Positions 1-64,000 are shown, counted from the stretch's first letter. The stretch is DNA of 64,000 nt from Casimicrobiaceae bacterium (GCA_036505865.1 DASXSP010000002.1:6745-70744); one strand, 5' to 3'. A program made the numbers and translations. The notes: a model not told the origin generated them from the sequence alone.

Positions 1-753
1 GCGTACAACCCATCAACCGGTAGCTACGCGCATGGCAGCGCGTCGTGGGGAACGAATAGCGGCACTGCGAACGCCAATTGGTACAACGCACGTACAGGAA
101 TAACCGGTTCGACGAATCAGAACTACAACCAATACGGGAGCTGGGGCTCAAGCACCTTCAGCGGGGCGAACAAAACGGTCAATACGCAGCATCAGAGCAA
201 CGCGCAAGGCACAGCGGGCAGCTTCCAATCCAGCACGGGCGCAGCGGGCGCAGGCGTCAAGGGCGCCGGCGGCAACAGCGCCGGTATCGCGAAGACCGCG
301 AGCGGCGACGTTTATGCGGGCGCAGACGGCAACGTCTACAAGAAAACGTCGGACGGCTGGTCCAAGTACAGCGACGGATCGTGGAATCCGGTGCAGCCGC
401 CGACGAATTCGAAAAGCAACACCCAACAGAATTTGTCGGGGCAAACGCGTCAGTCATCGCAACAGAATTTGTCCGGCGAGACGCGCCAAACCTCGCAACA
501 AAATCTTTCCGGCGAGACGCGTCAATCGGGCGGCATGCAGGGAAACCTTTCGGGCGCAACCGAACGTGACGCGCAATTCCGCCAAGGCTCGATGGGCCAA
601 TCGGCCGGCGGATTCCGCCAGAGCGGATTTGGCGGCGGCGAATTCCAGCAGCTCGAGAATGATCGGTCCGCGCGAACGATGGGCGCCCAGCGCCAGGCGC
701 AATTCAGCCGCGGAGGTGCGGGGGGGTTCGCAGGCGGCGGCCGTCGACGCTGA
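1..753 (+). CDS. 3' part of a hypothetical, probably secreted protein (5'-truncated), Gly/Ser/Gln-rich C-terminal tail
   Basis: Frame 1 is open from base 1 to TGA at 751-753 (AYNPSTGSYAHG...GDVYAGADGNVYKKTSDGWSKY...GGFAGGGRRR). The YNPxTGxY and DVYAGxDGNVY motifs recall proteins often labelled carbohydrate-binding family V/XII, but this label is unverified. Confidence 0.7.
   Translation, partial: AYNPSTGSYAHGSASWGTNSGTANANWYNARTGITGSTNQNYNQYGSWGSSTFSGANKTVNTQHQSNAQGTAGSFQSSTGAAGAGVKGAGGNSAGIAKTASGDVYAGADGNVYKKTSDGWSKYSDGSWNPVQPPTNSKSNTQQNLSGQTRQSSQQNLSGETRQTSQQNLSGETRQSGGMQGNLSGATERDAQFRQGSMGQSAGGFRQSGFGGGEFQQLENDRSARTMGAQRQAQFSRGGAGGFAGGGRRR
424..561 (+). repeat. In-frame 36-nt tandem repeat (QQNLSG[Q/E]TRQ[S/T]S x3 plus one degenerate copy)
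   Basis: caacagaatttgtc.. units start at 424, 460 and 496; degenerate unit near 532-561. Confidence 0.85.
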
Positions 754-759
754 TCGACA

Positions 760-1749
760 TCAGGGCATCGCTTGCGGATAGAGACCGCGGACGCGCGCGT
801 GTAGTCGCGCAAGCCCCAGCAACGTATCGAGATGGGGCGTCGCGACGCCGGCCCGCGCGCCGATTTCGCGAGGGGCAGTAAGCAATGCGTCGATCTCGAC
901 GGGCTTGCCCGCCTCGACATCCTGCAGCATCGAGGTCTTGAACGCGCCAAGCTTGCGGGTGACCGTCATCCGATCGGCGCCGCTTTGCGCAATCGGACAA
1001 CCGATCGCGGCGCCGATCGCCGCGGCTTCGGCCATCACATCGAGACAGAATTGGCTGACGAGCGGATCGTCGAGAATACGGTCGGCCGTCGCGCCGGTGA
1101 ACGCAGAAATCGGGTTCATCGTCATGTTGCCCCACAACTTGTACCAGATGTCCTGCTGGATGCGCGGCGACACTTCCACCTCGAACGCTGCCTCGCGCAG
1201 CAGATCGGCAAGCGCAAGCAATCGCGCGGATGACCCACCCTTCGGTTCTCCGACAATCAAACGGTTGCCCACGCCATGGCGCACGACACCGGGCTCGGGC
1301 GTTGAGCAGGTCAAATGAACGACCGTCCCGACGACACGGTCGACGGGAATCGCCGCGGAAATGACGCCGTCCGGATCGATCGTCGCAAGCGGCAATCCTT
1401 CGAACGCGCCGGGAAGACCGTGAAAGAACCACCACGGCACGCCGTTCATCGCGCTGACAATCGTCGTTTCAGAATGTGCCAACGTACGCACAATCGGCGT
1501 CACGCTGATCATTGCCGGGGCTTTGACGGCGATGACAACATAATCTTGCGGCGCTAATTCCGACGCGTCACTCACTGCGCGAACAGGCGCTGTGATCGTC
1601 TGGCCACCGATTTGGAGTCGCCAGCCACGCTCGCGCAACGCCGCAGCCGTCGTGGTTCGCGTAACGGCGGACACATCGACGCCCGCATGCGCGAGTCTCG
1701 CTCCGATCAACCCACCGACTGCGCCGGCACCGACGATGCAGACTTTCAT
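760..1749 (-). CDS. panE: 2-dehydropantoate 2-reductase (ketopantoate reductase, ApbA/PanE family)
   Basis: N-terminal GAGAVGG Rossmann motif, IAVKA, NG, KLWGN, SMLQD..GKPVEID; 329 aa. Confidence 0.88.
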   Translation of the reverse strand: MKVCIVGAGAVGGLIGARLAHAGVDVSAVTRTTTAAALRERGWRLQIGGQTITAPVRAVSDASELAPQDYVVIAVKAPAMISVTPIVRTLAHSETTIVSAMNGVPWWFFHGLPGAFEGLPLATIDPDGVISAAIPVDRVVGTVVHLTCSTPEPGVVRHGVGNRLIVGEPKGGSSARLLALADLLREAAFEVEVSPRIQQDIWYKLWGNMTMNPISAFTGATADRILDDPLVSQFCLDVMAEAAAIGAAIGCPIAQSGADRMTVTRKLGAFKTSMLQDVEAGKPVEIDALLTAPREIGARAGVATPHLDTLLGLARLHARVRGLYPQAMP

Positions 1750-1755
1750 CGCGTG

Positions 1756-1856
1756 AGGGCCCCCACGCTTGCGGCCTCAGTGGCCAATGAGGCCGCTGCG
1801 CTGCCCCCAGAGGAAGACCGCAATGCGCGCTCCTGGGACGGCCCTGCGGCGCTCAT
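1756..1856 (-). repeat. REP/MITE-like element, family 1, copy A
   Basis: cccccacgcttgcggc...gctgcgctgccccc...gggacggccctgcggcgctcat matches copies at 5189-5274, 10600-10632, 13497-13581; internal 9-bp hairpin GCGGCCTCA/TGAGGCCGC. Confidence 0.88.
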
Positions 1857-1864
1857 GAGCTGTG

Positions 1865-3172
1865 TCACGCCTTTGGACGCTTGTCGATGATGCGCTTCGC
1901 TTTGCCAAGCGAGCGCTCGATACCGCCGCTCGCCACGACGTTCACCGCAGCAGTGACGCCGATCAGGCTCTTGATTAAATGCGCGAGCGCCGCGCCGGCG
2001 GCCTCGCCGTCTGCGTGTCCGACGCCGATGCCGCGTTCCACGAGCACCGTCAATTCGTCGAGATTGCGCGGTCGCGTGACCTCGAGCTGATAGTGTGGCG
2101 CAAGCGCAGTCTGCTTGAGAATCAGCTCCTCGATCTGCGTCGGAAACACGTTGACGCCGCGAATGATCAACATATCGTCTGAGCGGCCGGTGATTTTTTC
2201 GATCCGCCGCATCGCGCGCGCGGTCGGCGGCAACAACCGTGTCAAATCGCGCGTCCGATAGCGGATGATCGGCAGCGCTTCCTTCGTGAGCGACGTGATA
2301 ACGAGCTCACCCTTTTCGCCATCAGGCAGCACTGCGCCGGTTTCCGGATCGATGATTTCGGGGTAGAAATGATCTTCCCAGATCGTAAGGCCGTCTTTCG
2401 TCTCGATACATTCCTGCGCGACACCGGGACCCATCACTTCGGAGAGCCCATAGATATCGATGGCATCCATGTCGAGCTTCACTTCGATCGCCTGGCGCAT
2501 CGTCGGCGTCCATGGCTCCGCGCCGAAAATGCCGATCGACAACGATGACTTCCGCGGATCGATGCCTTGCCGTTCCATTTCTTCGGCAATCGCCAGCATG
2601 TACGACGGCGTCACCATGATGATGTCGGGCTTGAAGTCGGCGATGAGCTGCACCTGTTTTTCGGTTTGCCCACCGGACATCGGGATGACGGTGGCGCCCA
2701 GCCGTTCGGCGCCGTAATGTGCGCCGAGTCCGCCGGTGAAGAGTCCGTATCCATAGGCGACATGAACGATGTCGCCCGCGCGACCGCCGGCGGCACGAAT
2801 CGAGCGCGCCATCACCGTCGCCCATGTGTCGATGTCGTTTTTTGTGTAACCGACAACCGTGGGCTTGCCTGTTGTGCCGGATGATGCGTGGATGCGGACG
2901 ACTTGCTCGCGCGGCACGGCGAACATGCCGAACGGATAGTTGTCGCGCAGGTCGGTCTTGACGGTGAACGGAAATCGCGCGATGTCGGAGAGCGCTTTGC
3001 ATCCGTCTGGATCAACGCCCGCGCGATCGAACGCGTTGCGATAGTGCGGCACATTGTCGTAGGCGTGCTTCAGCGACCACTGCAGCCGCGAAAGTTGCAA
3101 CGAGGCAAGCTCGTCGCGGCTTGCCGTCTCGATCGGTTCGAGATCGCCGGGCTGCGGCATCTTGGCCGGCAT
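1865..3172 (-). CDS. paaK: Phenylacetate--CoA ligase
   Basis: IHASSGTTGKPT, YGYGLFTGGLG, DIYGLSEVMGPGVA, IRYRTRDLT motifs; paa context. Confidence 0.96.
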   Translation of the reverse strand: MPAKMPQPGDLEPIETASRDELASLQLSRLQWSLKHAYDNVPHYRNAFDRAGVDPDGCKALSDIARFPFTVKTDLRDNYPFGMFAVPREQVVRIHASSGTTGKPTVVGYTKNDIDTWATVMARSIRAAGGRAGDIVHVAYGYGLFTGGLGAHYGAERLGATVIPMSGGQTEKQVQLIADFKPDIIMVTPSYMLAIAEEMERQGIDPRKSSLSIGIFGAEPWTPTMRQAIEVKLDMDAIDIYGLSEVMGPGVAQECIETKDGLTIWEDHFYPEIIDPETGAVLPDGEKGELVITSLTKEALPIIRYRTRDLTRLLPPTARAMRRIEKITGRSDDMLIIRGVNVFPTQIEELILKQTALAPHYQLEVTRPRNLDELTVLVERGIGVGHADGEAAGAALAHLIKSLIGVTAAVNVVASGGIERSLGKAKRIIDKRPKA

Positions 3173-3185
3173 GTTGCTTATCCTC

Positions 3186-3644
3186 CTAAACGCCCTCGAC
3201 GATATGTCCCTTGATCCGATAGCTCTTGCCGCGGAACAGCGCGATCGTTTCGCCGCGCTGATTCGTCACCTCGATATCGTAGACGCCCGTGCGGCCTGAA
3301 AGACTCCGTTCCTGCGCAACGGCCGTCAATACGTCGTTCTCGCGCGCCGGCGCCAGATATTCGATCGAGCAGCCTTGCGCGACGGTGTTGAAATTGTAGC
3401 TGTTGCAGGCGAAAGCGAACGCACTGTCGGCGAGCGCGAAGATGAAGCCGCCATGACAAATTGCATGGCCGTTGACCATGTCGGACCGGACGGACATCGT
3501 CACCTTCGCGGCACCGGGACGAACCTCCGCGATCGCCATACCGAGCGACTGCGATGCGCGGTCGCTTGCGAACATCCGCTCGGCGACGTGCTCCGAAAGC
3601 GATTGCGCCTCATCCACTGGGCGCGATGGATGATGCTCGCCCAT
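3186..3644 (-). CDS. paaI: Hydroxyphenylacetyl-CoA thioesterase (hotdog fold)
   Basis: NGHAICHGGFIFALADSAFAFACNS motif. Confidence 0.95.
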   Translation of the reverse strand: MGEHHPSRPVDEAQSLSEHVAERMFASDRASQSLGMAIAEVRPGAAKVTMSVRSDMVNGHAICHGGFIFALADSAFAFACNSYNFNTVAQGCSIEYLAPARENDVLTAVAQERSLSGRTGVYDIEVTNQRGETIALFRGKSYRIKGHIVEGV

Positions 3645-3648
3645 TGCA

Positions 3649-5190
3649 TCAGGCTGCCAGCGCGTCGCCGGTCGCGCAGCGACGCGCGATCAGCGGCGAA
3701 ACGCGATAGCGATCTTCGCTGTAGTGCGAGGCAAGATGGACGAGAACCTCACGCACGCGTGCGACGCCGGTTCGATCGGCCCATGCGAGCGGACCGAGCG
3801 GATAGTTGACGCCTTTTTGCATTGCGAGATCGACGTCGTTCGCCGTAGCAATGCCCTGCATCACTGCATCAGCCGCTTCATTCGCGAGCATGGCGACGGT
3901 TCGCATCACCGCGAGGCCGGCGACGTCGTCGAACGCCGATACGGCGATACCCGTCGCTTGCAGTGCGCCTACTGCGGCATTCCATATGGAATCGCTGCAA
4001 CAATCGGCGCGCGCGACGGCGAGCCGACTGCAGCTCGCATAATCAAGGGCAAGGTCGAAAACAACGAGATCGCGTTCGCCGATTGTCATCGCGCGCTGCG
4101 TGGCGGTTCGACCATCGGTCAGCGCCAGCCACCCACCATTGATTGACATGGCGCCATCCGGAAGCGCATCGTTCCTGTCACCGCGTTCGACAACGATATT
4201 CGACGCTGCCCATCGATTTGCAAGCGTAGCGGCGGGTCCGAGCTCGCCACAAATACGAATCGTCTTGGGACGCGGTTGTTGCTGCAGCGTGGAAGGTTCG
4301 GGCTTGGCCGCGTCGGATCCATAGTCGAAGAATCCGCGTCCGCTTTTCCGTCCCAGAAAGCCGGCCGCGACAAGCTCCTGCTGCAATACCGACGGCGTGT
4401 AACGCGCATCGTGGAAATACGCGTCCCACACGCTTCGCGTCACCGCGAAGTTGACATCGAGGCCGATCAAATCCATCAGCTCGAAGGGCCCCATCCGAAA
4501 GCCGCCCGCGTCGCGCATCACGGCGTCGATCGTTGCCGGATCGGCGGCGCGCTCGCTCAAAAGCCGAAGCGCTTCTCCGTAGAAGGGGCGCGCACAACGA
4601 TTGACAATAAAACCCGGTGTCGACAATGCGTGAACCGGCTGCTTGCCCCATGCCGCCGCGGTGGCGTAAACCGCCTCCGCTACCTTACGATCTGTTGCAA
4701 GTCCGCTCACCACTTCAACCAGCGGGAGTATCGGCGCAGGATTGAAAAAATGCATGCCGACGACCCGTTTCGGACGCTGCAAGCCGGCCGACAATGCAGT
4801 AATCGACAGCGATGACGTATTGGAGGCGAGAATCGCCTCTGGCGCCACGGTGCCTTCGAGCTCGCGCAGTAATGCGCGCTTGGCGTCGAGGTCCTCGGCG
4901 ATTGCTTCGATCACGAGCCCCGCGCTGATGCAATCGGCCAGAACGTTGGCGACCGAGAGCCGACCGCTTGCGTCACGCGCCTTATCGGCCGAGATCTTTC
5001 CCTTCTTCGCGAGCGCATCGAGCGTCGCGATGATGTTGCGGCATGCTTGTTCGGCTGCGCCGACGCGCGTGTCAAAAAGGCGCACCGGATGTCCGGCCTG
5101 CGCGGCGACTTGCGCGATGCCCGAGCCCATTGCGCCCGCACCGATCACCGCCACGATCGCGTCCGTCGGCAATGCGTCGCTAGCGCGCAT
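3649..5190 (-). CDS. paaH: 3-hydroxyacyl-CoA (3-hydroxyadipyl-CoA) dehydrogenase
   Basis: GAGAMGSGIA, ASNTSS, GMHFFNPAP, PGFIVNR, GFRMGPF, duplicated C-terminal domain; 513 aa. Confidence 0.94.
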   Translation of the reverse strand: MRASDALPTDAIVAVIGAGAMGSGIAQVAAQAGHPVRLFDTRVGAAEQACRNIIATLDALAKKGKISADKARDASGRLSVANVLADCISAGLVIEAIAEDLDAKRALLRELEGTVAPEAILASNTSSLSITALSAGLQRPKRVVGMHFFNPAPILPLVEVVSGLATDRKVAEAVYATAAAWGKQPVHALSTPGFIVNRCARPFYGEALRLLSERAADPATIDAVMRDAGGFRMGPFELMDLIGLDVNFAVTRSVWDAYFHDARYTPSVLQQELVAAGFLGRKSGRGFFDYGSDAAKPEPSTLQQQPRPKTIRICGELGPAATLANRWAASNIVVERGDRNDALPDGAMSINGGWLALTDGRTATQRAMTIGERDLVVFDLALDYASCSRLAVARADCCSDSIWNAAVGALQATGIAVSAFDDVAGLAVMRTVAMLANEAADAVMQGIATANDVDLAMQKGVNYPLGPLAWADRTGVARVREVLVHLASHYSEDRYRVSPLIARRCATGDALAA

Positions 5191-5274
5191 GAGCGCCGAA
5201 GGGCCGCCCCGAGGCGCGAATTACTCCCCCTATGGGGGCAGCGCAGCGGCGAGAGCCGCAAGCGTGGGGGTCCA
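5189..5274 (+). repeat. REP/MITE-like element, family 1, copy B (inverted relative to the operon)
   Basis: Reverse complement reads tggacccccacgcttgcggctctcgccgctgcgctgcccccatagggggagtaattcgcgcctcggggcggcccttcggcgctcat, closely matching copy D. Confidence 0.9.
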
Positions 5275-5281
5275 AGAGCTG

Positions 5282-6073
5282 CTATTTTCCGGAGAACCGC
5301 GGGGCGCGCTTTTCGAGGAATGCCGCCACGCCCTCACGGTAATCGGCGCTGTAGCCAAGCTCGCGCTGGATGTCGCGTTCGAGGTCGAGCTGCGCCTCCA
5401 GCGTGTTGCCGGCCGACGCGTACAACGCGCGCTTGATCTCGGCGAGGCCACGCGTGGGCGCCTGTGCAAGCTGAGTCAACAGAGCCTCAACGGCGTCGGC
5501 GAATTCGGCGTCATCGACGCATCTCCAAATCAGACCCCACGCCGCCGCTTCTTCGGCGTGCAGCTTGTCGCCCAACAATGCGAGCCCCATCGCGCGCGCC
5601 GTTCCCACAAGGCGCGGCAGAAAATACGTGCCGCCCGAATCCGGAATCAATCCGATCTTGCAGAACGCTTGGACGAAGGCTGCCGATTTGGTCGCGATAA
5701 CGATATCGCAGGCAAGCGCAAGATTCGCTCCGGCGCCCGCGGCGACGCCGTTCATTGCGCACACGACCGGCAACGGCAGCGAGCGCAGCGCCAGAACCAA
5801 CGGCCGATAATTGTTTTCGATCGACGCGCCGAGATCGACCGCGGTTTCACCGGGCGCAACTGCGCGATCGGAAAGATCCTGGCCGGCGCAAAAACCTCTA
5901 CCCGCACCGGTCAGCAGCAGGACCCGCACCGTTTCGTCGTCCTTTACCGCGGCGAGTGCGTGGCGGACTTCTTCGTGCATCGCCGAAGTGAAGCTATTGA
6001 GCCGTTCAGGACGATTCAGCGTGATCCGCGCGATACCGTTCGATGTTTCAAATTTGACGCTTTCGTATCTCAT
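5282..6073 (-). CDS. paaG: 2-(1,2-epoxy-1,2-dihydrophenyl)acetyl-CoA isomerase (crotonase fold)
   Basis: GFCAGQDL, NGVAAGAGANLALACD, IGLIPDSGGT motifs. Confidence 0.95.
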   Translation of the reverse strand: MRYESVKFETSNGIARITLNRPERLNSFTSAMHEEVRHALAAVKDDETVRVLLLTGAGRGFCAGQDLSDRAVAPGETAVDLGASIENNYRPLVLALRSLPLPVVCAMNGVAAGAGANLALACDIVIATKSAAFVQAFCKIGLIPDSGGTYFLPRLVGTARAMGLALLGDKLHAEEAAAWGLIWRCVDDAEFADAVEALLTQLAQAPTRGLAEIKRALYASAGNTLEAQLDLERDIQRELGYSADYREGVAAFLEKRAPRFSGK

Positions 6074-6123
6074 TCCATCGCTCTTCCGCTCGAGCCCCAG
6101 GATCCCTGATTCTTAGTCGTTGT

Positions 6124-7788
6124 CTACACGTGCATCCGATGCTGAACGACACGGAACCGGTTGGCCACGTACGCCGCGTCGGTGAGCGTTGCATTTGCCG
6201 CTGGATTGGCGCCCGTCCCATGGAAATCCGAAAATGCCGCCGATTGATTAACGAACACGCCACCGGTGAGATTGATCGAGAGCGCAACACCGGCATCCTC
6301 AGCAACGTCGATCGCCTGGGCGATGACGTCGTCTCGCGTCGAATATACGGACAGCGTGAGCGCACCGTGACTCGTAATCGCGTCGCGCGCGATTTCGAGA
6401 CTCTGATCAGTCGAATCGGTGGCGATCACGAATGCGATCGGGCCGAACCATTCGTTTAAGTACGTCGCGCGATCGGTACCGCTCAACTTGACAATCAGTG
6501 GCGTTCGTATCGTCGCCTTCGGAAACGTCGGATGCGCAATCGCATGCGTGTCGAGCACCAGCGTACCGAGCGAGCGTGCCGCTTCGAGCCGGCGCAGCAC
6601 GCCGTCATTCTGCACAGCGCCAAGCACCTCGACCGCCCGCGATGGATCGCCGAGCAGCTTGTTGACGTCGTCCGCAAGACCCGCCGCCACTTGATCGAAC
6701 GTCAAGCGCCCGTCCGGCGTTTCGATACCGCCTTTTGGCACATAGATGTTCTGCGGCGCCGTGCACATTTGGCCGGTGTAGAGCGACAGCGAAAACGCGA
6801 TGTTACGGACGAGTCCCTTGAAATCGGCTGAGCTGTCGATCACGATTTGATTGACACCGGCTTTTTCCGTGTAGACCTGCGCCTGACGCGCGTGCTCTTC
6901 GAGCCATCGTCCGTTGGCCGTGCTGCCGGTGTAATCGACGATTTTCACTTCGGGGCGCAACGCGAGCGTTTGCGCGGTGTTGTCGCCAGCTTCGTGCGCG
7001 ACAAGCGCCACGACGTTTGGATCGAAGCCGGATTCGGTCAGCACGTCGCGTACGATCTTGACGGTGATCGCCAAAGGAAGAATCGCACCTGGATGCGGTT
7101 TCACGACAACTGCGTTGCCCGTTGCAAGGCTCGCAAAAAAACCGGGGTAACCATTCCACGTCGGAAACGTGCAACAGCCGATGACGAGCGCGACGCCGCG
7201 CGGCACGATGCGAAACCGCTTCTCCATCTTAAGCGGCTCATTTTTTCCCTGCGGCTTTTCCCATTGCGCGCTTGCCGGTACGCGACGCATCTCATCCCAA
7301 GCATATGCGACGGCCTCGAGACCACGGTCCTGCGCATGCGGGCCGCCCGCCTGGAACGCCATAAGAAACGCCTGACCTGTCGTGTGCATGACGGCGTTGG
7401 CGATCAAAAAGCTTTCTTTGTTGATCCGCGCGAGCGATTCGAGACACACGCCCACCCACGCTTGCGGCTCCGCTCTACGCCAATCTTCGCGGGCTTTGCT
7501 GATTGCGGCAAACAGGGCATCGATGTCGCTCTTCGGGTAGGTGATTCCGAGCGTTAGGCCGTACGGTGACTTCTCCGCGCCGACTTGGCCGGCGCTTGCC
7601 GGTTGCGCCAACGGAAAAGCGCCGTTCAGCAATGCATCGAATGCAGCCTTGCCCGCGTCGGCCGTTCCTTCGCCATAGACCTTGGGGCTTGCCGACTCCG
7701 GATAAGGCGACCAATAGCCCCGGTCCGCGATTGCGGTCAACGCCCGTTCGAGCGTTGCGCGGTGCTTTTCGAACAACGGATGCGACAC
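6124..7788 (-). CDS. paaN: Phenylacetate degradation aldehyde dehydrogenase PaaN (no MaoC domain)
   Basis: RGYWSPYPE, QAGGPHAQDRGLEA, CCTFPTWN, EKAGVN, GQMCTAPQ, FSDFHGTGANPA; 554 aa. Confidence 0.93.
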   Translation of the reverse strand: MSHPLFEKHRATLERALTAIADRGYWSPYPESASPKVYGEGTADAGKAAFDALLNGAFPLAQPASAGQVGAEKSPYGLTLGITYPKSDIDALFAAISKAREDWRRAEPQAWVGVCLESLARINKESFLIANAVMHTTGQAFLMAFQAGGPHAQDRGLEAVAYAWDEMRRVPASAQWEKPQGKNEPLKMEKRFRIVPRGVALVIGCCTFPTWNGYPGFFASLATGNAVVVKPHPGAILPLAITVKIVRDVLTESGFDPNVVALVAHEAGDNTAQTLALRPEVKIVDYTGSTANGRWLEEHARQAQVYTEKAGVNQIVIDSSADFKGLVRNIAFSLSLYTGQMCTAPQNIYVPKGGIETPDGRLTFDQVAAGLADDVNKLLGDPSRAVEVLGAVQNDGVLRRLEAARSLGTLVLDTHAIAHPTFPKATIRTPLIVKLSGTDRATYLNEWFGPIAFVIATDSTDQSLEIARDAITSHGALTLSVYSTRDDVIAQAIDVAEDAGVALSINLTGGVFVNQSAAFSDFHGTGANPAANATLTDAAYVANRFRVVQHRMHV

Positions 7789-7881
7789 GGAAACCTCTCG
7801 CGTTCTTCCATTACGAACTCTAGCACGACGCGATCATCGTAGCGTGATGCAAAAGAATTGCAACGCACGGCAGTTTTACCG

Positions 7882-8964
7882 CTAACCCGTCCCGGTTTGG
7901 TCGTAGTCAACCACCACGCGATCGGTAGTGGGATAACTCTGGCACGACAAGATGAACCCGCGTGCAACCTCGTAATCTTCGAGCGCAAAGTTCACGTCCA
8001 TATCGACTTCGCCCTCCACCAACCGGCAGCGGCACGTCGAGCAGACGCCGCCACGACAGGAGTACGGCAACTCGATGCCATTCTTCAATCCGGCCTCGAT
8101 GATGTTCTCTTTCTCCTTTTCGAGCAAAAACGATTTTCGCGTGCCATCGATGATCACCGTGACTTCACATTCCGACTGCGCCGCCTGCGGCAACGGACGC
8201 GCCACGTGCTGATGCTTGGGGATGCTCGCCGCGAAGCGCTCGATCTTGATCTTCGCTTCCGGAAACCCGCGCGCCTTCAGCGCATCGGTCACCGACTCCA
8301 TCATTCCTTCAGGGCCGCAAACAAACGCTGCGTCGATGTCTTCCAGGCGAATCCAGTGGTCGAGCAACGCTCCGGCCCTGTCGCGGTCGATCCGGCCATG
8401 CAACAGATCGATATCCTGCGCTTCCCGCGACAGCACGTGGACAAGATTGAAGCGAGTCAAATACACGTCTTTCAATGCTGCGAGCTCTTCCCGGAACATC
8501 ACGGTGCTCGACGCACGATTGCCGTAGAACAGCGTGAAACGCGATTGCGGCTCGGCGACGAGAGTGGTCTTGATAATCGACATGAGCGGTGTGATGCCGC
8601 TACCGGCCGCGAACCCCAGATAGTGCCGCTTCGCGTTGGGATCGAGCGCCACGTTGAAATGCCCCATTGGCGGCATGACCTCGATCGTCGCGCCGACCTT
8701 GAGCGCTTCATTCGCCCACGTCGAAAAGGCGCCGCCTGGCGATCGCTTGACGGCAATCCGCAACGTATCGTCATGGACGGCTGAACAAATCGAATACGAG
8801 CGACGCAAATCCTCGCCGCCGATTTGGGCTCGCAATGTGAGATGCTGCCCTTGCGTGAAGGAGAATTGGTCACGCAGCGCTTGCGGCACAGCGAACGTCA
8901 CCGCGACGGCGTCGCGCGTTTCGCGTTCGACGTGAGCGATCGAAAGCCGATGGAACTTACTCAC
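7882..8964 (-). CDS. paaE: Phenylacetyl-CoA epoxidase reductase subunit (FAD/NAD plus 2Fe-2S)
   Basis: RRSYSICS, GSGITP, VCGP, CRGGVCSTC...LSCQ; probable GTG start at 8964 (provided ORF extends into paaD). Confidence 0.95.
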   Translation of the reverse strand: MSKFHRLSIAHVERETRDAVAVTFAVPQALRDQFSFTQGQHLTLRAQIGGEDLRRSYSICSAVHDDTLRIAVKRSPGGAFSTWANEALKVGATIEVMPPMGHFNVALDPNAKRHYLGFAAGSGITPLMSIIKTTLVAEPQSRFTLFYGNRASSTVMFREELAALKDVYLTRFNLVHVLSREAQDIDLLHGRIDRDRAGALLDHWIRLEDIDAAFVCGPEGMMESVTDALKARGFPEAKIKIERFAASIPKHQHVARPLPQAAQSECEVTVIIDGTRKSFLLEKEKENIIEAGLKNGIELPYSCRGGVCSTCRCRLVEGEVDMDVNFALEDYEVARGFILSCQSYPTTDRVVVDYDQTGTG

Positions 8965-8981
8965 GCGTGTCGCCTCTGGCG

Positions 8982-9536
8982 TCAGAGAGCCTTGAAATAG
9001 TCGAACGGCTCGAGGCAATCGTCGCAGCGATAATGCGCCTTGCACGCCGTAGACCCGAACTGCGACACGAGCCGCGTGCGCACCGACGCACAACGCGGGC
9101 ACGCGACCGCAATGATTCGGCGGAGCGGGCTGATTCCGGTCACATCGATTCGCGGTGCCGCGAGGTGCGGCGGCGCTATCCCGAATTCGCGCAGCCGGCG
9201 CTTCGCCTCGGGCGCAATGCGATCGGTGCTCCACGCCGGCGCAAGTCTTGTCTCGATGCGCGCGTCCACGATCCCTCGCCCCACGAGCGCATCGTGGATG
9301 TCAGTCATGATCGTCTCCGTCGCCGGACAGCCTGAATACGTAGGCGTCACATCGATGACAAGGGTTGCGTCTTTCACACGAACGGCCCAAACGATGCCGA
9401 GCTCGACGATCGATACGACGGGAATTTCCGGATCCGGCACGCCGGCCAGCGCTTCCCACGCTCGGCCAATGATCGCGTCGTCAACTCGGGGCGCCGACCG
9501 GCCGCTGCGCTCTTGGTGGACCGCCGCAACTACCAT
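8982..9536 (-). CDS. paaD: Phenylacetyl-CoA epoxidase subunit D (Fe-S maturation)
   Basis: VPDPEIPVVSIVELG, TPTYSGCPA, CPRC...STACKAHYRCDDCLEPFDYFK; ATG at 9536 overlaps the paaC stop. Confidence 0.94.
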   Translation of the reverse strand: MVVAAVHQERSGRSAPRVDDAIIGRAWEALAGVPDPEIPVVSIVELGIVWAVRVKDATLVIDVTPTYSGCPATETIMTDIHDALVGRGIVDARIETRLAPAWSTDRIAPEAKRRLREFGIAPPHLAAPRIDVTGISPLRRIIAVACPRCASVRTRLVSQFGSTACKAHYRCDDCLEPFDYFKAL

Positions 9537-10312
9537 TGCAAGCCCGGATACGCGCGCTGCATGGATTGCATCTCGGCCAACATGTGGCCAAGGTGCTCGG
9601 TATGGACACCTTGTTTGCCGCCGCGCCCGTTGGCGCCTTGCATCCACGCGGCCGTTGGCATCACAAGCGTCGCCTGATCGAATACGCGCGCAATGTTGGA
9701 GAGCCACGGCGCATGCAGTGCGCGAACATCGGCGGCGATGCCCGTCTCGATCAACGTGAGATCGACGCTGTCCGGCTCGAACATTTCGCCGGTGTACATC
9801 CACAAATCGTCGAGCGCCTTCTGCATCTTCCGGTGCGATTCCTCGGTGCCGTCGCCCAATCGAATCACCCAATCCGCCGAACGCTCGATGTGATACGCGA
9901 CCTCCTTGGCACCCTTTGCGGCGATTTCCGCGACGCGCAGGTCGGTTGATGACGAAAGAGCCTGCAGCACCAGGAAATGCCACTGATCGAAGTAAAACTG
10001 GCGCGCTATCGTGTCCGCGTACGTGCCGTTCGGCTGCTCGGTCAACAGCAAATTCCGAAAGGCAGAGCCATCGCGCAGAAACGCGAGCTCATCCTCGCTG
10101 CGGCCGCAACCTCGCCATTTCGTCTCCACTTCGCCGGCATACGCGAACCAAAGCCGAGCTTGCCCGAGTAAATCAAGTCCGACATTGGTAAGCGCGATAT
10201 CTTCCTCGAGTATCGGTGCTTTGCCCGCCCACTCGCCCAAGCGCTGCGCGAGCACGAGATCGCTGTCCGCAAATCGCAGCACGTACTCAAACAGTGTTGA
10301 GGATTCGTTCAT
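9530..10312 (-). CDS. paaC: Phenylacetyl-CoA epoxidase subunit C
   Basis: LAQRLGEW, LEEDIALTN, KEVAYH, GVHTEHLGHMLAEMQ. Confidence 0.95.
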   Translation of the reverse strand: MNESSTLFEYVLRFADSDLVLAQRLGEWAGKAPILEEDIALTNVGLDLLGQARLWFAYAGEVETKWRGCGRSEDELAFLRDGSAFRNLLLTEQPNGTYADTIARQFYFDQWHFLVLQALSSSTDLRVAEIAAKGAKEVAYHIERSADWVIRLGDGTEESHRKMQKALDDLWMYTGEMFEPDSVDLTLIETGIAADVRALHAPWLSNIARVFDQATLVMPTAAWMQGANGRGGKQGVHTEHLGHMLAEMQSMQRAYPGLQW

Positions 10313-10314
10313 CG

Positions 10315-10599
10315 TTACAGATGCTTTACTTCTTCGGGCATCGGAAAAAATGTCGGATGCCGGTAGACCTTGTCGTTCGCGGGCTCGAAAAGCGGTCCAC
10401 GCTCGCTTGGCGCAGACGCATGTATGTCGGCGGAGCGCACGACCCAGATCGACACACCTTCGTTACGTCGCGTATAGACGTCGCGAGCATTCTTGATCGC
10501 CATCTCGGCATCCGCTGCATGAAGACTGCCGACGTGCTTGTGCGCGAGTCCATGCTGGGAGCGGATGAACACTTCCCATAACGGCCATTCAGTAGTCAT
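10315..10599 (-). CDS. paaB: Phenylacetyl-CoA epoxidase subunit B
   Basis: [47 protein letters not shown]. Confidence 0.96.
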
Positions 10600-11603
10600 T
10601 GGACCCCCATGCTTGCGGCATTCGCCGCTACGGCGCAATGCTTTTCAGCATGCGCAACCGCCGCGTCGCGTACCCACGCACCGTCTTCCCAGGCTTTCAC
10701 GCGCGTGCGCATGCGCTCGCGATTGCACGGTCCATTTCCTTTCAGCACGTTGTAGAACTCCTCCCAATCGATCGGGCCGAAATCGTAGTGTCCCTTCGCG
10801 TCGTTCCACTTGAGCTGCGGATCGGGCATCGAGATGCCGAGGTAATCGGCTTGCGGCACCGTTTGATCGACGAACCGCTGCCGCAGCTCATCATTCGACA
10901 ACAACTTGATCTTCCAGCGCGCGGATTGCGCGCTATGCACGCTCTCCGCGTCCGGCGGGCCGAACATCATCAACGACGGCCACCACCATCGATTCAACGC
11001 GTCCTGTGCCATCGCCTTCTGCTCGGTACTTCCGCGGCACAGCGTCAGCATGATGTCGTAGCCCTGGCGCTGGTGAAATGATTCTTCCTTGCAGATCCGA
11101 ATCATCGCGCGCCCATAAGGCCCGTACGAGCATCGGCACAGCGGAATCTGATTCATGATCGCCGCGCCGTCGACGAGCCAGCCGATCGCGCCGATGTCGG
11201 CCCACGTCAACGTCGGATAGTTGAAGATCGACGAATACTTCACTTTGCCCGCGTGCAAGTCGGCGACCAATTGATCGCGCGACACGCCCAATGTTTCGGC
11301 GGCGGAATACAGATATAGCCCATGGCCCGCCTCATCCTGAACCTTCGCCATCAGAATCGCCTTGCGCTTCAACGTTGGCGCACGGGTGATCCAGTTGCCT
11401 TCGGGCAGCATGCCGACGATCTCGGAATGCGCATGCTGCTGAATTTGCCGAATCAGCGTGCGGCGATAAGCGTCGGGCATCGCGTCTTTCGGCTCGATCT
11501 TGATGTCGGCGTCGACGCGCGCCTGGAACGCTTGCTCATCGGGCGACATTTCGGCGGCGTCGCGAACTTTCGTGACGCCGGTTTCGACCATTTGTGCGTA
11601 CAT
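10596..11603 (-). CDS. paaA: Phenylacetyl-CoA epoxidase catalytic di-iron subunit A
   Basis: [30 protein letters not shown]; ATG at 11603. Confidence 0.96.
10600..10632 (-). repeat. Partial family-1 REP-like copy C, forming the last codons of paaA
   Basis: tggacccccatgcttgcggcattcgccgctacg versus copy D tggacccccacgcttgcggc-ttcgccgctgcg. Confidence 0.78.
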
Positions 11604-11659
11604 CGGGATCCTCCGGCCGCGCTCATGGCTTCGAGCACTGGCAATCCAGCGGACTATAC

Positions 11660-11696
11660 GATACACTTTCGCCGTGCGTCAAGACAAAAATGTATC
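11660..11696. promoter_or_regulatory. Candidate PaaX operator GATACA-N25-TGTATC
   Basis: Perfect hexamer inverted repeat between paaA and paaX; resembles the GATACA-N26-TGTATC PaaX site reported for Pseudomonas sp. Y2 (recalled; spacer here is 25). Confidence 0.7.
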
Positions 11697-11739
11697 ACTA
11701 CGCTCGAACCGAGGGTCGAACGGACCGCCTTCCAACAGC

Positions 11740-12672
11740 GTGCCCGATCCCTTCGTGACGCGCTGGGTCCAACGCACGCTCGCGGCGGAACCGCCCCGCG
11801 CACGTTCGCTCATCGTGACCGTATGGGGCGATGCGCTCGCCCCGCATCGTGGCATCGTGTGGCTCGCCGGATTGATTCGATTGATGGCGCCATTCGGGAT
11901 CAATGAGCGTCTCGTCCGGACAAGCGTCTTTCGTCTGGTACGCGACGGTTGGCTGACCGCGCAGTCGCACGGTCGGCGGAGCCGCTATCGGCTGACTCGC
12001 GAGGGCGCGCGCCGTTTCGAGCAGGCGCATCATCGAATCTACGCAATGCCGAATCCCGATTGGGACGGCGAATGGGAAGTCGTGCTCGCGCCGCCTGACG
12101 CTTCGTACGCCGCCGTCCGGCTCAAGCTGCGCGACGAGCTTGCATGGGAGGGCTTCGGCACGCTCGGTCCGGGTACGTACGCAAGGCCGTTGCACGGCGA
12201 TTCGGCACTGCCGCGAATCGTGGCCGCGCTTCGACTCGGGTCGCGCGTAACGATCCTGCGGGCGAAGGACCATCCCTCGCTGACCGGCGCTTCCCTCGCG
12301 GCGCGTGTTGGGACGGCATGGGACCTTGCGGCGCTTACCTCGGACTACCAACGATTTCTTCGCCGCTTTGGCAGCGTCATCGACGCATTTCGCACAGCGG
12401 GCGCGGAGAACGGCGATCCGGCGCAAAGCTTCATCGTGCGCACGCTATTAATTCATGCTTTTCGTCGCGTGCTGTTGCGCGACCCACAACTGCCGCCCGC
12501 GCTCCTCCCACTGGACTGGCCCGGAGCAGCCGCGTTCGCGCTCTGTCGCGATTTCTATCGGCTCACGCACAAACGCGCCGAGATGCACCTTGACGCCACG
12601 CTTTCGCCCGATGGCGATCGACTGCCGGCCGCTAATGCGGAATTCTATCGACGCTTTGGCGGCATCGACTGA
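11740..12672 (+). CDS. paaX: Phenylacetate degradation operon repressor
   Basis: ARSLIVTVWGDA wHTH, ERLVRTSVFRL, RTLLIHAFRRVLLRDPQLP..LLPLDWPG; probable GTG start at 11740. Confidence 0.94.
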   Translation: MPDPFVTRWVQRTLAAEPPRARSLIVTVWGDALAPHRGIVWLAGLIRLMAPFGINERLVRTSVFRLVRDGWLTAQSHGRRSRYRLTREGARRFEQAHHRIYAMPNPDWDGEWEVVLAPPDASYAAVRLKLRDELAWEGFGTLGPGTYARPLHGDSALPRIVAALRLGSRVTILRAKDHPSLTGASLAARVGTAWDLAALTSDYQRFLRRFGSVIDAFRTAGAENGDPAQSFIVRTLLIHAFRRVLLRDPQLPPALLPLDWPGAAAFALCRDFYRLTHKRAEMHLDATLSPDGDRLPAANAEFYRRFGGID

Positions 12673-12678
12673 TCGGCG

Positions 12679-13581
12679 TTAACGCCCCACCATCGCCAAT
12701 ACGTCCGCTTTGAGGAAGCGCTCAACCACGAGCATGAACGCGATCGACGGCACAAGCAGCAAGAGCGCCGTAATCGACGCAATCTGATAGTTGCCGCCCA
12801 TGCTCGCGTTGAACATCAGTAGCGGCAGCGTCGTGACGTCCGGTACGCCGACGAAATACGTGCCGGTGAATTCATCGAGCGATTCGAGAAACACGAAAAT
12901 CGCGCTCGCGATCAGTCCGGGTGCCGCTAACGGCAGCGTAACGGTGCGAAAGCACGTCCACGGCGATGCGCCGATGTTGCGTGCGGCTTCCTCGAGCGAC
13001 ACGTCGACCGAAGCGAACGCCGCCGACGCGATCCACACAGCCAGGACCAGCCCATGGGCCGCATGGACGAGCACGACGCCGAGGATCGTGCCGTTGAGGC
13101 CGATTTCGTAGAACACGCGCGCGATGTTGACGTAAACCGGCAGATTCGGTATCGCCTGAGGCAACAGGAACGCGAGCAAGATCAGCGCACGCCAACGCAA
13201 CTTGAGACGCGCGAGCGCGTAGCCGGCGGGAATCGCAACGATCAGGCTCACGATCACCGTCAACAATGCGATCCAGATGCTCGTACCAAGCGATGCAAGC
13301 GCGTTGCCGCGCGGCGCGAACACCCGTGCCCAGAACGTGAAGCCGAATTCCTGCGGCAATTTGCTGGGGAAGTACCACTTTTCGGCGAATGCCCACAGAA
13401 ACAGATTGGCGAGTGGCCCGAAGATGACGAACGCAAAGAGCGCCAGTAGAAGCGCGATTCCGAACATTCGCGACCAGCGTCCGGCGTCTGTCATTGTGGA
13501 CCCCCACGCTTGCGGCTTCGCCGCTGCGCTGGCCCCAAAGGGGGAGCGATTCGCGCCTTGGGACGGCCCTGCGGCGCTCAT
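12679..13581 (-). CDS. ABC transporter permease (PotC-like); alternative start at 13494 without the 29-aa REP-derived leader
   Basis: EEAARNIGASPWTCFRTVTLPLAAPG (EAA loop); multiple TM segments. Confidence 0.9.
   Translation of the reverse strand: MSAAGPSQGANRSPFGASAAAKPQAWGSTMTDAGRWSRMFGIALLLALFAFVIFGPLANLFLWAFAEKWYFPSKLPQEFGFTFWARVFAPRGNALASLGTSIWIALLTVIVSLIVAIPAGYALARLKLRWRALILLAFLLPQAIPNLPVYVNIARVFYEIGLNGTILGVVLVHAAHGLVLAVWIASAAFASVDVSLEEAARNIGASPWTCFRTVTLPLAAPGLIASAIFVFLESLDEFTGTYFVGVPDVTTLPLLMFNASMGGNYQIASITALLLLVPSIAFMLVVERFLKADVLAMVGR
13497..13581 (-). repeat. REP/MITE-like element, family 1, copy D
   Basis: Same sequence family; its ATG overlaps the upstream stop (ATGA) and it reads in frame into the permease. 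Confidence 0.9.
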
Positions 13582-14432
13582 TGCGAGAACGTTCGCGCCG
13601 AGTGACGCAAATAGAACCACGCGCCGAAGCCGGCCACAATAAGTGACATCAGGCACAACGCGTTCGCTACCGCGTAGTCGCCATGCGTGTTGATCCGATA
13701 GGCGACGTCGACGGTCATCATCGTTGGCGAATTGGGGTTGATCATCAACGGCACCGAGAGCACCGACAGCATCGTAACGAACGACAACACGAGGCCGACG
13801 AGCAACGTGCCGCGTACCTGCGGAAGGATGACGTCGAACAGCACGCGCCACCGCGGCGCGCCAAGATTCCGCGCGGCCTCGATGTGCTGCGTTTCGAGCG
13901 ACGCCATTGCCCCGGCAAGCAACAACGTGACAAACGGCGCCTGCTTCCATACGAACGCCACGACAATGCCGCGCCAGTCGAGGACGCTCTGCGCGGCGAG
14001 CGGCTCAACTAAGCCCGACCCGATCAGCACATGATTCAGCATGCCGTTCTTTGCGAGAAACGTGCGCATCACCTGCCCGGTGACGATGAACGGAATGAAG
14101 AGCGGCCAGCGATACAGCCAACGCAGCACCGCAACGGCGCGCGGATTCTCGCCGAGTGTCAGATAGCCGGCGATCGCGATGGCTACAACACCGATCAGCA
14201 CCGTCGACAAGAGCACGATGCCGATCGTGAACATCAAGTCGGTGCGGTACAGATCCCAGGACTTCTCGAAGTGCTCTAGCGTGAATTCGCCGGCCTTGCC
14301 GCGAAAGGCGAGCACCGCCGACATCGCGAGCGGCAATACAAAGAACACCGCGATGACGGCGAGCGCGGGGCCGACGAGCGCGTATGCACGCCAACTGCTA
14401 TTTTTGGTCATTGCGGAGGTGCGATGTGTCAT
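13578..14432 (-). CDS. ABC transporter permease (PotB-like)
   Basis: IEAARNLGAPRWRVLFDVILPQ EAA loop; start at 14432 or 14411. Confidence 0.9.
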   Translation of the reverse strand: MTHRTSAMTKNSSWRAYALVGPALAVIAVFFVLPLAMSAVLAFRGKAGEFTLEHFEKSWDLYRTDLMFTIGIVLLSTVLIGVVAIAIAGYLTLGENPRAVAVLRWLYRWPLFIPFIVTGQVMRTFLAKNGMLNHVLIGSGLVEPLAAQSVLDWRGIVVAFVWKQAPFVTLLLAGAMASLETQHIEAARNLGAPRWRVLFDVILPQVRGTLLVGLVLSFVTMLSVLSVPLMINPNSPTMMTVDVAYRINTHGDYAVANALCLMSLIVAGFGAWFYLRHSARTFSQ

Positions 14433-14467
14433 CGCGACGCTGTTCTCGGAATGACAATTGGTGACGC

Positions 14468-14552
14468 TGTCATCCCGAGCGCGAGCGATGGAACTGCTTT
14501 TCACGAAAACAGCACGTCCCTCGGACGGAAAAGCACCGTCCTCGGGATGACA
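14468..14552. repeat. REP-like element, family 2 (TGTCATCCCGAG...CTCGGGATGACA)
   Basis: Perfect 12-bp terminal inverted repeat; remnant arm ctcggaatgaca at 14445-14456; related copies at 37729-37945. Confidence 0.85.
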
Positions 14553-14562
14553 TGTGGAACCA

Positions 14563-15711
14563 TTACTTGAGAACGACCCGCTCGTAACCCTCGACGATGT
14601 CGGTGAAGTATTCCGAAAGCGGGAACGGCCGGCCGTTCTTCGACAAATCGGCGGGCGAGATGTCGGCGAAGAGCTTGTTCCACGCTGCCGGATCCATCTT
14701 GCTCTGCACGTGTTGCGGATCGATGCCGGGATACCAGTTGAACTGCTTGACGATGCCCTCCGCCTGGATTTCCGGACTCTCCGCAAAATCGACAAACTTC
14801 TTCGCGATCGCAGCGTTGGCGGCCTTTGCCGGTATCACGTAATACATCGGCTGTCCCGGCAGTCCCGGTGACGGAAGCGCGAGCTTGATCTTCGGGCTCA
14901 TCTTGCCGTCGGCTTGCCACGTGTAGAACATGTCGACCCACACGGGACCCATCGCGATCTCACCACGATTCAACATGTCGAGCGTTCCGGCATTGCCCGG
15001 CGTCATCACAACGTACTGATTGAAGTCTTTGAGACCGGCGAGCGATTTGTCGATCGCTGCCTTCTGCGCCGGATCGTAAGGCCCCTTTTCAAGCTTGTCG
15101 CCCATCCCGCTATTTGCGGCGACCCAACCCATGACGAAGCCGACGCCCGACATGCCGCCCTTAACGCCGTTGTAGCCAAACTGCTTCGGATTCTTCTTCA
15201 CCCACTCGTTCAATTCGGTAAACGTTTTTGGCGGCGCCTTGACGAGATCGGGGTTGTACGCAAAAGCGATTTGGCTATGGAACATGGGCAACACGTAGCC
15301 ATCGACGTTCGCGCCGAGCGCATTTTTTGCCGTGTCGCGCGTAACGAGCTTGCCTGCGGCGACGTCATTGCGGTAGGGAAGCAACAGATTTTCCTTGACC
15401 ATTGTCGCTGCACCGCGTTGATGAACGACTGCGACGTCGACGTCCCAGGCAGCCGACCCGGCTTTCTGTTGCGCCGAGAGCTTTTCGTAAATTTTCTGCG
15501 ATCCCGAATCGCCGGGGCCCGTGCCGACCGCGCGCACCTTGACGCCCGGATTCAACTTCTCGAATTTGGGGCCGAGATAATTGTTGACGTAGTCGACCAT
15601 ATTCTGGTCGCCCGCCGTAATGACGTTCAGCGTCTGCGCTAGTGCAGGCGGCGCGCCGCTCACGGCGATTAGCATCGCGGCGGCCAGCAGCGTACGGACG
15701 TGGAATTTCAT
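14563..15711 (-). CDS. ABC transporter extracellular solute-binding protein
   Basis: Sec signal (PPALAQ), IAFAYNPDLVKAPPKTFTEL, NRGEIAMGPVWVDM; operon position. Confidence 0.9.
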   Translation of the reverse strand: MKFHVRTLLAAAMLIAVSGAPPALAQTLNVITAGDQNMVDYVNNYLGPKFEKLNPGVKVRAVGTGPGDSGSQKIYEKLSAQQKAGSAAWDVDVAVVHQRGAATMVKENLLLPYRNDVAAGKLVTRDTAKNALGANVDGYVLPMFHSQIAFAYNPDLVKAPPKTFTELNEWVKKNPKQFGYNGVKGGMSGVGFVMGWVAANSGMGDKLEKGPYDPAQKAAIDKSLAGLKDFNQYVVMTPGNAGTLDMLNRGEIAMGPVWVDMFYTWQADGKMSPKIKLALPSPGLPGQPMYYVIPAKAANAAIAKKFVDFAESPEIQAEGIVKQFNWYPGIDPQHVQSKMDPAAWNKLFADISPADLSKNGRPFPLSEYFTDIVEGYERVVLK

Positions 15712-15720
15712 ACGATCCTC

Positions 15721-16758
15721 CTAGTGACGGGTAGATGTTGCGGCTGAAAAGATAAGCAGTGCGGTGCGCGGAACAATGACGGAAACGGCCGCACCTTCAG
15801 GCATACGCTCTTCGGCGTTCGCCCACACGTCCGCGCCGTTGGTGCGAACGCGATAACGATAACCTTGACCAACGTAAATTGCCTGTGTGACCGTGCCCGC
15901 GAGGCGCAAATCGTTGCTGTTGGATACTGAGCGCTCGGTGGCGATCCACGCGACATCGCTCCGGAAATGCGCGCGCAGCTTTTCGCCGTTCACCTGATCG
16001 GCGGTCAGTGAACCGTTGGGCAAGCGCGTGACGTCGACTGCGTTATCTGCGCCCATGAAGCCGGCGACGAATGCCGATGCCGGACGGTGGAAAATTTCCT
16101 CGGGTGGACCGTACTGCACGACGCGGCCGGCATCGATGACCGCAATCCGATCGGCCAACGTCAACGCTTCCTCACGATCGTGCGTGACATAGACGGCGGT
16201 GATGCCGATTCTGCGCTGGAGCGCGCGTAGCTCATGGCGCAATTCGATGCGCACCTTGTAATCCAAATTGGACATCGGTTCGTCTAGCAGCAACAGCCGA
16301 GGATCGACCGCCAATGCTCGACCGAGCGCGACACGCTGACGTTGCCCGCCGGAAAGTTGGGTGACGGACCGCGGACCGAAGCCTTCGAGTTGTAGCAACG
16401 TGAGCATTTCGCCGACGCGTTTCGCGATGGCGTCCTTCTTCCATGCGCGCATCTTGAGTCCGTAGCCAATGTTGTCTTGGACCGACATATGCGGCCACAG
16501 CGCGTACGACTGGAACATCATCGCCGTTCCGCGCCTTTCGGGCGGCAGTCGGGCAATGTCGCGACCGTCGACTTTGATCGAGCCCGATTCCGGCGTTACG
16601 AAGCCAGCGATCGAGCGTAACAGCGTTGTCTTGCCGCAGCCGGAGCTACCGAGCAACGCGATGAGCTCTCCGCGCGCGACGTCCAGCGTGACTTCGTTCA
16701 ATACGCGGCTGTTTCCGTAACCGACATTGAGCGATTCGATCGAGAGGTAAGGCGTCAT
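15721..16758 (-). CDS. ABC transporter ATP-binding protein (PotA/FbpC-like)
   Basis: GSSGCGKTT, LSGGQRQR, LLLDEP, YVTHD. Confidence 0.95.
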   Translation of the reverse strand: MTPYLSIESLNVGYGNSRVLNEVTLDVARGELIALLGSSGCGKTTLLRSIAGFVTPESGSIKVDGRDIARLPPERRGTAMMFQSYALWPHMSVQDNIGYGLKMRAWKKDAIAKRVGEMLTLLQLEGFGPRSVTQLSGGQRQRVALGRALAVDPRLLLLDEPMSNLDYKVRIELRHELRALQRRIGITAVYVTHDREEALTLADRIAVIDAGRVVQYGPPEEIFHRPASAFVAGFMGADNAVDVTRLPNGSLTADQVNGEKLRAHFRSDVAWIATERSVSNSNDLRLAGTVTQAIYVGQGYRYRVRTNGADVWANAEERMPEGAAVSVIVPRTALLIFSAATSTRH

Positions 16759-16874
16759 CCGGGAGCATTTTGCGACGGGAAACAATATCCGAGTATGCCG
16801 CGAATGCGTGTCGCGGTTAAGAAATTTGCGTCACGTCGATGATGCAGTGCAATAGGAACGCGCAACCAACCGAC

Positions 16875-17003
16875 TCAGCAATGACTTATTCGAAGCGGCT
16901 CTTCTTCGTCGTCTTCGTCCTCTTCGTCGGCATCATCGTCTTCCCACTCCGGATCTTCCGGATCACCGATGGGCGTCTGATCGACGAGATATTCGGAAAT
17001 CAT
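16875..17003 (-). CDS. Putative 42-aa highly acidic protein
   Basis: Own translation: MISEYLVDQTPIGDPEDPEWEDDDADEEDEDDEEEPLRISHC*; ATG 9 nt after the kbp stop with GAAGG upstream; absent from the ORF track. Confidence 0.55.
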   Translation of the reverse strand: MISEYLVDQTPIGDPEDPEWEDDDADEEDEDDEEEPLRISHC

Positions 17004-17012
17004 CGCGAGCCT

Positions 17013-17516
17013 TCAAAGCGGCGGTACGCGCAGCACCTGCCCCGGGTAAATCTTGTTAGGGTCCGAGAGCATCGGCTTGTTTGCGTCGAATATCTTCATG
17101 TACTTGTTCGGATCGCCGTAATTCGCCTTCGAGATTTTCGACAGCGTATCGCCGGCAACAACGGTGTAGTAGACAGCTTCGGGAGCGCTTTGGTCCACCG
17201 ACATCATATTGTTGACCTTCGCGACACCGGCGACATTGCCGCAACAGAGCGCGATCTTTTCCTTCGTCGCCTGGTCAGGCGCTACCCCGAATACTGAAAC
17301 CGTCGACGTCGCGCCGTCGAACGTGACAGTCAGACCCGTCGCCGAGAGGTTTTGCGACTTGATGTAATCGAGGATCGCGTCACCCGCAGCGGCGTTGGCC
17401 GCCTGCACTTTTGCCTCGTTGTTCGGATCGGCTTTCACTTCGGCCATCGCCGCCTGTGCCTGGCCACGTCCGAAGAGCTTTTCCCCGGCGTCTTTCACGA
17501 AGTCTATGAGTCCCAT
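17013..17516 (-). CDS. kbp: BON-LysM potassium-binding protein (Kbp/YgaU)
   Basis: MGLIDFVKDAGEKLFG, KIALCCGNVAGV, YTVVAGDTLSKIS...NKIYPGQVLRVP. Confidence 0.93.
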   Translation of the reverse strand: MGLIDFVKDAGEKLFGRGQAQAAMAEVKADPNNEAKVQAANAAAGDAILDYIKSQNLSATGLTVTFDGATSTVSVFGVAPDQATKEKIALCCGNVAGVAKVNNMMSVDQSAPEAVYYTVVAGDTLSKISKANYGDPNKYMKIFDANKPMLSDPNKIYPGQVLRVPPL

Positions 17517-17820
17517 GATGGCCCCCCGGTCGGTTGATTGCGCGGTACTCGCGATTTGACGGTTTGCGGATTGCCGTTTGATGACTGCTGCGCGAAATGA
17601 GGATACACCCCGCTCGCTGGATGCGAAAAGTCGATGGTAATGCGACGTCGCATCCCCGTCGCACGCCGCGCCGAGGCTGGCGCTTCGGGCTGTGTCACAC
17701 AATTCGTATCTTCCAAGACGACGTAAGTATTCTTCTGACATTAATCAATCCTAAGCCGTCAACATCTGACGCATCTTTGAAGAAACCTTGAAAAAAAATG
17801 ATCAAAATGGCGATTCCCTC

Positions 17821-17851
17821 TTGCACGACACCAACGGTAGTGTCCTATAAT
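17821..17851 (+). promoter_or_regulatory. Candidate sigma70 promoter for the riboswitch transcript
   Basis: Perfect TATAAT at 17846-17851; TTGCAC at 17821-17826 (19-nt spacer, longer than optimal). Confidence 0.5.
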
Positions 17852-17864
17852 GCCGACGTCATAA

Positions 17865-17956
17865 GTCTGCTTTAAGGGCAAACCCAGGCGAAAGCCGGGG
17901 ACGCAAAATCACCGGTCTAAGGGACTTCGGTCCTAAGGCAGCGGGATTGCCGGACT
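17865..17956 (+). ncRNA. Cyclic di-GMP-I (GEMM) riboswitch
   Basis: AGGGCAAACC-caggc-GAAA-gccg-GGGACGCAAA...CCGGTCTAA...gggac-TTCG-gtcc...CAGCGGGATTGCC matches the GEMM consensus; G at the G20-equivalent position. Confidence 0.9.
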
Positions 17957-18165
17957 CGCTGCATAGCGAACGTTTGATGACGTTCGCATGTCGGCTTTGC
18001 GCGGACAGCGTCCGGCGCTGGATGGTATCGCGGCGTTTTAGGGCGGGTCTCGACGCAGCCGGTGTCGCTTCGTAGACCCGTGTGTTCATACGTAGGTCAG
18101 GGGGCGACCGAATGAAGATTTCCACTGCTTCAGGCGATCTCGGCGGAACGCGGGGCGAGCGCACT

Positions 18166-20394
18166 ATGGCACATACGCTCGCGGCTCGAAACCGTCGTTC
18201 GTTCTTTAGCGCCGTTGTTTGCACAGCTGCCATTTTTGCAGCGATTGCCAATATCGGTGCGTATGGCGCTGGGCTTTCATCGCCGCCAACCACGACTCCT
18301 CCGGTCTCGTCGAATGCGACCGCTTTGGGAGTGCACAAACCATCCGTATCCCCGAATGTGACTAGTGCAGGCTCCTCGAGCGCGGGTGCTCCGAGCTCCT
18401 CGGAGACGACTCCACCGGTCGCATCGGCTCCGAATCCACCAACGTTCGCCAAAGGATATGTCCTCGTCCAGGCTCGACCGGGCCTTTCAGACGTGGAGTT
18501 CGACAAGGCACTCTCACCTCATGGGGGCAAAGCGGTCGGGCGCATTGGCAACCTAAATGTTTACGTGGTCACCTTGCCGACAAATGCGTCGGAACAGGCA
18601 GTGGCTCACGCTCTCGCCCAGCATCCTCACATCAAATCCGCGGAAGTCGATCGGTTCGTGCCGCCCGGTCTGATCCCCAACGATACGTACTACGGTAGCG
18701 CATGGCACCTGCAAATGGTGAACGCGCCAGCCGCTTGGGACTATTCGACTGGATCTGGCATCACGGTGGCCATTCTGGACAGTGGTGTCGACGGCACGCA
18801 CCCCGATCTACAAGGACAATTGGTTCCAGGATGGAACTTTTACGACAACAACAGCAATACAGCCGATGTCTACGGCCATGGCACGATGGTGGCTGGAGTA
18901 GTCGGCGCTACCGCGAACAATGCGATCGGAGTCACAGGCATTGCATGGAACGCCAAAATCATGCCCATTCGCATAACCGGCACCGATGGGATGGCCACAT
19001 TGAGCGGATTCACTAATGGATTGACCTACGCGGCTGATCATGGCGCGCGGGTGGCCAACCTTAGTTTCGCGGCGCAATCCAGCTCAACAGTTCAAACCGC
19101 TGCGCAGTATTTCAAGAACAAGGGCGGTGTGGTCGTCAATTCGGCAGGAAACTATGCAACGCTCGACTCGACGCCGCCGAGCGACACACTGGTTTCAGTT
19201 TCCGCGACCGACAGCGGCGATGCGCTTGCCACCTGGTCTAGCTATGGCCCTTACGTGGACGTGTCTGCGCCTGGCGTCGGCATATGGACAACAACAGCTG
19301 GTGGCGGATATGGCGCGGTATCCGGAACATCGTTTTCGAGTCCGCTTACGGCAGGCGTCGTTGCACTGATCATGGCGGCGAACCCCAGACTGTCACCAAC
19401 CCAAGTCGTGAGCCTGCTGGAGTCCACGGCCGCTGACCGGGGCACCACCGGGTATGACTATTACTATGGCTACGGACGCATCAATGCGGGGGCCGCAGTA
19501 ATCGCCGCAGCGGGGGCAAATACCGCTGATACCCAACCGCCGACGGCAGCCATTTCATCGCCTACTGGCGGGACCATCAGCGGCATCGTACCCGTCAACG
19601 TCAGCGCCAGCGATAACGTGGGTGTCACGCGAGTCGAGCTTTTGGTGAACGGCACGCTGCTCGCCACCGACACGACGACGCCTTACGGGTTCAGCTGGGA
19701 CAGCGCAGCGTTTGCTGGCAGCACCGTCGCGCTGGTGGCGCGCGCTTACGACGCGGCCGGTAATTCGGCAGATTCGGCGGCCGTCACTGTGACCGTCGCG
19801 AGCATCGCGCTCCCACCGGGACCCGACACGACCCCGCCAACCGTCAGCATTTCGGCGCCCCCCAGCGGAACCGTAAGCGGAGTCGTCACCGTCACCGTCA
19901 GCGCTACAGACAACGTAGGCGTGACGCGAGTCGATCTTTTGGTCAACGGAGCGGTACTCGCGAGCGACACCACGGCGCCGTACACCTTTAACTGGGACAC
20001 AACAGCTCTCGCCGGTACCACCAACACGCTGGTAGCACGCGCCTACGACGCGGCCGGCAATTCGGGAGATTCCCAAACTGTCACGGTGACGGTCGCCAGC
20101 GCCTCGGGTGGCTCCAGCCAGGACACGACGCCGCCTACGGTCGCCATTTCCAAACCGAGTGACGGAAGCACTGTAACGGGGACGGTTACCATCAACGCAT
20201 CGGCCAGCGACAACGTAGCAGTCACCAGCCTCAGTGTGTATGTAGATGGCGTGCTTGTGACCAGTGGAAATCGCTCGTCGATGACCTACAAGTGGAATAC
20301 CCGCAAGGCCGCTAGCGGCGCGCATACGATCAGCGCCGTAGCGAAAGATGCGGCAGGTAATCAGGCGACGACGACTGTAAACGTCACCAAGTAA
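18166..20394 (+). CDS. S8 subtilase (fervidolysin-like prodomain) with three C-terminal bacterial Ig-like domains
   Basis: AILDSG (D), GHGTMVAG (H), SGTSFSSP (S); three DTxPPTxxISxP repeats; NRRSFF plus hydrophobic N-terminus; alternative starts 18082/18112. Confidence 0.92.
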   Translation: MAHTLAARNRRSFFSAVVCTAAIFAAIANIGAYGAGLSSPPTTTPPVSSNATALGVHKPSVSPNVTSAGSSSAGAPSSSETTPPVASAPNPPTFAKGYVLVQARPGLSDVEFDKALSPHGGKAVGRIGNLNVYVVTLPTNASEQAVAHALAQHPHIKSAEVDRFVPPGLIPNDTYYGSAWHLQMVNAPAAWDYSTGSGITVAILDSGVDGTHPDLQGQLVPGWNFYDNNSNTADVYGHGTMVAGVVGATANNAIGVTGIAWNAKIMPIRITGTDGMATLSGFTNGLTYAADHGARVANLSFAAQSSSTVQTAAQYFKNKGGVVVNSAGNYATLDSTPPSDTLVSVSATDSGDALATWSSYGPYVDVSAPGVGIWTTTAGGGYGAVSGTSFSSPLTAGVVALIMAANPRLSPTQVVSLLESTAADRGTTGYDYYYGYGRINAGAAVIAAAGANTADTQPPTAAISSPTGGTISGIVPVNVSASDNVGVTRVELLVNGTLLATDTTTPYGFSWDSAAFAGSTVALVARAYDAAGNSADSAAVTVTVASIALPPGPDTTPPTVSISAPPSGTVSGVVTVTVSATDNVGVTRVDLLVNGAVLASDTTAPYTFNWDTTALAGTTNTLVARAYDAAGNSGDSQTVTVTVASASGGSSQDTTPPTVAISKPSDGSTVTGTVTINASASDNVAVTSLSVYVDGVLVTSGNRSSMTYKWNTRKAASGAHTISAVAKDAAGNQATTTVNVTK

Positions 20395-20405
20395 ATCGAG
20401 CATGC

Positions 20406-20439
20406 AAAAAAACGCCGGCCAAGGCCGGCGTTTTTCTTT
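20406..20439. terminator. Bidirectional intrinsic terminator
   Basis: A7-CGCCGGCC-aa-GGCCGGCG-T5 between convergent genes. Confidence 0.9.
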
Positions 20440-20454
20440 GAAGGATGCTCGCGC

Positions 20455-21141
20455 TTATCGGTTGTTCCGACGACGCCGAATGGCCGGGACGCTCATCCCC
20501 AGGAGCGCAATACCCAGAAGCGCCAATGTCGCGGGCTCAGGCGTTTGCTGCGGCGTGCACACCGGCGGCGTGCAGACCGTGCCCACGCTCGCGTCGACAA
20601 AGCCGGTGAGGCCGGTAGTGCCGCTGATAATGTCCATTCCAAAAAATTGACCGTCTGCATTCGCCGTGAGATCCGTCAGGTCCAACCCCGCAGCAGCTAC
20701 TGTGAAAGTGAGGCTACTACCAGCGGGGCTGCCTCCTCCGCCACCACAAGCTACCGGTATGCACGTGACCCCGTAATCGAAGAAGCCGGTGCCGTCCATG
20801 TGCAAATCACCATTAGCTACGGGATTAGCACCACCCACAGCAGCCCAACCAGCGGTCAGGCCGCTGTAGCTAATCGAAGGAATGCTGCCCAAGTTAAAGG
20901 CGAAGGTCGCATCTTGGCCGGTTTGTATAAATTGGTTGCCGTTAAGTAGGCTGACCGTGAAAGTGAGGCTGCCGCCACCGTTGTCGTGCACTACGATTGT
21001 TCCGCCCGACGTTTGACCGGTGAGGCATCCGCCCGTGCAATGGTCCGACGTTATTTGAAAGAGTAAATCTGCGCTACTGGCGGTCGAGAATGCCGCGAGC
21101 GCGCAAGTTCCAATAACCGCTAAAATATTCCGTAGTCTCAT
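20455..21141 (-). CDS. PEP-CTERM exosortase-target protein
   Basis: Signal peptide ending ASSA; C-terminal TPEPATLALLGIALLG...RRRR. Confidence 0.92.
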   Translation of the reverse strand: MRLRNILAVIGTCALAAFSTASSADLLFQITSDHCTGGCLTGQTSGGTIVVHDNGGGSLTFTVSLLNGNQFIQTGQDATFAFNLGSIPSISYSGLTAGWAAVGGANPVANGDLHMDGTGFFDYGVTCIPVACGGGGGSPAGSSLTFTVAAAGLDLTDLTANADGQFFGMDIISGTTGLTGFVDASVGTVCTPPVCTPQQTPEPATLALLGIALLGMSVPAIRRRRNNR

Positions 21142-21198
21142 GGTCCCCACTCCCTACTTTACAATTGGCCGCGAAATGCGCCCAGTTGTTGAGCTCTC

Positions 21199-21214
21199 TG
21201 CAATTTGTAAGCCA
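21199..21214 (-). promoter_or_regulatory. sigma54 promoter for PEP-CTERM gene 1
   Basis: Minus strand TGGCTTACAAATTGCA, GG-N10-GC. Confidence 0.8.
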
Positions 21215-21276
21215 CGATGATAATTCATTGAATTTATTGGGCACATTTATGCAATGATGTCGTCATAGAGGCTTTT

Positions 21277-21293
21277 TGTAAAAGCTATCGACA
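21277..21293. promoter_or_regulatory. Candidate enhancer (PrsR-like) TGTAAAAGCTATCGACA
   Basis: TGT-N11-ACA; near-identical motif at 22255-22271 at the same distance from its sigma54 site. Confidence 0.65.
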
Positions 21294-21348
21294 TCCGACA
21301 GGCGCACCGAGACGACCCGGGCCGCCGTGTGGCCAATTGTCTATATAT

Positions 21349-21370
21349 AAAAAAGGCGACCGAAGTCGCC
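21349..21370 (-). terminator. Intrinsic terminator after PEP-CTERM gene 2
   Basis: Minus strand GGCGAC-TTCG-GTCGCC-TTTTTT. Confidence 0.88.
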
Positions 21371-21401
21371 CTTGTTCTTTCGACGCTCGCCAGGGACCAG
21401 A

Positions 21402-22118
21402 TCAGGCCCGTCGTTGTCTGCGGAGAAGGGCCAAACTGAAGAGACCTAATCCAACCAGTGCCAACGTCTGCGGCTCGGGCGTCTGGTTTGGCGGGAAATT
21501 ACCAGTTATGGCGATCAGGCCGGTATTACCGGCACCGGGGCCGCTCGTGTTGCTGTTGAACACGTCGACGACGAAGTAGGCTAGGCCATCGCCCCCGGCC
21601 GGATTCGCGAGATTGAGCAATTGATTCACATCAATCAAGCCGGCTCGAAATACTGTGAAGGAAACGGAACCCACGGCCGAGGCGCTGCCCGCACTCGGGC
21701 CGGTTGTTGCGGCCGCATTGTTGAAGAAGCCGAAGCCATCGAAGTGCAGGTCACTCGCCGCATGACTAAGGGCGCCGGAGTAGGCGGCGGAGCTGAAATT
21801 GCCGATCGTGAGGCCTCCGCCCAAGCTGTCACTAAATCCAAAGGAACCGGGGAAGCCGGTGTTGACGATTCTGAACCCCGACGCTAGCGAGACGGATACT
21901 GTGACGGTGTTCCCGCTGAGCGATAGACCCAGCGTACCGAAGTTGCCTGTGCCGAACGCTGAGCCGCTGTTGCCTTGAGTGAAGGTGAGGCTGCAATTGG
22001 TGGTCGACGCGCATAGAGCGGCGGACGCAGGCGCGCTTGCCAGCAGCGTCCCACCTGCGACGATCAAGCCGGCGTAAAAGGCTGATGCTACGACATTGCG
22101 GAGTGACTTGCTCATCAT
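21402..22118 (-). CDS. PEP-CTERM exosortase-target protein
   Basis: Signal ending APASA; C-terminal TPEPQTLALVGLGLFSLALLRRQRRA. Confidence 0.92.
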   Translation of the reverse strand: MMSKSLRNVVASAFYAGLIVAGGTLLASAPASAALCASTTNCSLTFTQGNSGSAFGTGNFGTLGLSLSGNTVTVSVSLASGFRIVNTGFPGSFGFSDSLGGGLTIGNFSSAAYSGALSHAASDLHFDGFGFFNNAAATTGPSAGSASAVGSVSFTVFRAGLIDVNQLLNLANPAGGDGLAYFVVDVFNSNTSGPGAGNTGLIAITGNFPPNQTPEPQTLALVGLGLFSLALLRRQRRA

Positions 22119-22175
22119 GAAATTGTCCCTGGGTTGTAAGACGGCCAAGCAACGGGCCCTCCATGGCCCACTCTC

Positions 22176-22191
22176 AGCAATTCGCAAGCCA
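22176..22191 (-). promoter_or_regulatory. sigma54 promoter for PEP-CTERM gene 2
   Basis: Minus strand TGGCTTGCGAATTGCT, GG-N10-GC. Confidence 0.8.
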
Positions 22192-22254
22192 GTGCGACAA
22201 CGCTTTGATTTTGCGTAGTATTATCGGTGCGTCCGGTCAGTCATGACGGTCCGC

Positions 22255-22271
22255 TGGAAAATATATCGACA
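22255..22271. promoter_or_regulatory. Candidate enhancer TGGAAAATATATCGACA
   Basis: 14/17 identical to 21277-21293. Confidence 0.62.
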
Positions 22272-22427
22272 CTGAAAACTTAGAGAAATGTGACTAGTTA
22301 GCCTCTATTCGTCATTTTTGGCTAATTTGTTATAGTCTAATTGCAGTAGACACGGTGCATTGTCGGCACCTCATTGCACTAAACAGCTTGAGTTGCTCAA
22401 GTCGGCGTTAGCCGCTCACGCTATGGA

Positions 22428-23156
22428 TTAGCGTCGTGGCCGCCCAGATAGCCTAATCGCACAGCCGCTCATGATCATCGCGTCATCCGACGCGAGAAAC
22501 AGAATGACATCGGCAATTGAGGAAGGCGGTGTCCATCCTGAGGTGTCGGCATCGGGCATCGCGGTCCGGTTTTGTGGCGTGTCGATGATGGTCGGCATCA
22601 CGCAGCACACACAGATCCCGTGTGGGCGCAGTTCTGCGGCCATGCTTTCGGTAAGCCGCACGACGGCATTCTTGGCGACGCCATAGGCTGCCATGTTGGG
22701 CTGGCCGCGTATGCTCGCGGCGGCGGCGACGTTGATGATGTTGCCCGCTTTGCGTTCGATCATGCCGGGTACGGCGGCCTTGACAGTGTTGACGACGCTC
22801 ATGGCGTTCAAATCGAACATCCGCTGCCATATCGACGCAGGCGTCTCGTGCACTGGCGGTCCCGACGCAAATCCGCCCGCGATATTGCAGAGAATGTCGA
22901 TTCGTCCAAACTTCTCGCGCGCGGTTTGGACTGCGGAGGCGATCGACGCTTCGTCGATCAAATCAGCGGCAAGAAGGAGTCGTCGCTCCGCGGAAGGGCC
23001 GTAGGCGTCGTTCAATGCGCCTGCATCAATGTCCACCAGCACGACATTGGCGCCTGACGCGTGGAACGCAGCGCCAACTGCCCGGCCCAGATTTCCGGCA
23101 GCGCCGGTGACCAGCGCCACTTTGCCATCGAAGGTCATCGCGTTAGTGAGGGCCAT
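22428..23156 (-). CDS. SDR family NAD(P)-dependent oxidoreductase
   Basis: TGAAGNLG, NIAGG, YGVAK. Confidence 0.92.
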   Translation of the reverse strand: MALTNAMTFDGKVALVTGAAGNLGRAVGAAFHASGANVVLVDIDAGALNDAYGPSAERRLLLAADLIDEASIASAVQTAREKFGRIDILCNIAGGFASGPPVHETPASIWQRMFDLNAMSVVNTVKAAVPGMIERKAGNIINVAAAASIRGQPNMAAYGVAKNAVVRLTESMAAELRPHGICVCCVMPTIIDTPQNRTAMPDADTSGWTPPSSIADVILFLASDDAMIMSGCAIRLSGRPRR

Positions 23157-24039
23157 TTAGAAGGTTCGATGGCGAGAATTGGTCGGTCAGCACCCGCGTA
23201 GCGGGCGGCCACCCGCGCTCGATCTCGATCTGCGGCAACAGCCACGTTTTATCGACGCCAAGGGCTGCAAGCTTCGTCTCCAACAGATCGGCGTTACGAA
23301 CAATATCGGATTTCGGCGGCAGGCCACCCGACTGCCACAAGATGACGCGGTTATTCTTCTTCAAGCCGAAGAAATCGCCGAAGACGCTGTAATAGGTTGC
23401 CGACTCGTAATCGTAAAGCTTGCTCACCGAGAACGTGTTGGCTGCAAGCACGCCACGATCAGCCAGCAGCGATTTGACTTCGAGCAGGAATTCGCGCGTC
23501 AGCATGTGCTCGGGAATGTACTCATGGTCGAACGCGTCGAGGACGATCAAGTTGTACATCACGCCTTGTCGCTGCATCCGTTTGACGAAGACGCGTCCGT
23601 CCTCCTCGTAGACGCGCGTATCCCGTCCGGGCTCGAAAGCGAAGAACCGCCGTGCGACCCGAACGACGGCCGGATCGATTTCCACTGCGTCGATCGATGC
23701 TGACGGGAACAGCCGTTGCAATGCACTGGGCAGCGTTCCGCCACCGACGCCAAGAATGAGAATGCGCTGGGGCGCAGGATTGAGATAAAGCGCCGCCATC
23801 ATCATCCGCGCATAGTTGAATACAAGCTTCGTCGGCTCTGCAAGAATCACGCACGATTGCCGGGCCATCGTGGTGCGGGTGAACGCCATGCATCGCAAGC
23901 CGTCTTCCTCGTAGACGAAGATATTGCGATAGAGCGACCGCTCCCGGTGCAGCACTTCGATGCCCGGATCCGTCGCGGATGCCAGCGGAGCCGCAACCGC
24001 CAGTGCATAGACCAGTCGCTTAAATCGCGACGCGCGCAT
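23143..24039 (-). CDS. Spermidine-synthase-like SAM-dependent domain protein
   Basis: ILILGVGGGT, AVEIDP, EDGR, IVLDAF, VLTDQFSP; hydrophobic N-terminus. Confidence 0.85.
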   Translation of the reverse strand: MRASRFKRLVYALAVAAPLASATDPGIEVLHRERSLYRNIFVYEEDGLRCMAFTRTTMARQSCVILAEPTKLVFNYARMMMAALYLNPAPQRILILGVGGGTLPSALQRLFPSASIDAVEIDPAVVRVARRFFAFEPGRDTRVYEEDGRVFVKRMQRQGVMYNLIVLDAFDHEYIPEHMLTREFLLEVKSLLADRGVLAANTFSVSKLYDYESATYYSVFGDFFGLKKNNRVILWQSGGLPPKSDIVRNADLLETKLAALGVDKTWLLPQIEIERGWPPATRVLTDQFSPSNLLNGPH

Positions 24040-24628
24040 TGCGAAATCCTAGAGCTGCGACCCCGATGACGGCGGATACGGCGATCATGCCGATGAAGAT
24101 CTGATTGATCTCGAACCACAGCACCATATAGAAGGACGTGACGATCGTTCCCGCGGCGCTACCGAACGTCGACACGAAGAAAAGCAGGCCGGCTGAACGG
24201 CCCGTTGCGCGGAGTTCCGTGGCCAGCAGGCGAACTGCATAGGGTGAAACCATTCCCGAAACCGCGGTAGGGATGAAAAACAGCGTCGACGATGCGAGCA
24301 ACGACGCGTAACGCGGATCGTGGACGCGATTGAAGATCCACTCGAGCACCGGATCGCCGACGATCACGATTGGCAGCGTTGCTGCGGCAGCGGCGAGGAG
24401 CAGACCAGCGAGCTTTGACTGCGTCGGGGCGACTACCGATAACTGCCCGCCGGCCAAATAGCCGACCGACAAGGCTACCATGAATACGGTGATGATGCCG
24501 CCCCACACATAAATGCTGTTTCCGAAATTAGGTGCGAGGATTCTGCCGCTCAATAGCTCGATCGCCATCACGTAATAGCCGCTCCAACCTGCAATCAGAT
24601 AAATGAGAAGCCGGTGCGACGAAGGCAT
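24020..24628 (-). CDS. Membrane protein equivalent to the MFS-like half of fused MFS/spermidine synthases
   Basis: MAIELLSGRILAPNFGNSIYVWGGII, LSVGYLAGG, STFGSAAGT. Confidence 0.85.
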   Translation of the reverse strand: MPSSHRLLIYLIAGWSGYYVMAIELLSGRILAPNFGNSIYVWGGIITVFMVALSVGYLAGGQLSVVAPTQSKLAGLLLAAAAATLPIVIVGDPVLEWIFNRVHDPRYASLLASSTLFFIPTAVSGMVSPYAVRLLATELRATGRSAGLLFFVSTFGSAAGTIVTSFYMVLWFEINQIFIGMIAVSAVIGVAALGFRNARVAI

Positions 24629-24854
24629 CAAGACGAGGATAACGGACTGGTGGCGCCGTCGGGCATTGAAGCATGCGCCGGCGGCCGTTGTCATGCGTGA
24701 CGCAAAAATAGGCGAAAACGGCTGTCGCGGGCGTTCGGAATTTTCCTACAGGACGCATTCATGCCGGACGACAAACACGTTGGCGAGCGTCCTATTGCAG
24801 CGTTTACCGACCAGCGTATCGTCGGTACCGATTTACTGCCCGCACGGAGGCTAT

Positions 24855-25046
24855 GTGAAATCGCTCCTGGACCCGACGTTTAAATATGTACCGAGCGTGG
24901 AAACCGATATCCGCAAGACCTTCGCGCGCATCCGGCGCGAAGCGAGGCGTCAGCCGCCGGTGCCGCCAGCAAATAACGACAGGTCAAGCAAGATCGCTGT
25001 TCTCTTCGGCGACAAGGCTTTCGCCGACAAAAAGCGGGCGTTGTAA
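24855..25046 (+). CDS. Small basic conserved hypothetical protein (63 aa)
   Basis: GGAGG RBS then GTG; MKSLLDPTFKYVPSVETDIRKTFARIRRE resembles a small betaproteobacterial family (recalled, unverified). Confidence 0.7.
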   Translation: MKSLLDPTFKYVPSVETDIRKTFARIRREARRQPPVPPANNDRSSKIAVLFGDKAFADKKRAL

Positions 25047-25071
25047 CGCGGGGGTGGCGGTCGCCTGCGGG

Positions 25072-25572
25072 TCAGCCGCGACTTTCGAGATCTTCGACCG
25101 CGTCTGCGAGACGTTCTTTCTCCGCTACGATTGAAGCGTAGAGGCGCGCATTGAGGCCGGGCTGATCGCGCTCGACTAGCGCAAGCAACGACACCTCTTC
25201 CTGGCCAATGTGATCGCGCGCAAGTCGCTCGAGTCGGTCGACGCTCGCCGACATCTCCGCCGCGCTATTACGACTGTCGCGCATGACGGCAATGCACGAG
25301 GTCATTTCGTCGTGCTCGGTCAGAAACGCGCGAATGAGCGGCCCGTAATAAGGCGCCAGCGACGGATACAAAATCGTGCGCTCGACGCGATCGTGCATTT
25401 CGATCATCATGCCAATGTGCTGGACGATCGCGTCGCGCGGATCATGCGGGTTCCGCCAGGCGTCGCGATATTCGCGAAACGCTCCAAGAATCGCTTCATG
25501 CTCTCGCCGCAACAGCGCAGTTGCGCGATGGTCGACGCTCGTCAAGTCGTCAAGAGCACTTTGTAGGTCCAT
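25072..25572 (-). CDS. Hemerythrin/HHE cation-binding domain protein
   Basis: EH...HDRVERTILYP...EHDEM...HIGQEE pattern. Confidence 0.82.
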   Translation of the reverse strand: MDLQSALDDLTSVDHRATALLRREHEAILGAFREYRDAWRNPHDPRDAIVQHIGMMIEMHDRVERTILYPSLAPYYGPLIRAFLTEHDEMTSCIAVMRDSRNSAAEMSASVDRLERLARDHIGQEEVSLLALVERDQPGLNARLYASIVAEKERLADAVEDLESRG

Positions 25573-25618
25573 GGCGGAGCCCTCTTTTCGACTTATGCCT
25601 TTGCATGACGGATGCCTT

Positions 25619-25634
25619 TGCATGACGCATGCCA
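25619..25634 (-). promoter_or_regulatory. sigma54 promoter for the hemerythrin gene
   Basis: Minus strand TGGCATGCGTCATGCA, GG-N10-GC. Confidence 0.7.
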
Positions 25635-25764
25635 GCGCGATACTCCACGACAAACTCGCTCATTCGCCAAAGCCCGTGCGTAAACGCTGCACCACGCGTC
25701 GGCAAAGACTACCGGCGCGATCAATGGATTTTCGCCCGACGGCGCTCTGTGGCCCATTTGCGCG

Positions 25765-25780
25765 TGGCACAGCGCTTGCG
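25765..25780 (+). promoter_or_regulatory. sigma54 promoter for the PRC-barrel gene
   Basis: TGGCACAGCGCTTGCG, near-consensus. Confidence 0.8.
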
Positions 25781-25982
25781 ATTGGATGAACACATCGATT
25801 GGACGCATCGTGGTCCATACACCGCGATCGTGAGTCGATGACAAGATCGATCAACACGAACGCTCGCGCGAGCGAGAAAGGACATTCCCATGCCAAACCA
25901 ACGCACAACGGTAGGCCGCGGCAAGGCAACGACCGGCGCCGGCGACGTGATGCGCGATTCGATGCTGCGCGAAGACGACACG

Positions 25983-26414
25983 ATGACGGGTAATGAAGCA
26001 GTAACCGCGCGTGAGCGCGGATACGACAAGAACGCCGACAACGATTACTGGACGAGCGAAGGGCCCGGCCCAAAAGTGATGGCGGCGGACACGCTGCAAG
26101 GCGATAGCGTCTACAACGAAGCGGACGAGAAGTTGGGTGAGCTTACGGACATCATGATCGACGTGCCGACAGGTCGCGTCGCATACGCCGTCATGTCGGT
26201 CGGCGGTCTTTTCGGAATCGGCGACAAGCTCTTCGCGATTCCATGGCAAGCGCTGACGCTCGACACCGAAAACAAATGCTTCCGGATGAACGTATCGAAA
26301 GAGCGGCTCAAAGACGCGCCCGGATTCGACAAAGATCACTGGCCGACGATGGCCGATCAAACGTGGGCGCAGGAGATCCACGAGTTCTACGACGCGCGGC
26401 CTTATTGGTATTGA
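25983..26414 (+). CDS. PRC-barrel domain protein
   Basis: GPGPKVMAADTLQGDSV...DIMIDVPTGRVAYAVMSVGGLFGIGDKLFAIPWQAL...APGFDKDHWP. Confidence 0.92.
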   Translation: MTGNEAVTARERGYDKNADNDYWTSEGPGPKVMAADTLQGDSVYNEADEKLGELTDIMIDVPTGRVAYAVMSVGGLFGIGDKLFAIPWQALTLDTENKCFRMNVSKERLKDAPGFDKDHWPTMADQTWAQEIHEFYDARPYWY

Positions 26415-26496
26415 ACGAACGAGCGACGGCGCGCGCGATTACCCACCCGCCGCGGCGCAGATCGAAGGTGCATTGCGCGTCGGATTTTCCGGACGC

Positions 26497-26507
26497 GTAA
26501 GACTTAC
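26497..26507. promoter_or_regulatory. GTAA-N3-TTAC palindrome (candidate activator site 1)
   Basis: GTAAGACTTACCACG; same core at 28162 and 34420. Confidence 0.45.
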
Positions 26508-26510
26508 CAC

Positions 26511-26551
26511 GGAAATGTGGAAGCAGTAACAATGGCCTCTTCCACATTTCC
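26511..26551. promoter_or_regulatory. Perfect 13-bp inverted repeat upstream of the NtrC-type regulator
   Basis: GGAAATGTGGAAG-N15-CTTCCACATTTCC. Confidence 0.6.
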
Positions 26552-26727
26552 TACAACACTCCACAGCGCAACTTTTGCGCGGTAATCAAAAAACAATCTA
26601 AAAATCAATCCGCTTCGAGCGCATGCGCATGCGTTGCGCAGATACGGCGCAATGCGGTATGGCTCTTGCGGTTGATGTTGCCCGATCAACAGGCCCTTCC
26701 GCCGCACACTGACGCGGAGATTTCCCG

Positions 26728-28131
26728 ATGCCACATGCGTTAATCATCGACGACGACGAGATAAACAGCGCTTCGCTGGCCGAAATGATTGCCGACGAAG
26801 GGTTCACGACCGCAACGGCGCCCACATTGGCTGCGGCGCGCGAGCACTTGAAGGAAGCGCCCGATATCGTATTGCTTGACCTGGTTCTGCCCGATGGGAA
26901 CGGCATCGATTTGTTGCGCGACTTGACGCCCGATGCGGCGACTGAAGTGATTGTCGTCACCGGCCACGCTTCCATTGAAACGTCGATTGAGGCAATCCGC
27001 CACGGCGCAAGCGACTATCTGGTGAAACCGGTCAATCCGATTCATCTTCGTAATGCGCTTTCACGGGTCGCGCGTCCGGTGGAGCTCCGTGCCGAGGTTA
27101 CGGGCCTTCGCAACACGCTCCGCTCGCTTGGACGATTCGGTTCTCTGGTGGGCAGCTCGCAGCCGATGCAAAGGCTTTACGACGCAATCGAGCGCGTGGC
27201 ACCCACGAATGCGACGGTGTTCATCATCGGGGACAGCGGCACGGGAAAGGAAGTGGTCGCGCAAACGATCCACGATGTGAGTCGGCGCCGTCTACAACCC
27301 TTTCTCGCCGTGAATACCGGTGCAATCTCGCCGCAGTTGATCGAAAGCGAGCTGTTCGGTCACGAGAAGGGCAGTTTCACGGGCGCCAATCGACAGCATC
27401 GTGGCTTTTTCGAGCGCGCGAACGGCGGCACGTTGTTCTTGGACGAAGTGGTCGAGATGCCGATCGATCTTCAGGTCAAGCTTTTGCGCGTGCTCGAGAC
27501 GCGCACGCTAAGCCGCGTCGGCTCCGATGAGCCCATCGAAGTCGACGTCCGTGTGCTGGCGGCAAGCAATGCGACGCCGCAAGAAGCGGTCAATGCAGGA
27601 AAGCTGCGGCGCGATCTCCTCTATCGTCTTCAGGTGTTTCCGGTATACGTGCCGCCGCTGCGCGAACGCGACGGCGATATCGAGCTTTTGGCGAACCACT
27701 TCTTGAGCGAGCTCAACAAGGGTGCGGCAACACCGAAGTCGTTTACCCCTGCCGCGGTGGAGCGGTTGAAGCGCTATGGCTGGCCGGGTAATGTGCGTGA
27801 GCTGTGGAATGTCGTGCAACGCGCCTACATCATGAGCGACGGCCCATGGATCACGCAGCTTGGCTTGTCGAGCGAGCCGACGCTCAACGCAGAACCGTAC
27901 AGCCGATCGTTTCAAATTGCGGTCGGCGATCGCATCGACGCTGTCGAAAAACGCTTGATTCTTGCGACCGTTCAGCATACGAAAACGCGCGAGGCGGCCG
28001 CCGCGGTGCTTGGCATCAGCGTGAAGACGCTCTACAATCGCTTGCGTGCATACGAATCCGCCGCACAAGCGCCGGCTGCGCCGATTCCGGAAATTACCGT
28101 CGAGCACAACGAACGCAGCGTGCCAAGCTGA
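26728..28131 (+). CDS. sigma54-dependent response regulator (NtrC/AtoC family)
   Basis: Receiver (IIDDD, LLDL), GDSGTGKE, ESELFGHEKGSFTGA, FLDE, WPGNVREL, Fis HTH LGISVKTLYNRL. Confidence 0.96.
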   Translation: MPHALIIDDDEINSASLAEMIADEGFTTATAPTLAAAREHLKEAPDIVLLDLVLPDGNGIDLLRDLTPDAATEVIVVTGHASIETSIEAIRHGASDYLVKPVNPIHLRNALSRVARPVELRAEVTGLRNTLRSLGRFGSLVGSSQPMQRLYDAIERVAPTNATVFIIGDSGTGKEVVAQTIHDVSRRRLQPFLAVNTGAISPQLIESELFGHEKGSFTGANRQHRGFFERANGGTLFLDEVVEMPIDLQVKLLRVLETRTLSRVGSDEPIEVDVRVLAASNATPQEAVNAGKLRRDLLYRLQVFPVYVPPLRERDGDIELLANHFLSELNKGAATPKSFTPAAVERLKRYGWPGNVRELWNVVQRAYIMSDGPWITQLGLSSEPTLNAEPYSRSFQIAVGDRIDAVEKRLILATVQHTKTREAAAAVLGISVKTLYNRLRAYESAAQAPAAPIPEITVEHNERSVPS

Positions 28132-28161
28132 ACGCTGTCGCACGTGTTGCGGCGTCATCGT

Positions 28162-28172
28162 GTAACTGTTAC
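28162..28172. promoter_or_regulatory. GTAA-N3-TTAC palindrome (candidate activator site 2)
   Basis: GTAACTGTTAC about 65 nt upstream of the sigma54 promoter at 28236. Confidence 0.45.
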
Positions 28173-28235
28173 GCAGGCTTTGCAACATTTACCCTGCCAT
28201 CATGCTTTCGTGCGCCGCTCGACGGGCGCGAGCGG

Positions 28236-28251
28236 TGGCATGCGCGTTGCA
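28236..28251 (+). promoter_or_regulatory. sigma54 promoter for the CBS-DUF3175-PRTase-hydrolase-Ere operon
   Basis: TGGCATGCGCGTTGCA, near-consensus, about 50 nt before the AGGAG RBS region. Confidence 0.85.
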
Positions 28252-28303
28252 TAAAAATTCATCGCCAGCTTGCAAACGGTAATCTCACGCAAGGAGCAAT
28301 GCG

Positions 28304-28732
28304 ATGAAAGTTAGCGAAGCGATGACGCGCGACGTGCGCGTTGCGAGTCCCAATGAGACCATCCGCGACGCCGCGCGGATGATGGCCGAGATCAACGCCG
28401 GTTCGCTGCCGGTGGGCGAAAACGATCGTCTGGTCGGCGTAATCACAGACCGCGATATTGCGGTGCGCGCAGTCGCCGAAGGCAAGGCGCCGACGACGAA
28501 AATCCGTGACGTCATGAGCCCCGAAGTGCTGTACTGCTACGACGATCAGGAGTTGGACGACGTGGCAAAGAACATGGGCGACGTCAAAGTGCGGCGGATG
28601 CCCGTAGTCAACCGCGACAAACGGCTCGTTGGCATCATCTCGCTGGGCGATCTCGCGACCCACGAGGATCTCGAAACCGCCGGCGACACCGTTGCCCAGG
28701 TATCTCAACCGGGAGGTCCGCACTCTCACTAA
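28304..28732 (+). CDS. Tandem CBS-domain protein
   Basis: MKVSEAMTRDV, LVGVITDRDIAVR, VRRMPVV...LVGIISLGDLA. Confidence 0.95.
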   Translation: MKVSEAMTRDVRVASPNETIRDAARMMAEINAGSLPVGENDRLVGVITDRDIAVRAVAEGKAPTTKIRDVMSPEVLYCYDDQELDDVAKNMGDVKVRRMPVVNRDKRLVGIISLGDLATHEDLETAGDTVAQVSQPGGPHSH

Positions 28733-28742
28733 AGGGGCGCGG

Positions 28743-29090
28743 ATGGCGACGAAACATCGGCGTAGTGCAGCGGCCGCCAAGAAGCGAGGCTCCACTAAGC
28801 CGCGACGGTGGTCGCAGCAGGTGACGGAGACAAGCGACGCGCTGGATCTCGAGCGCGGCGTGTTCGCGCAGCCGAATCCCAGCTCCATTGCGCGCTCGCT
28901 AAAGCGGTCCGCCGAGCGGAGTCGGCGACGGAAGGCGGATCCCTTCCGATCCGCGATGTCGATGCTCGTGTTCTACATCAACCGTGCCGGAAAGAACCTT
29001 GGCAAGCGGCGACTTGCAGTCCTCGAGCGCGCCAAGGATGAGCTGCGGCGTCAGTTTCACCGACCGCCGCGGACGGCGAAGCACGCCTGA
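28743..29090 (+). CDS. DUF3175-like basic protein
   Basis: RWSQQVTETSDALDLE, SLKRSAERS, FRSAMSMLVFYINRAGKNL. Confidence 0.85.
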   Translation: MATKHRRSAAAAKKRGSTKPRRWSQQVTETSDALDLERGVFAQPNPSSIARSLKRSAERSRRRKADPFRSAMSMLVFYINRAGKNLGKRRLAVLERAKDELRRQFHRPPRTAKHA

Positions 29091-29095
29091 GCAAC

Positions 29096-29767
29096 GTGGC
29101 GCTGCCACTTCCAGATCGAACGGGGGCGGGTGAAATGCTCGCCGAGCGACTCGGTGGTTATGCGAATCGGTCCGATGCGATTGTCCTTGCGCTCCCGCGC
29201 GGCGGCGTTCCCGTCGGATTTGCGATCGCGGAACGTTTGCACATCGACCTCGATGTGATCGTCGTGCGCAAGCTCGGCGTTCCCTCACACGAGGAGCTTG
29301 CCATGGGCGCCGTAGCGAGCGGAGGGCTGCGGGTTCTCAATCGCGAGATCGTTGCGCTCGCTCGCATCGACGACACGACGATCGACAGAGTCGTTCGCGC
29401 CGAGCTGCAGGAAATCGGCCGCCGCGAAGCGCGTTATCGGCATGGCGCTCCTGCACCGTCGCTACGCGAGCGTACGGCGATACTCGTCGATGATGGTCTT
29501 GCCACCGGTTCGACGATGACCGTCGCCGTGCAAGCGGCGCGCCGCGAACATCCGCAGCGAATCGTCGTTGCCGTGCCCGTTGCGGCCGCGGAAAGCTGCG
29601 ACGAATTGGCGGAAATTGTCGACGAGATGATCTGCCTCTACACGCCGGAGCCGTTTCGCGCGGTCAGCGTCTGGTACGAGCAATTCGGTCAAACGAGCGA
29701 CGACGAAGTCATTGATCTCTTGAGCCGTGCGCAGTCGCACCGTCACGCCGCGCTCGATCGCCAATGA
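29096..29767 (+). CDS. Phosphoribosyltransferase family protein
   Basis: LALPRGGVPV, VRKLGVPSHEELAMGA, ILVDDGLATGSTM, VSVWYEQFGQTSDDEV. Confidence 0.92.
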   Translation: MALPLPDRTGAGEMLAERLGGYANRSDAIVLALPRGGVPVGFAIAERLHIDLDVIVVRKLGVPSHEELAMGAVASGGLRVLNREIVALARIDDTTIDRVVRAELQEIGRREARYRHGAPAPSLRERTAILVDDGLATGSTMTVAVQAARREHPQRIVVAVPVAAAESCDELAEIVDEMICLYTPEPFRAVSVWYEQFGQTSDDEVIDLLSRAQSHRHAALDRQ

Positions 29768-30453
29768 AGAGGATAGCGATGAACGCAACCTTGAGCCAAA
29801 TGGTCCAGATTCCAGCCGATGCGGGCGTCCTCGAAGGAATGCTCGAGCTGCCCGCGAACGCGCGAGGCGTCGTGCTGTTTGCGCACGGGAGCGGCAGCAG
29901 TCGCATGAGCCCGCGCAATAACTTCGTCGCCGAAAACCTCCGCGAAGGGGGCGTCGGTACGCTCCTCGTCGATCTGTTGCTGGCTGCCGAGGAAGCGGTC
30001 TATGAAACGCGATTCGATATTCCATTGCTGACGCGGCGGCTTGCCACCGTCGCGGCGTGGATTGCCGAATCGCGCGCTGCAAGCGATCTGCCGCTGGGCT
30101 TGTTTGGCGCGAGTACCGGCGCGGCGGCAGCGATCCGCCTAGCCGCTTCGGAGCGCCCGAATATCGCTGCGGTGGTTTCACGCGGTGGACGGCCGGACCT
30201 CGCTGGATCGAGCGCGCTTCAAGGGTTGCGGGCGCCGACGCTCTTCATTGTCGGCGCCGACGACCACGGCGTCATCGAGCTGAATCGGGCGGCGTATCAG
30301 GAGCTCCGTTGTCAAAAAGAGCTCGAGCTCATCCCGGGCGCGACGCACTTGTTCGAAGAACCTGGAACGCTAGCGCGCGCAGCGCAGCTGGCCCGACGCT
30401 GGTTCGAGCGCCATCTTCACGCGGACGTTCGCACGTTCGCGTTCGCGCGGTAG
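29764..30453 (+). CDS. Alpha/beta hydrolase (dienelactone hydrolase-like)
   Basis: FAHGSGSSRMSPRN, FGASTGAAAA, VSRGGRPDLA, PGATHLFEEPG; start 29764 or 29779. Confidence 0.92.
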   Translation: MKRIAMNATLSQMVQIPADAGVLEGMLELPANARGVVLFAHGSGSSRMSPRNNFVAENLREGGVGTLLVDLLLAAEEAVYETRFDIPLLTRRLATVAAWIAESRAASDLPLGLFGASTGAAAAIRLAASERPNIAAVVSRGGRPDLAGSSALQGLRAPTLFIVGADDHGVIELNRAAYQELRCQKELELIPGATHLFEEPGTLARAAQLARRWFERHLHADVRTFAFAR

Positions 30454-30459
30454 CACCCG

Positions 30460-31809
30460 ATGGCGCGCAGCGTCGATACGATCGTCGATGAAGCGATCGC
30501 GGAGTCTGCGCATCCCTTGGAAGGCGCAAGCGACGACTACGAGCCGTTCTTCAGCCTGATCGGCAACGCGCGCTTTATCCTGCTCGGCGAAGCAACGCAC
30601 GGCACGCACGAGTTCTATGCGGAACGCGCGCGGATCACGCGAGGACTAATCGAGCGTTTTGGCTTCAGTGCCGTCGCGGTCGAAGCGGATTGGCCCGACG
30701 CCTACCGCGTGAACCGTTACGTCCGCGGACAGAACCGGGATCGTAACGGCCAAGACGCGCTCGGCGGCTTTTTGCGCTTTCCGACTTGGATGTGGCGCAA
30801 TACGGACGTGCTCGCCTTCGTCGAATGGCTGCGAAACCACAACGACAGCCAACGCTGCCACGGGAAAGTGGGCTTCTACGGCCTCGATCTCTACAGCCTT
30901 TACACTTCAATCGATGCGGTGCTGCATTATCTCGATCACGCGGATCCGGAAGCCGCGCGACGCGCACGGGCGCGTTACGCGTGCTTCGATCACTTCGGGG
31001 CGGATAGCGAGCGCTACGCGTACGCAACCGCATTCGGCACGTCGCAGTCCTGCGAAGACGAAGTCATCGCACAACTGGCCGAGATGCAGCGTCGCGGCAT
31101 TCCTCCCGGCGAGGGTCTCGCCGGCGATGCGAGCGACGAGCATTTCTACGCAATGCAAAATGCTCGACTCGTGCAGAACGCCGAGGAGTATTACCGGACG
31201 ATGTTCCGTGGACGCGTGTCGTCATGGAATCTGCGAGATCGCCACATGGCGGAGACGCTCGAAGCGCTCGACGCGCACCTGTCTCGAGGCAGAGCCGCGA
31301 AGATCGTCGTGTGGGAGCACAATTCCCACGTCGGCGACGCGCGAGCGACGCAAATGGGCGCGATCGGCGAATGGACGGTCGGACAGCTTGTGCGCGAACG
31401 CTACAACGCCGAAAGCATGCTGGTCGGTTTCACAACGCATCGCGGAACGGTGATCGCGGCATCGGATTGGGGCGGCCCGGCCGAGCGCAAGCACGTACGG
31501 CCCGCGCTCGCCGACAGTTACGAAGACCTCTTTCATCGCGCCAGCGTCGGACGATTTCTTCTCCCGCTGCGCGGCGATAACCCTGCGATACGCGGCTTGC
31601 TTGCAACGCGACTGGAGCGCGCAATCGGCGTCGTCTACCTGCCCGAATCGGAACGGACGAGCCATTACTTCGACGCCAGGCTGCCGCGCCAATTCGACGC
31701 GGTCATTCACTGCGACGAAACGAGTGCATTGGAGCCGCTCGAACCGGTCGGGACGACAGCGCAAGAGCCAACGCGCGAAGCACCCGAAGCCTATCCAACT
31801 AGCCTCTAG
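30460..31809 (+). CDS. Erythromycin esterase family protein
   Basis: LLGEATHGTHEFY, AVEADWPDA, FPTWMWRN, WNLRDRHM, WEHNSHVGDARAT, LERAIGVVY. Confidence 0.92.
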   Translation: MARSVDTIVDEAIAESAHPLEGASDDYEPFFSLIGNARFILLGEATHGTHEFYAERARITRGLIERFGFSAVAVEADWPDAYRVNRYVRGQNRDRNGQDALGGFLRFPTWMWRNTDVLAFVEWLRNHNDSQRCHGKVGFYGLDLYSLYTSIDAVLHYLDHADPEAARRARARYACFDHFGADSERYAYATAFGTSQSCEDEVIAQLAEMQRRGIPPGEGLAGDASDEHFYAMQNARLVQNAEEYYRTMFRGRVSSWNLRDRHMAETLEALDAHLSRGRAAKIVVWEHNSHVGDARATQMGAIGEWTVGQLVRERYNAESMLVGFTTHRGTVIAASDWGGPAERKHVRPALADSYEDLFHRASVGRFLLPLRGDNPAIRGLLATRLERAIGVVYLPESERTSHYFDARLPRQFDAVIHCDETSALEPLEPVGTTAQEPTREAPEAYPTSL

Positions 31810-31824
31810 CTCGTAACAACGCCT

Positions 31825-32643
31825 CTAGCCCGTTACTTCCGTCGATGGACGATTGGTCGTCACGGGATATTCATGCTGCGCGGTATCAAGCGCCGCTGCC
31901 CACTGTTCCTTGGTGACCGGCACGCGCTCGGCAAGCGCTTCGCTGATCAACGTGCGCCAGTGTGCGACGACGTCAGCATGGCGCACGTCTTGCGGATGCA
32001 GTGACAAACGGAGGAGCGAACGATGCCCGGCGCGCGCGAGCTCGGCACGGATCAATGCGCGCGATAACGCACGCCGCCAACGCGTGTCGGGGCTGTAGCA
32101 GAGATTGGCCGTGCGTGAGAAACGCCAATGCGGCAGACGAAAAATCCCGCGGCGCGACGACACATAGCGGAACGGATATCCGCACTGATCGATAGCCGTC
32201 CGACTTCCTTGACCAAGTAGCCACGCGGGTGGCACAAAGCCGTACAACGGCCAACGGAGCGCCCGGAACACCTCAATGCCGTGCGCCAATCGCCATGCAG
32301 CGGCCGCTTCGTTCAGTGCGGCAAATTCGCCTTCCGCGCGAGTCAATATCCGTCGCTCGACAAACCCCCGCAGCGTACGCGGCGGCGGTTCGTCGTCGCG
32401 ATGGTGGAAGCCATGAAGCGCCAGCTCATCACCTCGCGCCAGCCGCCGGTCCAGCGCGGCGATAAAAGGGGCGTTCTTCGTGATGAGATTCTGATAATGG
32501 TAATGCGGAACGACCAATATCGTGACGGGTCGAGCGCCAAGCTCGTCGAGCATCTGCAACAGTTGTGCGCATTCCGGCCACGTCTTCGGCGCGGCGTCGT
32601 GAACGACAAACGCAACGGCGGGCGCCGCGTCATCACGCGGCAT
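31825..32643 (-). CDS. Polysaccharide deacetylase-like protein (DUF2334 type)
   Basis: VVHDAAP, LALHGFHH, AEGEFAAL, GFVPPAW, LRLSLHPQD. Confidence 0.82.
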   Translation of the reverse strand: MPRDDAAPAVAFVVHDAAPKTWPECAQLLQMLDELGARPVTILVVPHYHYQNLITKNAPFIAALDRRLARGDELALHGFHHRDDEPPPRTLRGFVERRILTRAEGEFAALNEAAAAWRLAHGIEVFRALRWPLYGFVPPAWLLGQGSRTAIDQCGYPFRYVSSRRGIFRLPHWRFSRTANLCYSPDTRWRRALSRALIRAELARAGHRSLLRLSLHPQDVRHADVVAHWRTLISEALAERVPVTKEQWAAALDTAQHEYPVTTNRPSTEVTG

Positions 32644-33751
32644 ACCGCGCCGTTCCTCTCAATTGCCAGCTTTGCACGGCGCGGTACAGCTCGAGAAGGC
32701 CATGGATCACCGCGTCCCAGCTGTAGCTTCGCTCGACGTGAGCTCGTGCGCGACGTCCCATCGCGTCGAGGTCACGCTGATAAAACGCGTGAATCGTCGA
32801 GGCGAGCGAGCCGGCGTCGCGCGCCGGCGCGAGCATGCCCGTTTCCAGCGTCACGAGCTCCGGCGCAGCGCCCGCCGCAGCCGCAATAACGCCACGTCCG
32901 CAGGCCATTGCCTCGAGCAAGACGAGTCCGAACGTTTCCTGGTCGCCGGCGTGCACGAGTCCGTCGGCGCTCGCGATGATTCGCGCAAGCTCACGCGACG
33001 AGCGCTCATAGGGACGCACGATGACGTTCGGCTGCCGCGCGATGCGATCGCCCGTGCCGAGCATTAACAAGTAATAGGGGCGCCCGAGCTTGCGGAACGC
33101 CGACAACAGCACAGACAGATTCTTCTCGCGCGCGAACCGTCCGGCATAGACCAGAATTCTCGCACCTTCGCCCAAGCCGAGCTCCCGCCGCAGCGTCCTC
33201 GTTCTTGCCGAAGGGTTGAATGTCTTGAGGTCGACGCCGAGCGGACGGACGACGACGTTTTCGATGCCCCAGCCGACCAGGCGGCGGCGCATGAATTCGC
33301 TCGGCGTGAGCACCACATCACACCGCTGGTAGAACGAACGGAGATACGCGCGCATCACCATCGCAGGAAGAGAACCGAGTCGCCGCGCAACGGCACCAAC
33401 TACGTCGCTGTGGCAGAAGGCAACCAGCGGGATGCCGAGCTCGCGCGCCGCGTGCCACGCAACCCACCCGACGAGCCCGGGATCTTCCGCCTCGATGATG
33501 TCGGGTTCGTAGCGAAGCATCGCCTCAAACCATGGCGATACGCGCCACGGCCAGCGGCGAGACGCATCGTTTGGCGCCCACGTGGCGATGAAGTGCTCGC
33601 CCTCCTCGCCGATGCCGTCGAACGGTCCCGGAACGAGCAGCGAATGGCGACACGCCGAGTTACGTGCGAGCCAGCCTCGCTTTTCCTTCAAGTAGCGCGC
33701 AACGCCACCGCCCATCGGGCCGTACAGCATCGTCGTGTCGAGAACGTGCAT
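32633..33751 (-). CDS. Glycosyltransferase family 4
   Basis: GGGVARY, YAGRFAREKNL, DGLVHAGDQETFGLVLLEAMACG; start 33751 (alternative 33862). Confidence 0.92.
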   Translation of the reverse strand: MHVLDTTMLYGPMGGGVARYLKEKRGWLARNSACRHSLLVPGPFDGIGEEGEHFIATWAPNDASRRWPWRVSPWFEAMLRYEPDIIEAEDPGLVGWVAWHAARELGIPLVAFCHSDVVGAVARRLGSLPAMVMRAYLRSFYQRCDVVLTPSEFMRRRLVGWGIENVVVRPLGVDLKTFNPSARTRTLRRELGLGEGARILVYAGRFAREKNLSVLLSAFRKLGRPYYLLMLGTGDRIARQPNVIVRPYERSSRELARIIASADGLVHAGDQETFGLVLLEAMACGRGVIAAAAGAAPELVTLETGMLAPARDAGSLASTIHAFYQRDLDAMGRRARAHVERSYSWDAVIHGLLELYRAVQSWQLRGTARYAA

Positions 33752-33940
33752 GTCGATGGGCGCGCCGTTGGGCGCGCGCCGCTCAAGAGCGCTGGCCGGC
33801 GACACCTTCCCCATCGCGGGCCAGGACCGCATCTTCGACATCGCGTTCGTCGCCACGTTCACCGCCGCACAGCCGGCTAGCAGAGCGCTAGCCTCTGCGA
33901 TCGGCCGGCAAGCAGCTGACTGCCCTCCTGCTGGTTCTTG

Positions 33941-34240
33941 CTACTTTTTATCCTTCTTTTCCTCGGTTCCCGGAGTCGCGGACGGTGTCGGCGTCGGCGA
34001 TGAGGGAGTCGCTGAGCTCGACGATGGCGGCGTCGGTGGGCTTGCGCTCGACGGTGACGATGGCGTCGACGGCGCAGGCGACGAGGATGACGATGACGAC
34101 GGAGGTGTCGTCGGAGCCGTAGATTGAGCGGTCGACGATGACGGCGGAGGGGTCGTCGACGTCGTCGTTTCGCGCTGGCATCCAGCCGCTCCGAGCACGA
34201 GTGCAACACCGATTACGAGAGACAGTTTGCGGTTCGACAT
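33941..34240 (-). CDS. Small Pro/Ser/Thr-rich lipoprotein
   Basis: MSNRKLSLVIGVALVLGAAGC lipobox followed by a low-complexity tail. Confidence 0.8.
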   Translation of the reverse strand: MSNRKLSLVIGVALVLGAAGCQRETTTSTTPPPSSSTAQSTAPTTPPSSSSSSSPAPSTPSSPSSASPPTPPSSSSATPSSPTPTPSATPGTEEKKDKK

Positions 34241-34296
34241 TGGTGGACCTCCAGCTTGGTTACCGAAATGGCGGCAACGAACTACCTTCGATGCCA

Positions 34297-34312
34297 AGCA
34301 GGATCAGTGCCA
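34297..34312 (-). promoter_or_regulatory. sigma54 promoter for the lipoprotein (and possibly GT4-deacetylase) unit
   Basis: Minus strand TGGCACTGATCCTGCT, GG-N10-GC. Confidence 0.72.
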
Positions 34313-34419
34313 TTGGGAGACGCGCGCAGAGTGTGATGGCTAGGCTCGGATTGCGCACGAATGGAACATCGCGGCGGTCGGCGCCGCGCGCGCTTCCGCG
34401 AAATTCGCCCCTGCGTAAG

Positions 34420-34430
34420 GTAATAGTTAC
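34420..34430. promoter_or_regulatory. GTAA-N3-TTAC palindrome (candidate activator site 3)
   Basis: GTAATAGTTACCACG about 110 nt upstream of the 34297 promoter; shares the CACG flank with site 1. Confidence 0.45.
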
Positions 34431-34511
34431 CACGCCGCTTTGAAACACGTAGCAACCGCCGCTACGCTAATTCCTACAGAGCCCTTGCCGCTGTGGCACA
34501 CCGCATTGCCG

Positions 34512-36512
34512 TTACAAGCCGAATATCACGATCGTCGTGCTACCTGTCAACGGGATCGAGCCGCCGCTGTGTCCCGACGCGACGGCGACGTATTGCTTGC
34601 CTTTCGCCTCGTACGTGATGACGCCGCCTGCGATCGGACCGCCGGTATCGAAGGAGTAGAGCCGCTTGCCGTTGCGCGCGTCGAGCGCGAGAAAATTGCC
34701 GCTCAAATCGCCGGTGAACAATACATTACTGGCGGTGGGTGTAAGCGCGGCGTACATCGGCGTCGGCATCTTGACGCGCCACGCCATCTTTCCGGTTTTC
34801 GGATTGACTGCGTTGATCCAGCCCGCCCACTTGCTAATGGAATCGTTCGTGCCCCAGCCGTTGGACAATCCGGTGTATGGCACCGTAGCCACCCATTTCG
34901 GATCCGGCCCCTGCTTGAACACCGTACACCAATCGATCGCGTTGACGTACAACAGGCCGGTGAGCGGACTGTGCGCCGCGCCGTTCCATTGCACGCCGGC
35001 CACGGGACAAACTCGCACGCCTTCCGGTGTCAATGGCACATCGTGATTGAGCAGCGTGGTCATCGGCAGCTTGAACACGAGCTTGCCCTCGTCGCGCGTG
35101 ACGACGTGGAGAATGCCCTCCTTGCCGGCAGTCGCTACGAGCTTCTTGCCGCCGGCATCGAACAACGAGACCACGGTCGCATCCCAATCGTGGTCGTCAT
35201 TCGGCCGCAACTGATACCACCATTTCAGTTTGCCGATGCGCGCATCGAGCGCGACGGTCGAAATGGAGAACAGATTTGCCCCGGGTCGCATCCTGTTGTT
35301 GTAATCGGGCCCTGGATTTCCCACCGGCACGAACAACGTGCCGGTCTCGCGATCGAGTGCATACGTCACCCATGCAGCACCGCCGCCGTGATTCATCGAA
35401 TCGGGCGTATCCCATGTGTTGGCGCCCGGATCGCCGGGCTTTGGAATCAGGTCGAAGGTCCACGCGAGCGTACCGTCCTCGACCTTGAAAGCCATCATCC
35501 GACCCTTGATGCCCCAATCGCCGCCTGCCTTGGCGACATAGACAATGTCATTCCACACGATCGGCGCCGCGCCGATGCCTTCACCGACGCTCCAATCGGC
35601 AACTTGACGCTCCCACAACCGCTCACCGGTCTTGGCGTCGAGTGCGTACAGGACCCCGTCTTGCGTCCCGCGTATCACGCGTCCCCCGGCGATCGCGACG
35701 CCCTTGTTCGTCGCGTTCATCTCGGGACCCTGCGGGACGTGCTGATGCGTCCATAGCTTCCGACACGTCGTCGCGTCGATCGCGTACGTGCCGAGATGCG
35801 TCGTCGCGTACAGGATGCCTTCGTACATCACCGGTCCGGTCGAGAACGTTCCGAGCTCGCCCAACTGGAACATGCATATGGGTCGCAGCTTGCCGGCGTT
35901 TTGCGTGTTGATCTGTTTCAACAACGAATAGCGCTCGCCGCGATAACCCTTGTTGTACATCAGCCAGTTGGTGGTCGCAGTGTCGGCGGCATCGAGCTCC
36001 GCTTGCGTCGGTTTCGAAGTTGTCGGCTGAGCGAGCGCTCCGTAGAGCTCGCCGATCTTGACCTGGCCGGGGGCCGCGGTTCCCGCCGCGGTGGCAGACG
36101 CAGATATCCCGGGCAACTCGAGCACGCGATCTGTCGGCGTCTTCGGCGTGAACATCTCGTTACCTGCAGGCAGGCCATTTTGGGCGAGGATGAACGACAC
36201 GATGTCCGCATATTCCTGGCTTGGAAGCGACGCACCGACACCGAGCGGCATGTTCTTGTGGACGTAGTCGTACAACTCCGAAAGCTTTTTGCCGTTCCAT
36301 TGCGCGACGAATTGCGTGCCCTTCAAAGGAGGCGCGCCCGTGCCCTGCAATTGCGCCCCGTGGCATACGGAGCACTTTTGTGCGTACTCGAAACGGCCCT
36401 TCGCGGTCTGCGCCGGCGTAAACCAACCGGTCCCGTCGGCGAAGGCAGCGGGAACGACAGAAGCTGCGACTAGAAATAAAAATACGCTGCAACGTGTCGG
36501 CGCGCACTCCAT
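34512..36512 (-). CDS. PQQ-dependent dehydrogenase with N-terminal c-type cytochrome
   Basis: Signal ending AAFA; CSVCH heme motif; W-rich beta-propeller repeats; GGAAW, GNPGPD, RPNDDHDWD, YEAKGKQYVAVASG. Confidence 0.88.
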   Translation of the reverse strand: MECAPTRCSVFLFLVAASVVPAAFADGTGWFTPAQTAKGRFEYAQKCSVCHGAQLQGTGAPPLKGTQFVAQWNGKKLSELYDYVHKNMPLGVGASLPSQEYADIVSFILAQNGLPAGNEMFTPKTPTDRVLELPGISASATAAGTAAPGQVKIGELYGALAQPTTSKPTQAELDAADTATTNWLMYNKGYRGERYSLLKQINTQNAGKLRPICMFQLGELGTFSTGPVMYEGILYATTHLGTYAIDATTCRKLWTHQHVPQGPEMNATNKGVAIAGGRVIRGTQDGVLYALDAKTGERLWERQVADWSVGEGIGAAPIVWNDIVYVAKAGGDWGIKGRMMAFKVEDGTLAWTFDLIPKPGDPGANTWDTPDSMNHGGGAAWVTYALDRETGTLFVPVGNPGPDYNNRMRPGANLFSISTVALDARIGKLKWWYQLRPNDDHDWDATVVSLFDAGGKKLVATAGKEGILHVVTRDEGKLVFKLPMTTLLNHDVPLTPEGVRVCPVAGVQWNGAAHSPLTGLLYVNAIDWCTVFKQGPDPKWVATVPYTGLSNGWGTNDSISKWAGWINAVNPKTGKMAWRVKMPTPMYAALTPTASNVLFTGDLSGNFLALDARNGKRLYSFDTGGPIAGGVITYEAKGKQYVAVASGHSGGSIPLTGSTTIVIFGL

Positions 36513-36772
36513 GTCGATCTCCCGTGTCGAAGCGCCGAATACTACGCGTTTGTAGTTATTTCGCCCACAGCGCAAAGCCGGTCGACTCGATGAACCAAGG
36601 ATGCGCCGACATGATAAAGCGCTGCGCGTGTCGCGCTCCGTTCGACGCTCGCAAAAAGGTAAAACACACCGCGATTCCGCGAAAGGCACGAAGAGCGGAA
36701 CTGCGAAAGAGACGACGAAACGATTGCTCTTTTGCCCAACAGCAAACCCGTTGCAAGAAGGAGACACCCACG

Positions 36773-37770
36773 ATGAAGATTGCGCAAATCACGCGCGGCG
36801 TCGCGGCCGCGCTGTTTTTTTGCCTCACATCGCCGATTTTCGCGGCGATTCAATTGACGCCGGTCGTAAGCGGACTTCGAGCCCGGTATTCGTGACCCAC
36901 GCGGGTGACGGTTCGAACCGGCTCTTCATTGTCGAGCGAGGTGGGTCATCCGCGTTTTCCAACCCGACACTTCTGCGTTGATGCCCTTTCTCGACACTCA
37001 TGCCAAAGTCGTTGCCGGCGGCGAACAAGGACTGCTCGGTCTCGCATTCCACCCTCAGTATTCGACGAACGGCCGCTCCGGACCAGTATCTTTACATCGG
37101 CGTCGGCGACGGCGGTTCCGCGAACGATCCACCGAACAACGCGCAGAACGTCAACGTGCTGCTGGGAAAGATACTCCGTTTCGACGTTAGCGCGCCTGGG
37201 ACGTATTCGTCGCCACCGACCAATCCGTTCTTTGGCGCGACGCCCGGCGCGGACGAAATTTCGCATACGGCTTCCGCAATCCGTGGCGCTTCAGCTTCGA
37301 TCGGGCCACCGTGGTCCAGTGGGTTGCGGACGTCGGACAAGCCGCGCGCGAGGAAGTGGATACGCCGATCGTCAATGGCGGCAATTACGGCTGGCGCGTG
37401 TTTGAGGGATCCGCATGCACCAACACGGACCCTGCGCTTTGCAGCAGCCCGCAGAACTACATCTTTCCTCTCGTCGTTCGGTGAAGACGAGCAAGGCGAG
37501 CTCTATGTCGTCAATCTCGGTGGAAGCGTTGCGGTCACCGCGGCGCCTCGATGCGCGTGGACTGCGGGCAGCAACGCTTCGTGGATCACGATCAGCGGCG
37601 GGGCGACCGGAACCGGCAACGGGACGGTGACGTACGCCGTGGCGCCTTACACGGGTCATCCGAAGTACCGCAACGGAACCGCAACGATCGCGGGACAGAC
37701 GTTCTCGGTCAAGCAATCGAAGTGTGATTGTCATTCCATGCGTTGTCATCCTTGGCAACGCGAAGGATAA
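36773..37770 (+). pseudogene. Decayed PQQ-dependent sugar dehydrogenase (GSDH family) with C-terminal BACON-like domain
   Basis: Motifs spread over all three frames: signal, [85 protein letters not shown]; frameshifts near 36876, 36945, 37260 and apparent internal deletions near 37076 and 37468. Confidence 0.85.
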
Positions 37771-37945
37771 CAACATCGCTTCGTCATTCCGACGATAACG
37801 CTTTATCATCGGAGGAACCTGCTGTTGCATCGAAGGCAACAACAGGTCCCTCGCTTTGCTCGGGATGACAAAATGAATTATCGGGATGACAAAATGAATT
37901 GTCATTCCGAGGACAACGCCTTTCGTCCGAGGAACCTGCTTTTGC
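37729..37945. repeat. Cluster of family-2 REP-like elements and fragments
   Basis: gtcattccga...ctcgggatgaca unit 37783-37870, direct duplication tcgggatgacaaaatgaatt (37860-37879, 37881-37900), half element 37900-37945. Confidence 0.82.
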
Positions 37946-37952
37946 GGTCGGA

Positions 37953-39791
37953 TTACACGTGCACGTAGCACTGGATCTTTTCGAGCAGCCATCCACCCTG
38001 CCCGTTTCCGAGCTGGTTCCAGTTCGTCGTGTAATAGTGATCGCGCCCTTGCGTATTCCAGTAGCGATAGAGCGGCACGGCGCCGGCAACGGGCTGGTCG
38101 TGCACATAGCATCCGATACCCTCCAGGATCCACCCGTATCTGCCTGCACCGATCTCGGAGTACTCGGTCGTGAAGAAGTGATCGCCGAGTTGCGAATTCC
38201 AATAGCGGTAGAGCGGAACGGTGCCTGGAATCGCTGCGAGGTGCACGCGACAGGCAATCCCTTCGTACAGCCAATCCGCAGTGCCGGCGCCGAGCTCGTT
38301 CCAGTTCGTCGTATAGAAGTGATCCGGAATCTGTGCGTTCCAATAGCGGTAGAGCGGTTGCGGAACGTCCGTCTCCGTACCGAGTGCGCCCAGCAACTGA
38401 CGTAAATCGGGACGATTGCCGATACGTTTTGTCACGGGAGATTGCGGCAGATTGTCCTGTTGCGGCGATCCGGTCGCGCGCAGCAACGCGCGCGCCTGCG
38501 ATGGCGTGAGCGGCGTACCGACAGTTCTCGCAACGCCCTGCACGCAGCCCATCACCCCGGCGAGCATCGCCGATGCGCTCGACGTGCCGGCGAAGCCGTC
38601 GGTGTACCACGCGTTCGCGTTTGCGCCGCCTTGCAGATCGCCGTAACCCGTTGTCGTCACTTCGCGGCCCCAACCTTGCACGTCCACGGCCGAACCATAG
38701 TTGGAGAAGTCCTGACGCGATCGATCTGGACCCCACGTATTGCCGTGCGTGAAGAGCGGCGGAGCGCCGGCGCCGACGAGTATCGCGCCGCAATCGCGCG
38801 CGCGACGAAGTGGATTGCTCCATGTGGCCGGAAACCCCGCTGCGGGCGTATCGTAGAAAACGTCGTCGAGATTCTCATAGCCGTTGCCCGCGGCTTCGAC
38901 GACGATCACGCCCTTGGCCGTTGCATACAAAATCGCGTCGAAGTCGTCGGGCCACCATTCAAGCGGAAGATAGCCGAGCCCGGCCGGAGGCGGTCCGAAT
39001 CGCGGACCGGCGCGCTGTAATTCGATCAGAATAATGTCGCCCGCGCTCAAGCGATCGGCTGCGCTGTGAATTGCCGCAGCCGTGGATAAGCTTCCAGTCG
39101 GCGCAATACCGCTCACGTTGGCATCGCGGCAAATTCCCTTGATGCCGGTGCCGTCGCCGCTGAACACTCCGACTGCCGCAGTACCGTGATTGACGGAATC
39201 GGCGTCGGCAGACGGAATCCCTGCGACGACGCCGCCTTGATTGACGAGCAAATCTTCGTGCGCAAAATTCCACGCGACCTCGATGTCGATGATGCGCACG
39301 CCGGCGCCGCTGCCACCGGGAACTGCCCAGGCAAACTGCGCGTCCACGCCGCCGGGCGCAGGATCGAGATAAAGCTGACGTGAACTGAAATCGGGCGTCG
39401 TCGCGGGCGCCGGCGTCGTTTTAGGCGTCATGTCATTCAGCCCAGCGAGCGTCGCGGCCGGCTTGACGTATGCAGCGATCACGAGCGGAGAAGCGGATAG
39501 CGTTGCAGCGAGGGCGTCCAGCCTGCCGTCATCCGCATGCACGCGGTAGTAGTGCGCAAGTGTTGGTACGCGCACACCCGCCGCCGACAGCGTCGCATGT
39601 GCCTTCTCGAGACGATCCTCGGTGGTATCGAAAAGCGGCCGTAACGCTGCGCCGGCGGCGTTGATCGTCTGCGACAAGTGCGACACGTCGACACCGGCGA
39701 GCGATTCGATTCCCGTCGTCTTGGCGCGCAATCCGACGTCGGGCTTCATCATGACAACAAGTTCGCGTGCAAGCGTGCGCTGGTTCGGCAT
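37953..39791 (-). CDS. S8 serine peptidase with three C-terminal PLYRYWN...DHFYTT repeats (DUF5648-like)
   Basis: IIDIE (D), NHGTAAVG (H), AGTSSAS (S); no signal peptide visible. Confidence 0.88.
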   Translation of the reverse strand: MPNQRTLARELVVMMKPDVGLRAKTTGIESLAGVDVSHLSQTINAAGAALRPLFDTTEDRLEKAHATLSAAGVRVPTLAHYYRVHADDGRLDALAATLSASPLVIAAYVKPAATLAGLNDMTPKTTPAPATTPDFSSRQLYLDPAPGGVDAQFAWAVPGGSGAGVRIIDIEVAWNFAHEDLLVNQGGVVAGIPSADADSVNHGTAAVGVFSGDGTGIKGICRDANVSGIAPTGSLSTAAAIHSAADRLSAGDIILIELQRAGPRFGPPPAGLGYLPLEWWPDDFDAILYATAKGVIVVEAAGNGYENLDDVFYDTPAAGFPATWSNPLRRARDCGAILVGAGAPPLFTHGNTWGPDRSRQDFSNYGSAVDVQGWGREVTTTGYGDLQGGANANAWYTDGFAGTSSASAMLAGVMGCVQGVARTVGTPLTPSQARALLRATGSPQQDNLPQSPVTKRIGNRPDLRQLLGALGTETDVPQPLYRYWNAQIPDHFYTTNWNELGAGTADWLYEGIACRVHLAAIPGTVPLYRYWNSQLGDHFFTTEYSEIGAGRYGWILEGIGCYVHDQPVAGAVPLYRYWNTQGRDHYYTTNWNQLGNGQGGWLLEKIQCYVHV

Positions 39792-39898
39792 GCCGGTCTC
39801 CGATCACGAGATATGCGCGTACAGCAACGATCGTTGCATCAACGGAATGCCTACGCGCGAGAGGCCACTAGAATATCGAGAACGCCGGAGAATCGCCA

Positions 39899-40186
39899 AT
39901 GGATAGTTGCTCGCACTTCGATCAGATTCGTCCCGTGACGCCGCGCGCCAACGGTTGCGAGGAATGCCTGCGCACGGGTGACAGCTGGGTTCATCTGCGG
40001 TTATGCCTTTCCTGTGGGCACGTCGGTTGCTGTGACGATTCGAAGAACAAGCACGCGAGCGCGCATTTTCGCGAAACGCATCACCCGATCGTCCGGTCGT
40101 TCGAGCCGGGCGAGACCTGGGGCTGGTGCTTCGTCGACGAGGCCTTCTACGACGAGATGCCAACCGGCTCGACGGGATTCTTGTGA
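39899..40186 (+). CDS. UBP-type zinc finger protein
   Basis: CEEC...HLRLCLSCGHVGCCDDSKNKHASAH...WGWCFVD. Confidence 0.93.
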   Translation: MDSCSHFDQIRPVTPRANGCEECLRTGDSWVHLRLCLSCGHVGCCDDSKNKHASAHFRETHHPIVRSFEPGETWGWCFVDEAFYDEMPTGSTGFL

Positions 40187-40226
40187 CCAAGCCTGCGCGA
40201 TCCGTCGGCGCGCGCGGTTGCAGCCT

Positions 40227-41957
40227 ATGATTACCGCTGAACATCTGAAAACTGTCCCGCTCTTGGCCGACGTACCGGAGCGGGAGCTCGCCGTCATCGC
40301 GTCGCGTGCGGCGGACGTCTATCTGCGCCCGAACGATTGGTTGATTCAGGAAGGCGAGATTCCGGCGTTTTTCATCGTGCTCTCCGGACGGATCACGGTG
40401 TCGAAGCAGTTCGGCGGCATCGAGCGCGTCATCAACACCTATCGGACTGGCGACTACGCCGGCGAAGTGCCGCTGCTGCTCGGCTCGCCGGCGATTGCGA
40501 GCTTGCGTGCGGCAGAGCCTACGCGGGTGTGCCGCCTCGAACCGGCCGATTTTCGCGAGCTCATCTCCGCGTGCGCGCACCTCAATGCGCAGATCATGCG
40601 GACGATGGCCACGCGTATTGGGCATCTGCAACAGGTGTCGGCCGAGACACCGATTGCGACGGTGAAGCTCATCGGACATCGTTTCGATCTTGCGTGTCAC
40701 GACCTGCGCGATTTTCTTGCGCGCAATCGCGTGTCGTTCCGCTGGCACGATATTCACGATCCCGAGGGTCGCGTGGGACTCGGTCCGACGCCGCAGCCGA
40801 CCGAAGCCTATCCGGTCGTCGTATTGCCCGACGGCGAACGACTCGCGACGCCGAGCTTTCGAACGGTCGCCGAGCGACTCGGGCTGCAAACGATGCCGTC
40901 CGCGGGTCGCTACGACGTCGCGATCATCGGCGCTGGACCGGCCGGTTTGGCGGCGGCCGTTTACGGTGCCTCCGAAGGGCTACGCACAATTCTGATCGAG
41001 CGGAATGCGCCAGGCGGACAGGCGGGTACATCGTCACGCATCGAGAACTACCTCGGCTTTCCGACGGGCGTTGCCGGCGACGACCTCGGAAATCGCGCGC
41101 TGCAACAGGCGAAGCGCTTCGGCGCAGAAATTATCGTCGCGCGTGAAGTCATCGGCATCGCCGCAGATCCGCTGCGATCGAAACGGACGATCCGGCTCGA
41201 CGGTGGCAACGACGTCGAAGCGCAAACGATTATCGTCGCCAACGGCGTGACATGGCGCAAGCTTGAAGTCATCGGCGCTGAAGCGCTCGTCGGTCGGGGA
41301 ATTTACTACGGCGCATCGCGAACGGAAGCTGCGGGTACGCGCGGCCTCGATATTTTTCTCATCGGCGGCGGCAATTCGGCGGGCCAGGCGGCGATGTTTT
41401 TCGCCGACTATGCGCGCACCGTCACGATACTGATCCGCGGCGCGTCGCTCTCGGCCAGCATGTCGCATTACTTGATCGAGCAGCTCGCGAGGAAATCCAA
41501 CGTCAAGATCGAAGCGGCGAGCCAGGTGGTCGCGCTCGAAGGCGCCGACCATCTCGAAGCGATCGTCATCGAGGATCGTCGGAGCGGTGCGCGGCGCCGC
41601 GCCGCGACACAAGCGCTGTTCGTGTTCATCGGCGCCGACGCGGACACTGCGTGGCTTCCGCCTAGCGTCATCTGCGACGAGCGCGGCTACGTCTGCACGG
41701 GACGAGACGTTGTCGACCTCGTCGAGAAACAGTACGGATCATGGCCACTTCCGCGCGATCCGTTCCTGTTGGAGACCAGCGTCCCCGGCATCTTCGCGGC
41801 CGGCGACGTGCGCCACGGCTCGATCAAGCGCGTGGCATCCGGTGTGGGCGAAGGCAGCATGGCGATCGCATTCGTTCACCAATATCTCGCCGAGCTTGAC
41901 GCGACCGACGATCACCTCGCACGCGACGCGATAGCCGACGTCGCAGCGCCACGATAG
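40227..41957 (+). CDS. cNMP-binding domain plus thioredoxin-reductase-like FAD oxidoreductase
   Basis: Cyclic-nucleotide fold (LIQEGE, AGEVPLL), GAGPAG, GGQAGTSSRIENYLGFP, GGGNSAGQAA, GIFAAGDVR. Confidence 0.92.
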   Translation: MITAEHLKTVPLLADVPERELAVIASRAADVYLRPNDWLIQEGEIPAFFIVLSGRITVSKQFGGIERVINTYRTGDYAGEVPLLLGSPAIASLRAAEPTRVCRLEPADFRELISACAHLNAQIMRTMATRIGHLQQVSAETPIATVKLIGHRFDLACHDLRDFLARNRVSFRWHDIHDPEGRVGLGPTPQPTEAYPVVVLPDGERLATPSFRTVAERLGLQTMPSAGRYDVAIIGAGPAGLAAAVYGASEGLRTILIERNAPGGQAGTSSRIENYLGFPTGVAGDDLGNRALQQAKRFGAEIIVAREVIGIAADPLRSKRTIRLDGGNDVEAQTIIVANGVTWRKLEVIGAEALVGRGIYYGASRTEAAGTRGLDIFLIGGGNSAGQAAMFFADYARTVTILIRGASLSASMSHYLIEQLARKSNVKIEAASQVVALEGADHLEAIVIEDRRSGARRRAATQALFVFIGADADTAWLPPSVICDERGYVCTGRDVVDLVEKQYGSWPLPRDPFLLETSVPGIFAAGDVRHGSIKRVASGVGEGSMAIAFVHQYLAELDATDDHLARDAIADVAAPR

Positions 41958-41972
41958 CGCACACCGCCGCCG

Positions 41973-43472
41973 TTAGCTGCGGAGCAGTGCGAGCCGCGCG
42001 AATTGTTCCAGCGCATAGTCGACGAATGCGCGTGCTTTATCGAGATCGTGACCGAAAGCGGGACCGTTCATTGCGCTCGCCAGCGCCACGCGATCGCGTG
42101 TTCCATCGAGGAGCGTCAGCAACTGCCGGGCGTGAATATCGGGCAAGCGGGCGCGCATGTGCAATAACGTCGTAACTTCATCGTTGCCCCGTGCCTGAAG
42201 CCTTGCAAGCGGGCTTGCGACGGGACGCTGTGTCACAGTGGGCGACACTGAAGGCGGGTGCACGTGCAACGTCACCACCGCCGACACGAACGCATCGGTC
42301 AGAATCGCTTCGAGCGGACGCGGCAGCCCGCCAACCCTCTGCCGGAGGTTTTCCACCCGTGTCGCGCCCGGCGAACCCTGCACCAGCGCGTCGAGCAGCA
42401 TGCGAACCGGGCCGTTTTCGCCGTTGGCCGGATCGAGCGCCCGCGCCAGGTCGCCGACCTTCCCCGCCTCTGCCGCGCGCAGCAGTGAAGGGTCCGCCGA
42501 TACATGCATCTCGCCGATGCGCTTCGGGTGTAACGTGATCGCGCTCTGCGACTCTCCCTTCTGCAACAGCGATTGACGAAAGCGTCGCAGACGAACGAAG
42601 TCGAGATATTGCTCGCGCGATAACGGGTCCAACGTGGCGAGGAACGCGCGGGCGTCCGCTGAAACGCCGGCAGCGCTCATCGAATGTACGTCGGCTTCCG
42701 CCAGATACTTAAGCCCGAAGCGACCCGCATGGGTGACAAAGTCGCGAAAATAAAACGGGTCGTTCGGGACGGCGAGGTCGTCGTGACACAACGCGCTGTC
42801 GGTCCGCTCCGCGATCGCGCGAAACTCCGCGCGTACCGCTTCGTCCGCGTCGTACCAAGCCTTACCGCCATCGGCGAGGATTCGCGCGAGCTTGCGCGCT
42901 TCGCTAAGGCGCATGCGCGGATCGTCGATCCGATCGACGTGCGCATGAAGCACCTCCCACGCCGCCTGCCGCACACGGCAGCCCGGGAGCGCGTTGAAGC
43001 TCACGAACATGACGCCGTTCGAAGAAAGCCGCGCGTTCACGAGCGCAAAAAGCGCGTCGCGAATCTGTGCGGGCACCCATGAATAAACACCGTGCGCGAC
43101 GATGTAATCGAATGTTCCGTGCGACGGCGAAAGCACCGCAAGGTCTTCTTCGACAAGCGTGATGTTCGATAGCCCCAATTCCGCGATCGTCCGACGGCCG
43201 GCAGCAAGCGCGCGCGCCGACAGATCGCAACCGACGAATTCTGCCGACGGCAAGCTCATCGCCATCGGAATCAGATTTGCGCCGTCGTTGCAGCCGACCT
43301 CGAGCACGCAGCATTGCGCGACATCGGGCGGATGCATGCCGAGAAACGTCGCGACCGTCGCCAGGCGATCCGGATGCGTCACCGCGTGCGGAAGCGCGGC
43401 GTACGGAATTTCGTCGTAGCGCGCAGCGAGTGCGACGTTGCTCGTGTCGCGGCTGTCGTTCGTCGCCGTCAC
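41973..43472 (-). CDS. Class I SAM methyltransferase with methyltransferase regulatory domain
   Basis: VLEVGCNDGAN, FDYIVAHGVYSWVP, VSFNALPG, HDDLAVPNDPFYF, EQYLDFVRLRRFRQSLL. Confidence 0.88.
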   Translation of the reverse strand: MTATNDSRDTSNVALAARYDEIPYAALPHAVTHPDRLATVATFLGMHPPDVAQCCVLEVGCNDGANLIPMAMSLPSAEFVGCDLSARALAAGRRTIAELGLSNITLVEEDLAVLSPSHGTFDYIVAHGVYSWVPAQIRDALFALVNARLSSNGVMFVSFNALPGCRVRQAAWEVLHAHVDRIDDPRMRLSEARKLARILADGGKAWYDADEAVRAEFRAIAERTDSALCHDDLAVPNDPFYFRDFVTHAGRFGLKYLAEADVHSMSAAGVSADARAFLATLDPLSREQYLDFVRLRRFRQSLLQKGESQSAITLHPKRIGEMHVSADPSLLRAAEAGKVGDLARALDPANGENGPVRMLLDALVQGSPGATRVENLRQRVGGLPRPLEAILTDAFVSAVVTLHVHPPSVSPTVTQRPVASPLARLQARGNDEVTTLLHMRARLPDIHARQLLTLLDGTRDRVALASAMNGPAFGHDLDKARAFVDYALEQFARLALLRS

Positions 43473-45112
43473 GGCTGGAATTGGTACGGTGGCAACGTGG
43501 AGAGTCGCGGGTCGTCGATAGGTCCGCCGGTCGTGAAGTGATACAAGCTTTGCCAGCGACGATCGGCGATGCCCAGGAGCTCGTGCATTTCATCGTCGAA
43601 AAAGCAGCCGATTCCGGTGGAGCGCACACCGGCCGCCTCGGCTTCGAGATAGAGCACGTGCCCCAACATGCCGCATTCCCAAAACATACGCCGATAGCGC
43701 CACGGCGCATCGGCGGCTCGCTCGACCGGCGCCAACATTCCCAATGCAAAACACGAATCGGCTGCAATGTCCTGATGACAGCAAATCAACTTCGCGATTT
43801 CTCGGAGCTCATAAGGCAACAACAAGTACAGCGGCAGATGCGCGGGCCCCCGTTTCTCCCATAGCCATTCCAGTCGCAGCGTCCGCTGAACCTCGGCCAG
43901 CGCCGAGGAATCACGTAAAAGCATGTACAGACCGGCGTCAAGTCCGCGCACACGATGGACGAGTATCGCCGCGTGAACTTCTGGCGAAGAGTCGAACGCA
44001 TGCCACGGCGGTGTGTTTGCGCGCGGCAGGAGCGCATCGAGCATCGCGCAAAAGTGCGCGCCGCTGATGTGCGTTTCGCCATCGAAGTCGACTGCGCTTC
44101 GACGCTGGCGCGCGAGCGTGGCGAACGGCAGATCCAACGGCGGATCCGCGGGTGCGGGCAGCGGCATCGCGAGCGCTGAAGCAGAGTCATTCGTTATTGG
44201 CTTCTGCGACGCGCGATGGATCGAATCGATATCCGGCCACTCCACGTGCTCGGCGCTCAATCGATTGGCGCGGCCCGACCACGTTGCGTTTTGGAGCAAC
44301 TCGCGCATGCGCTCGACGTCGGGATGCGAAGATCCAGCGCCGATCCAAAGCAACGTATCTGCCGCTTCTTTCTCCGCAGCGTCGAAATCCGCGTCGCGGT
44401 CGATACCGAGCACCGCCGCAACCGATTCGTCGTCCGGCGACGAAAGTAAGCGCGCCTCCCAGCCGAGCGCGGCAGCGGCGTAGCTCAACGCCGCGATCGC
44501 GTGTCCACAGTCGTGTTGGCAATAGCGCCACGCCCGCATGCCGTATTTCCAGGCTTCGCGCCAGTAGATGGACGTGATGCCGACGACGACGCCGTCGTTG
44601 CCAAACGCCGGCGGCCAGCGCGGATCATCGATCGCCGCGCGCCGCTCGAGCACGTGGTCTCGGCTTAGGTAGTGATAGACGCCCGCGGATAAATCCGGCA
44701 ATGACGGACAAACAAGATAAGCTTCGGTGGGATGCAGATTGCCGCTCGATGGATTGCAACGGAGGGACCAGCGACTGCCGCCGAACGCTTTCCACGCCGA
44801 CAGCCCCAGCGACATCTCGAACAGCATCGCGATGCCGACGAGATCGAACGCGTGGGCTAATCCGACTTCGCCGCGACGAATAGCGTTGTAGCGGCTCGCG
44901 AGTTTATCCGCCGCGAACGGCAACTTGACGGACTCCGCGCCGGCGAATCGTCGAAACGGGTCGGGCTGATTCGCCCAATCCAACCGGCCCGGACCGGATG
45001 CGTAACGATTGAGGCGGTGCTTGCTCGCCTCGTGATAGTCGAATAATGCCGACGTTCGACTTGATTCGCCGGCATCGCCGATCAAGCCATTCGCTCCAGC
45101 TCGGGACTCCAT
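43469..45112 (-). CDS. SagB/ThcOx-like two-domain nitroreductase
   Basis: YHEASKH...LDWANQPDPFR, RCNPSSGNLHPTEAY, WKYGMRAWRYCQHDCGH, RRSAVDF, TGIGCFFDD; true start may be TTG at 45085 overlapping the fba stop. Confidence 0.88.
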   Translation of the reverse strand: MESRAGANGLIGDAGESSRTSALFDYHEASKHRLNRYASGPGRLDWANQPDPFRRFAGAESVKLPFAADKLASRYNAIRRGEVGLAHAFDLVGIAMLFEMSLGLSAWKAFGGSRWSLRCNPSSGNLHPTEAYLVCPSLPDLSAGVYHYLSRDHVLERRAAIDDPRWPPAFGNDGVVVGITSIYWREAWKYGMRAWRYCQHDCGHAIAALSYAAAALGWEARLLSSPDDESVAAVLGIDRDADFDAAEKEAADTLLWIGAGSSHPDVERMRELLQNATWSGRANRLSAEHVEWPDIDSIHRASQKPITNDSASALAMPLPAPADPPLDLPFATLARQRRSAVDFDGETHISGAHFCAMLDALLPRANTPPWHAFDSSPEVHAAILVHRVRGLDAGLYMLLRDSSALAEVQRTLRLEWLWEKRGPAHLPLYLLLPYELREIAKLICCHQDIAADSCFALGMLAPVERAADAPWRYRRMFWECGMLGHVLYLEAEAAGVRSTGIGCFFDDEMHELLGIADRRWQSLYHFTTGGPIDDPRLSTLPPYQFQP

Positions 45113-46107
45113 TTACCCGCGCGCGCCAATGAATTCATTTTGACGCGCTGATAAAAAGCCTTTTGCGCGGCGGCTACATTTTCCGGTCGTCCGCCCCACG
45201 CACGCATTGCGGGATCCTGCAGCGCACGCGCATACGAAAACGACAACACCCATGGCACACGCGGATAGAGCTTGTTCATAGCGTTCAAGTTCGCCGTTGC
45301 TTCCTCCGGGGTTTGGCCGCCCGATAGAAAGTTGATCGTCGGCACGGCGGCGGGAACGTTGCGAAGCAGCACTTCGACGGTTGCGGTGGCAATCTGATCG
45401 GCGGTCGCCTTGGACGAATGCTCCTTGCCTGGCAGAACCATGCTGGGCTTCAGCACGATGCTTTCGAGCATCACCTTGTGGCGATGCAATGCGGTGAAAA
45501 CGGCGTGCAGCACGGCGTCGCTTACTTCGCGACACCGCGCCATGCTGTGATCACCGTCGATCAGCACCTCCGGCTCGACGATCGGTACGATCCCCTCTTG
45601 TTGGCAGATCGCGGCATAGCGCGCAAGCACCTCGGCGTTCGCGTCGATGCCGAGTTGCGTGGGGTTTTGATCGGTGATGCCGTAGACCTCGCGCCATTTG
45701 GCAAAGCGAACGCCATACTTCTTGTACGCGCTGAGCCGCTCGGCGAGGCCGTCCAAGCCTTGCGTAATCAAATCGCCGGGCGCGTTGGGCAGCGGTGTCG
45801 TTCCCTTGTCGACCTTGATGCCGGGCAGGATGCCGGCGCGAGTCAACACCTCGGGCAACGGAGTGCCGTCATCTGCGTTCTGCGACAACGTCTCCTCGAA
45901 CAGGATCACGCCGCTCAAGTATTCGTCGGCGCCGCGGGTCGTGAACAACAACGAACGATATCGGCGGCGCGTTTCCTCGGTTGATTCGATGCCGAGCGCC
46001 TTGAAGCGCTTGGTGATCGTCGGCTGGCTTTCGTCGGCAGCCAGGATTCCGCGGCCGGGCCGCGTGAGCTCGAGAATCGTCGCGTGAAGTGGGTTGTCCG
46101 TGGCCAT
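45082..46107 (-). CDS. fba: Class I fructose-bisphosphate aldolase (eukaryote-like family)
   Basis: GILAADES, GIKVDKG, FAKWR, VPIVEPEV, LKPSMV, FLSGGQ, FSYARALQ. Confidence 0.95.
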   Translation of the reverse strand: MATDNPLHATILELTRPGRGILAADESQPTITKRFKALGIESTEETRRRYRSLLFTTRGADEYLSGVILFEETLSQNADDGTPLPEVLTRAGILPGIKVDKGTTPLPNAPGDLITQGLDGLAERLSAYKKYGVRFAKWREVYGITDQNPTQLGIDANAEVLARYAAICQQEGIVPIVEPEVLIDGDHSMARCREVSDAVLHAVFTALHRHKVMLESIVLKPSMVLPGKEHSSKATADQIATATVEVLLRNVPAAVPTINFLSGGQTPEEATANLNAMNKLYPRVPWVLSFSYARALQDPAMRAWGGRPENVAAAQKAFYQRVKMNSLARAGKWSPELERMA

Positions 46108-46195
46108 GGCGTGATCCTTTGAATGCGGCAGCGCGCTTGAAAAATCCAATTATCGCGCATCGGCCGACCCGTTTCCCGCCACGACTTCCGATTGC

Positions 46196-46963
46196 TTAAT
46201 CCTCGCGCACGAGCCTTCCGATGAAGCCCGATAATTCGGCGGCGTTCAGATCCGATACTGCGAGCCAGTCCATTGCGGAGCCGGCTGCATGTACAACGTT
46301 GAAGCCGCGGACTGTTCGCAATGCCGCAGGCTGCGCGGTCGCCGTCGGCGGCCGGATGAAGACATCGATTATGTGATCACGGCGTCGATAGACCAGCGTC
46401 GCGACGGGTTGCCGGTCGAGATAATCGATCCGTGCGCCGACAAGCGTGAAGCCCTCGCTCGCCAAATCGCGCACTGGCGGAGAGTAATCGAGCCGCGCTG
46501 AAAGCCACGGCTTGACCGTATGCCGATCGGACGATGCAACCTCGACCCGATGATTGCCGAGCGAAGCGCGAACGTGCATCGTCACCGCTTCAACTGCTCG
46601 ATCTTCGTTCGTACGCCAATCGACGATCGCGGTGCCGATGATCCACGCTACGACGGTCGCTACAGAACCTGCGAGCGCCCCGCCGGTCATCCAGCGCCAG
46701 CGCTGGGCCGGAGACGTACGATCTGCGCGTGCAGAAGCCACGCCTGAAAGCTTCGCGAGGACACGTTCGCGCAGTGCGGACGGCGCCTTGAAATAAGGAA
46801 CCTCCGCGCGGATCTGCGCACGCAACGCCAGCAGCTCCTGATGGCTCGCCGCACAGGCCGCGCATGTGCGCAAATGATCGCGGATCGTGTGACCGCGTCG
46901 TACATCGACCTCGCCGTCAACGTACGCCGCGATCATCGCTGCCGCTTCGTTGCAATTCATCAT
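46196..46963 (-). CDS. Membrane anti-sigma factor (zf-HC2)
   Basis: HLRTCAAC zinc motif, one TM helix, SSDRHTVKPWLSARLDYSPPV. Confidence 0.92.
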   Translation of the reverse strand: MMNCNEAAAMIAAYVDGEVDVRRGHTIRDHLRTCAACAASHQELLALRAQIRAEVPYFKAPSALRERVLAKLSGVASARADRTSPAQRWRWMTGGALAGSVATVVAWIIGTAIVDWRTNEDRAVEAVTMHVRASLGNHRVEVASSDRHTVKPWLSARLDYSPPVRDLASEGFTLVGARIDYLDRQPVATLVYRRRDHIIDVFIRPPTATAQPAALRTVRGFNVVHAAGSAMDWLAVSDLNAAELSGFIGRLVRED

Positions 46964-47568
46964 TCGTTCCCAGAGGCTTTGCCCGTGACCGCACGCAGCA
47001 ATGGCGAGCGCTGCAGCAGAGCGCGGGCGCGCGCCAGTCGAGACATCACCGTGCCAATCGGAACGTCGGCGACGCTCGCGATCTCCTTGTACGAAAGCTC
47101 TTCGAGCTCGCGCAAGACCAGCACCTCGCGATATTGCAGCGGCAACGAGGCGACTGCGTCGACCAACGCCCGCGCCTGGTCATTGCGCACTGCCGAAAGC
47201 TCGGGGTCGACCGCTGCATGATCGATCGCGGCGTCGATCGCGGTGCCGTCGTCTTGCACGATTTCGCCGGGACGGTTGCGCCCGATCCAATCGTAGAAGG
47301 CGTGCCGCACGATCGTCAGAAACCACGCACGCGCATTGTCTCCATGCAGCGATCCGACGTATTTGAGCGCGCGTACGCAAGCATCCTGAACGATGTCGTC
47401 GGCATCGTTTGCGTCGCGCGCGAGCCAGCGCGCCAAGTTGTACGCCGCGTCCAGATGCGGCAAGACCAGCTCCTCGAAGCGACGATCATCGAACAAGCGA
47501 AATCCCGTGGTTCGTAATGACCTTACCGTGCGGACGGCGAGCTTATTCCCGGGAAATAAAAAGGACAA
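46960..47568 (-). CDS. ECF sigma factor
   Basis: PHLDAAYNLARWL, DADDIVQDACVRA, LRELEELSYKEIA...GTVMSRLARAR; true start probably TTG at 47496, downstream of the promoter motif. Confidence 0.94.
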   Translation of the reverse strand: MSFLFPGNKLAVRTVRSLRTTGFRLFDDRRFEELVLPHLDAAYNLARWLARDANDADDIVQDACVRALKYVGSLHGDNARAWFLTIVRHAFYDWIGRNRPGEIVQDDGTAIDAAIDHAAVDPELSAVRNDQARALVDAVASLPLQYREVLVLRELEELSYKEIASVADVPIGTVMSRLARARALLQRSPLLRAVTGKASGNE

Positions 47569-47580
47569 ATCTTGGGTAAC
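47523..47580. promoter_or_regulatory. Back-to-back ECF-type promoters GG[G/A]AATAA-N15-GGTAA
   Basis: Plus: GGAAATAA (47552-47559) N15 GGTAAC (47575-47580). Minus: GGGAATAA (47550-47543) N15 GGTAAG. Confidence 0.7.
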
Positions 47581-47651
47581 ACGGCTTGAGTCCCGGATTC
47601 GGTGATTGCTTCACTCCGGGAACTGCTCCCCAATTACACCAGGAGATCCAG

Positions 47652-48878
47652 ATGCGCATCCTCCGATCGCAACTTGTGCTCGTCGGCTGTTTGTCCGCCT
47701 TCGCCTTAACTGCGGCGGCCGCGGGTCCTAAGGCATACGTCGGCAACTTCAAGGACAACTCCGTCAGCGTCATCGATACAGGTACAGGTTCCGTTGTCGC
47801 GACCGTGCCGGTTTCGGCAGGGCCGCACGGCATGAGCGTCTCGCCGGATGGCCGCATCGTGTACGTGAGCGGCGATGGATCCTCGGAGGTCATCGTTATC
47901 GACGCGACGACCGATCGGGTGATAAAGAAAATCGAAGTCGGCAAGACGCCGCATGGTCTGGCGATGACGCCTGACGGCAAGGTGTTGCTGGTCGGTGTCT
48001 ACGGCGAGGACCGCGTCGCGATCGTCGACACGGCGACGCAGGCGGTCATCGCAACTGTACCCGTGCCCAAGCCGCACACGATCGCGGTTCGCCCGGACGC
48101 AAAGGAAGCCTACGTCGCATCGCAGGAGCCGGGCAAATTCGCGCTGGCGGTCGTCGATCTCGCCACTCGCTCCGTCGCGCGCACACTGCCGCTGGAGAAG
48201 ACGCCGCGCGACCTCGAATTCGGCCATGACAGCCGGGCGCTTTACTTTACGATGGCGGGCGTGAATGCGATCGCCGTGCTCGATCCGACGTCGGACAAGA
48301 TCGTCGCGCAGATCCCGACCGGCGCATCGCCGCACCTGGCCAATTTTTTCCGCGGCGCGGGCGCCGGCGCAGCGGTCGTCCAGGGACCCGGCGAATTGCA
48401 GCTCTTCGATCCGGCGACCAACGCGCCACTGAAGGCCATCGCCGTTGGCAAGCAGCCGCATTGGATGGCCGCAACCAGCGACGGCAAGTGGATCTACGTG
48501 ACCAACGAAGGATCGAACGACGTCACGGTCGTCGATCTCGCCTCCGGCACGACGTCGACGATTGCCGTCGGCAATGCGCCGCGCAAAGTGGTGGTCCAGC
48601 CATTGCCGGCAAGGGCGCAATCGTCGGGCGCGCAAATTTCGATCGCCAACTTCGTATTCGCGCCTGCAGAAATCACCGTAGCGCCCGGTACGAAAGTCAC
48701 TTGGAGCAACGACGACGGCGCGCCGCACGGGCTTGCCTACAACGACGGCGCAAAAGGAACCGATGTGCTGTTGCCGGGCGCGACCTTCAGTCGCACGTAC
48801 GACCAACCAGGGACATTCGCATACGCGTGCGCCGTGCACGCCTACATGACCGGAAAAGTGATCGTACGCGCGCCTTGA
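47652..48878 (+). CDS. Secreted YVTN/YncE beta-propeller fused to a C-terminal cupredoxin
   Basis: Signal peptide; repeated SVIDT...VATVPV..GPHG blades; cupredoxin ligands PHG...CAVHAYM. Confidence 0.9.
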   Translation: MRILRSQLVLVGCLSAFALTAAAAGPKAYVGNFKDNSVSVIDTGTGSVVATVPVSAGPHGMSVSPDGRIVYVSGDGSSEVIVIDATTDRVIKKIEVGKTPHGLAMTPDGKVLLVGVYGEDRVAIVDTATQAVIATVPVPKPHTIAVRPDAKEAYVASQEPGKFALAVVDLATRSVARTLPLEKTPRDLEFGHDSRALYFTMAGVNAIAVLDPTSDKIVAQIPTGASPHLANFFRGAGAGAAVVQGPGELQLFDPATNAPLKAIAVGKQPHWMAATSDGKWIYVTNEGSNDVTVVDLASGTTSTIAVGNAPRKVVVQPLPARAQSSGAQISIANFVFAPAEITVAPGTKVTWSNDDGAPHGLAYNDGAKGTDVLLPGATFSRTYDQPGTFAYACAVHAYMTGKVIVRAP

Positions 48879-49080
48879 GCCACTGCGGCGCGAGGCGCTG
48901 ATACGCCGACCGAAGCGCACCCACCGCCGAGACGATAGCCGGAATGTCGGCGCCGCCGTCGGGCAGCTGCTTGCGTTGGTAAAGGTAGAGCAACACCGCC
49001 AGCAGCGTGCCGCCGGGCATCACGATTTCCAATAACAAATAGGGGCCTACCTTCTGAAGAACGCCGCCCCACGCCCGCAT
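48787..49080 (-). CDS. Small membrane hypothetical protein
   Basis: VGPYLLLEIVMPGGTLLAVLLYLY resembles a small conserved family (recalled); the ORF tail overlaps the cupredoxin 3' end. Confidence 0.55.
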   Translation of the reverse strand: MRAWGGVLQKVGPYLLLEIVMPGGTLLAVLLYLYQRKQLPDGGADIPAIVSAVGALRSAYQRLAPQWLKARVRSLFRSCRRARRTRMRMSLVGRTCD

Positions 49081-49352
49081 CCTTTGAACGACCGCCGTTT
49101 CCACGCTGCGCTCCCTGGTTTGAACCACCCGGCCTCTGTCTGCTGCCGGGCCGGCGATGACGTGCAGTGTGTGGTCGAGGAACTGACCAATCGCTTACAG
49201 ATGGGCGCCTCGATACGCTGGAGTGTCGAATCGTGGCGGTGTCAGCTTCCTGAAATCCGCGGCTTTCCTTGACCGCGTCCGAAAGTTGTCGCACATTTTT
49301 GTCGGTTTCCGGCGAGAGGCGTGCCAACGCCATAACACCACAGCGGATCCGC

Positions 49353-49748
49353 ATGTCAGGGCTTCTTTTCCATATGGTCACCGGCGCGCCGGACCCGGTC
49401 GCACCGTTCAGCCACGCGGTCGAAGCGGACGGCTGGGTCTTCGTCACCGGCCAAATGCCGTTCACAGGTACCGGCAACGAGTCGCCGTACCCGGAGTCCA
49501 TCGAGGCGCAGACGCACCAGGTGATGAAAAATCTCGTCACCGTGCTGGCAGGTTGCCATCTCGGCCTGGAGAATGTGGCTGCGGTGCGCGTATATCTGCG
49601 GCACTTCGACGACGATTACGCGCGGATGAATGCTGTCTATGCGAGCTACTTCCCGGCAGATCGTCTGCCCGCGCGGACATGCATCGGCGTCAGCGGGCTC
49701 GCTCGCGGCGCACGGATCGAAATCGATATGATCGCGCGGCGCGGCTGA
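49353..49748 (+). CDS. RidA/YjgF family protein
   Basis: PFSHAV, VFVTGQMP, MNAVYASYF...PARTCIGV, IEIDMIA. Confidence 0.92.
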   Translation: MSGLLFHMVTGAPDPVAPFSHAVEADGWVFVTGQMPFTGTGNESPYPESIEAQTHQVMKNLVTVLAGCHLGLENVAAVRVYLRHFDDDYARMNAVYASYFPADRLPARTCIGVSGLARGARIEIDMIARRG

Positions 49749-49760
49749 GGTCGGAACGTA

Positions 49761-51161
<1,401 letters not shown>

Positions 51162-51257
51162 AGGGAACTCCGTGAGAATCTTGCGGTTCAGATTAACAAC
51201 TATCGCATAGGGACAGGTGCGCCAAGAAAATCCATTGAAAACCGGAGCAACACTACG

Positions 51258-52388
51258 ATGCCGCAGCGATCGATAACGCCGTCGCGGGAGGTCACGTTGT
51301 TTTTGTGCGGCGATGTCATGACCGGCCGGGGGATCGATCAAATTCTTGCGCACCCCTGCAACCCGCGTTTGCTGGAGAGCTACTGCCGCTCGGCGCAGGA
51401 CTATGTCGCGTTAGCGGAGCGCGTCGCGGGGCCGATCGTCCGTCCGGTCGATTTCGCGTACATCTGGGGTGATGCGTTGGCGGAACTCGATCGGATGCGC
51501 CCCGCGGCACGGATCATCAATCTCGAGACAGCAGTAACAGTCAGCGAAGACGTGTGGCCGAACAAGACTGTCCACTACCGAATGAATCCAGCGAACGTCG
51601 GCTGCCTGACCATCGCGAAACTGGATTGTTGCGTTCTCGCTAACAACCATGTGATGGACTGGGGATTGTCCGGACTCGCCGAAACGCTCGCTACGCTGCG
51701 GCAGGCGGCGCTGCGCTGTGCGGGCGCCGGTAACGATGAACGCGAGGCGCGAGCGCCCGCCATTATCGAAGTGCCGAACACAGGGCGAATCCTCGTGTTT
51801 GCTTGCGGAACCGCAAGCAGCGGCGTGCCGGTGGGATGGGCCGCGAGTGGCGAACGGCCAGGCGTCAATCTGCTGCGCGATTGTTCACCGCGATCAGTTG
51901 AGTCGATCGCACGTCAAGTGGCTTCCTATAAGCGTGACGATGACGTGGTCCTACTATCGATCCACTGGGGAAGCAACTGGGGCTATGACATCCCCGCTGC
52001 GCAGCGTACGTTCGCGCGGGACATGATCGATTCGGCCGGCGTTGACGTCGTGCATGGCCACTCGTCGCACCACGTCAAAGGCATCGAGGTTTATCGCGAC
52101 AAGCTGATTCTCTACGGATGCGGCGATTTCATCGATGATTACGAAGGCATTCAGGGCTACGAAATTTTCCGCGCCGACCTAGGGCTCATGTACTTTCCGA
52201 CGATCGACGTCGCAACGGGACGATTGCGAAGCGTGCGAATGATGCCCACGCGCACGTCGTGCTTGCGCGTCAATCGCGCCGACGAAAGAGCGGCGGAGAT
52301 CCTGACGACAACGCTCAATCGCGAAGGCAAGCCATTCGGAACCGCCGTCGAACGACAGTCCGACAACGCGCTTGCGCTTCAATGGTGA
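51258..52388 (+). CDS. CapA-family metallophosphatase-fold protein
   Basis: [47 protein letters not shown]. Confidence 0.9.
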
Positions 52389-52510
52389 TGTCGCGTCAAT
52401 GCGACGTGTTGCGCCGGTCCGACGACTGTCGACCGGCTGTCGCCAATTAACGCTTCGCTGCGCTCGCGCGTGATACGCTGCCGGCGCCCTCAGAGGCGTA
52501 GGGAGACGCT

Positions 52511-54460
52511 GTGCATAATTCAATGCGGTTCGTGCTCGCGCGGTCCACGTTCGCGCGACGGTGCGTGTTCATTGCTCTAGCGCTGTCGTGCACATGCGCT
52601 CTATCGGCGCCAAACCGCGCGGCCTGCGAAGCAGCCGACAGAACGATACGCGCAGCCACGCCCTTGTCGCAATGTCGCACGCCGAGCGGCGACGTTGTGA
52701 TCGGCAGCGGCAATTGCGTGAACGTGTTCGTCGATCAATCGTATACGGGGAAAGACTCGGCGCTCGGTGCGGTGACGATCAACGCGGGCGGTTCGCTGTT
52801 CGTGCCCGACGCATCGGTCGAAATCGAGGCGAAGTCGATCATCGTCGTCGGTGTGCCTGGCAACGGGCCCGCTGCGCAGGCGCTCTTGCAAATCGGCACC
52901 GCAGCGTGTCCGATCGGTACGCTTTCTCCGGAAAATCACGTGACGCTGCGTCTTTTGGGCGAGCGCCCCGCCGCGACGAAGATCCATCAACACGATCACA
53001 AATCGGGCGACGACTGCACGACGATCGACAAAGGCATCGGCGTCGGCGTGAATGGACAGCTTCGCCTTTTCGGCGCACGCGGCGTCCCGCCCGAAGGCTA
53101 TAGCTGGGCCGCATTGTCGCGCCCAGCGGGGCCGATCGCGTATCAAGTCCGCGACAACCGCAATCCGGACGCTCATCCGGAAAAGATCGGTGCGCCGGTT
53201 CCCCACGGCGGCGAACTCACGCTCAATGTCGAGCACGACGTGACGAAAGGTGGCAATCCCTGGAAGCCGGGCGATTGGATCGTCGTGGGCACCACGAGCT
53301 TTTCCCCGTTCGAATCCGAGTTCGTCCAGATCCAGAATGTCGTCAAGGAAGAGCACGGCAGCCGCATCGTGCTGAGCGCGGCCACGCCGTTGCGCCACTA
53401 CCATTTCGGCGGTCCGGATCCCGGTCCGGCGCATGACATCGGCTCGACGCCTGGAGCGGCTTCGCGCAGCTTTAACCTTTCCCAATCGCACAACTTCGGC
53501 GTCGATGAACGCGCCGAAGTCGGACTGATCAGCCGCAACATCCAGCTGACCGCGGCAACACCGAAGATCGCGACGCCCGGCGATTCCTCTCTGCATTGGG
53601 GCGGTGAGATGCGCTTTTGCAAGGGCTACGACGAAGTCAGCGTGCAAGGTGTCGAGCTCGAGAAATTCGGCAAGGAGAATCTCGGGAGCTATCCGATCCA
53701 CTTTCATCTGGCCAACGCCTCGAAGTGGACGCCCGGCACGCTGCCTGCGCCGCCGACGGGCCGGCACCTGATCGACGCGAACTCAATCCATCACACGTAC
53801 AACAAATGCGCGACGATTCATTCGACGTCGGACATCACGCTGTCGAACAATGTTTGCGCACGGATCACCGGTCACATGTTCTATCAGGAGATCGGTGACG
53901 AATTCAGCTCCTCGTTCAAGAACAATTTGGGCCTCGGGATCATGCTGAACGGCTTCGGCCTCGCAGCGAATGTGCGCCGCACGCCCGACAATCTGGTGAT
54001 GAACTACTGGGAAGGTGACTACCTGGGCCGCGCGATCGATTTCGACGGGCTCAAAGTCGCGAACACCGACAACGGCACGAACCCGGTAATAGGACAGTGT
54101 TACTCGAAAAATCCAAATGCGGGTGGTCTCGAAGGTGCGGTCGCCACCTCCGGCGCTTCGTGTCCAGCCGGCAAGATCCTCTTCGAGCCACCCACGGGAT
54201 TCTGGATCGTCAATCCGACGGCGATGCTCGAGGGCAACTCGGTGGGCGGATGCCAAGGTCTCGGTAAGGGATACTGGTACGTCGCGCCGACGAAGACACC
54301 CGGCGATGCGCGTTTCGCGCTCAAGTTCCAGCCGGTCGGGCGCTTCGTCAACAATCGCGTGCACAGCTGTTACGACGGAATTTTCGGCGAAACCGATGGG
54401 GGGTGGTCACCGAGCAACTCCAGCCGAAAGTCGACGGCGATAACATCGCATTCAACTTGA
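52511..54460 (+). CDS. G8-domain CEMIP/TMEM2-like protein, N-terminal half (frameshifted gene)
   Basis: Signal-like N-terminus; G8 domain; WKPGDWIVV, RAEVGLISRNI, GSYPIHFH, SIHHTYNKCATIH, TGFWIVNP, FVNNRVHS are collinear with CEMIP/TMEM2 as recalled. Confidence 0.82.
   Translation: MHNSMRFVLARSTFARRCVFIALALSCTCALSAPNRAACEAADRTIRAATPLSQCRTPSGDVVIGSGNCVNVFVDQSYTGKDSALGAVTINAGGSLFVPDASVEIEAKSIIVVGVPGNGPAAQALLQIGTAACPIGTLSPENHVTLRLLGERPAATKIHQHDHKSGDDCTTIDKGIGVGVNGQLRLFGARGVPPEGYSWAALSRPAGPIAYQVRDNRNPDAHPEKIGAPVPHGGELTLNVEHDVTKGGNPWKPGDWIVVGTTSFSPFESEFVQIQNVVKEEHGSRIVLSAATPLRHYHFGGPDPGPAHDIGSTPGAASRSFNLSQSHNFGVDERAEVGLISRNIQLTAATPKIATPGDSSLHWGGEMRFCKGYDEVSVQGVELEKFGKENLGSYPIHFHLANASKWTPGTLPAPPTGRHLIDANSIHHTYNKCATIHSTSDITLSNNVCARITGHMFYQEIGDEFSSSFKNNLGLGIMLNGFGLAANVRRTPDNLVMNYWEGDYLGRAIDFDGLKVANTDNGTNPVIGQCYSKNPNAGGLEGAVATSGASCPAGKILFEPPTGFWIVNPTAMLEGNSVGGCQGLGKGYWYVAPTKTPGDARFALKFQPVGRFVNNRVHSCYDGIFGETDGGWSPSNSSRKSTAITSHST
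54398..54403 (+). other. G6 homopolymer at the frameshift junction
   Basis: gat GGGGGG tggtc; G7 or G4 would fuse the two ORFs into one frame. Confidence 0.85.
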
Positions 54461-56568
54461 TCGCGCGCTTCGACGGCTTCACCGCCACGCGGATTCGCAA
54501 TCGCGGCGTGTGGATGCGCGGACCGTGGTTCGTATTCGACAATGCACGAGCCGCTACGAGTCGCGAGGCGATTACGATGGTGACCGCCGGAGGCCTTGAT
54601 GGCAGCTCGCCCGCGTTTTGGGGCTTGCTCAAAAATTCAGTCGTCGTCGGGCTCTCGAAGAACAACGTCGACCGCTGGGGACCGTGTCCGGAGCCCACGG
54701 CGCAGGAAGGGCCGGGTTGTGTCGATCGGAATACGGAAGCTGCCGATCTATTCGAGAAAAGCTATCCAAGTCCGGCGTGGAACTTCGCCGGCTTTTATAT
54801 CTATGACGGCCCCGTGCGAATCCACGACACGCGATTCGTCAACTTCCGCCACGACATTACGCCCTTGCTCACCGTGACCGACGCGGCGTTCCTCCAAAGC
54901 TTCAAGTCCTACTACTCGGCGAGCGTCTACGAAGGCGACGCCGCACTGGGATGGTTCCAAAACAACCAGAGCGCGTATCCGACGACGACCGAGGTCCGTG
55001 GGCTCACCTTCGAGGGCACGAACCTCCGTCACCAGGTCTTTACCGACAAAGTCAATTTCGGAAACTTCGATGATGGCGACAAGAACACCGCTGTCATCGA
55101 TCGAGACGGTTCGCTCACCGGGTATCGCGTCGTCGATGCCAGCGGCTTGCAAGCCAAGCACCGTCATGCAGTCTCGCTCAATAACTTGCCGTTCAATGCG
55201 GTCGCCAACGCCGCCGACGAATGCGCATCGACGGGCGCACAGGATGCGGCGGCCGAGGATCGGCCTACATCGTTGATCTCGCCGGGCGATCTGGCGACGC
55301 TCGAGTTCGGCGCGCTCCTACCACCTGACGGCGTCGTTACGGCTGCAACGGGGTCCGACCCGAACATGACGCAGCTGATGACGTTCACGCAGGACGTCAA
55401 GAATCGGTTCGACAAGCACGCGTCGATGACGCTGCACAGCCGCAACAATCAAGGGATTTGGGAGCCCAAGATCCATGGCGGTCGCGGCTACACGGTGTCG
55501 GTCGCATCGGCAGCCGCCAGCAATCCTGGACAAGCGGGACCGGTGGGCATGCCTCGCTACACCAACATCGGGTTGACCGACGTCGTCAAGCCGGACATCG
55601 CAAGCAAGCCGTTCTCCGCGCGAATCGGCGTGTGCTACACGAATGTCGGCGGGACGCATCCCCCGGCGGAATTCGCGATCTTGCGCGGCTTCAAGTCATG
55701 GGGCGGCAACGCGGTCAACTACAACGATCCCACATTGCGGAAATCGTTCAACCGGCTCGTCAATCTCTACAACGGGCAAACGTGCCATAACCTGGACTCG
55801 CAGTCGAATCGCGTGCGAACACCCGGTCAGGACAACACCGATCCGATGAAAGGCTGTCCGGCCGACGGCGTCCTGCCGTTGGAAAGCGCCGCAAGTTGTA
55901 CGGCGGCGGGTGGCAAGCCGGCGCGATCGCGAGCCGACCTTCCGCAGGACGACGCCTGCATCTTCGAAACGCGCGCGCTCAAGAAAGCAGAAAATCTGGC
56001 GGAGTTGACCGATCCGGTCAGTGGCGCGCCCGTCGACCTGTACAAGTATTACTACGATGCGAAAAGCGGGATGCTTTCCTTCTATGTCGTGCAGGACATT
56101 CCCAATGCGCAGGCCGCGTCGCCGCACGGAAGCTGCCGCGGCCGGCCCGACGACGATCCGGCCTGTCCGAATCCGGCCGATCCGATCTATCCCGAAAGCT
56201 ACTACGGATGTCCGGCGCAGGGCTGCATCACCTACACGGTGCGTATTGTTGGAGGCGATTACACGCCAGGGGCATCGGCGTGCGGTGACGACGGCGATCC
56301 GTCGAGGATGACAGATGCGACCGCGATCTACCGCTATAAGCGCGATGAACAGGGCCGCGGCATTTATGAACTCGATCCGCCGAAAGACGAGTTCCAGCTC
56401 GCGTATGTTCCGTCTCCGTCGAGTCCACACGAAGCGGTTCGACGTGGCGACCGCGTCGACCCGATGCCGACGGTCAGCTCGAAGGGCTTCGACCACGTGA
56501 AGGCCAAATACGCACCGTATTGCGCGGGTCAGCCGCCCACGCCCGGCGGCGGGCGCACCGGCGAATAG
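54403..56568 (+). CDS. CEMIP/TMEM2-like protein, C-terminal half
   Basis: RNRGVWMRG, LKNSVVVG, GFYIYDGPV, DGDKN...DGSLTGY continue the CEMIP/TMEM2 alignment; no credible independent RBS or signal peptide. Confidence 0.82.
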   Translation: MVTEQLQPKVDGDNIAFNLIARFDGFTATRIRNRGVWMRGPWFVFDNARAATSREAITMVTAGGLDGSSPAFWGLLKNSVVVGLSKNNVDRWGPCPEPTAQEGPGCVDRNTEAADLFEKSYPSPAWNFAGFYIYDGPVRIHDTRFVNFRHDITPLLTVTDAAFLQSFKSYYSASVYEGDAALGWFQNNQSAYPTTTEVRGLTFEGTNLRHQVFTDKVNFGNFDDGDKNTAVIDRDGSLTGYRVVDASGLQAKHRHAVSLNNLPFNAVANAADECASTGAQDAAAEDRPTSLISPGDLATLEFGALLPPDGVVTAATGSDPNMTQLMTFTQDVKNRFDKHASMTLHSRNNQGIWEPKIHGGRGYTVSVASAAASNPGQAGPVGMPRYTNIGLTDVVKPDIASKPFSARIGVCYTNVGGTHPPAEFAILRGFKSWGGNAVNYNDPTLRKSFNRLVNLYNGQTCHNLDSQSNRVRTPGQDNTDPMKGCPADGVLPLESAASCTAAGGKPARSRADLPQDDACIFETRALKKAENLAELTDPVSGAPVDLYKYYYDAKSGMLSFYVVQDIPNAQAASPHGSCRGRPDDDPACPNPADPIYPESYYGCPAQGCITYTVRIVGGDYTPGASACGDDGDPSRMTDATAIYRYKRDEQGRGIYELDPPKDEFQLAYVPSPSSPHEAVRRGDRVDPMPTVSSKGFDHVKAKYAPYCAGQPPTPGGGRTGE

Positions 56569-56574
56569 CGCCCA

Positions 56575-58005
56575 TCAGCCTTTGATACAAACGAGCGGCT
56601 CCAGCCGCGCAACTTTATGCGCGAGGTGCGCGCGGTGCGCGGCCTCGACAACCGCCGAAACATCCTTGTAAGCGCCGGGGGCTTCTTCGGCGACGCCGCG
56701 CATCGACGCGCTTCGAATCAGAATGCCCCGACTTGCAAGCTCGTCGACGACTTCGCGGCCGTGCCAATGGCGCTTGGCCTCGTTCCGACTCATCTCGCGA
56801 CCTGCCCCGTGACACGCCGAGGCGAACGCTTCGCTCATGCCGCGTTCTGTTCCGACGAGTACGTACGACGCCGTCCCCATGCTGCCGCCGATCAGGACCG
56901 GTTGGCCGATTTCGAAAAACTCCGCCGGAAGATCCGGATGGCGCGGGCCGAACGCGCGCGTCGCGCCCTTGCGATGCACGTACAGTTCCGCTTCGCGGCC
57001 GTCGATCCGATGTTTCTCGACCTTGCACGTATTGTGCGAAACGTCGTAGAGCAATGTAAGCGTTGCGCCGGGCAGGACAGCGTGAAACGCCTCGCGCGTC
57101 ATCTGCGTGAGAATTTCGCGGTTGGCCAACGCGCAGTTGATTGCCGCACGCATCGCGCCAAGATAGCGCTGCCCCAATGGCGAACGCACAGGCGCGCAGG
57201 CGAGCTCGCGATCGGTGACCGTTACGCCCGCAGCGTTCGCCGCGATCGTCATCTCGCGCAAAAACTCTGTGCCGATCTGATGACCGAGCCCGCGCGAGCC
57301 GCAGTGCACGCTGACGACAACGTCGCCGTTACGTAGCCCGAACGCGTTCGCGGCTGCGTCATCGTACGTTTCGACGACGTGCTGCACTTCGAGATAGTGA
57401 TTGCCCGAACCAAGCGTCCCCATCGCGTCGCGCTGCCGAAGTTTTGCGGCTTCGGACACCGCTGCCGGATCCGCGCCGGCCGCCATTCCGCCCTCCTCGA
57501 TTCGCGCCAGATCTTCGCGCTGCCCGTAGCCGTAATCGACCGCCCAGCGCGCGCCGCCGCGAAGCATCGCGTCCATCTCGTTCGGGGAGAGTTGCAACGC
57601 GCCTGTGCTGCCCACGCCCGCCGGAATGCGTTTGAACAGCGTATCGGCGAGCTGATGCTTCGCGGGCTCGATGTCGGCGCGTTTAAGACCGGTCAGCAAC
57701 GTCCGCACACCGCATGAGATATCGAACCCCACGCCACCGGCGGATACCACGCCGCCGTCATCGGGATCAAAGGCGGCGACACCGCCGATGGGAAATCCGT
57801 ATCCCCAATGTGCGTCGGGCATGGCGAACGAGCCTTTGACAATGCCGGGAAGCGCGGCCACATTGGTGATCTGCCCCAACACTTTGTCGTCCATCGCCTG
57901 GAGCAATTCTTCGTCGGCGAAAATGACGCCAGGCACTCGCATCGCGCCCGTTTGCGCGAGCTGCCATTGGTAATCGCTGATACGTTGCAATCGACTTGGA
58001 TCCAT
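56575..58005 (-). CDS. rtcB: RtcB RNA ligase (archaeal/eukaryote-like long subtype)
   Basis: MPDAHWGYGFPIGG, VGFDISCG, GTLGSGNHY, HCGSRGLGH, YDVSHN, HRKGATR, SACHGAGR, EEAPGAYKD. Confidence 0.96.
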   Translation of the reverse strand: MDPSRLQRISDYQWQLAQTGAMRVPGVIFADEELLQAMDDKVLGQITNVAALPGIVKGSFAMPDAHWGYGFPIGGVAAFDPDDGGVVSAGGVGFDISCGVRTLLTGLKRADIEPAKHQLADTLFKRIPAGVGSTGALQLSPNEMDAMLRGGARWAVDYGYGQREDLARIEEGGMAAGADPAAVSEAAKLRQRDAMGTLGSGNHYLEVQHVVETYDDAAANAFGLRNGDVVVSVHCGSRGLGHQIGTEFLREMTIAANAAGVTVTDRELACAPVRSPLGQRYLGAMRAAINCALANREILTQMTREAFHAVLPGATLTLLYDVSHNTCKVEKHRIDGREAELYVHRKGATRAFGPRHPDLPAEFFEIGQPVLIGGSMGTASYVLVGTERGMSEAFASACHGAGREMSRNEAKRHWHGREVVDELASRGILIRSASMRGVAEEAPGAYKDVSAVVEAAHRAHLAHKVARLEPLVCIKG

Positions 58006-58037
58006 TCTTCAGCTTTAACCGAGTGGCAAACGATGCC

Positions 58038-58451
58038 TCACACGTCGACAACGCATTGCGCGAGCCACATGCCATCGTCGCGCCGAGTCATCGATAACTG
58101 GGAGTACGTCGCGGCTTTGACTTCGACTAACGGCTCATGGCGTTCGCGATCGACGGCTTCGCCCCATGCTTTCGCTTCCAGCGCATGGTCGTGAAGCGCG
58201 ACGGTGAAACGGCCGAACAACAGATTGCGCGTCGCCATTTCGTAGATCAGTGCATTCAACCAGTCGATGAGCAGCAGTTCGTCATCCGGCGCGTCACGGC
58301 GAATCTCCACGAGCGTATCGGCGCGAACATGTAGCGGATCGGTGACGACCGCTGTCAACGCAAGCGCGACTTGCTCAAAGGCATCCTCGCGCGAAGCGCC
58401 GAGTCCGCGAACCCCGATATCGGCACCATGCCTAAAGTGTTCCCAGGGCAT
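58038..58451 (-). CDS. Archease
   Basis: [37 protein letters not shown]. Confidence 0.95.
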
Positions 58452-58457
58452 TATTAC

Positions 58458-58472
58458 TTTGACAGCGTCAAA
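58458..58472. promoter_or_regulatory. Perfect palindrome TTTGAC-N3-GTCAAA in the archease/SMUG1 divergent region
   Basis: tttgacagcgtcaaa, 6 nt from the archease ATG. Confidence 0.5.
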
Positions 58473-58501
58473 CCATGGATATTTGCGGGGCATTCGACGC
58501 C

Positions 58502-59227
58502 ATGGCGACAGAACCGGCATTGGTTGGCATCGCGGGCCGTTTGCGGGACGATCTTTCGGAGCTCCGGTTCGGAGGATTGGTCGATCACGTTTACAACCCG
58601 CTTGTGTACGCATGGGCACCGCACCGTGAGTACCTGGAGCGCTACGGCCGCGACCCGCGTAGCGTGCTGCTCGTCGGCATGAACGCCGGCTACTACGGGA
58701 TGGTGCAAAGCGGCGTTCCTTTCGGCGACGTCGAGATGGTCCGCGATTGGCTCGCGATTGACGGACCCGTCGAGCGGCCGAAAGACGAACACCCGAAGCG
58801 GCCGGTAGAAGGCTTTGCGTGCCGGCGTCGTGAGATCAGCGGACAGCGCCTATGGGGATGGGCACGCGATACGTTTCGCACGCCGAAGCGATTCTTCGCA
58901 CGCTTTTTCGTCATCAATTATTGTCCGCTCTGCTTCCTCGCCAAAAGCGGCGCAAACGTTGCGCTCGATAAGCTTCCGGCCGCGTCACGCAAACATTTGC
59001 TCGCCGCGTGCGACCGAGCGATCAACGACGCCGCCGATGCACTGTCGATTCGCTACGCGATCGGCCTTGGCCGCTTCGCCGCGCAAAGGGTCGCGACGAT
59101 ACTACGCGACAAGGTGGTCTGCGGCGCCGCACCGCATCCGAGTCCGGCGAATGCGAGTGTGGGACTCAACTGGCCCCACGAGATGAACCGGGCGCTCGCC
59201 ATCCTGGGCATTCGCGTTCGCGACTAG
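58502..59227 (+). CDS. SMUG1-family uracil-DNA glycosylase
   Basis: [61 protein letters not shown]. Confidence 0.92.
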
Positions 59228-59253
59228 GCATGGCGCGCGCTTCGGGCGCGAGC

Positions 59254-60261
59254 CTAGAGCTTATTAGGGTCGAATCCCGTTTCGTCGTAGATCGACTTCA
59301 GCAGATCCTTGCCGACTCTATCTCCCATTTCCACGTGGACCTTCATCAGTACTTTTTTCCATGTCTTTCGTTCATCCGCCGACAGCGTCACGATCTCTGT
59401 TTTGCCGGCGCGGCGTATCCCTTCCAACGCGTCGTCGTTCTCTTGCTTCGCGATTCGGTTGAAATAATCGGTCGTTTCCTTCATTGCCCCTTCGAGCGTC
59501 GCCTGAACATTCGGAGGCAGACCATCCCAGAATTTCTTGTTTGTGATCACCGCGTAGCCGTGATACCCGTGGTCTGACATCGTCAGATATTTCTGCACCT
59601 CGAAGAGCTTTGACTGGAACACATTCGACGTGGGATTTTCCTGACCGTCGACGACGCCCGTCTGCAACGCCTGGTACACCTCGCCGAATCCCATCACCTG
59701 CGGAATTGCGCCGAGCGCGCGCATTTGCGCATCGATTACCTTTGACGACTGAATACGGATTTTTTGGCCCTTGAAGTCCTCGGGCTTTCGGATGGGCTTG
59801 TTGGAGGTCATCTCCTTGAAGCCGTTGTCCCAGAACGCCAGATCGACAATTCCCTTGCTCTCCAGCATCTTGAGCATCCGCTTGCCGATTGCGCCCTGCG
59901 TCACTCGATGCTCGTCGTCGATCGTGTCAAAGAGAAACGGAAAATCCAGCACTTCAAACTCGCGCACGCCCATCGGACCGAATTTACCCGGCGTCGGCGC
60001 GAGCATCTGGACGGAGCCAAGTTGCAGCGCCTCGACTTCTTCGCCATCCTTGAACAACACGCTGTTGTGGTAGACCTCGACTTTGACCGCACCCTTGGTG
60101 CGCTCTTCGACCAATCGCTTGAAATATTCGGCCGCTTTGCCCTTCGGCGCGTCGCTCGCGACGACGTGGCTGAACTTGATGACAATCGGCTGTTGGGCAA
60201 TGGCCAAGGTACTTGCGATCGAAACTCCAAGCGCAAACAAGGCAACGTAGATCGCTTTCAT
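59254..60261 (-). CDS. dctP: TRAP transporter substrate-binding protein
   Basis: IKFSHVVASDAPKGK, WDNGFK, KIRIQSS, LQTGVVDGQEN. Confidence 0.93.
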   Translation of the reverse strand: MKAIYVALFALGVSIASTLAIAQQPIVIKFSHVVASDAPKGKAAEYFKRLVEERTKGAVKVEVYHNSVLFKDGEEVEALQLGSVQMLAPTPGKFGPMGVREFEVLDFPFLFDTIDDEHRVTQGAIGKRMLKMLESKGIVDLAFWDNGFKEMTSNKPIRKPEDFKGQKIRIQSSKVIDAQMRALGAIPQVMGFGEVYQALQTGVVDGQENPTSNVFQSKLFEVQKYLTMSDHGYHGYAVITNKKFWDGLPPNVQATLEGAMKETTDYFNRIAKQENDDALEGIRRAGKTEIVTLSADERKTWKKVLMKVHVEMGDRVGKDLLKSIYDETGFDPNKL

Positions 60262-60474
60262 TCGTCCTCCGTCATGCTCGCTTATGGCTCATGATGATCC
60301 ATCATAAGTCAACAGCCTGAAGCCGACGCCACGTAAGCCCGGCGCCTACAGCGATTTCAGTCGACCTGGGATTCCCGCTCGTCCTAGGCGATCGCATACT
60401 GATTAGCGAGATCTCGCCCCGGGCGAACGCGCTGGGTGGGCGCAATCCAGGCAATCGACCTATGGAGATTGACG

Positions 60475-60681
60475 ATGAATAGAGCGACGAAATGCCTCCT
60501 TTGCACATTGCTTGCTGCAAGCCTAGCGGCGTGCGGCGGCATGACGACCCGCGAGAGAGACACCGTCGTGGGCGCGGGCGTTGGCGCCGCGGCCGGCGCT
60601 GCGATCACGAATGACGTCGGTGGTGCCGTCGGAGGGGGTATCGTGGGCGGCGTAATCGGCAACCAAATCGGCCGCCACTGA
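60475..60681 (+). CDS. Glycine-zipper lipoprotein (OsmB-like)
   Basis: Lipobox LAAC; GAGVGAAAGA...GGAVGGGIVGGVIG. Confidence 0.88.
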   Translation: MNRATKCLLCTLLAASLAACGGMTTRERDTVVGAGVGAAAGAAITNDVGGAVGGGIVGGVIGNQIGRH

Positions 60682-60710
60682 CGAAGGTAACTGCTGTAAC
60701 TATTGCGAAA

Positions 60711-60739
60711 GCCACGGCCGGAGCTTGTCCGGCCGTGGC
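60711..60739. terminator. 12-bp hairpin between convergent small genes
   Basis: GCCACGGCCGGA-gcttg-TCCGGCCGTGGC; short U-tract on the minus strand. Confidence 0.75.
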
Positions 60740-60755
60740 AGTGTGCGCTCCCGCG

Positions 60756-60893
60756 TTACGGAAAAAACAATTGTGCGAGCAGCAGCAGCACGGGTAGCCA
60801 AACCAGCGACATGACCCCGATGTACGCGGGCCACGGCAACGATCGGCCCGCCACGCGAGCCGCAGCGTAGCGCTGTGCAATTCCGTTTGCCAT
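60756..60893 (-). CDS. Putative 45-aa single-pass membrane protein
   Basis: MANGIAQ...WPAYIGVMSLVWLPVLLLLAQLFFP; GGAGAAG upstream and the hairpin just downstream. Confidence 0.5.
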   Translation of the reverse strand: MANGIAQRYAAARVAGRSLPWPAYIGVMSLVWLPVLLLLAQLFFP

Positions 60894-61050
60894 GCGTCTT
60901 CTCCCGCGAATAGCGTGCGGAAAGATTGCCGCATCTGACGCGTTGTCGACTATCAGGAACGCGACCGTAACGCTGTAGGACAAACTGGGAAATTCCGCCC
61001 GGCGGCGCGAGCGTGCTCTAATCCGTTCTCCGTCGCGCACATGCGCGAGC

Positions 61051-62610
61051 ATGATGAACGCCATGAGCCATCTTCAGGCAAGACTCCGCGCGCTGTCGCC
61101 CCGCATTCTCGTCGGTCTTCGACGCGGGATCGAAAAAGAAAGTTTGCGCGTTCGGCCGGAAGGAACGCTTGCCACGACGCCGCACCAGCCGGCGCTTGGA
61201 TCGGCGCTAACCCATCCGCACATCACTACCGATTTCAGCGAAGTACAGCTCGAGCTCATCACGGGCGTCCATGCAACCGCGGACACGTGTCTTGGCGAGC
61301 TGAAACACCTCCATCAATTTGTCTACCGACACATCGGCGACGAGATGCTTTGGTGCGCAAGCATGCCGTGCAAGCTGCCCGAGGACGAGAGCGCAATTCC
61401 CATCGCGCATTTCGGCCCATCGAACGTAGGCCGAGCAAAGACCGTGTATCGCATTGGCCTCTCGCATCGCTACGGTCGGCGCATGCAGATGATTTCCGGC
61501 GTTCATTACAATTTTTCGCTGCTCGAAGACGCTTGGCCGCTTGTCGATCTGGCCAATGCCAACGATGCCTATTTCGCGCTCATCCGCAATTTCCGGCGTC
61601 ACGCATGGCTGCTCCTATATCTCTTTGGCGCGTCGCCTGCGGTGTGCGCAACCTTTATCGACGGCCGCTCCCATGAGCTCCGCGAATTCGCGCCGGGTAC
61701 CTTTTATCTTCCTCACGCGACGTCGCTCCGGATGGGGCGTCTCGGCTATCTAAGCGAGGCACAGGATTCGCTCGCGGTGAGCTACAACGACCTGGAGAGC
61801 TACGCCGCCTCGCTCGACGATGCGCTCACGAAAGCGTATCCGGCGTACGAGGCGATCGGCATCCGCGACGGCGACGACTATCGCCAACTTGCCCCGAGCC
61901 TGCTGCAGATCGAGAACGAGTTCTACAGCACCATCCGGCCCAAGCGCGTGGTCCGCCCGGGAGAGCGGCCATTGCACGCGCTGCGCGAGCGCGGCGTTGA
62001 GTACGTCGAGATCCGCGCGATGGATCTTGATCCGTTCTCCGCCATTGGCATCGCTGCAGAAACAGCTCGGTTCCTGGACGTCTTTCTCCTGCATTGCCTG
62101 CTCCGCGACAGCCCGCCGGATTCGCTGGAGGAAATCAGAGCCATCGGACGCAACAAACAGCGCGTCGCCGCGCACGGAAGGGAGCCCGCGCTCCGCCTGG
62201 AGCGAGGTCGCGAGGAGATCGAGTTGCCGCAATGGGCCGGTCAAGTGCTCAGCGAATGCGCACCGATCGCCACGGCACTCGACGCGGCGCATGGTGGCAC
62301 CGCGCACCACGAAGCGCTTTCCGCTGCCGTACGTGCGGTAAGAAATCCCTCGTTGCTTCCGTCTGCGCGCATCCTGAACGAAATGCAGCAGCGCTACGAC
62401 GGATCTTACTTCCGCTTCGCGCTCGACTACTCGCTTCGACATAGAATTGATTTGCAACGCGAGCCGTTGCCGCGTGAAGTCGAGGCTGACTTGGCCCGCA
62501 TGGCGCGCGAATCGCTCGACAAGCAGCGAGCGATCGAAGCCGAGGACAAGATACCCTTCGAAAAATACCGCCAACAGTATCTTTCGCCGGAGTCGCTTCG
62601 AGCGGGATGA
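61051..62610 (+). CDS. gshA: Glutamate--cysteine ligase
   Basis: GIEKESLRV, ITTDFSEVQLE, WCASMP, GVHYNFS, TSLRMGRLGY, LQIENEFYSTIRPK, YVEIRAMD. Confidence 0.96.
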   Translation: MMNAMSHLQARLRALSPRILVGLRRGIEKESLRVRPEGTLATTPHQPALGSALTHPHITTDFSEVQLELITGVHATADTCLGELKHLHQFVYRHIGDEMLWCASMPCKLPEDESAIPIAHFGPSNVGRAKTVYRIGLSHRYGRRMQMISGVHYNFSLLEDAWPLVDLANANDAYFALIRNFRRHAWLLLYLFGASPAVCATFIDGRSHELREFAPGTFYLPHATSLRMGRLGYLSEAQDSLAVSYNDLESYAASLDDALTKAYPAYEAIGIRDGDDYRQLAPSLLQIENEFYSTIRPKRVVRPGERPLHALRERGVEYVEIRAMDLDPFSAIGIAAETARFLDVFLLHCLLRDSPPDSLEEIRAIGRNKQRVAAHGREPALRLERGREEIELPQWAGQVLSECAPIATALDAAHGGTAHHEALSAAVRAVRNPSLLPSARILNEMQQRYDGSYFRFALDYSLRHRIDLQREPLPREVEADLARMARESLDKQRAIEAEDKIPFEKYRQQYLSPESLRAG

Positions 62611-62682
62611 CGGCTCACGCAACTGTTGCCGTCGCGCGCGGTCGAAGGACCTGCGCCAGCGACCATCAACAGGAGTCACGGG

Positions 62683-63579
62683 ATGCCCGAGACCGGATCC
62701 GAACCTACATTCTCTTCATTGATCGTCGACGACGATGGCGGTTCCGGCCGCGTTCGATTGGCGCGACCGCCTGCGACCGCTCCCAAGCGATGGTGGATGG
62801 CGTTGGCCGCCTTGACACTTGCCGGCGCTGCCATCGTCTATTGGTGGCGGCACGAACAAGCGCCCTCCCCGCCGGCAACGACGGCGCCGGCCGAAACGGC
62901 GCCGCAGAAGGTCGATGCTCCGCCTGCGAAAGCAGAGCCCGCGATTCGGCACCCGATCGACGATGCGCGCTCTCGCGAGAGTCTGCCCGCGCTGGCGGGC
63001 AGCGACACGATTGTCCGCGACGCGCTTTCCGGCGTGCCGGGTGCAACCGGTTTCGAGCGATTCTTTTATCCGCAGGACATCGTGCTCCGCTTCGTCGCGA
63101 CCGTCGACAACCTTCCGCGCAAGTCGGTGTCCCCGCAAATTATGGCGATCCGGCCGGTGCCCGGCGCGTTTCTAGCTGCGGGCGCTGACGACAAACCCAC
63201 AATCGACCGAGACAACGCGGCGCGCTACACGCCCTACGTGCGGCTCGTTCAGGCAGTCGACACGAAACGGCTCGTCGCGCTCTACGTGCGCTTTTACCCG
63301 TGGTTCCAGCAGGCGTATCAAGACCTGGGCTATCCGTCTGGCTACTTCAACGACCGATTGATCGACGTGATCGACAACTTGCTCGCGGCGCCTGAAATAT
63401 CAGCGCCGGTCGCGCTCGTGCAGCCACACGTGCTCTACCTGTTCGCAGATCCCGAGCTCGAGAGATTGTCGGCGGGGCAGAAGATGATGTTGCGGATGGG
63501 GGGCGAAAACGCCGCCCATATCAAGATCAAGCTGCGCGAGCTGCGCGGCATGCTGACGGGCACGATGTCTCCGCGCTAA
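62683..63579 (+). CDS. DUF3014 family membrane-anchored protein
   Basis: One TM helix; FVATVDNLPR, NAARYTPYV, YPWFQQAYQDLGYP, LSAGQKMMLRMG; AGGAG RBS. Confidence 0.88.
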   Translation: MPETGSEPTFSSLIVDDDGGSGRVRLARPPATAPKRWWMALAALTLAGAAIVYWWRHEQAPSPPATTAPAETAPQKVDAPPAKAEPAIRHPIDDARSRESLPALAGSDTIVRDALSGVPGATGFERFFYPQDIVLRFVATVDNLPRKSVSPQIMAIRPVPGAFLAAGADDKPTIDRDNAARYTPYVRLVQAVDTKRLVALYVRFYPWFQQAYQDLGYPSGYFNDRLIDVIDNLLAAPEISAPVALVQPHVLYLFADPELERLSAGQKMMLRMGGENAAHIKIKLRELRGMLTGTMSPR

Positions 63580-63650
63580 AGCGTTTCCGGCTCACGCAAT
63601 CATCCCGCGCGGAGACGACCCCGAATTCTGGAAGCGAACGACACGACCAT

Positions 63651-64000
63651 TCAGTTGGCGGTGGGCACGGGCGCCTCCGCCGCGATGAGCTGCTCCTGCT
63701 TGAGCTCGTCCCAGAACGCGCTCGGAATCGGGGCGCGACAATGCGTGATGTTTGCGTCCGCTTCCAAAGCACTTCGCATGCCCGTCACCACGCTTGCAAC
63801 GGCGGGGTGCGCCAGCGGGAACTGCAACGCCGCGGCGGCGAGCGCCACACCGTGCCGCGCGCAAACCGCTTCGATCCGGCGTGTGCGCGCGATGATCTCC
63901 GGCTCAGCCTCGACATAAAAAAAAGTTGCACCGGGGTGTGCACCGGTGGCAAGGATGCCGGAATTGAACGGCGCCGCCATCAGCACGGAGATGCCTCGGC
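63651..64000 (-). CDS. Aldo/keto reductase, C-terminal part (runs off window)
   Basis: AAPFNSGILATG, ALQFPLAHPAVASVVTG, IPSAFWDELK. Confidence 0.88.
   Translation of the reverse strand, partial: RGISVLMAAPFNSGILATGAHPGATFFYVEAEPEIIARTRRIEAVCARHGVALAAAALQFPLAHPAVASVVTGMRSALEADANITHCRAPIPSAFWDELKQEQLIAAEAPVPTAN

Follow-up and report, generated by a model that had tools for sequence, protein, structure and literature searches.

An interrupted bacterial gene for a divergent homologue of the TMEM2/CEMIP core in a Casimicrobiaceae genome

Here, we show that two overlapping reading frames on the plus strand of a Casimicrobiaceae genome, within the 64,000-nucleotide stretch that we analysed (GCA_036505865.1 DASXSP010000002.1:6745-70744, hereafter the window), are one gene, and that the encoded protein is a true, although divergent and stripped-down, homologue of the core of TMEM2 and CEMIP. 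We hold with considerable confidence the composite reading that this is a single CEMIP-core gene with a Sec-exported product, which was gained specifically in this lineage and has lost one G, its product likely acting on polysaccharide and the gene likely being a pseudogene.

Gene structure

The two reading frames (52511-54460, 649 codons; 54403-56568, 721 codons and a stop) overlap at GGGGGG (54398-54403, plus strand), where a -1 frameshift is the sole break in the ~4 kb gene. Codons 1-631 of the first frame, up to position 54403, are the true N-terminal half, while codons 632-649 are an out-of-frame tail that runs to the stop; the second frame holds the end of a beta-helix and a Cys-rich, domain-X-like region. 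If base 54403 is used in both frames, as by a G7 run or a -1 slip, the frame is restored and a fused protein of 1,352 aa results, in which GETDGG is joined to VVTEQLQPK and the alignment with intact homologues crosses the junction without gaps. The proposal of the initial annotation that both frames make one protein of about 1350 aa is thereby borne out. Reading frames of the homologues are uninterrupted, and the closest intact homologue reads gac gcc ggc acc gtc at the site of the break, with no G run. Both halves were modelled by AF2 at a pLDDT of about 90 (52523-54403, pLDDT 89.6 and pTM 0.91; second frame, pLDDT 90.1 and pTM 0.92).

The gene begins with a GTG (52511) that follows an upstream untranslated region (52389-52510), in which a GGAG ribosome-binding site (52500-52503) lies 7 nt before the start. 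Over its final ~90 nt, this region shares ~95% identity with the related contig L016. A signal peptide (52511-52609, residues 1-33, ...CVFIALALSCTCALSA) is predicted by inspection of the sequence from a basic n-region, a hydrophobic core and a closing ALSA. This N-terminus is helical with low pLDDT in the AF2 model, and homologues begin likewise (for example, P0003). The CEMIP-like protein is thus predicted to carry a Sec export signal, and a signal peptide alone would carry a protein of a Gram-negative bacterium only to the periplasm. The fused protein has 29 Cys. Both the signal-like N-terminus and the Cys-rich character described from the first reading of the DNA were found again.

Homology to TMEM2 and CEMIP

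The ectodomain of TMEM2 (CEMIP2; PDB 8c6i_A) was the only sequence match in the PDB, with a phmmer E of 8.3e-26 for the single sequence and 2.5e-62 for the family profile, and the profile alignment consists of five collinear blocks. Structure comparison by Foldseek, which had been proposed as a check on the assignment, returned the same chain as top match for each half (N half, E 1.2e-18; C half, E 1.7e-18 and TMq 0.48, the sole significant match). Similarity to TMEM2 is far above chance; identity across the structural alignment is just 14-18%.

As in TMEM2 and CEMIP (KIAA1199/HYBID), the G8 domain runs on without a break into a right-handed parallel beta-helix. The G8 domain (52685-53080, residues 59-190; Pfam PF10162, E 7.4e-07, 29.5 bits against a cut-off of 22.9) provides the N-terminal cap and the first beta-helix turns and aligns to TMEM2 chain positions 45-155. 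It is followed by a small beta-sandwich insert with WKPGD (53198-53380, strands 233-284 in the AF2 model) and by the CEMIP-type parallel beta-helix (53498-54909, residues ~330-800), which crosses the frameshift and matches Pfam PF24606 (CEMIP_beta-hel) at 133 bits against a cut-off of 27.3. Every motif block that had been listed for this protein is present in the listed order and aligned to the same motif of 8c6i_A, namely WKPGD (residues 251-255), RAEVG..RNI (334-344), YPIHFH (394-399), SIHH..CxTxH (425-437), FWI (564-566), NNRVHS (614-619), GVWMRG (666-671), YDGP (765-768) and the DGDK..DGSLTGY block DGDKNTAVIDRDGSLTGY (55072-55125, residues 855-872). The last of these is invariant across the bacterial family and aligns to DGDKNSIFHDIDGSVTGY of TMEM2 chain 861-880. 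In the form shared with the animal proteins, the collinear elements read WKPGD beta-sandwich, GVD-RAEVG-RNI, YPxHFH, SIHH..C.T.H, GH.F, FWI, NNRVHS, YDGP, DGDKN..DGSxTGY and, probably, part of domain X. Beta-helix residues in common with TMEM2 include D332, R334, E336, H397, H399, H427, H437 and H455, and further E460, N472, W565, H618, R670, Y765 and D766.

The C-terminal beta-sandwich region (55147-56565, residues ~880-1352) is domain-X-like. Profile positions 1108-1214 match TMEM2 chain 1015-1140 in part (domain E 0.008), and the Pfam model CEMIP_X scores weakly (E 0.0016-0.19) and reaches E<=0.01 in only one of 35 family members. Unlike in TMEM2, this region is ~150 aa longer, owing to a bacterial-specific, Cys-rich expansion, and it contains conserved Cys; the bacterial protein has no transmembrane anchor. 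It also differs from TMEM2 and CEMIP in lacking both GG lectin-like domains. G8 and WKPGD are separated by 38 profile positions as compared to 176 residues in TMEM2, from which we infer that lectin-like domain 1 is missing. For TMEM2 chain ~1140-1301, that is lectin-like domain 2, no bacterial counterpart was aligned, and ~70 profile positions follow the last shared block. Lectin/GG models of Pfam matched none of the 35 family members at E<=0.01, nor P0067 at E<=10. The assignment as a full-length CEMIP/TMEM2 homologue hence stands for the collinear G8 domain, WKPGD sandwich, beta-helix, DGDK block and, probably, part of domain X, whereas 'full-length' was an overstatement because the two GG domains have no counterpart. 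Mutation of R265, D273 or D286 in lectin-like domain 1 of TMEM2 is reported to abolish its activity, and all substitutions reported to kill TMEM2 activity fall within this domain (PMC10206443). As the GG lectin-like domains are absent, these residues, like R187 in lectin-like domain 1 of CEMIP, have no counterpart in the bacterial protein in the profile alignment.

The same three parts, G8, parallel beta-helix and domain X (the last only probable in the bacterial protein), in the same order and without GG, make up the TMEM2H modules of fibrocystin (PKHD1) and PKHD1L1 as compared by published description (bioRxiv 10.64898/2026.10.19.758525). In fibrocystin, however, the modules are embedded in a receptor-like protein of 4,074 aa with IPT, PA14 and SEA domains. 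After TMEM2, and some 13 orders of magnitude behind it, the N half matched GH110 glycosidases, a K1 capsule lyase and depolymerases of phages in Foldseek (E 2e-5 to 1e-3). GH110 alpha-galactosidases, Klebsiella K1 capsule lyase, phage capsule depolymerases and chondroitinase B have a right-handed parallel beta-helix like the N half, but differ at TM 0.11-0.17 and 8-12% identity, and no catalytic motif common to the N half and these enzymes was identified.

Bacterial relatives and genomic locus

The protein belongs to a divergent 'long' bacterial family with at least 254 full-length relatives of about 1,250-1,500 aa, annotated as 'G8 domain-containing protein'. Among 1.84 billion representatives, the family accounts for 247 clusters at 50% identity. 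All 35 aligned members have G8 and CEMIP_beta-hel, and none has a lectin domain. The best relatives (P0068-P0071), from Casimicrobiaceae MAGs, are 66-68% identical over the whole length. Members are 41-68% identical overall, yet ~270 positions are near-invariant. A second subfamily of short bacterial G8/CEMIP-beta-helix proteins (860-940 aa; for example, L007:1954-4530 of genome G227, with paralogues in G284) is likewise exported and combines G8 and CEMIP beta-helix without lectin domain 1, but is only ~27-29% identical to the long family and lacks the long Cys-rich C-terminal region. It is this short subfamily, and not the protein of the window, that is the closer bacterial relative of the vertebrate proteins (TMEM2 phmmer E 2.6e-93 vs 8e-26; CEMIP_beta-hel 282 vs 131-133 bits).

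Upstream lies a CapA-like (PGA_cap) gene (51230-52388, plus strand; Pfam PF09587, E 2e-78), for which only an approximate start can be given, since the mechanical ORF, taken from 50883, overlaps AsnRS. Its homology to contig L014 ends at ~52388, and position 52389 is the left edge of a lineage-specific segment; L014 has a 386-aa CapA-like orthologue at the site and no CEMIP-like gene. In relatives with 93-95% identical AsnRS, RtcB adjoins AsnRS or CapA alone lies in between. The CEMIP-like gene is thus a lineage-specific gain, as the RtcB-AsnRS site is empty of it in the nearest relatives. Of 24 other genomes of the same genus, 23 do not have the gene and one holds a 48%-identical copy at a different locus. 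We conclude that it was gained recently in the Casimicrobiaceae (Burkholderiales) lineage, as a single gene, at a variable RtcB-AsnRS site.

Discussion

In our reading, a single gene encodes a protein of about 1,350 aa that is rich in disulfides and predicted to be exported by Sec. The protein is related by descent to the core that CEMIP, TMEM2 and fibrocystin have in animals, and it has neither GG lectin-like domain. The gene is a lineage-specific gain between the 3' ends of the CapA-like gene and rtcB, and as assembled its frame is broken because a G7 run has lost one G. The intact protein would most likely bind and cleave an extracytoplasmic polysaccharide, and the proposed site is a conserved polar cluster shared with TMEM2 (D332/R334/E336, H397/H399/H427/H437/H455, E460, H618, R670, D766), which the strand pattern would place exposed on the beta-helix.

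As found here, the gene is most likely a pseudogene of very recent origin, or else shows an isolated base-calling error. A dN/dS of 0.18 against the orthologue on L016 indicates a gene that until recently was functional. The window's protein deviates at 7 of 271 highly conserved positions, as compared to 0-3 in its closest relatives, which hints at relaxed constraint without being decisive. It is conceivable, though doubtful, that the organism carries an uninterrupted gene for the full 1,352 aa, the missing G being an assembly or base-calling error or a minority/majority allele at the homopolymer. The one break in 4 kb indeed falls in a homopolymer, 264 of 271 conserved positions are kept, including all invariant ones, and the low dN/dS agrees with an intact gene. 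However, frame-switch signatures occur genome-wide at 0.50% of homopolymers vs 0.56% of random sites, and this lack of a homopolymer excess implies that the assembly is not generally error-prone. Its 148 contigs suggest that it was built from short reads, in which case G6 errors would be uncommon. The L016 orthologue, moreover, carries a separate 1-nt deletion with a different frameshift, and such an independent deletion fits decay of the gene in the clade. Phase variation typically affects exported and surface proteins, and the G run could in principle act as a reversible on/off switch by slipped-strand phase variation or allow slippage by -1 in translation or transcription, in which case the exported protein would arise in only some of the cells or in small amounts. 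On GGG GGG, slippage by -1 in the P site would yield exactly the family-consistent junction between DGG and VVTEQL, and G6 runs are rarer in the window than expected (6 vs ~15). We nevertheless regard a switch as quite improbable, given that 6-7 G are short for efficient slippage, that no stimulatory RNA structure was found 3' of the run (z -0.23), that the closest homologues are uninterrupted and have no run at the site, and that the frameshift of L016 lies outside any homopolymer.

For the protein before its interruption, an exported polysaccharide-acting enzyme is the likely role by analogy, and fold analogy alone would suggest an enzymatic function for the bacterial family. The substrate is probably not hyaluronan. 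The host is a soil-type bacterium with no known hyaluronan source. Activity of TMEM2 itself is disputed and its active site unassigned: the purified ectodomain showed no hyaluronidase activity and no active site was assignable in one careful study (PMC10206443), whereas another group reported intrinsic activity (PMC10474455). The former result, together with the two such modules in fibrocystin, which have no known enzymatic activity (bioRxiv 10.64898/2026.10.19.758525), would agree with a non-catalytic exported beta-helix, such as an adhesin, matrix scaffold or glycan-binding protein rather than a depolymerase; two relatives adjoin, or are fused to, a BBP7 outer-membrane barrel, a hint of surface anchoring. 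We consider this only a tentative possibility, as the ~270 near-invariant positions, with the His/Asp/Glu/Arg cluster shared with TMEM2, resemble a catalytic or metal site more than a scaffold, the structural neighbours that rank next are without exception enzymes that cleave glycans and intrinsic TMEM2 activity has been reported. At the other extreme, the polar cluster specified above (D332 to D766) might serve the entire G8/beta-helix superfamily as its long-sought catalytic centre, possibly with a metal, and in this bacterium the G6/G7 run might be a reversible switch for a newly gained exported enzyme that cleaves glycans, a combination that we judge distinctly unlikely. Least credible is that the protein works with its CapA-family neighbour, with poly-gamma-glutamate or a polymer of the capsule as their target. 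Both genes point the same way with 122 bp between them, and their order is kept in L016, but a PGA_cap neighbour was absent from all 8 other family loci, and L014 carries the CapA-like gene alone, so that the view of CapA as a functional neighbour was not upheld. Synonymous divergence from L016 is 1.2 for the CapA-like and 0.41 for the CEMIP-like gene, which points to different histories of the two. The genes that we examined around the locus included neither capB nor capC, and no conserved neighbourhood pointing to a substrate was found at the family loci examined.

Core-only bacterial proteins could settle what the conserved TMEM2/CEMIP core does. The present copy, frameshifted and divergent, adds little by itself, since Pfam and NCBI already list the family and there are intact bacterial proteins that stand closer to the animal ones. 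Its value is local and lies in its evolution, as a clean single-gene gain at RtcB-AsnRS was followed by apparently rapid and repeated inactivation, which suggests that this lineage can do without the protein or that the protein comes at a cost.

One interrupted gene with a predicted CEMIP/TMEM2 core

The open reading frames at 52511-54460 (+, 649 codons) and 54403-56568 (+, 721 codons, frame -1 with respect to the first) meet at a GGGGGG run (54398-54403, +) and are one gene with a single frameshift, because the junction ...NNRVHSCYDGIFGETDGG|VVTEQLQPKVDGDN... aligns without gaps to 34 uninterrupted homologues. When base 54403 is read in both frames, as with one more G in the run or slippage by -1, a protein of 1,352 amino acids results. 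A GGAG lies 7 nt upstream of the GTG start at 52511, and a close homologue has its start site at the same place. The initial annotation had described Cys-rich inserts, a signal-like N-terminus and a series of CEMIP/TMEM2 motifs. Its description is borne out: the motifs are all present in the stated order, the read-through protein contains 29 cysteines (26 in the mature part), and residues 1-33 look like a Sec signal peptide by prediction.

The Pfam matches, both in the N half, i.e., the part before the frameshift, are a G8 domain at residues 59-190 and, at 133 bits (cut-off 27.3), the CEMIP beta-helix family. The C half alone had no Pfam match at E<=10, and neither half matched NCBIfam. Among all PDB sequences, the only match is chain 8c6i_A, the ectodomain of TMEM2, which is found with the first reading frame alone (E 2.3e-24), with the read-through protein (E 8.3e-26) and with a profile built on 35 full-length relatives from bacteria (E 2.5e-62). 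The profile aligns in five collinear blocks: G8 (profile positions 53-175, TMEM2 chain 45-155); WKPGD, GVDERAEVG, YPIHFH, SIHH..C.T.H and GH.F (213-436, chain 331-541); FWI, NNRVHS, G.W.RG and YDGP (523-743, chain 580-809); DGDKN..DGSxTGY (817-836, chain 861-880); and a C-terminal block containing KYFYD..TGMLFFY (1108-1214, chain 1015-1140). The protein encoded in the window shares common ancestry with the TMEM2 core.

In the TMEM2 crystal structure (PMC10206443), the G8 domain opens a beta-helix, after which come domain X, a second lectin-like domain and a terminal helix. As judged from sequence, the bacterial protein comprises the CEMIP/TMEM2 core without either GG domain, since the gap between G8 and WKPGD spans 38 positions in the bacterial profile versus 176 residues in TMEM2, the profile has no counterpart of TMEM2 chain ~1140-1301, and no lectin or GG model matched any of 35 aligned family members. 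The earlier proposal of a full-length TMEM2/CEMIP homologue thus holds for the collinear core motifs and fails for the two GG lectin-like domains. Their absence matters, as the reported substitutions that abolish TMEM2 activity (R265C, D273N, D286N) are all in lectin-like domain 1 (PMC10206443). What the bacterial protein keeps, G8, beta-helix and a domain-X-like region, corresponds to the recently described 'TMEM2H' module of fibrocystin, made up of G8, beta-helix and domain X (bioRxiv 10.64898/2026.10.19.758525).

AlphaFold2 models, one per half and each built on an 82-sequence alignment, confidently predict a beta-helix fold (N half, pLDDT 89.6, pTM 0.91; C half, pLDDT 90.1, pTM 0.92). The Foldseek comparison with TMEM2 suggested in the initial annotation, run per half against the PDB, ranks the TMEM2 ectodomain first for both the N half (E 1.2e-18, TMq 0.57) and the C half (E 1.7e-18, TMq 0.48). 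The N half is matched next by GH110 galactosidases, the Klebsiella K1 capsule lyase and phage depolymerases (E 2e-5 to 1e-3); the C half had no further significant match in the PDB.

A small long-type family and its short-type relatives

A word-indexed search with the C half as query yielded at least 254 relatives, nearly all of them 1,250-1,500 aa long and bearing, where they have one, the name 'G8 domain-containing protein' or 'hypothetical protein'. Their hosts include Casimicrobiaceae, Piscinibacter, Variovorax, Steroidobacteraceae, NC10, Binataceae and Gemmatimonadales, and the best relatives are 66-68% identical to the window's protein. This long-type family is real but small, as phmmer, run exhaustively on 1.84 billion representatives, returned 247 clusters. 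We found no paper on bacterial G8/CEMIP-like proteins. The window's gene adds a new member, apparently an inactivated one, to this catalogued family.

The CEMIP beta-helix family occurs in only three of 301 genomes scanned from the same phylum, including the window's own. Each of the two other positive genomes encodes several proteins of 860-940 aa with Pfam CEMIP beta-helix scores of 270-286 bits. One such short-type protein, L007:1954-4530, matches TMEM2 with a phmmer E of 2.6e-93 over 540 residues, yet is only 25-29% identical to the window's family. As judged from pairwise scores, other bacterial proteins are thus closer to the animal ones than the window's protein, which belongs to a divergent long branch. 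Of the two types, the short one would be the better bacterial stand-in for the animal family. Short-type proteins are exported and present in several copies per genome (L007:1954-4530, G227:C2:571071-571706 and G227:C3:434243-434893 in genome G227; contigs C4/C5 in genome G284), and share long identical stretches with human TMEM2, e.g., GHCFFLEDGIE.

Proposed function of the intact protein

About 270 positions are near-invariant in the long-type family, whose overall identity is no higher than 41-68%. Among them are about 20 cysteines and a polar cluster that TMEM2 conserves as well (D332, R334, E336, H397, H399, H427, H437, H455, E460, H618, R670, Y765, D766). By alignment, this His/Asp/Glu/Arg cluster on the helix is strongly conserved, and the strand pattern alone suggests that its histidines are exposed on the surface. 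The intact protein would be exported by the predicted Sec route and then form disulfides. It would probably bind a polysaccharide along the beta-helix and cleave it at the polar cluster, a putative activity proposed because all structural neighbours other than TMEM2 are glycan-cleaving beta-helix enzymes. A non-catalytic binding or scaffold role is a serious rival, to which we assign an appreciable minority probability. Hyaluronan is an unlikely substrate: the hosts live in soil and freshwater, the lectin domains are missing and there is no glycosaminoglycan context.

Inactivation, error or recoding

An orthologue on the ENA metagenome contig L016 follows a CapA-like gene as in the window and is ~90% identical in nucleotide sequence. 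This copy (L016:1121-2427, matching window 52511-53815) carries a separate deletion of 1 nt at the equivalent of window 53576, past which the DNA is still highly similar in the original frame; it is a second, independent frameshift. Between the two copies (52511-53815), dN/dS is 0.18 at a dS of 0.41 and is low also past the frameshift of L016, so purifying selection acted on the gene until a recent date. For the CapA-like gene (51540-52385) dS is 1.2, about three times as high. The CEMIP-like gene therefore has the younger common history of the two, which suggests that it was exchanged between the two lineages more recently than its neighbour.

Pseudogene, error and polymorphism were judged by a genome-wide homopolymer frame-switch test in place of reads. 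Frame-switch signatures occur at 0.50% of homopolymers of 6 or more versus 0.56% of random positions, and hence the assembly is not generally error-prone at homopolymers. Of the homopolymer sites with such a signature, only the run at 54398-54403 is flanked on either side by 500 or more open codons. The window's copy departs from 7 of 271 highly conserved positions, four of them just past the frameshift, versus 0-3 departures in the closest relatives. We lean towards a recent, real inactivation of the gene; that the missing G is an isolated error or a population variant is possible, with a lower probability. Phase variation or recoding at the G run is improbable. Programmed frameshifting is unlikely, as the 80 nt that follow have no more RNA structure than shuffled sequences (z -0.23) and the run is missing in homologues, including the nearest one.

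Probable gain of the gene at a variable locus

The gene lies between a CapA-like (PGA_cap) gene (~51230-52388, +), preceded by AsnRS (49761-51161, -; 466 aa, with 93-95% identity to proteins from Casimicrobiaceae MAGs), and RtcB (56575-58005, -), beyond which follow a UDG-like gene and a DctP gene. In three contigs with such 93-95% identical AsnRS, the CEMIP-like gene is absent: RtcB adjoins AsnRS directly in L013 and L015, and the order is RtcB-CapA-AsnRS in L014. DNA alignment to L014 delimits an extra segment (~52389-56571) that consists of the CEMIP-like gene with a 122-nt leader and almost nothing more. Among 24 further species genomes from the genus, one (G017) has a homologue, 48% identical and at a different locus; a set of 16 genomes representing other families in the order has none. 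From the vacant sites of close relatives and the different locus of the single congeneric homologue it follows that the gene is a lineage-specific gain at a variable site, retention being less likely. Its GC content is unremarkable.

The initial annotation had pointed to the co-oriented CapA-family neighbour of the gene. This adjacency is not generally conserved: a survey of nine loci revealed no common neighbourhood, and eight other family loci have no neighbours in common with the window's gene or among themselves, so CapA is rejected as a general partner and the context is silent on the substrate. A pairing with a small cytochrome is likewise inapplicable, no cytochrome gene adjoining the CEMIP-like gene in the window, the short-type gene of L007 or the homologue loci inspected.

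The order DctP-(UDG-like)-archease-RtcB-AsnRS is kept in related Casimicrobiaceae contigs (window 56575-60261; L013, L014, L015), with an RtcB-AsnRS interval that is empty or holds CapA alone or CapA plus the CEMIP-like gene. The mechanically called frames for the synthetase (49761-51353, -, 530 aa) and the CapA-like protein (50883-52388, +, 501 aa) overlap, being on opposite strands. From homologues, the synthetase is an AsnRS of 466 aa that ends near 51161 and the CapA-like protein has about 386 aa, which places both true starts further inside. In G017, the gene immediately upstream of the CEMIP-like gene (L003:6609-10883, -), in the same orientation, encodes a BBP7 outer-membrane beta-barrel (L003:10762-11892, -), and the metagenome protein P0178 (L009:6001-9822) is called as a single 1,273-aa product that combines BBP7 with the CEMIP beta-helix. 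This adjacency or fusion may reflect outer-membrane anchoring in some lineages.
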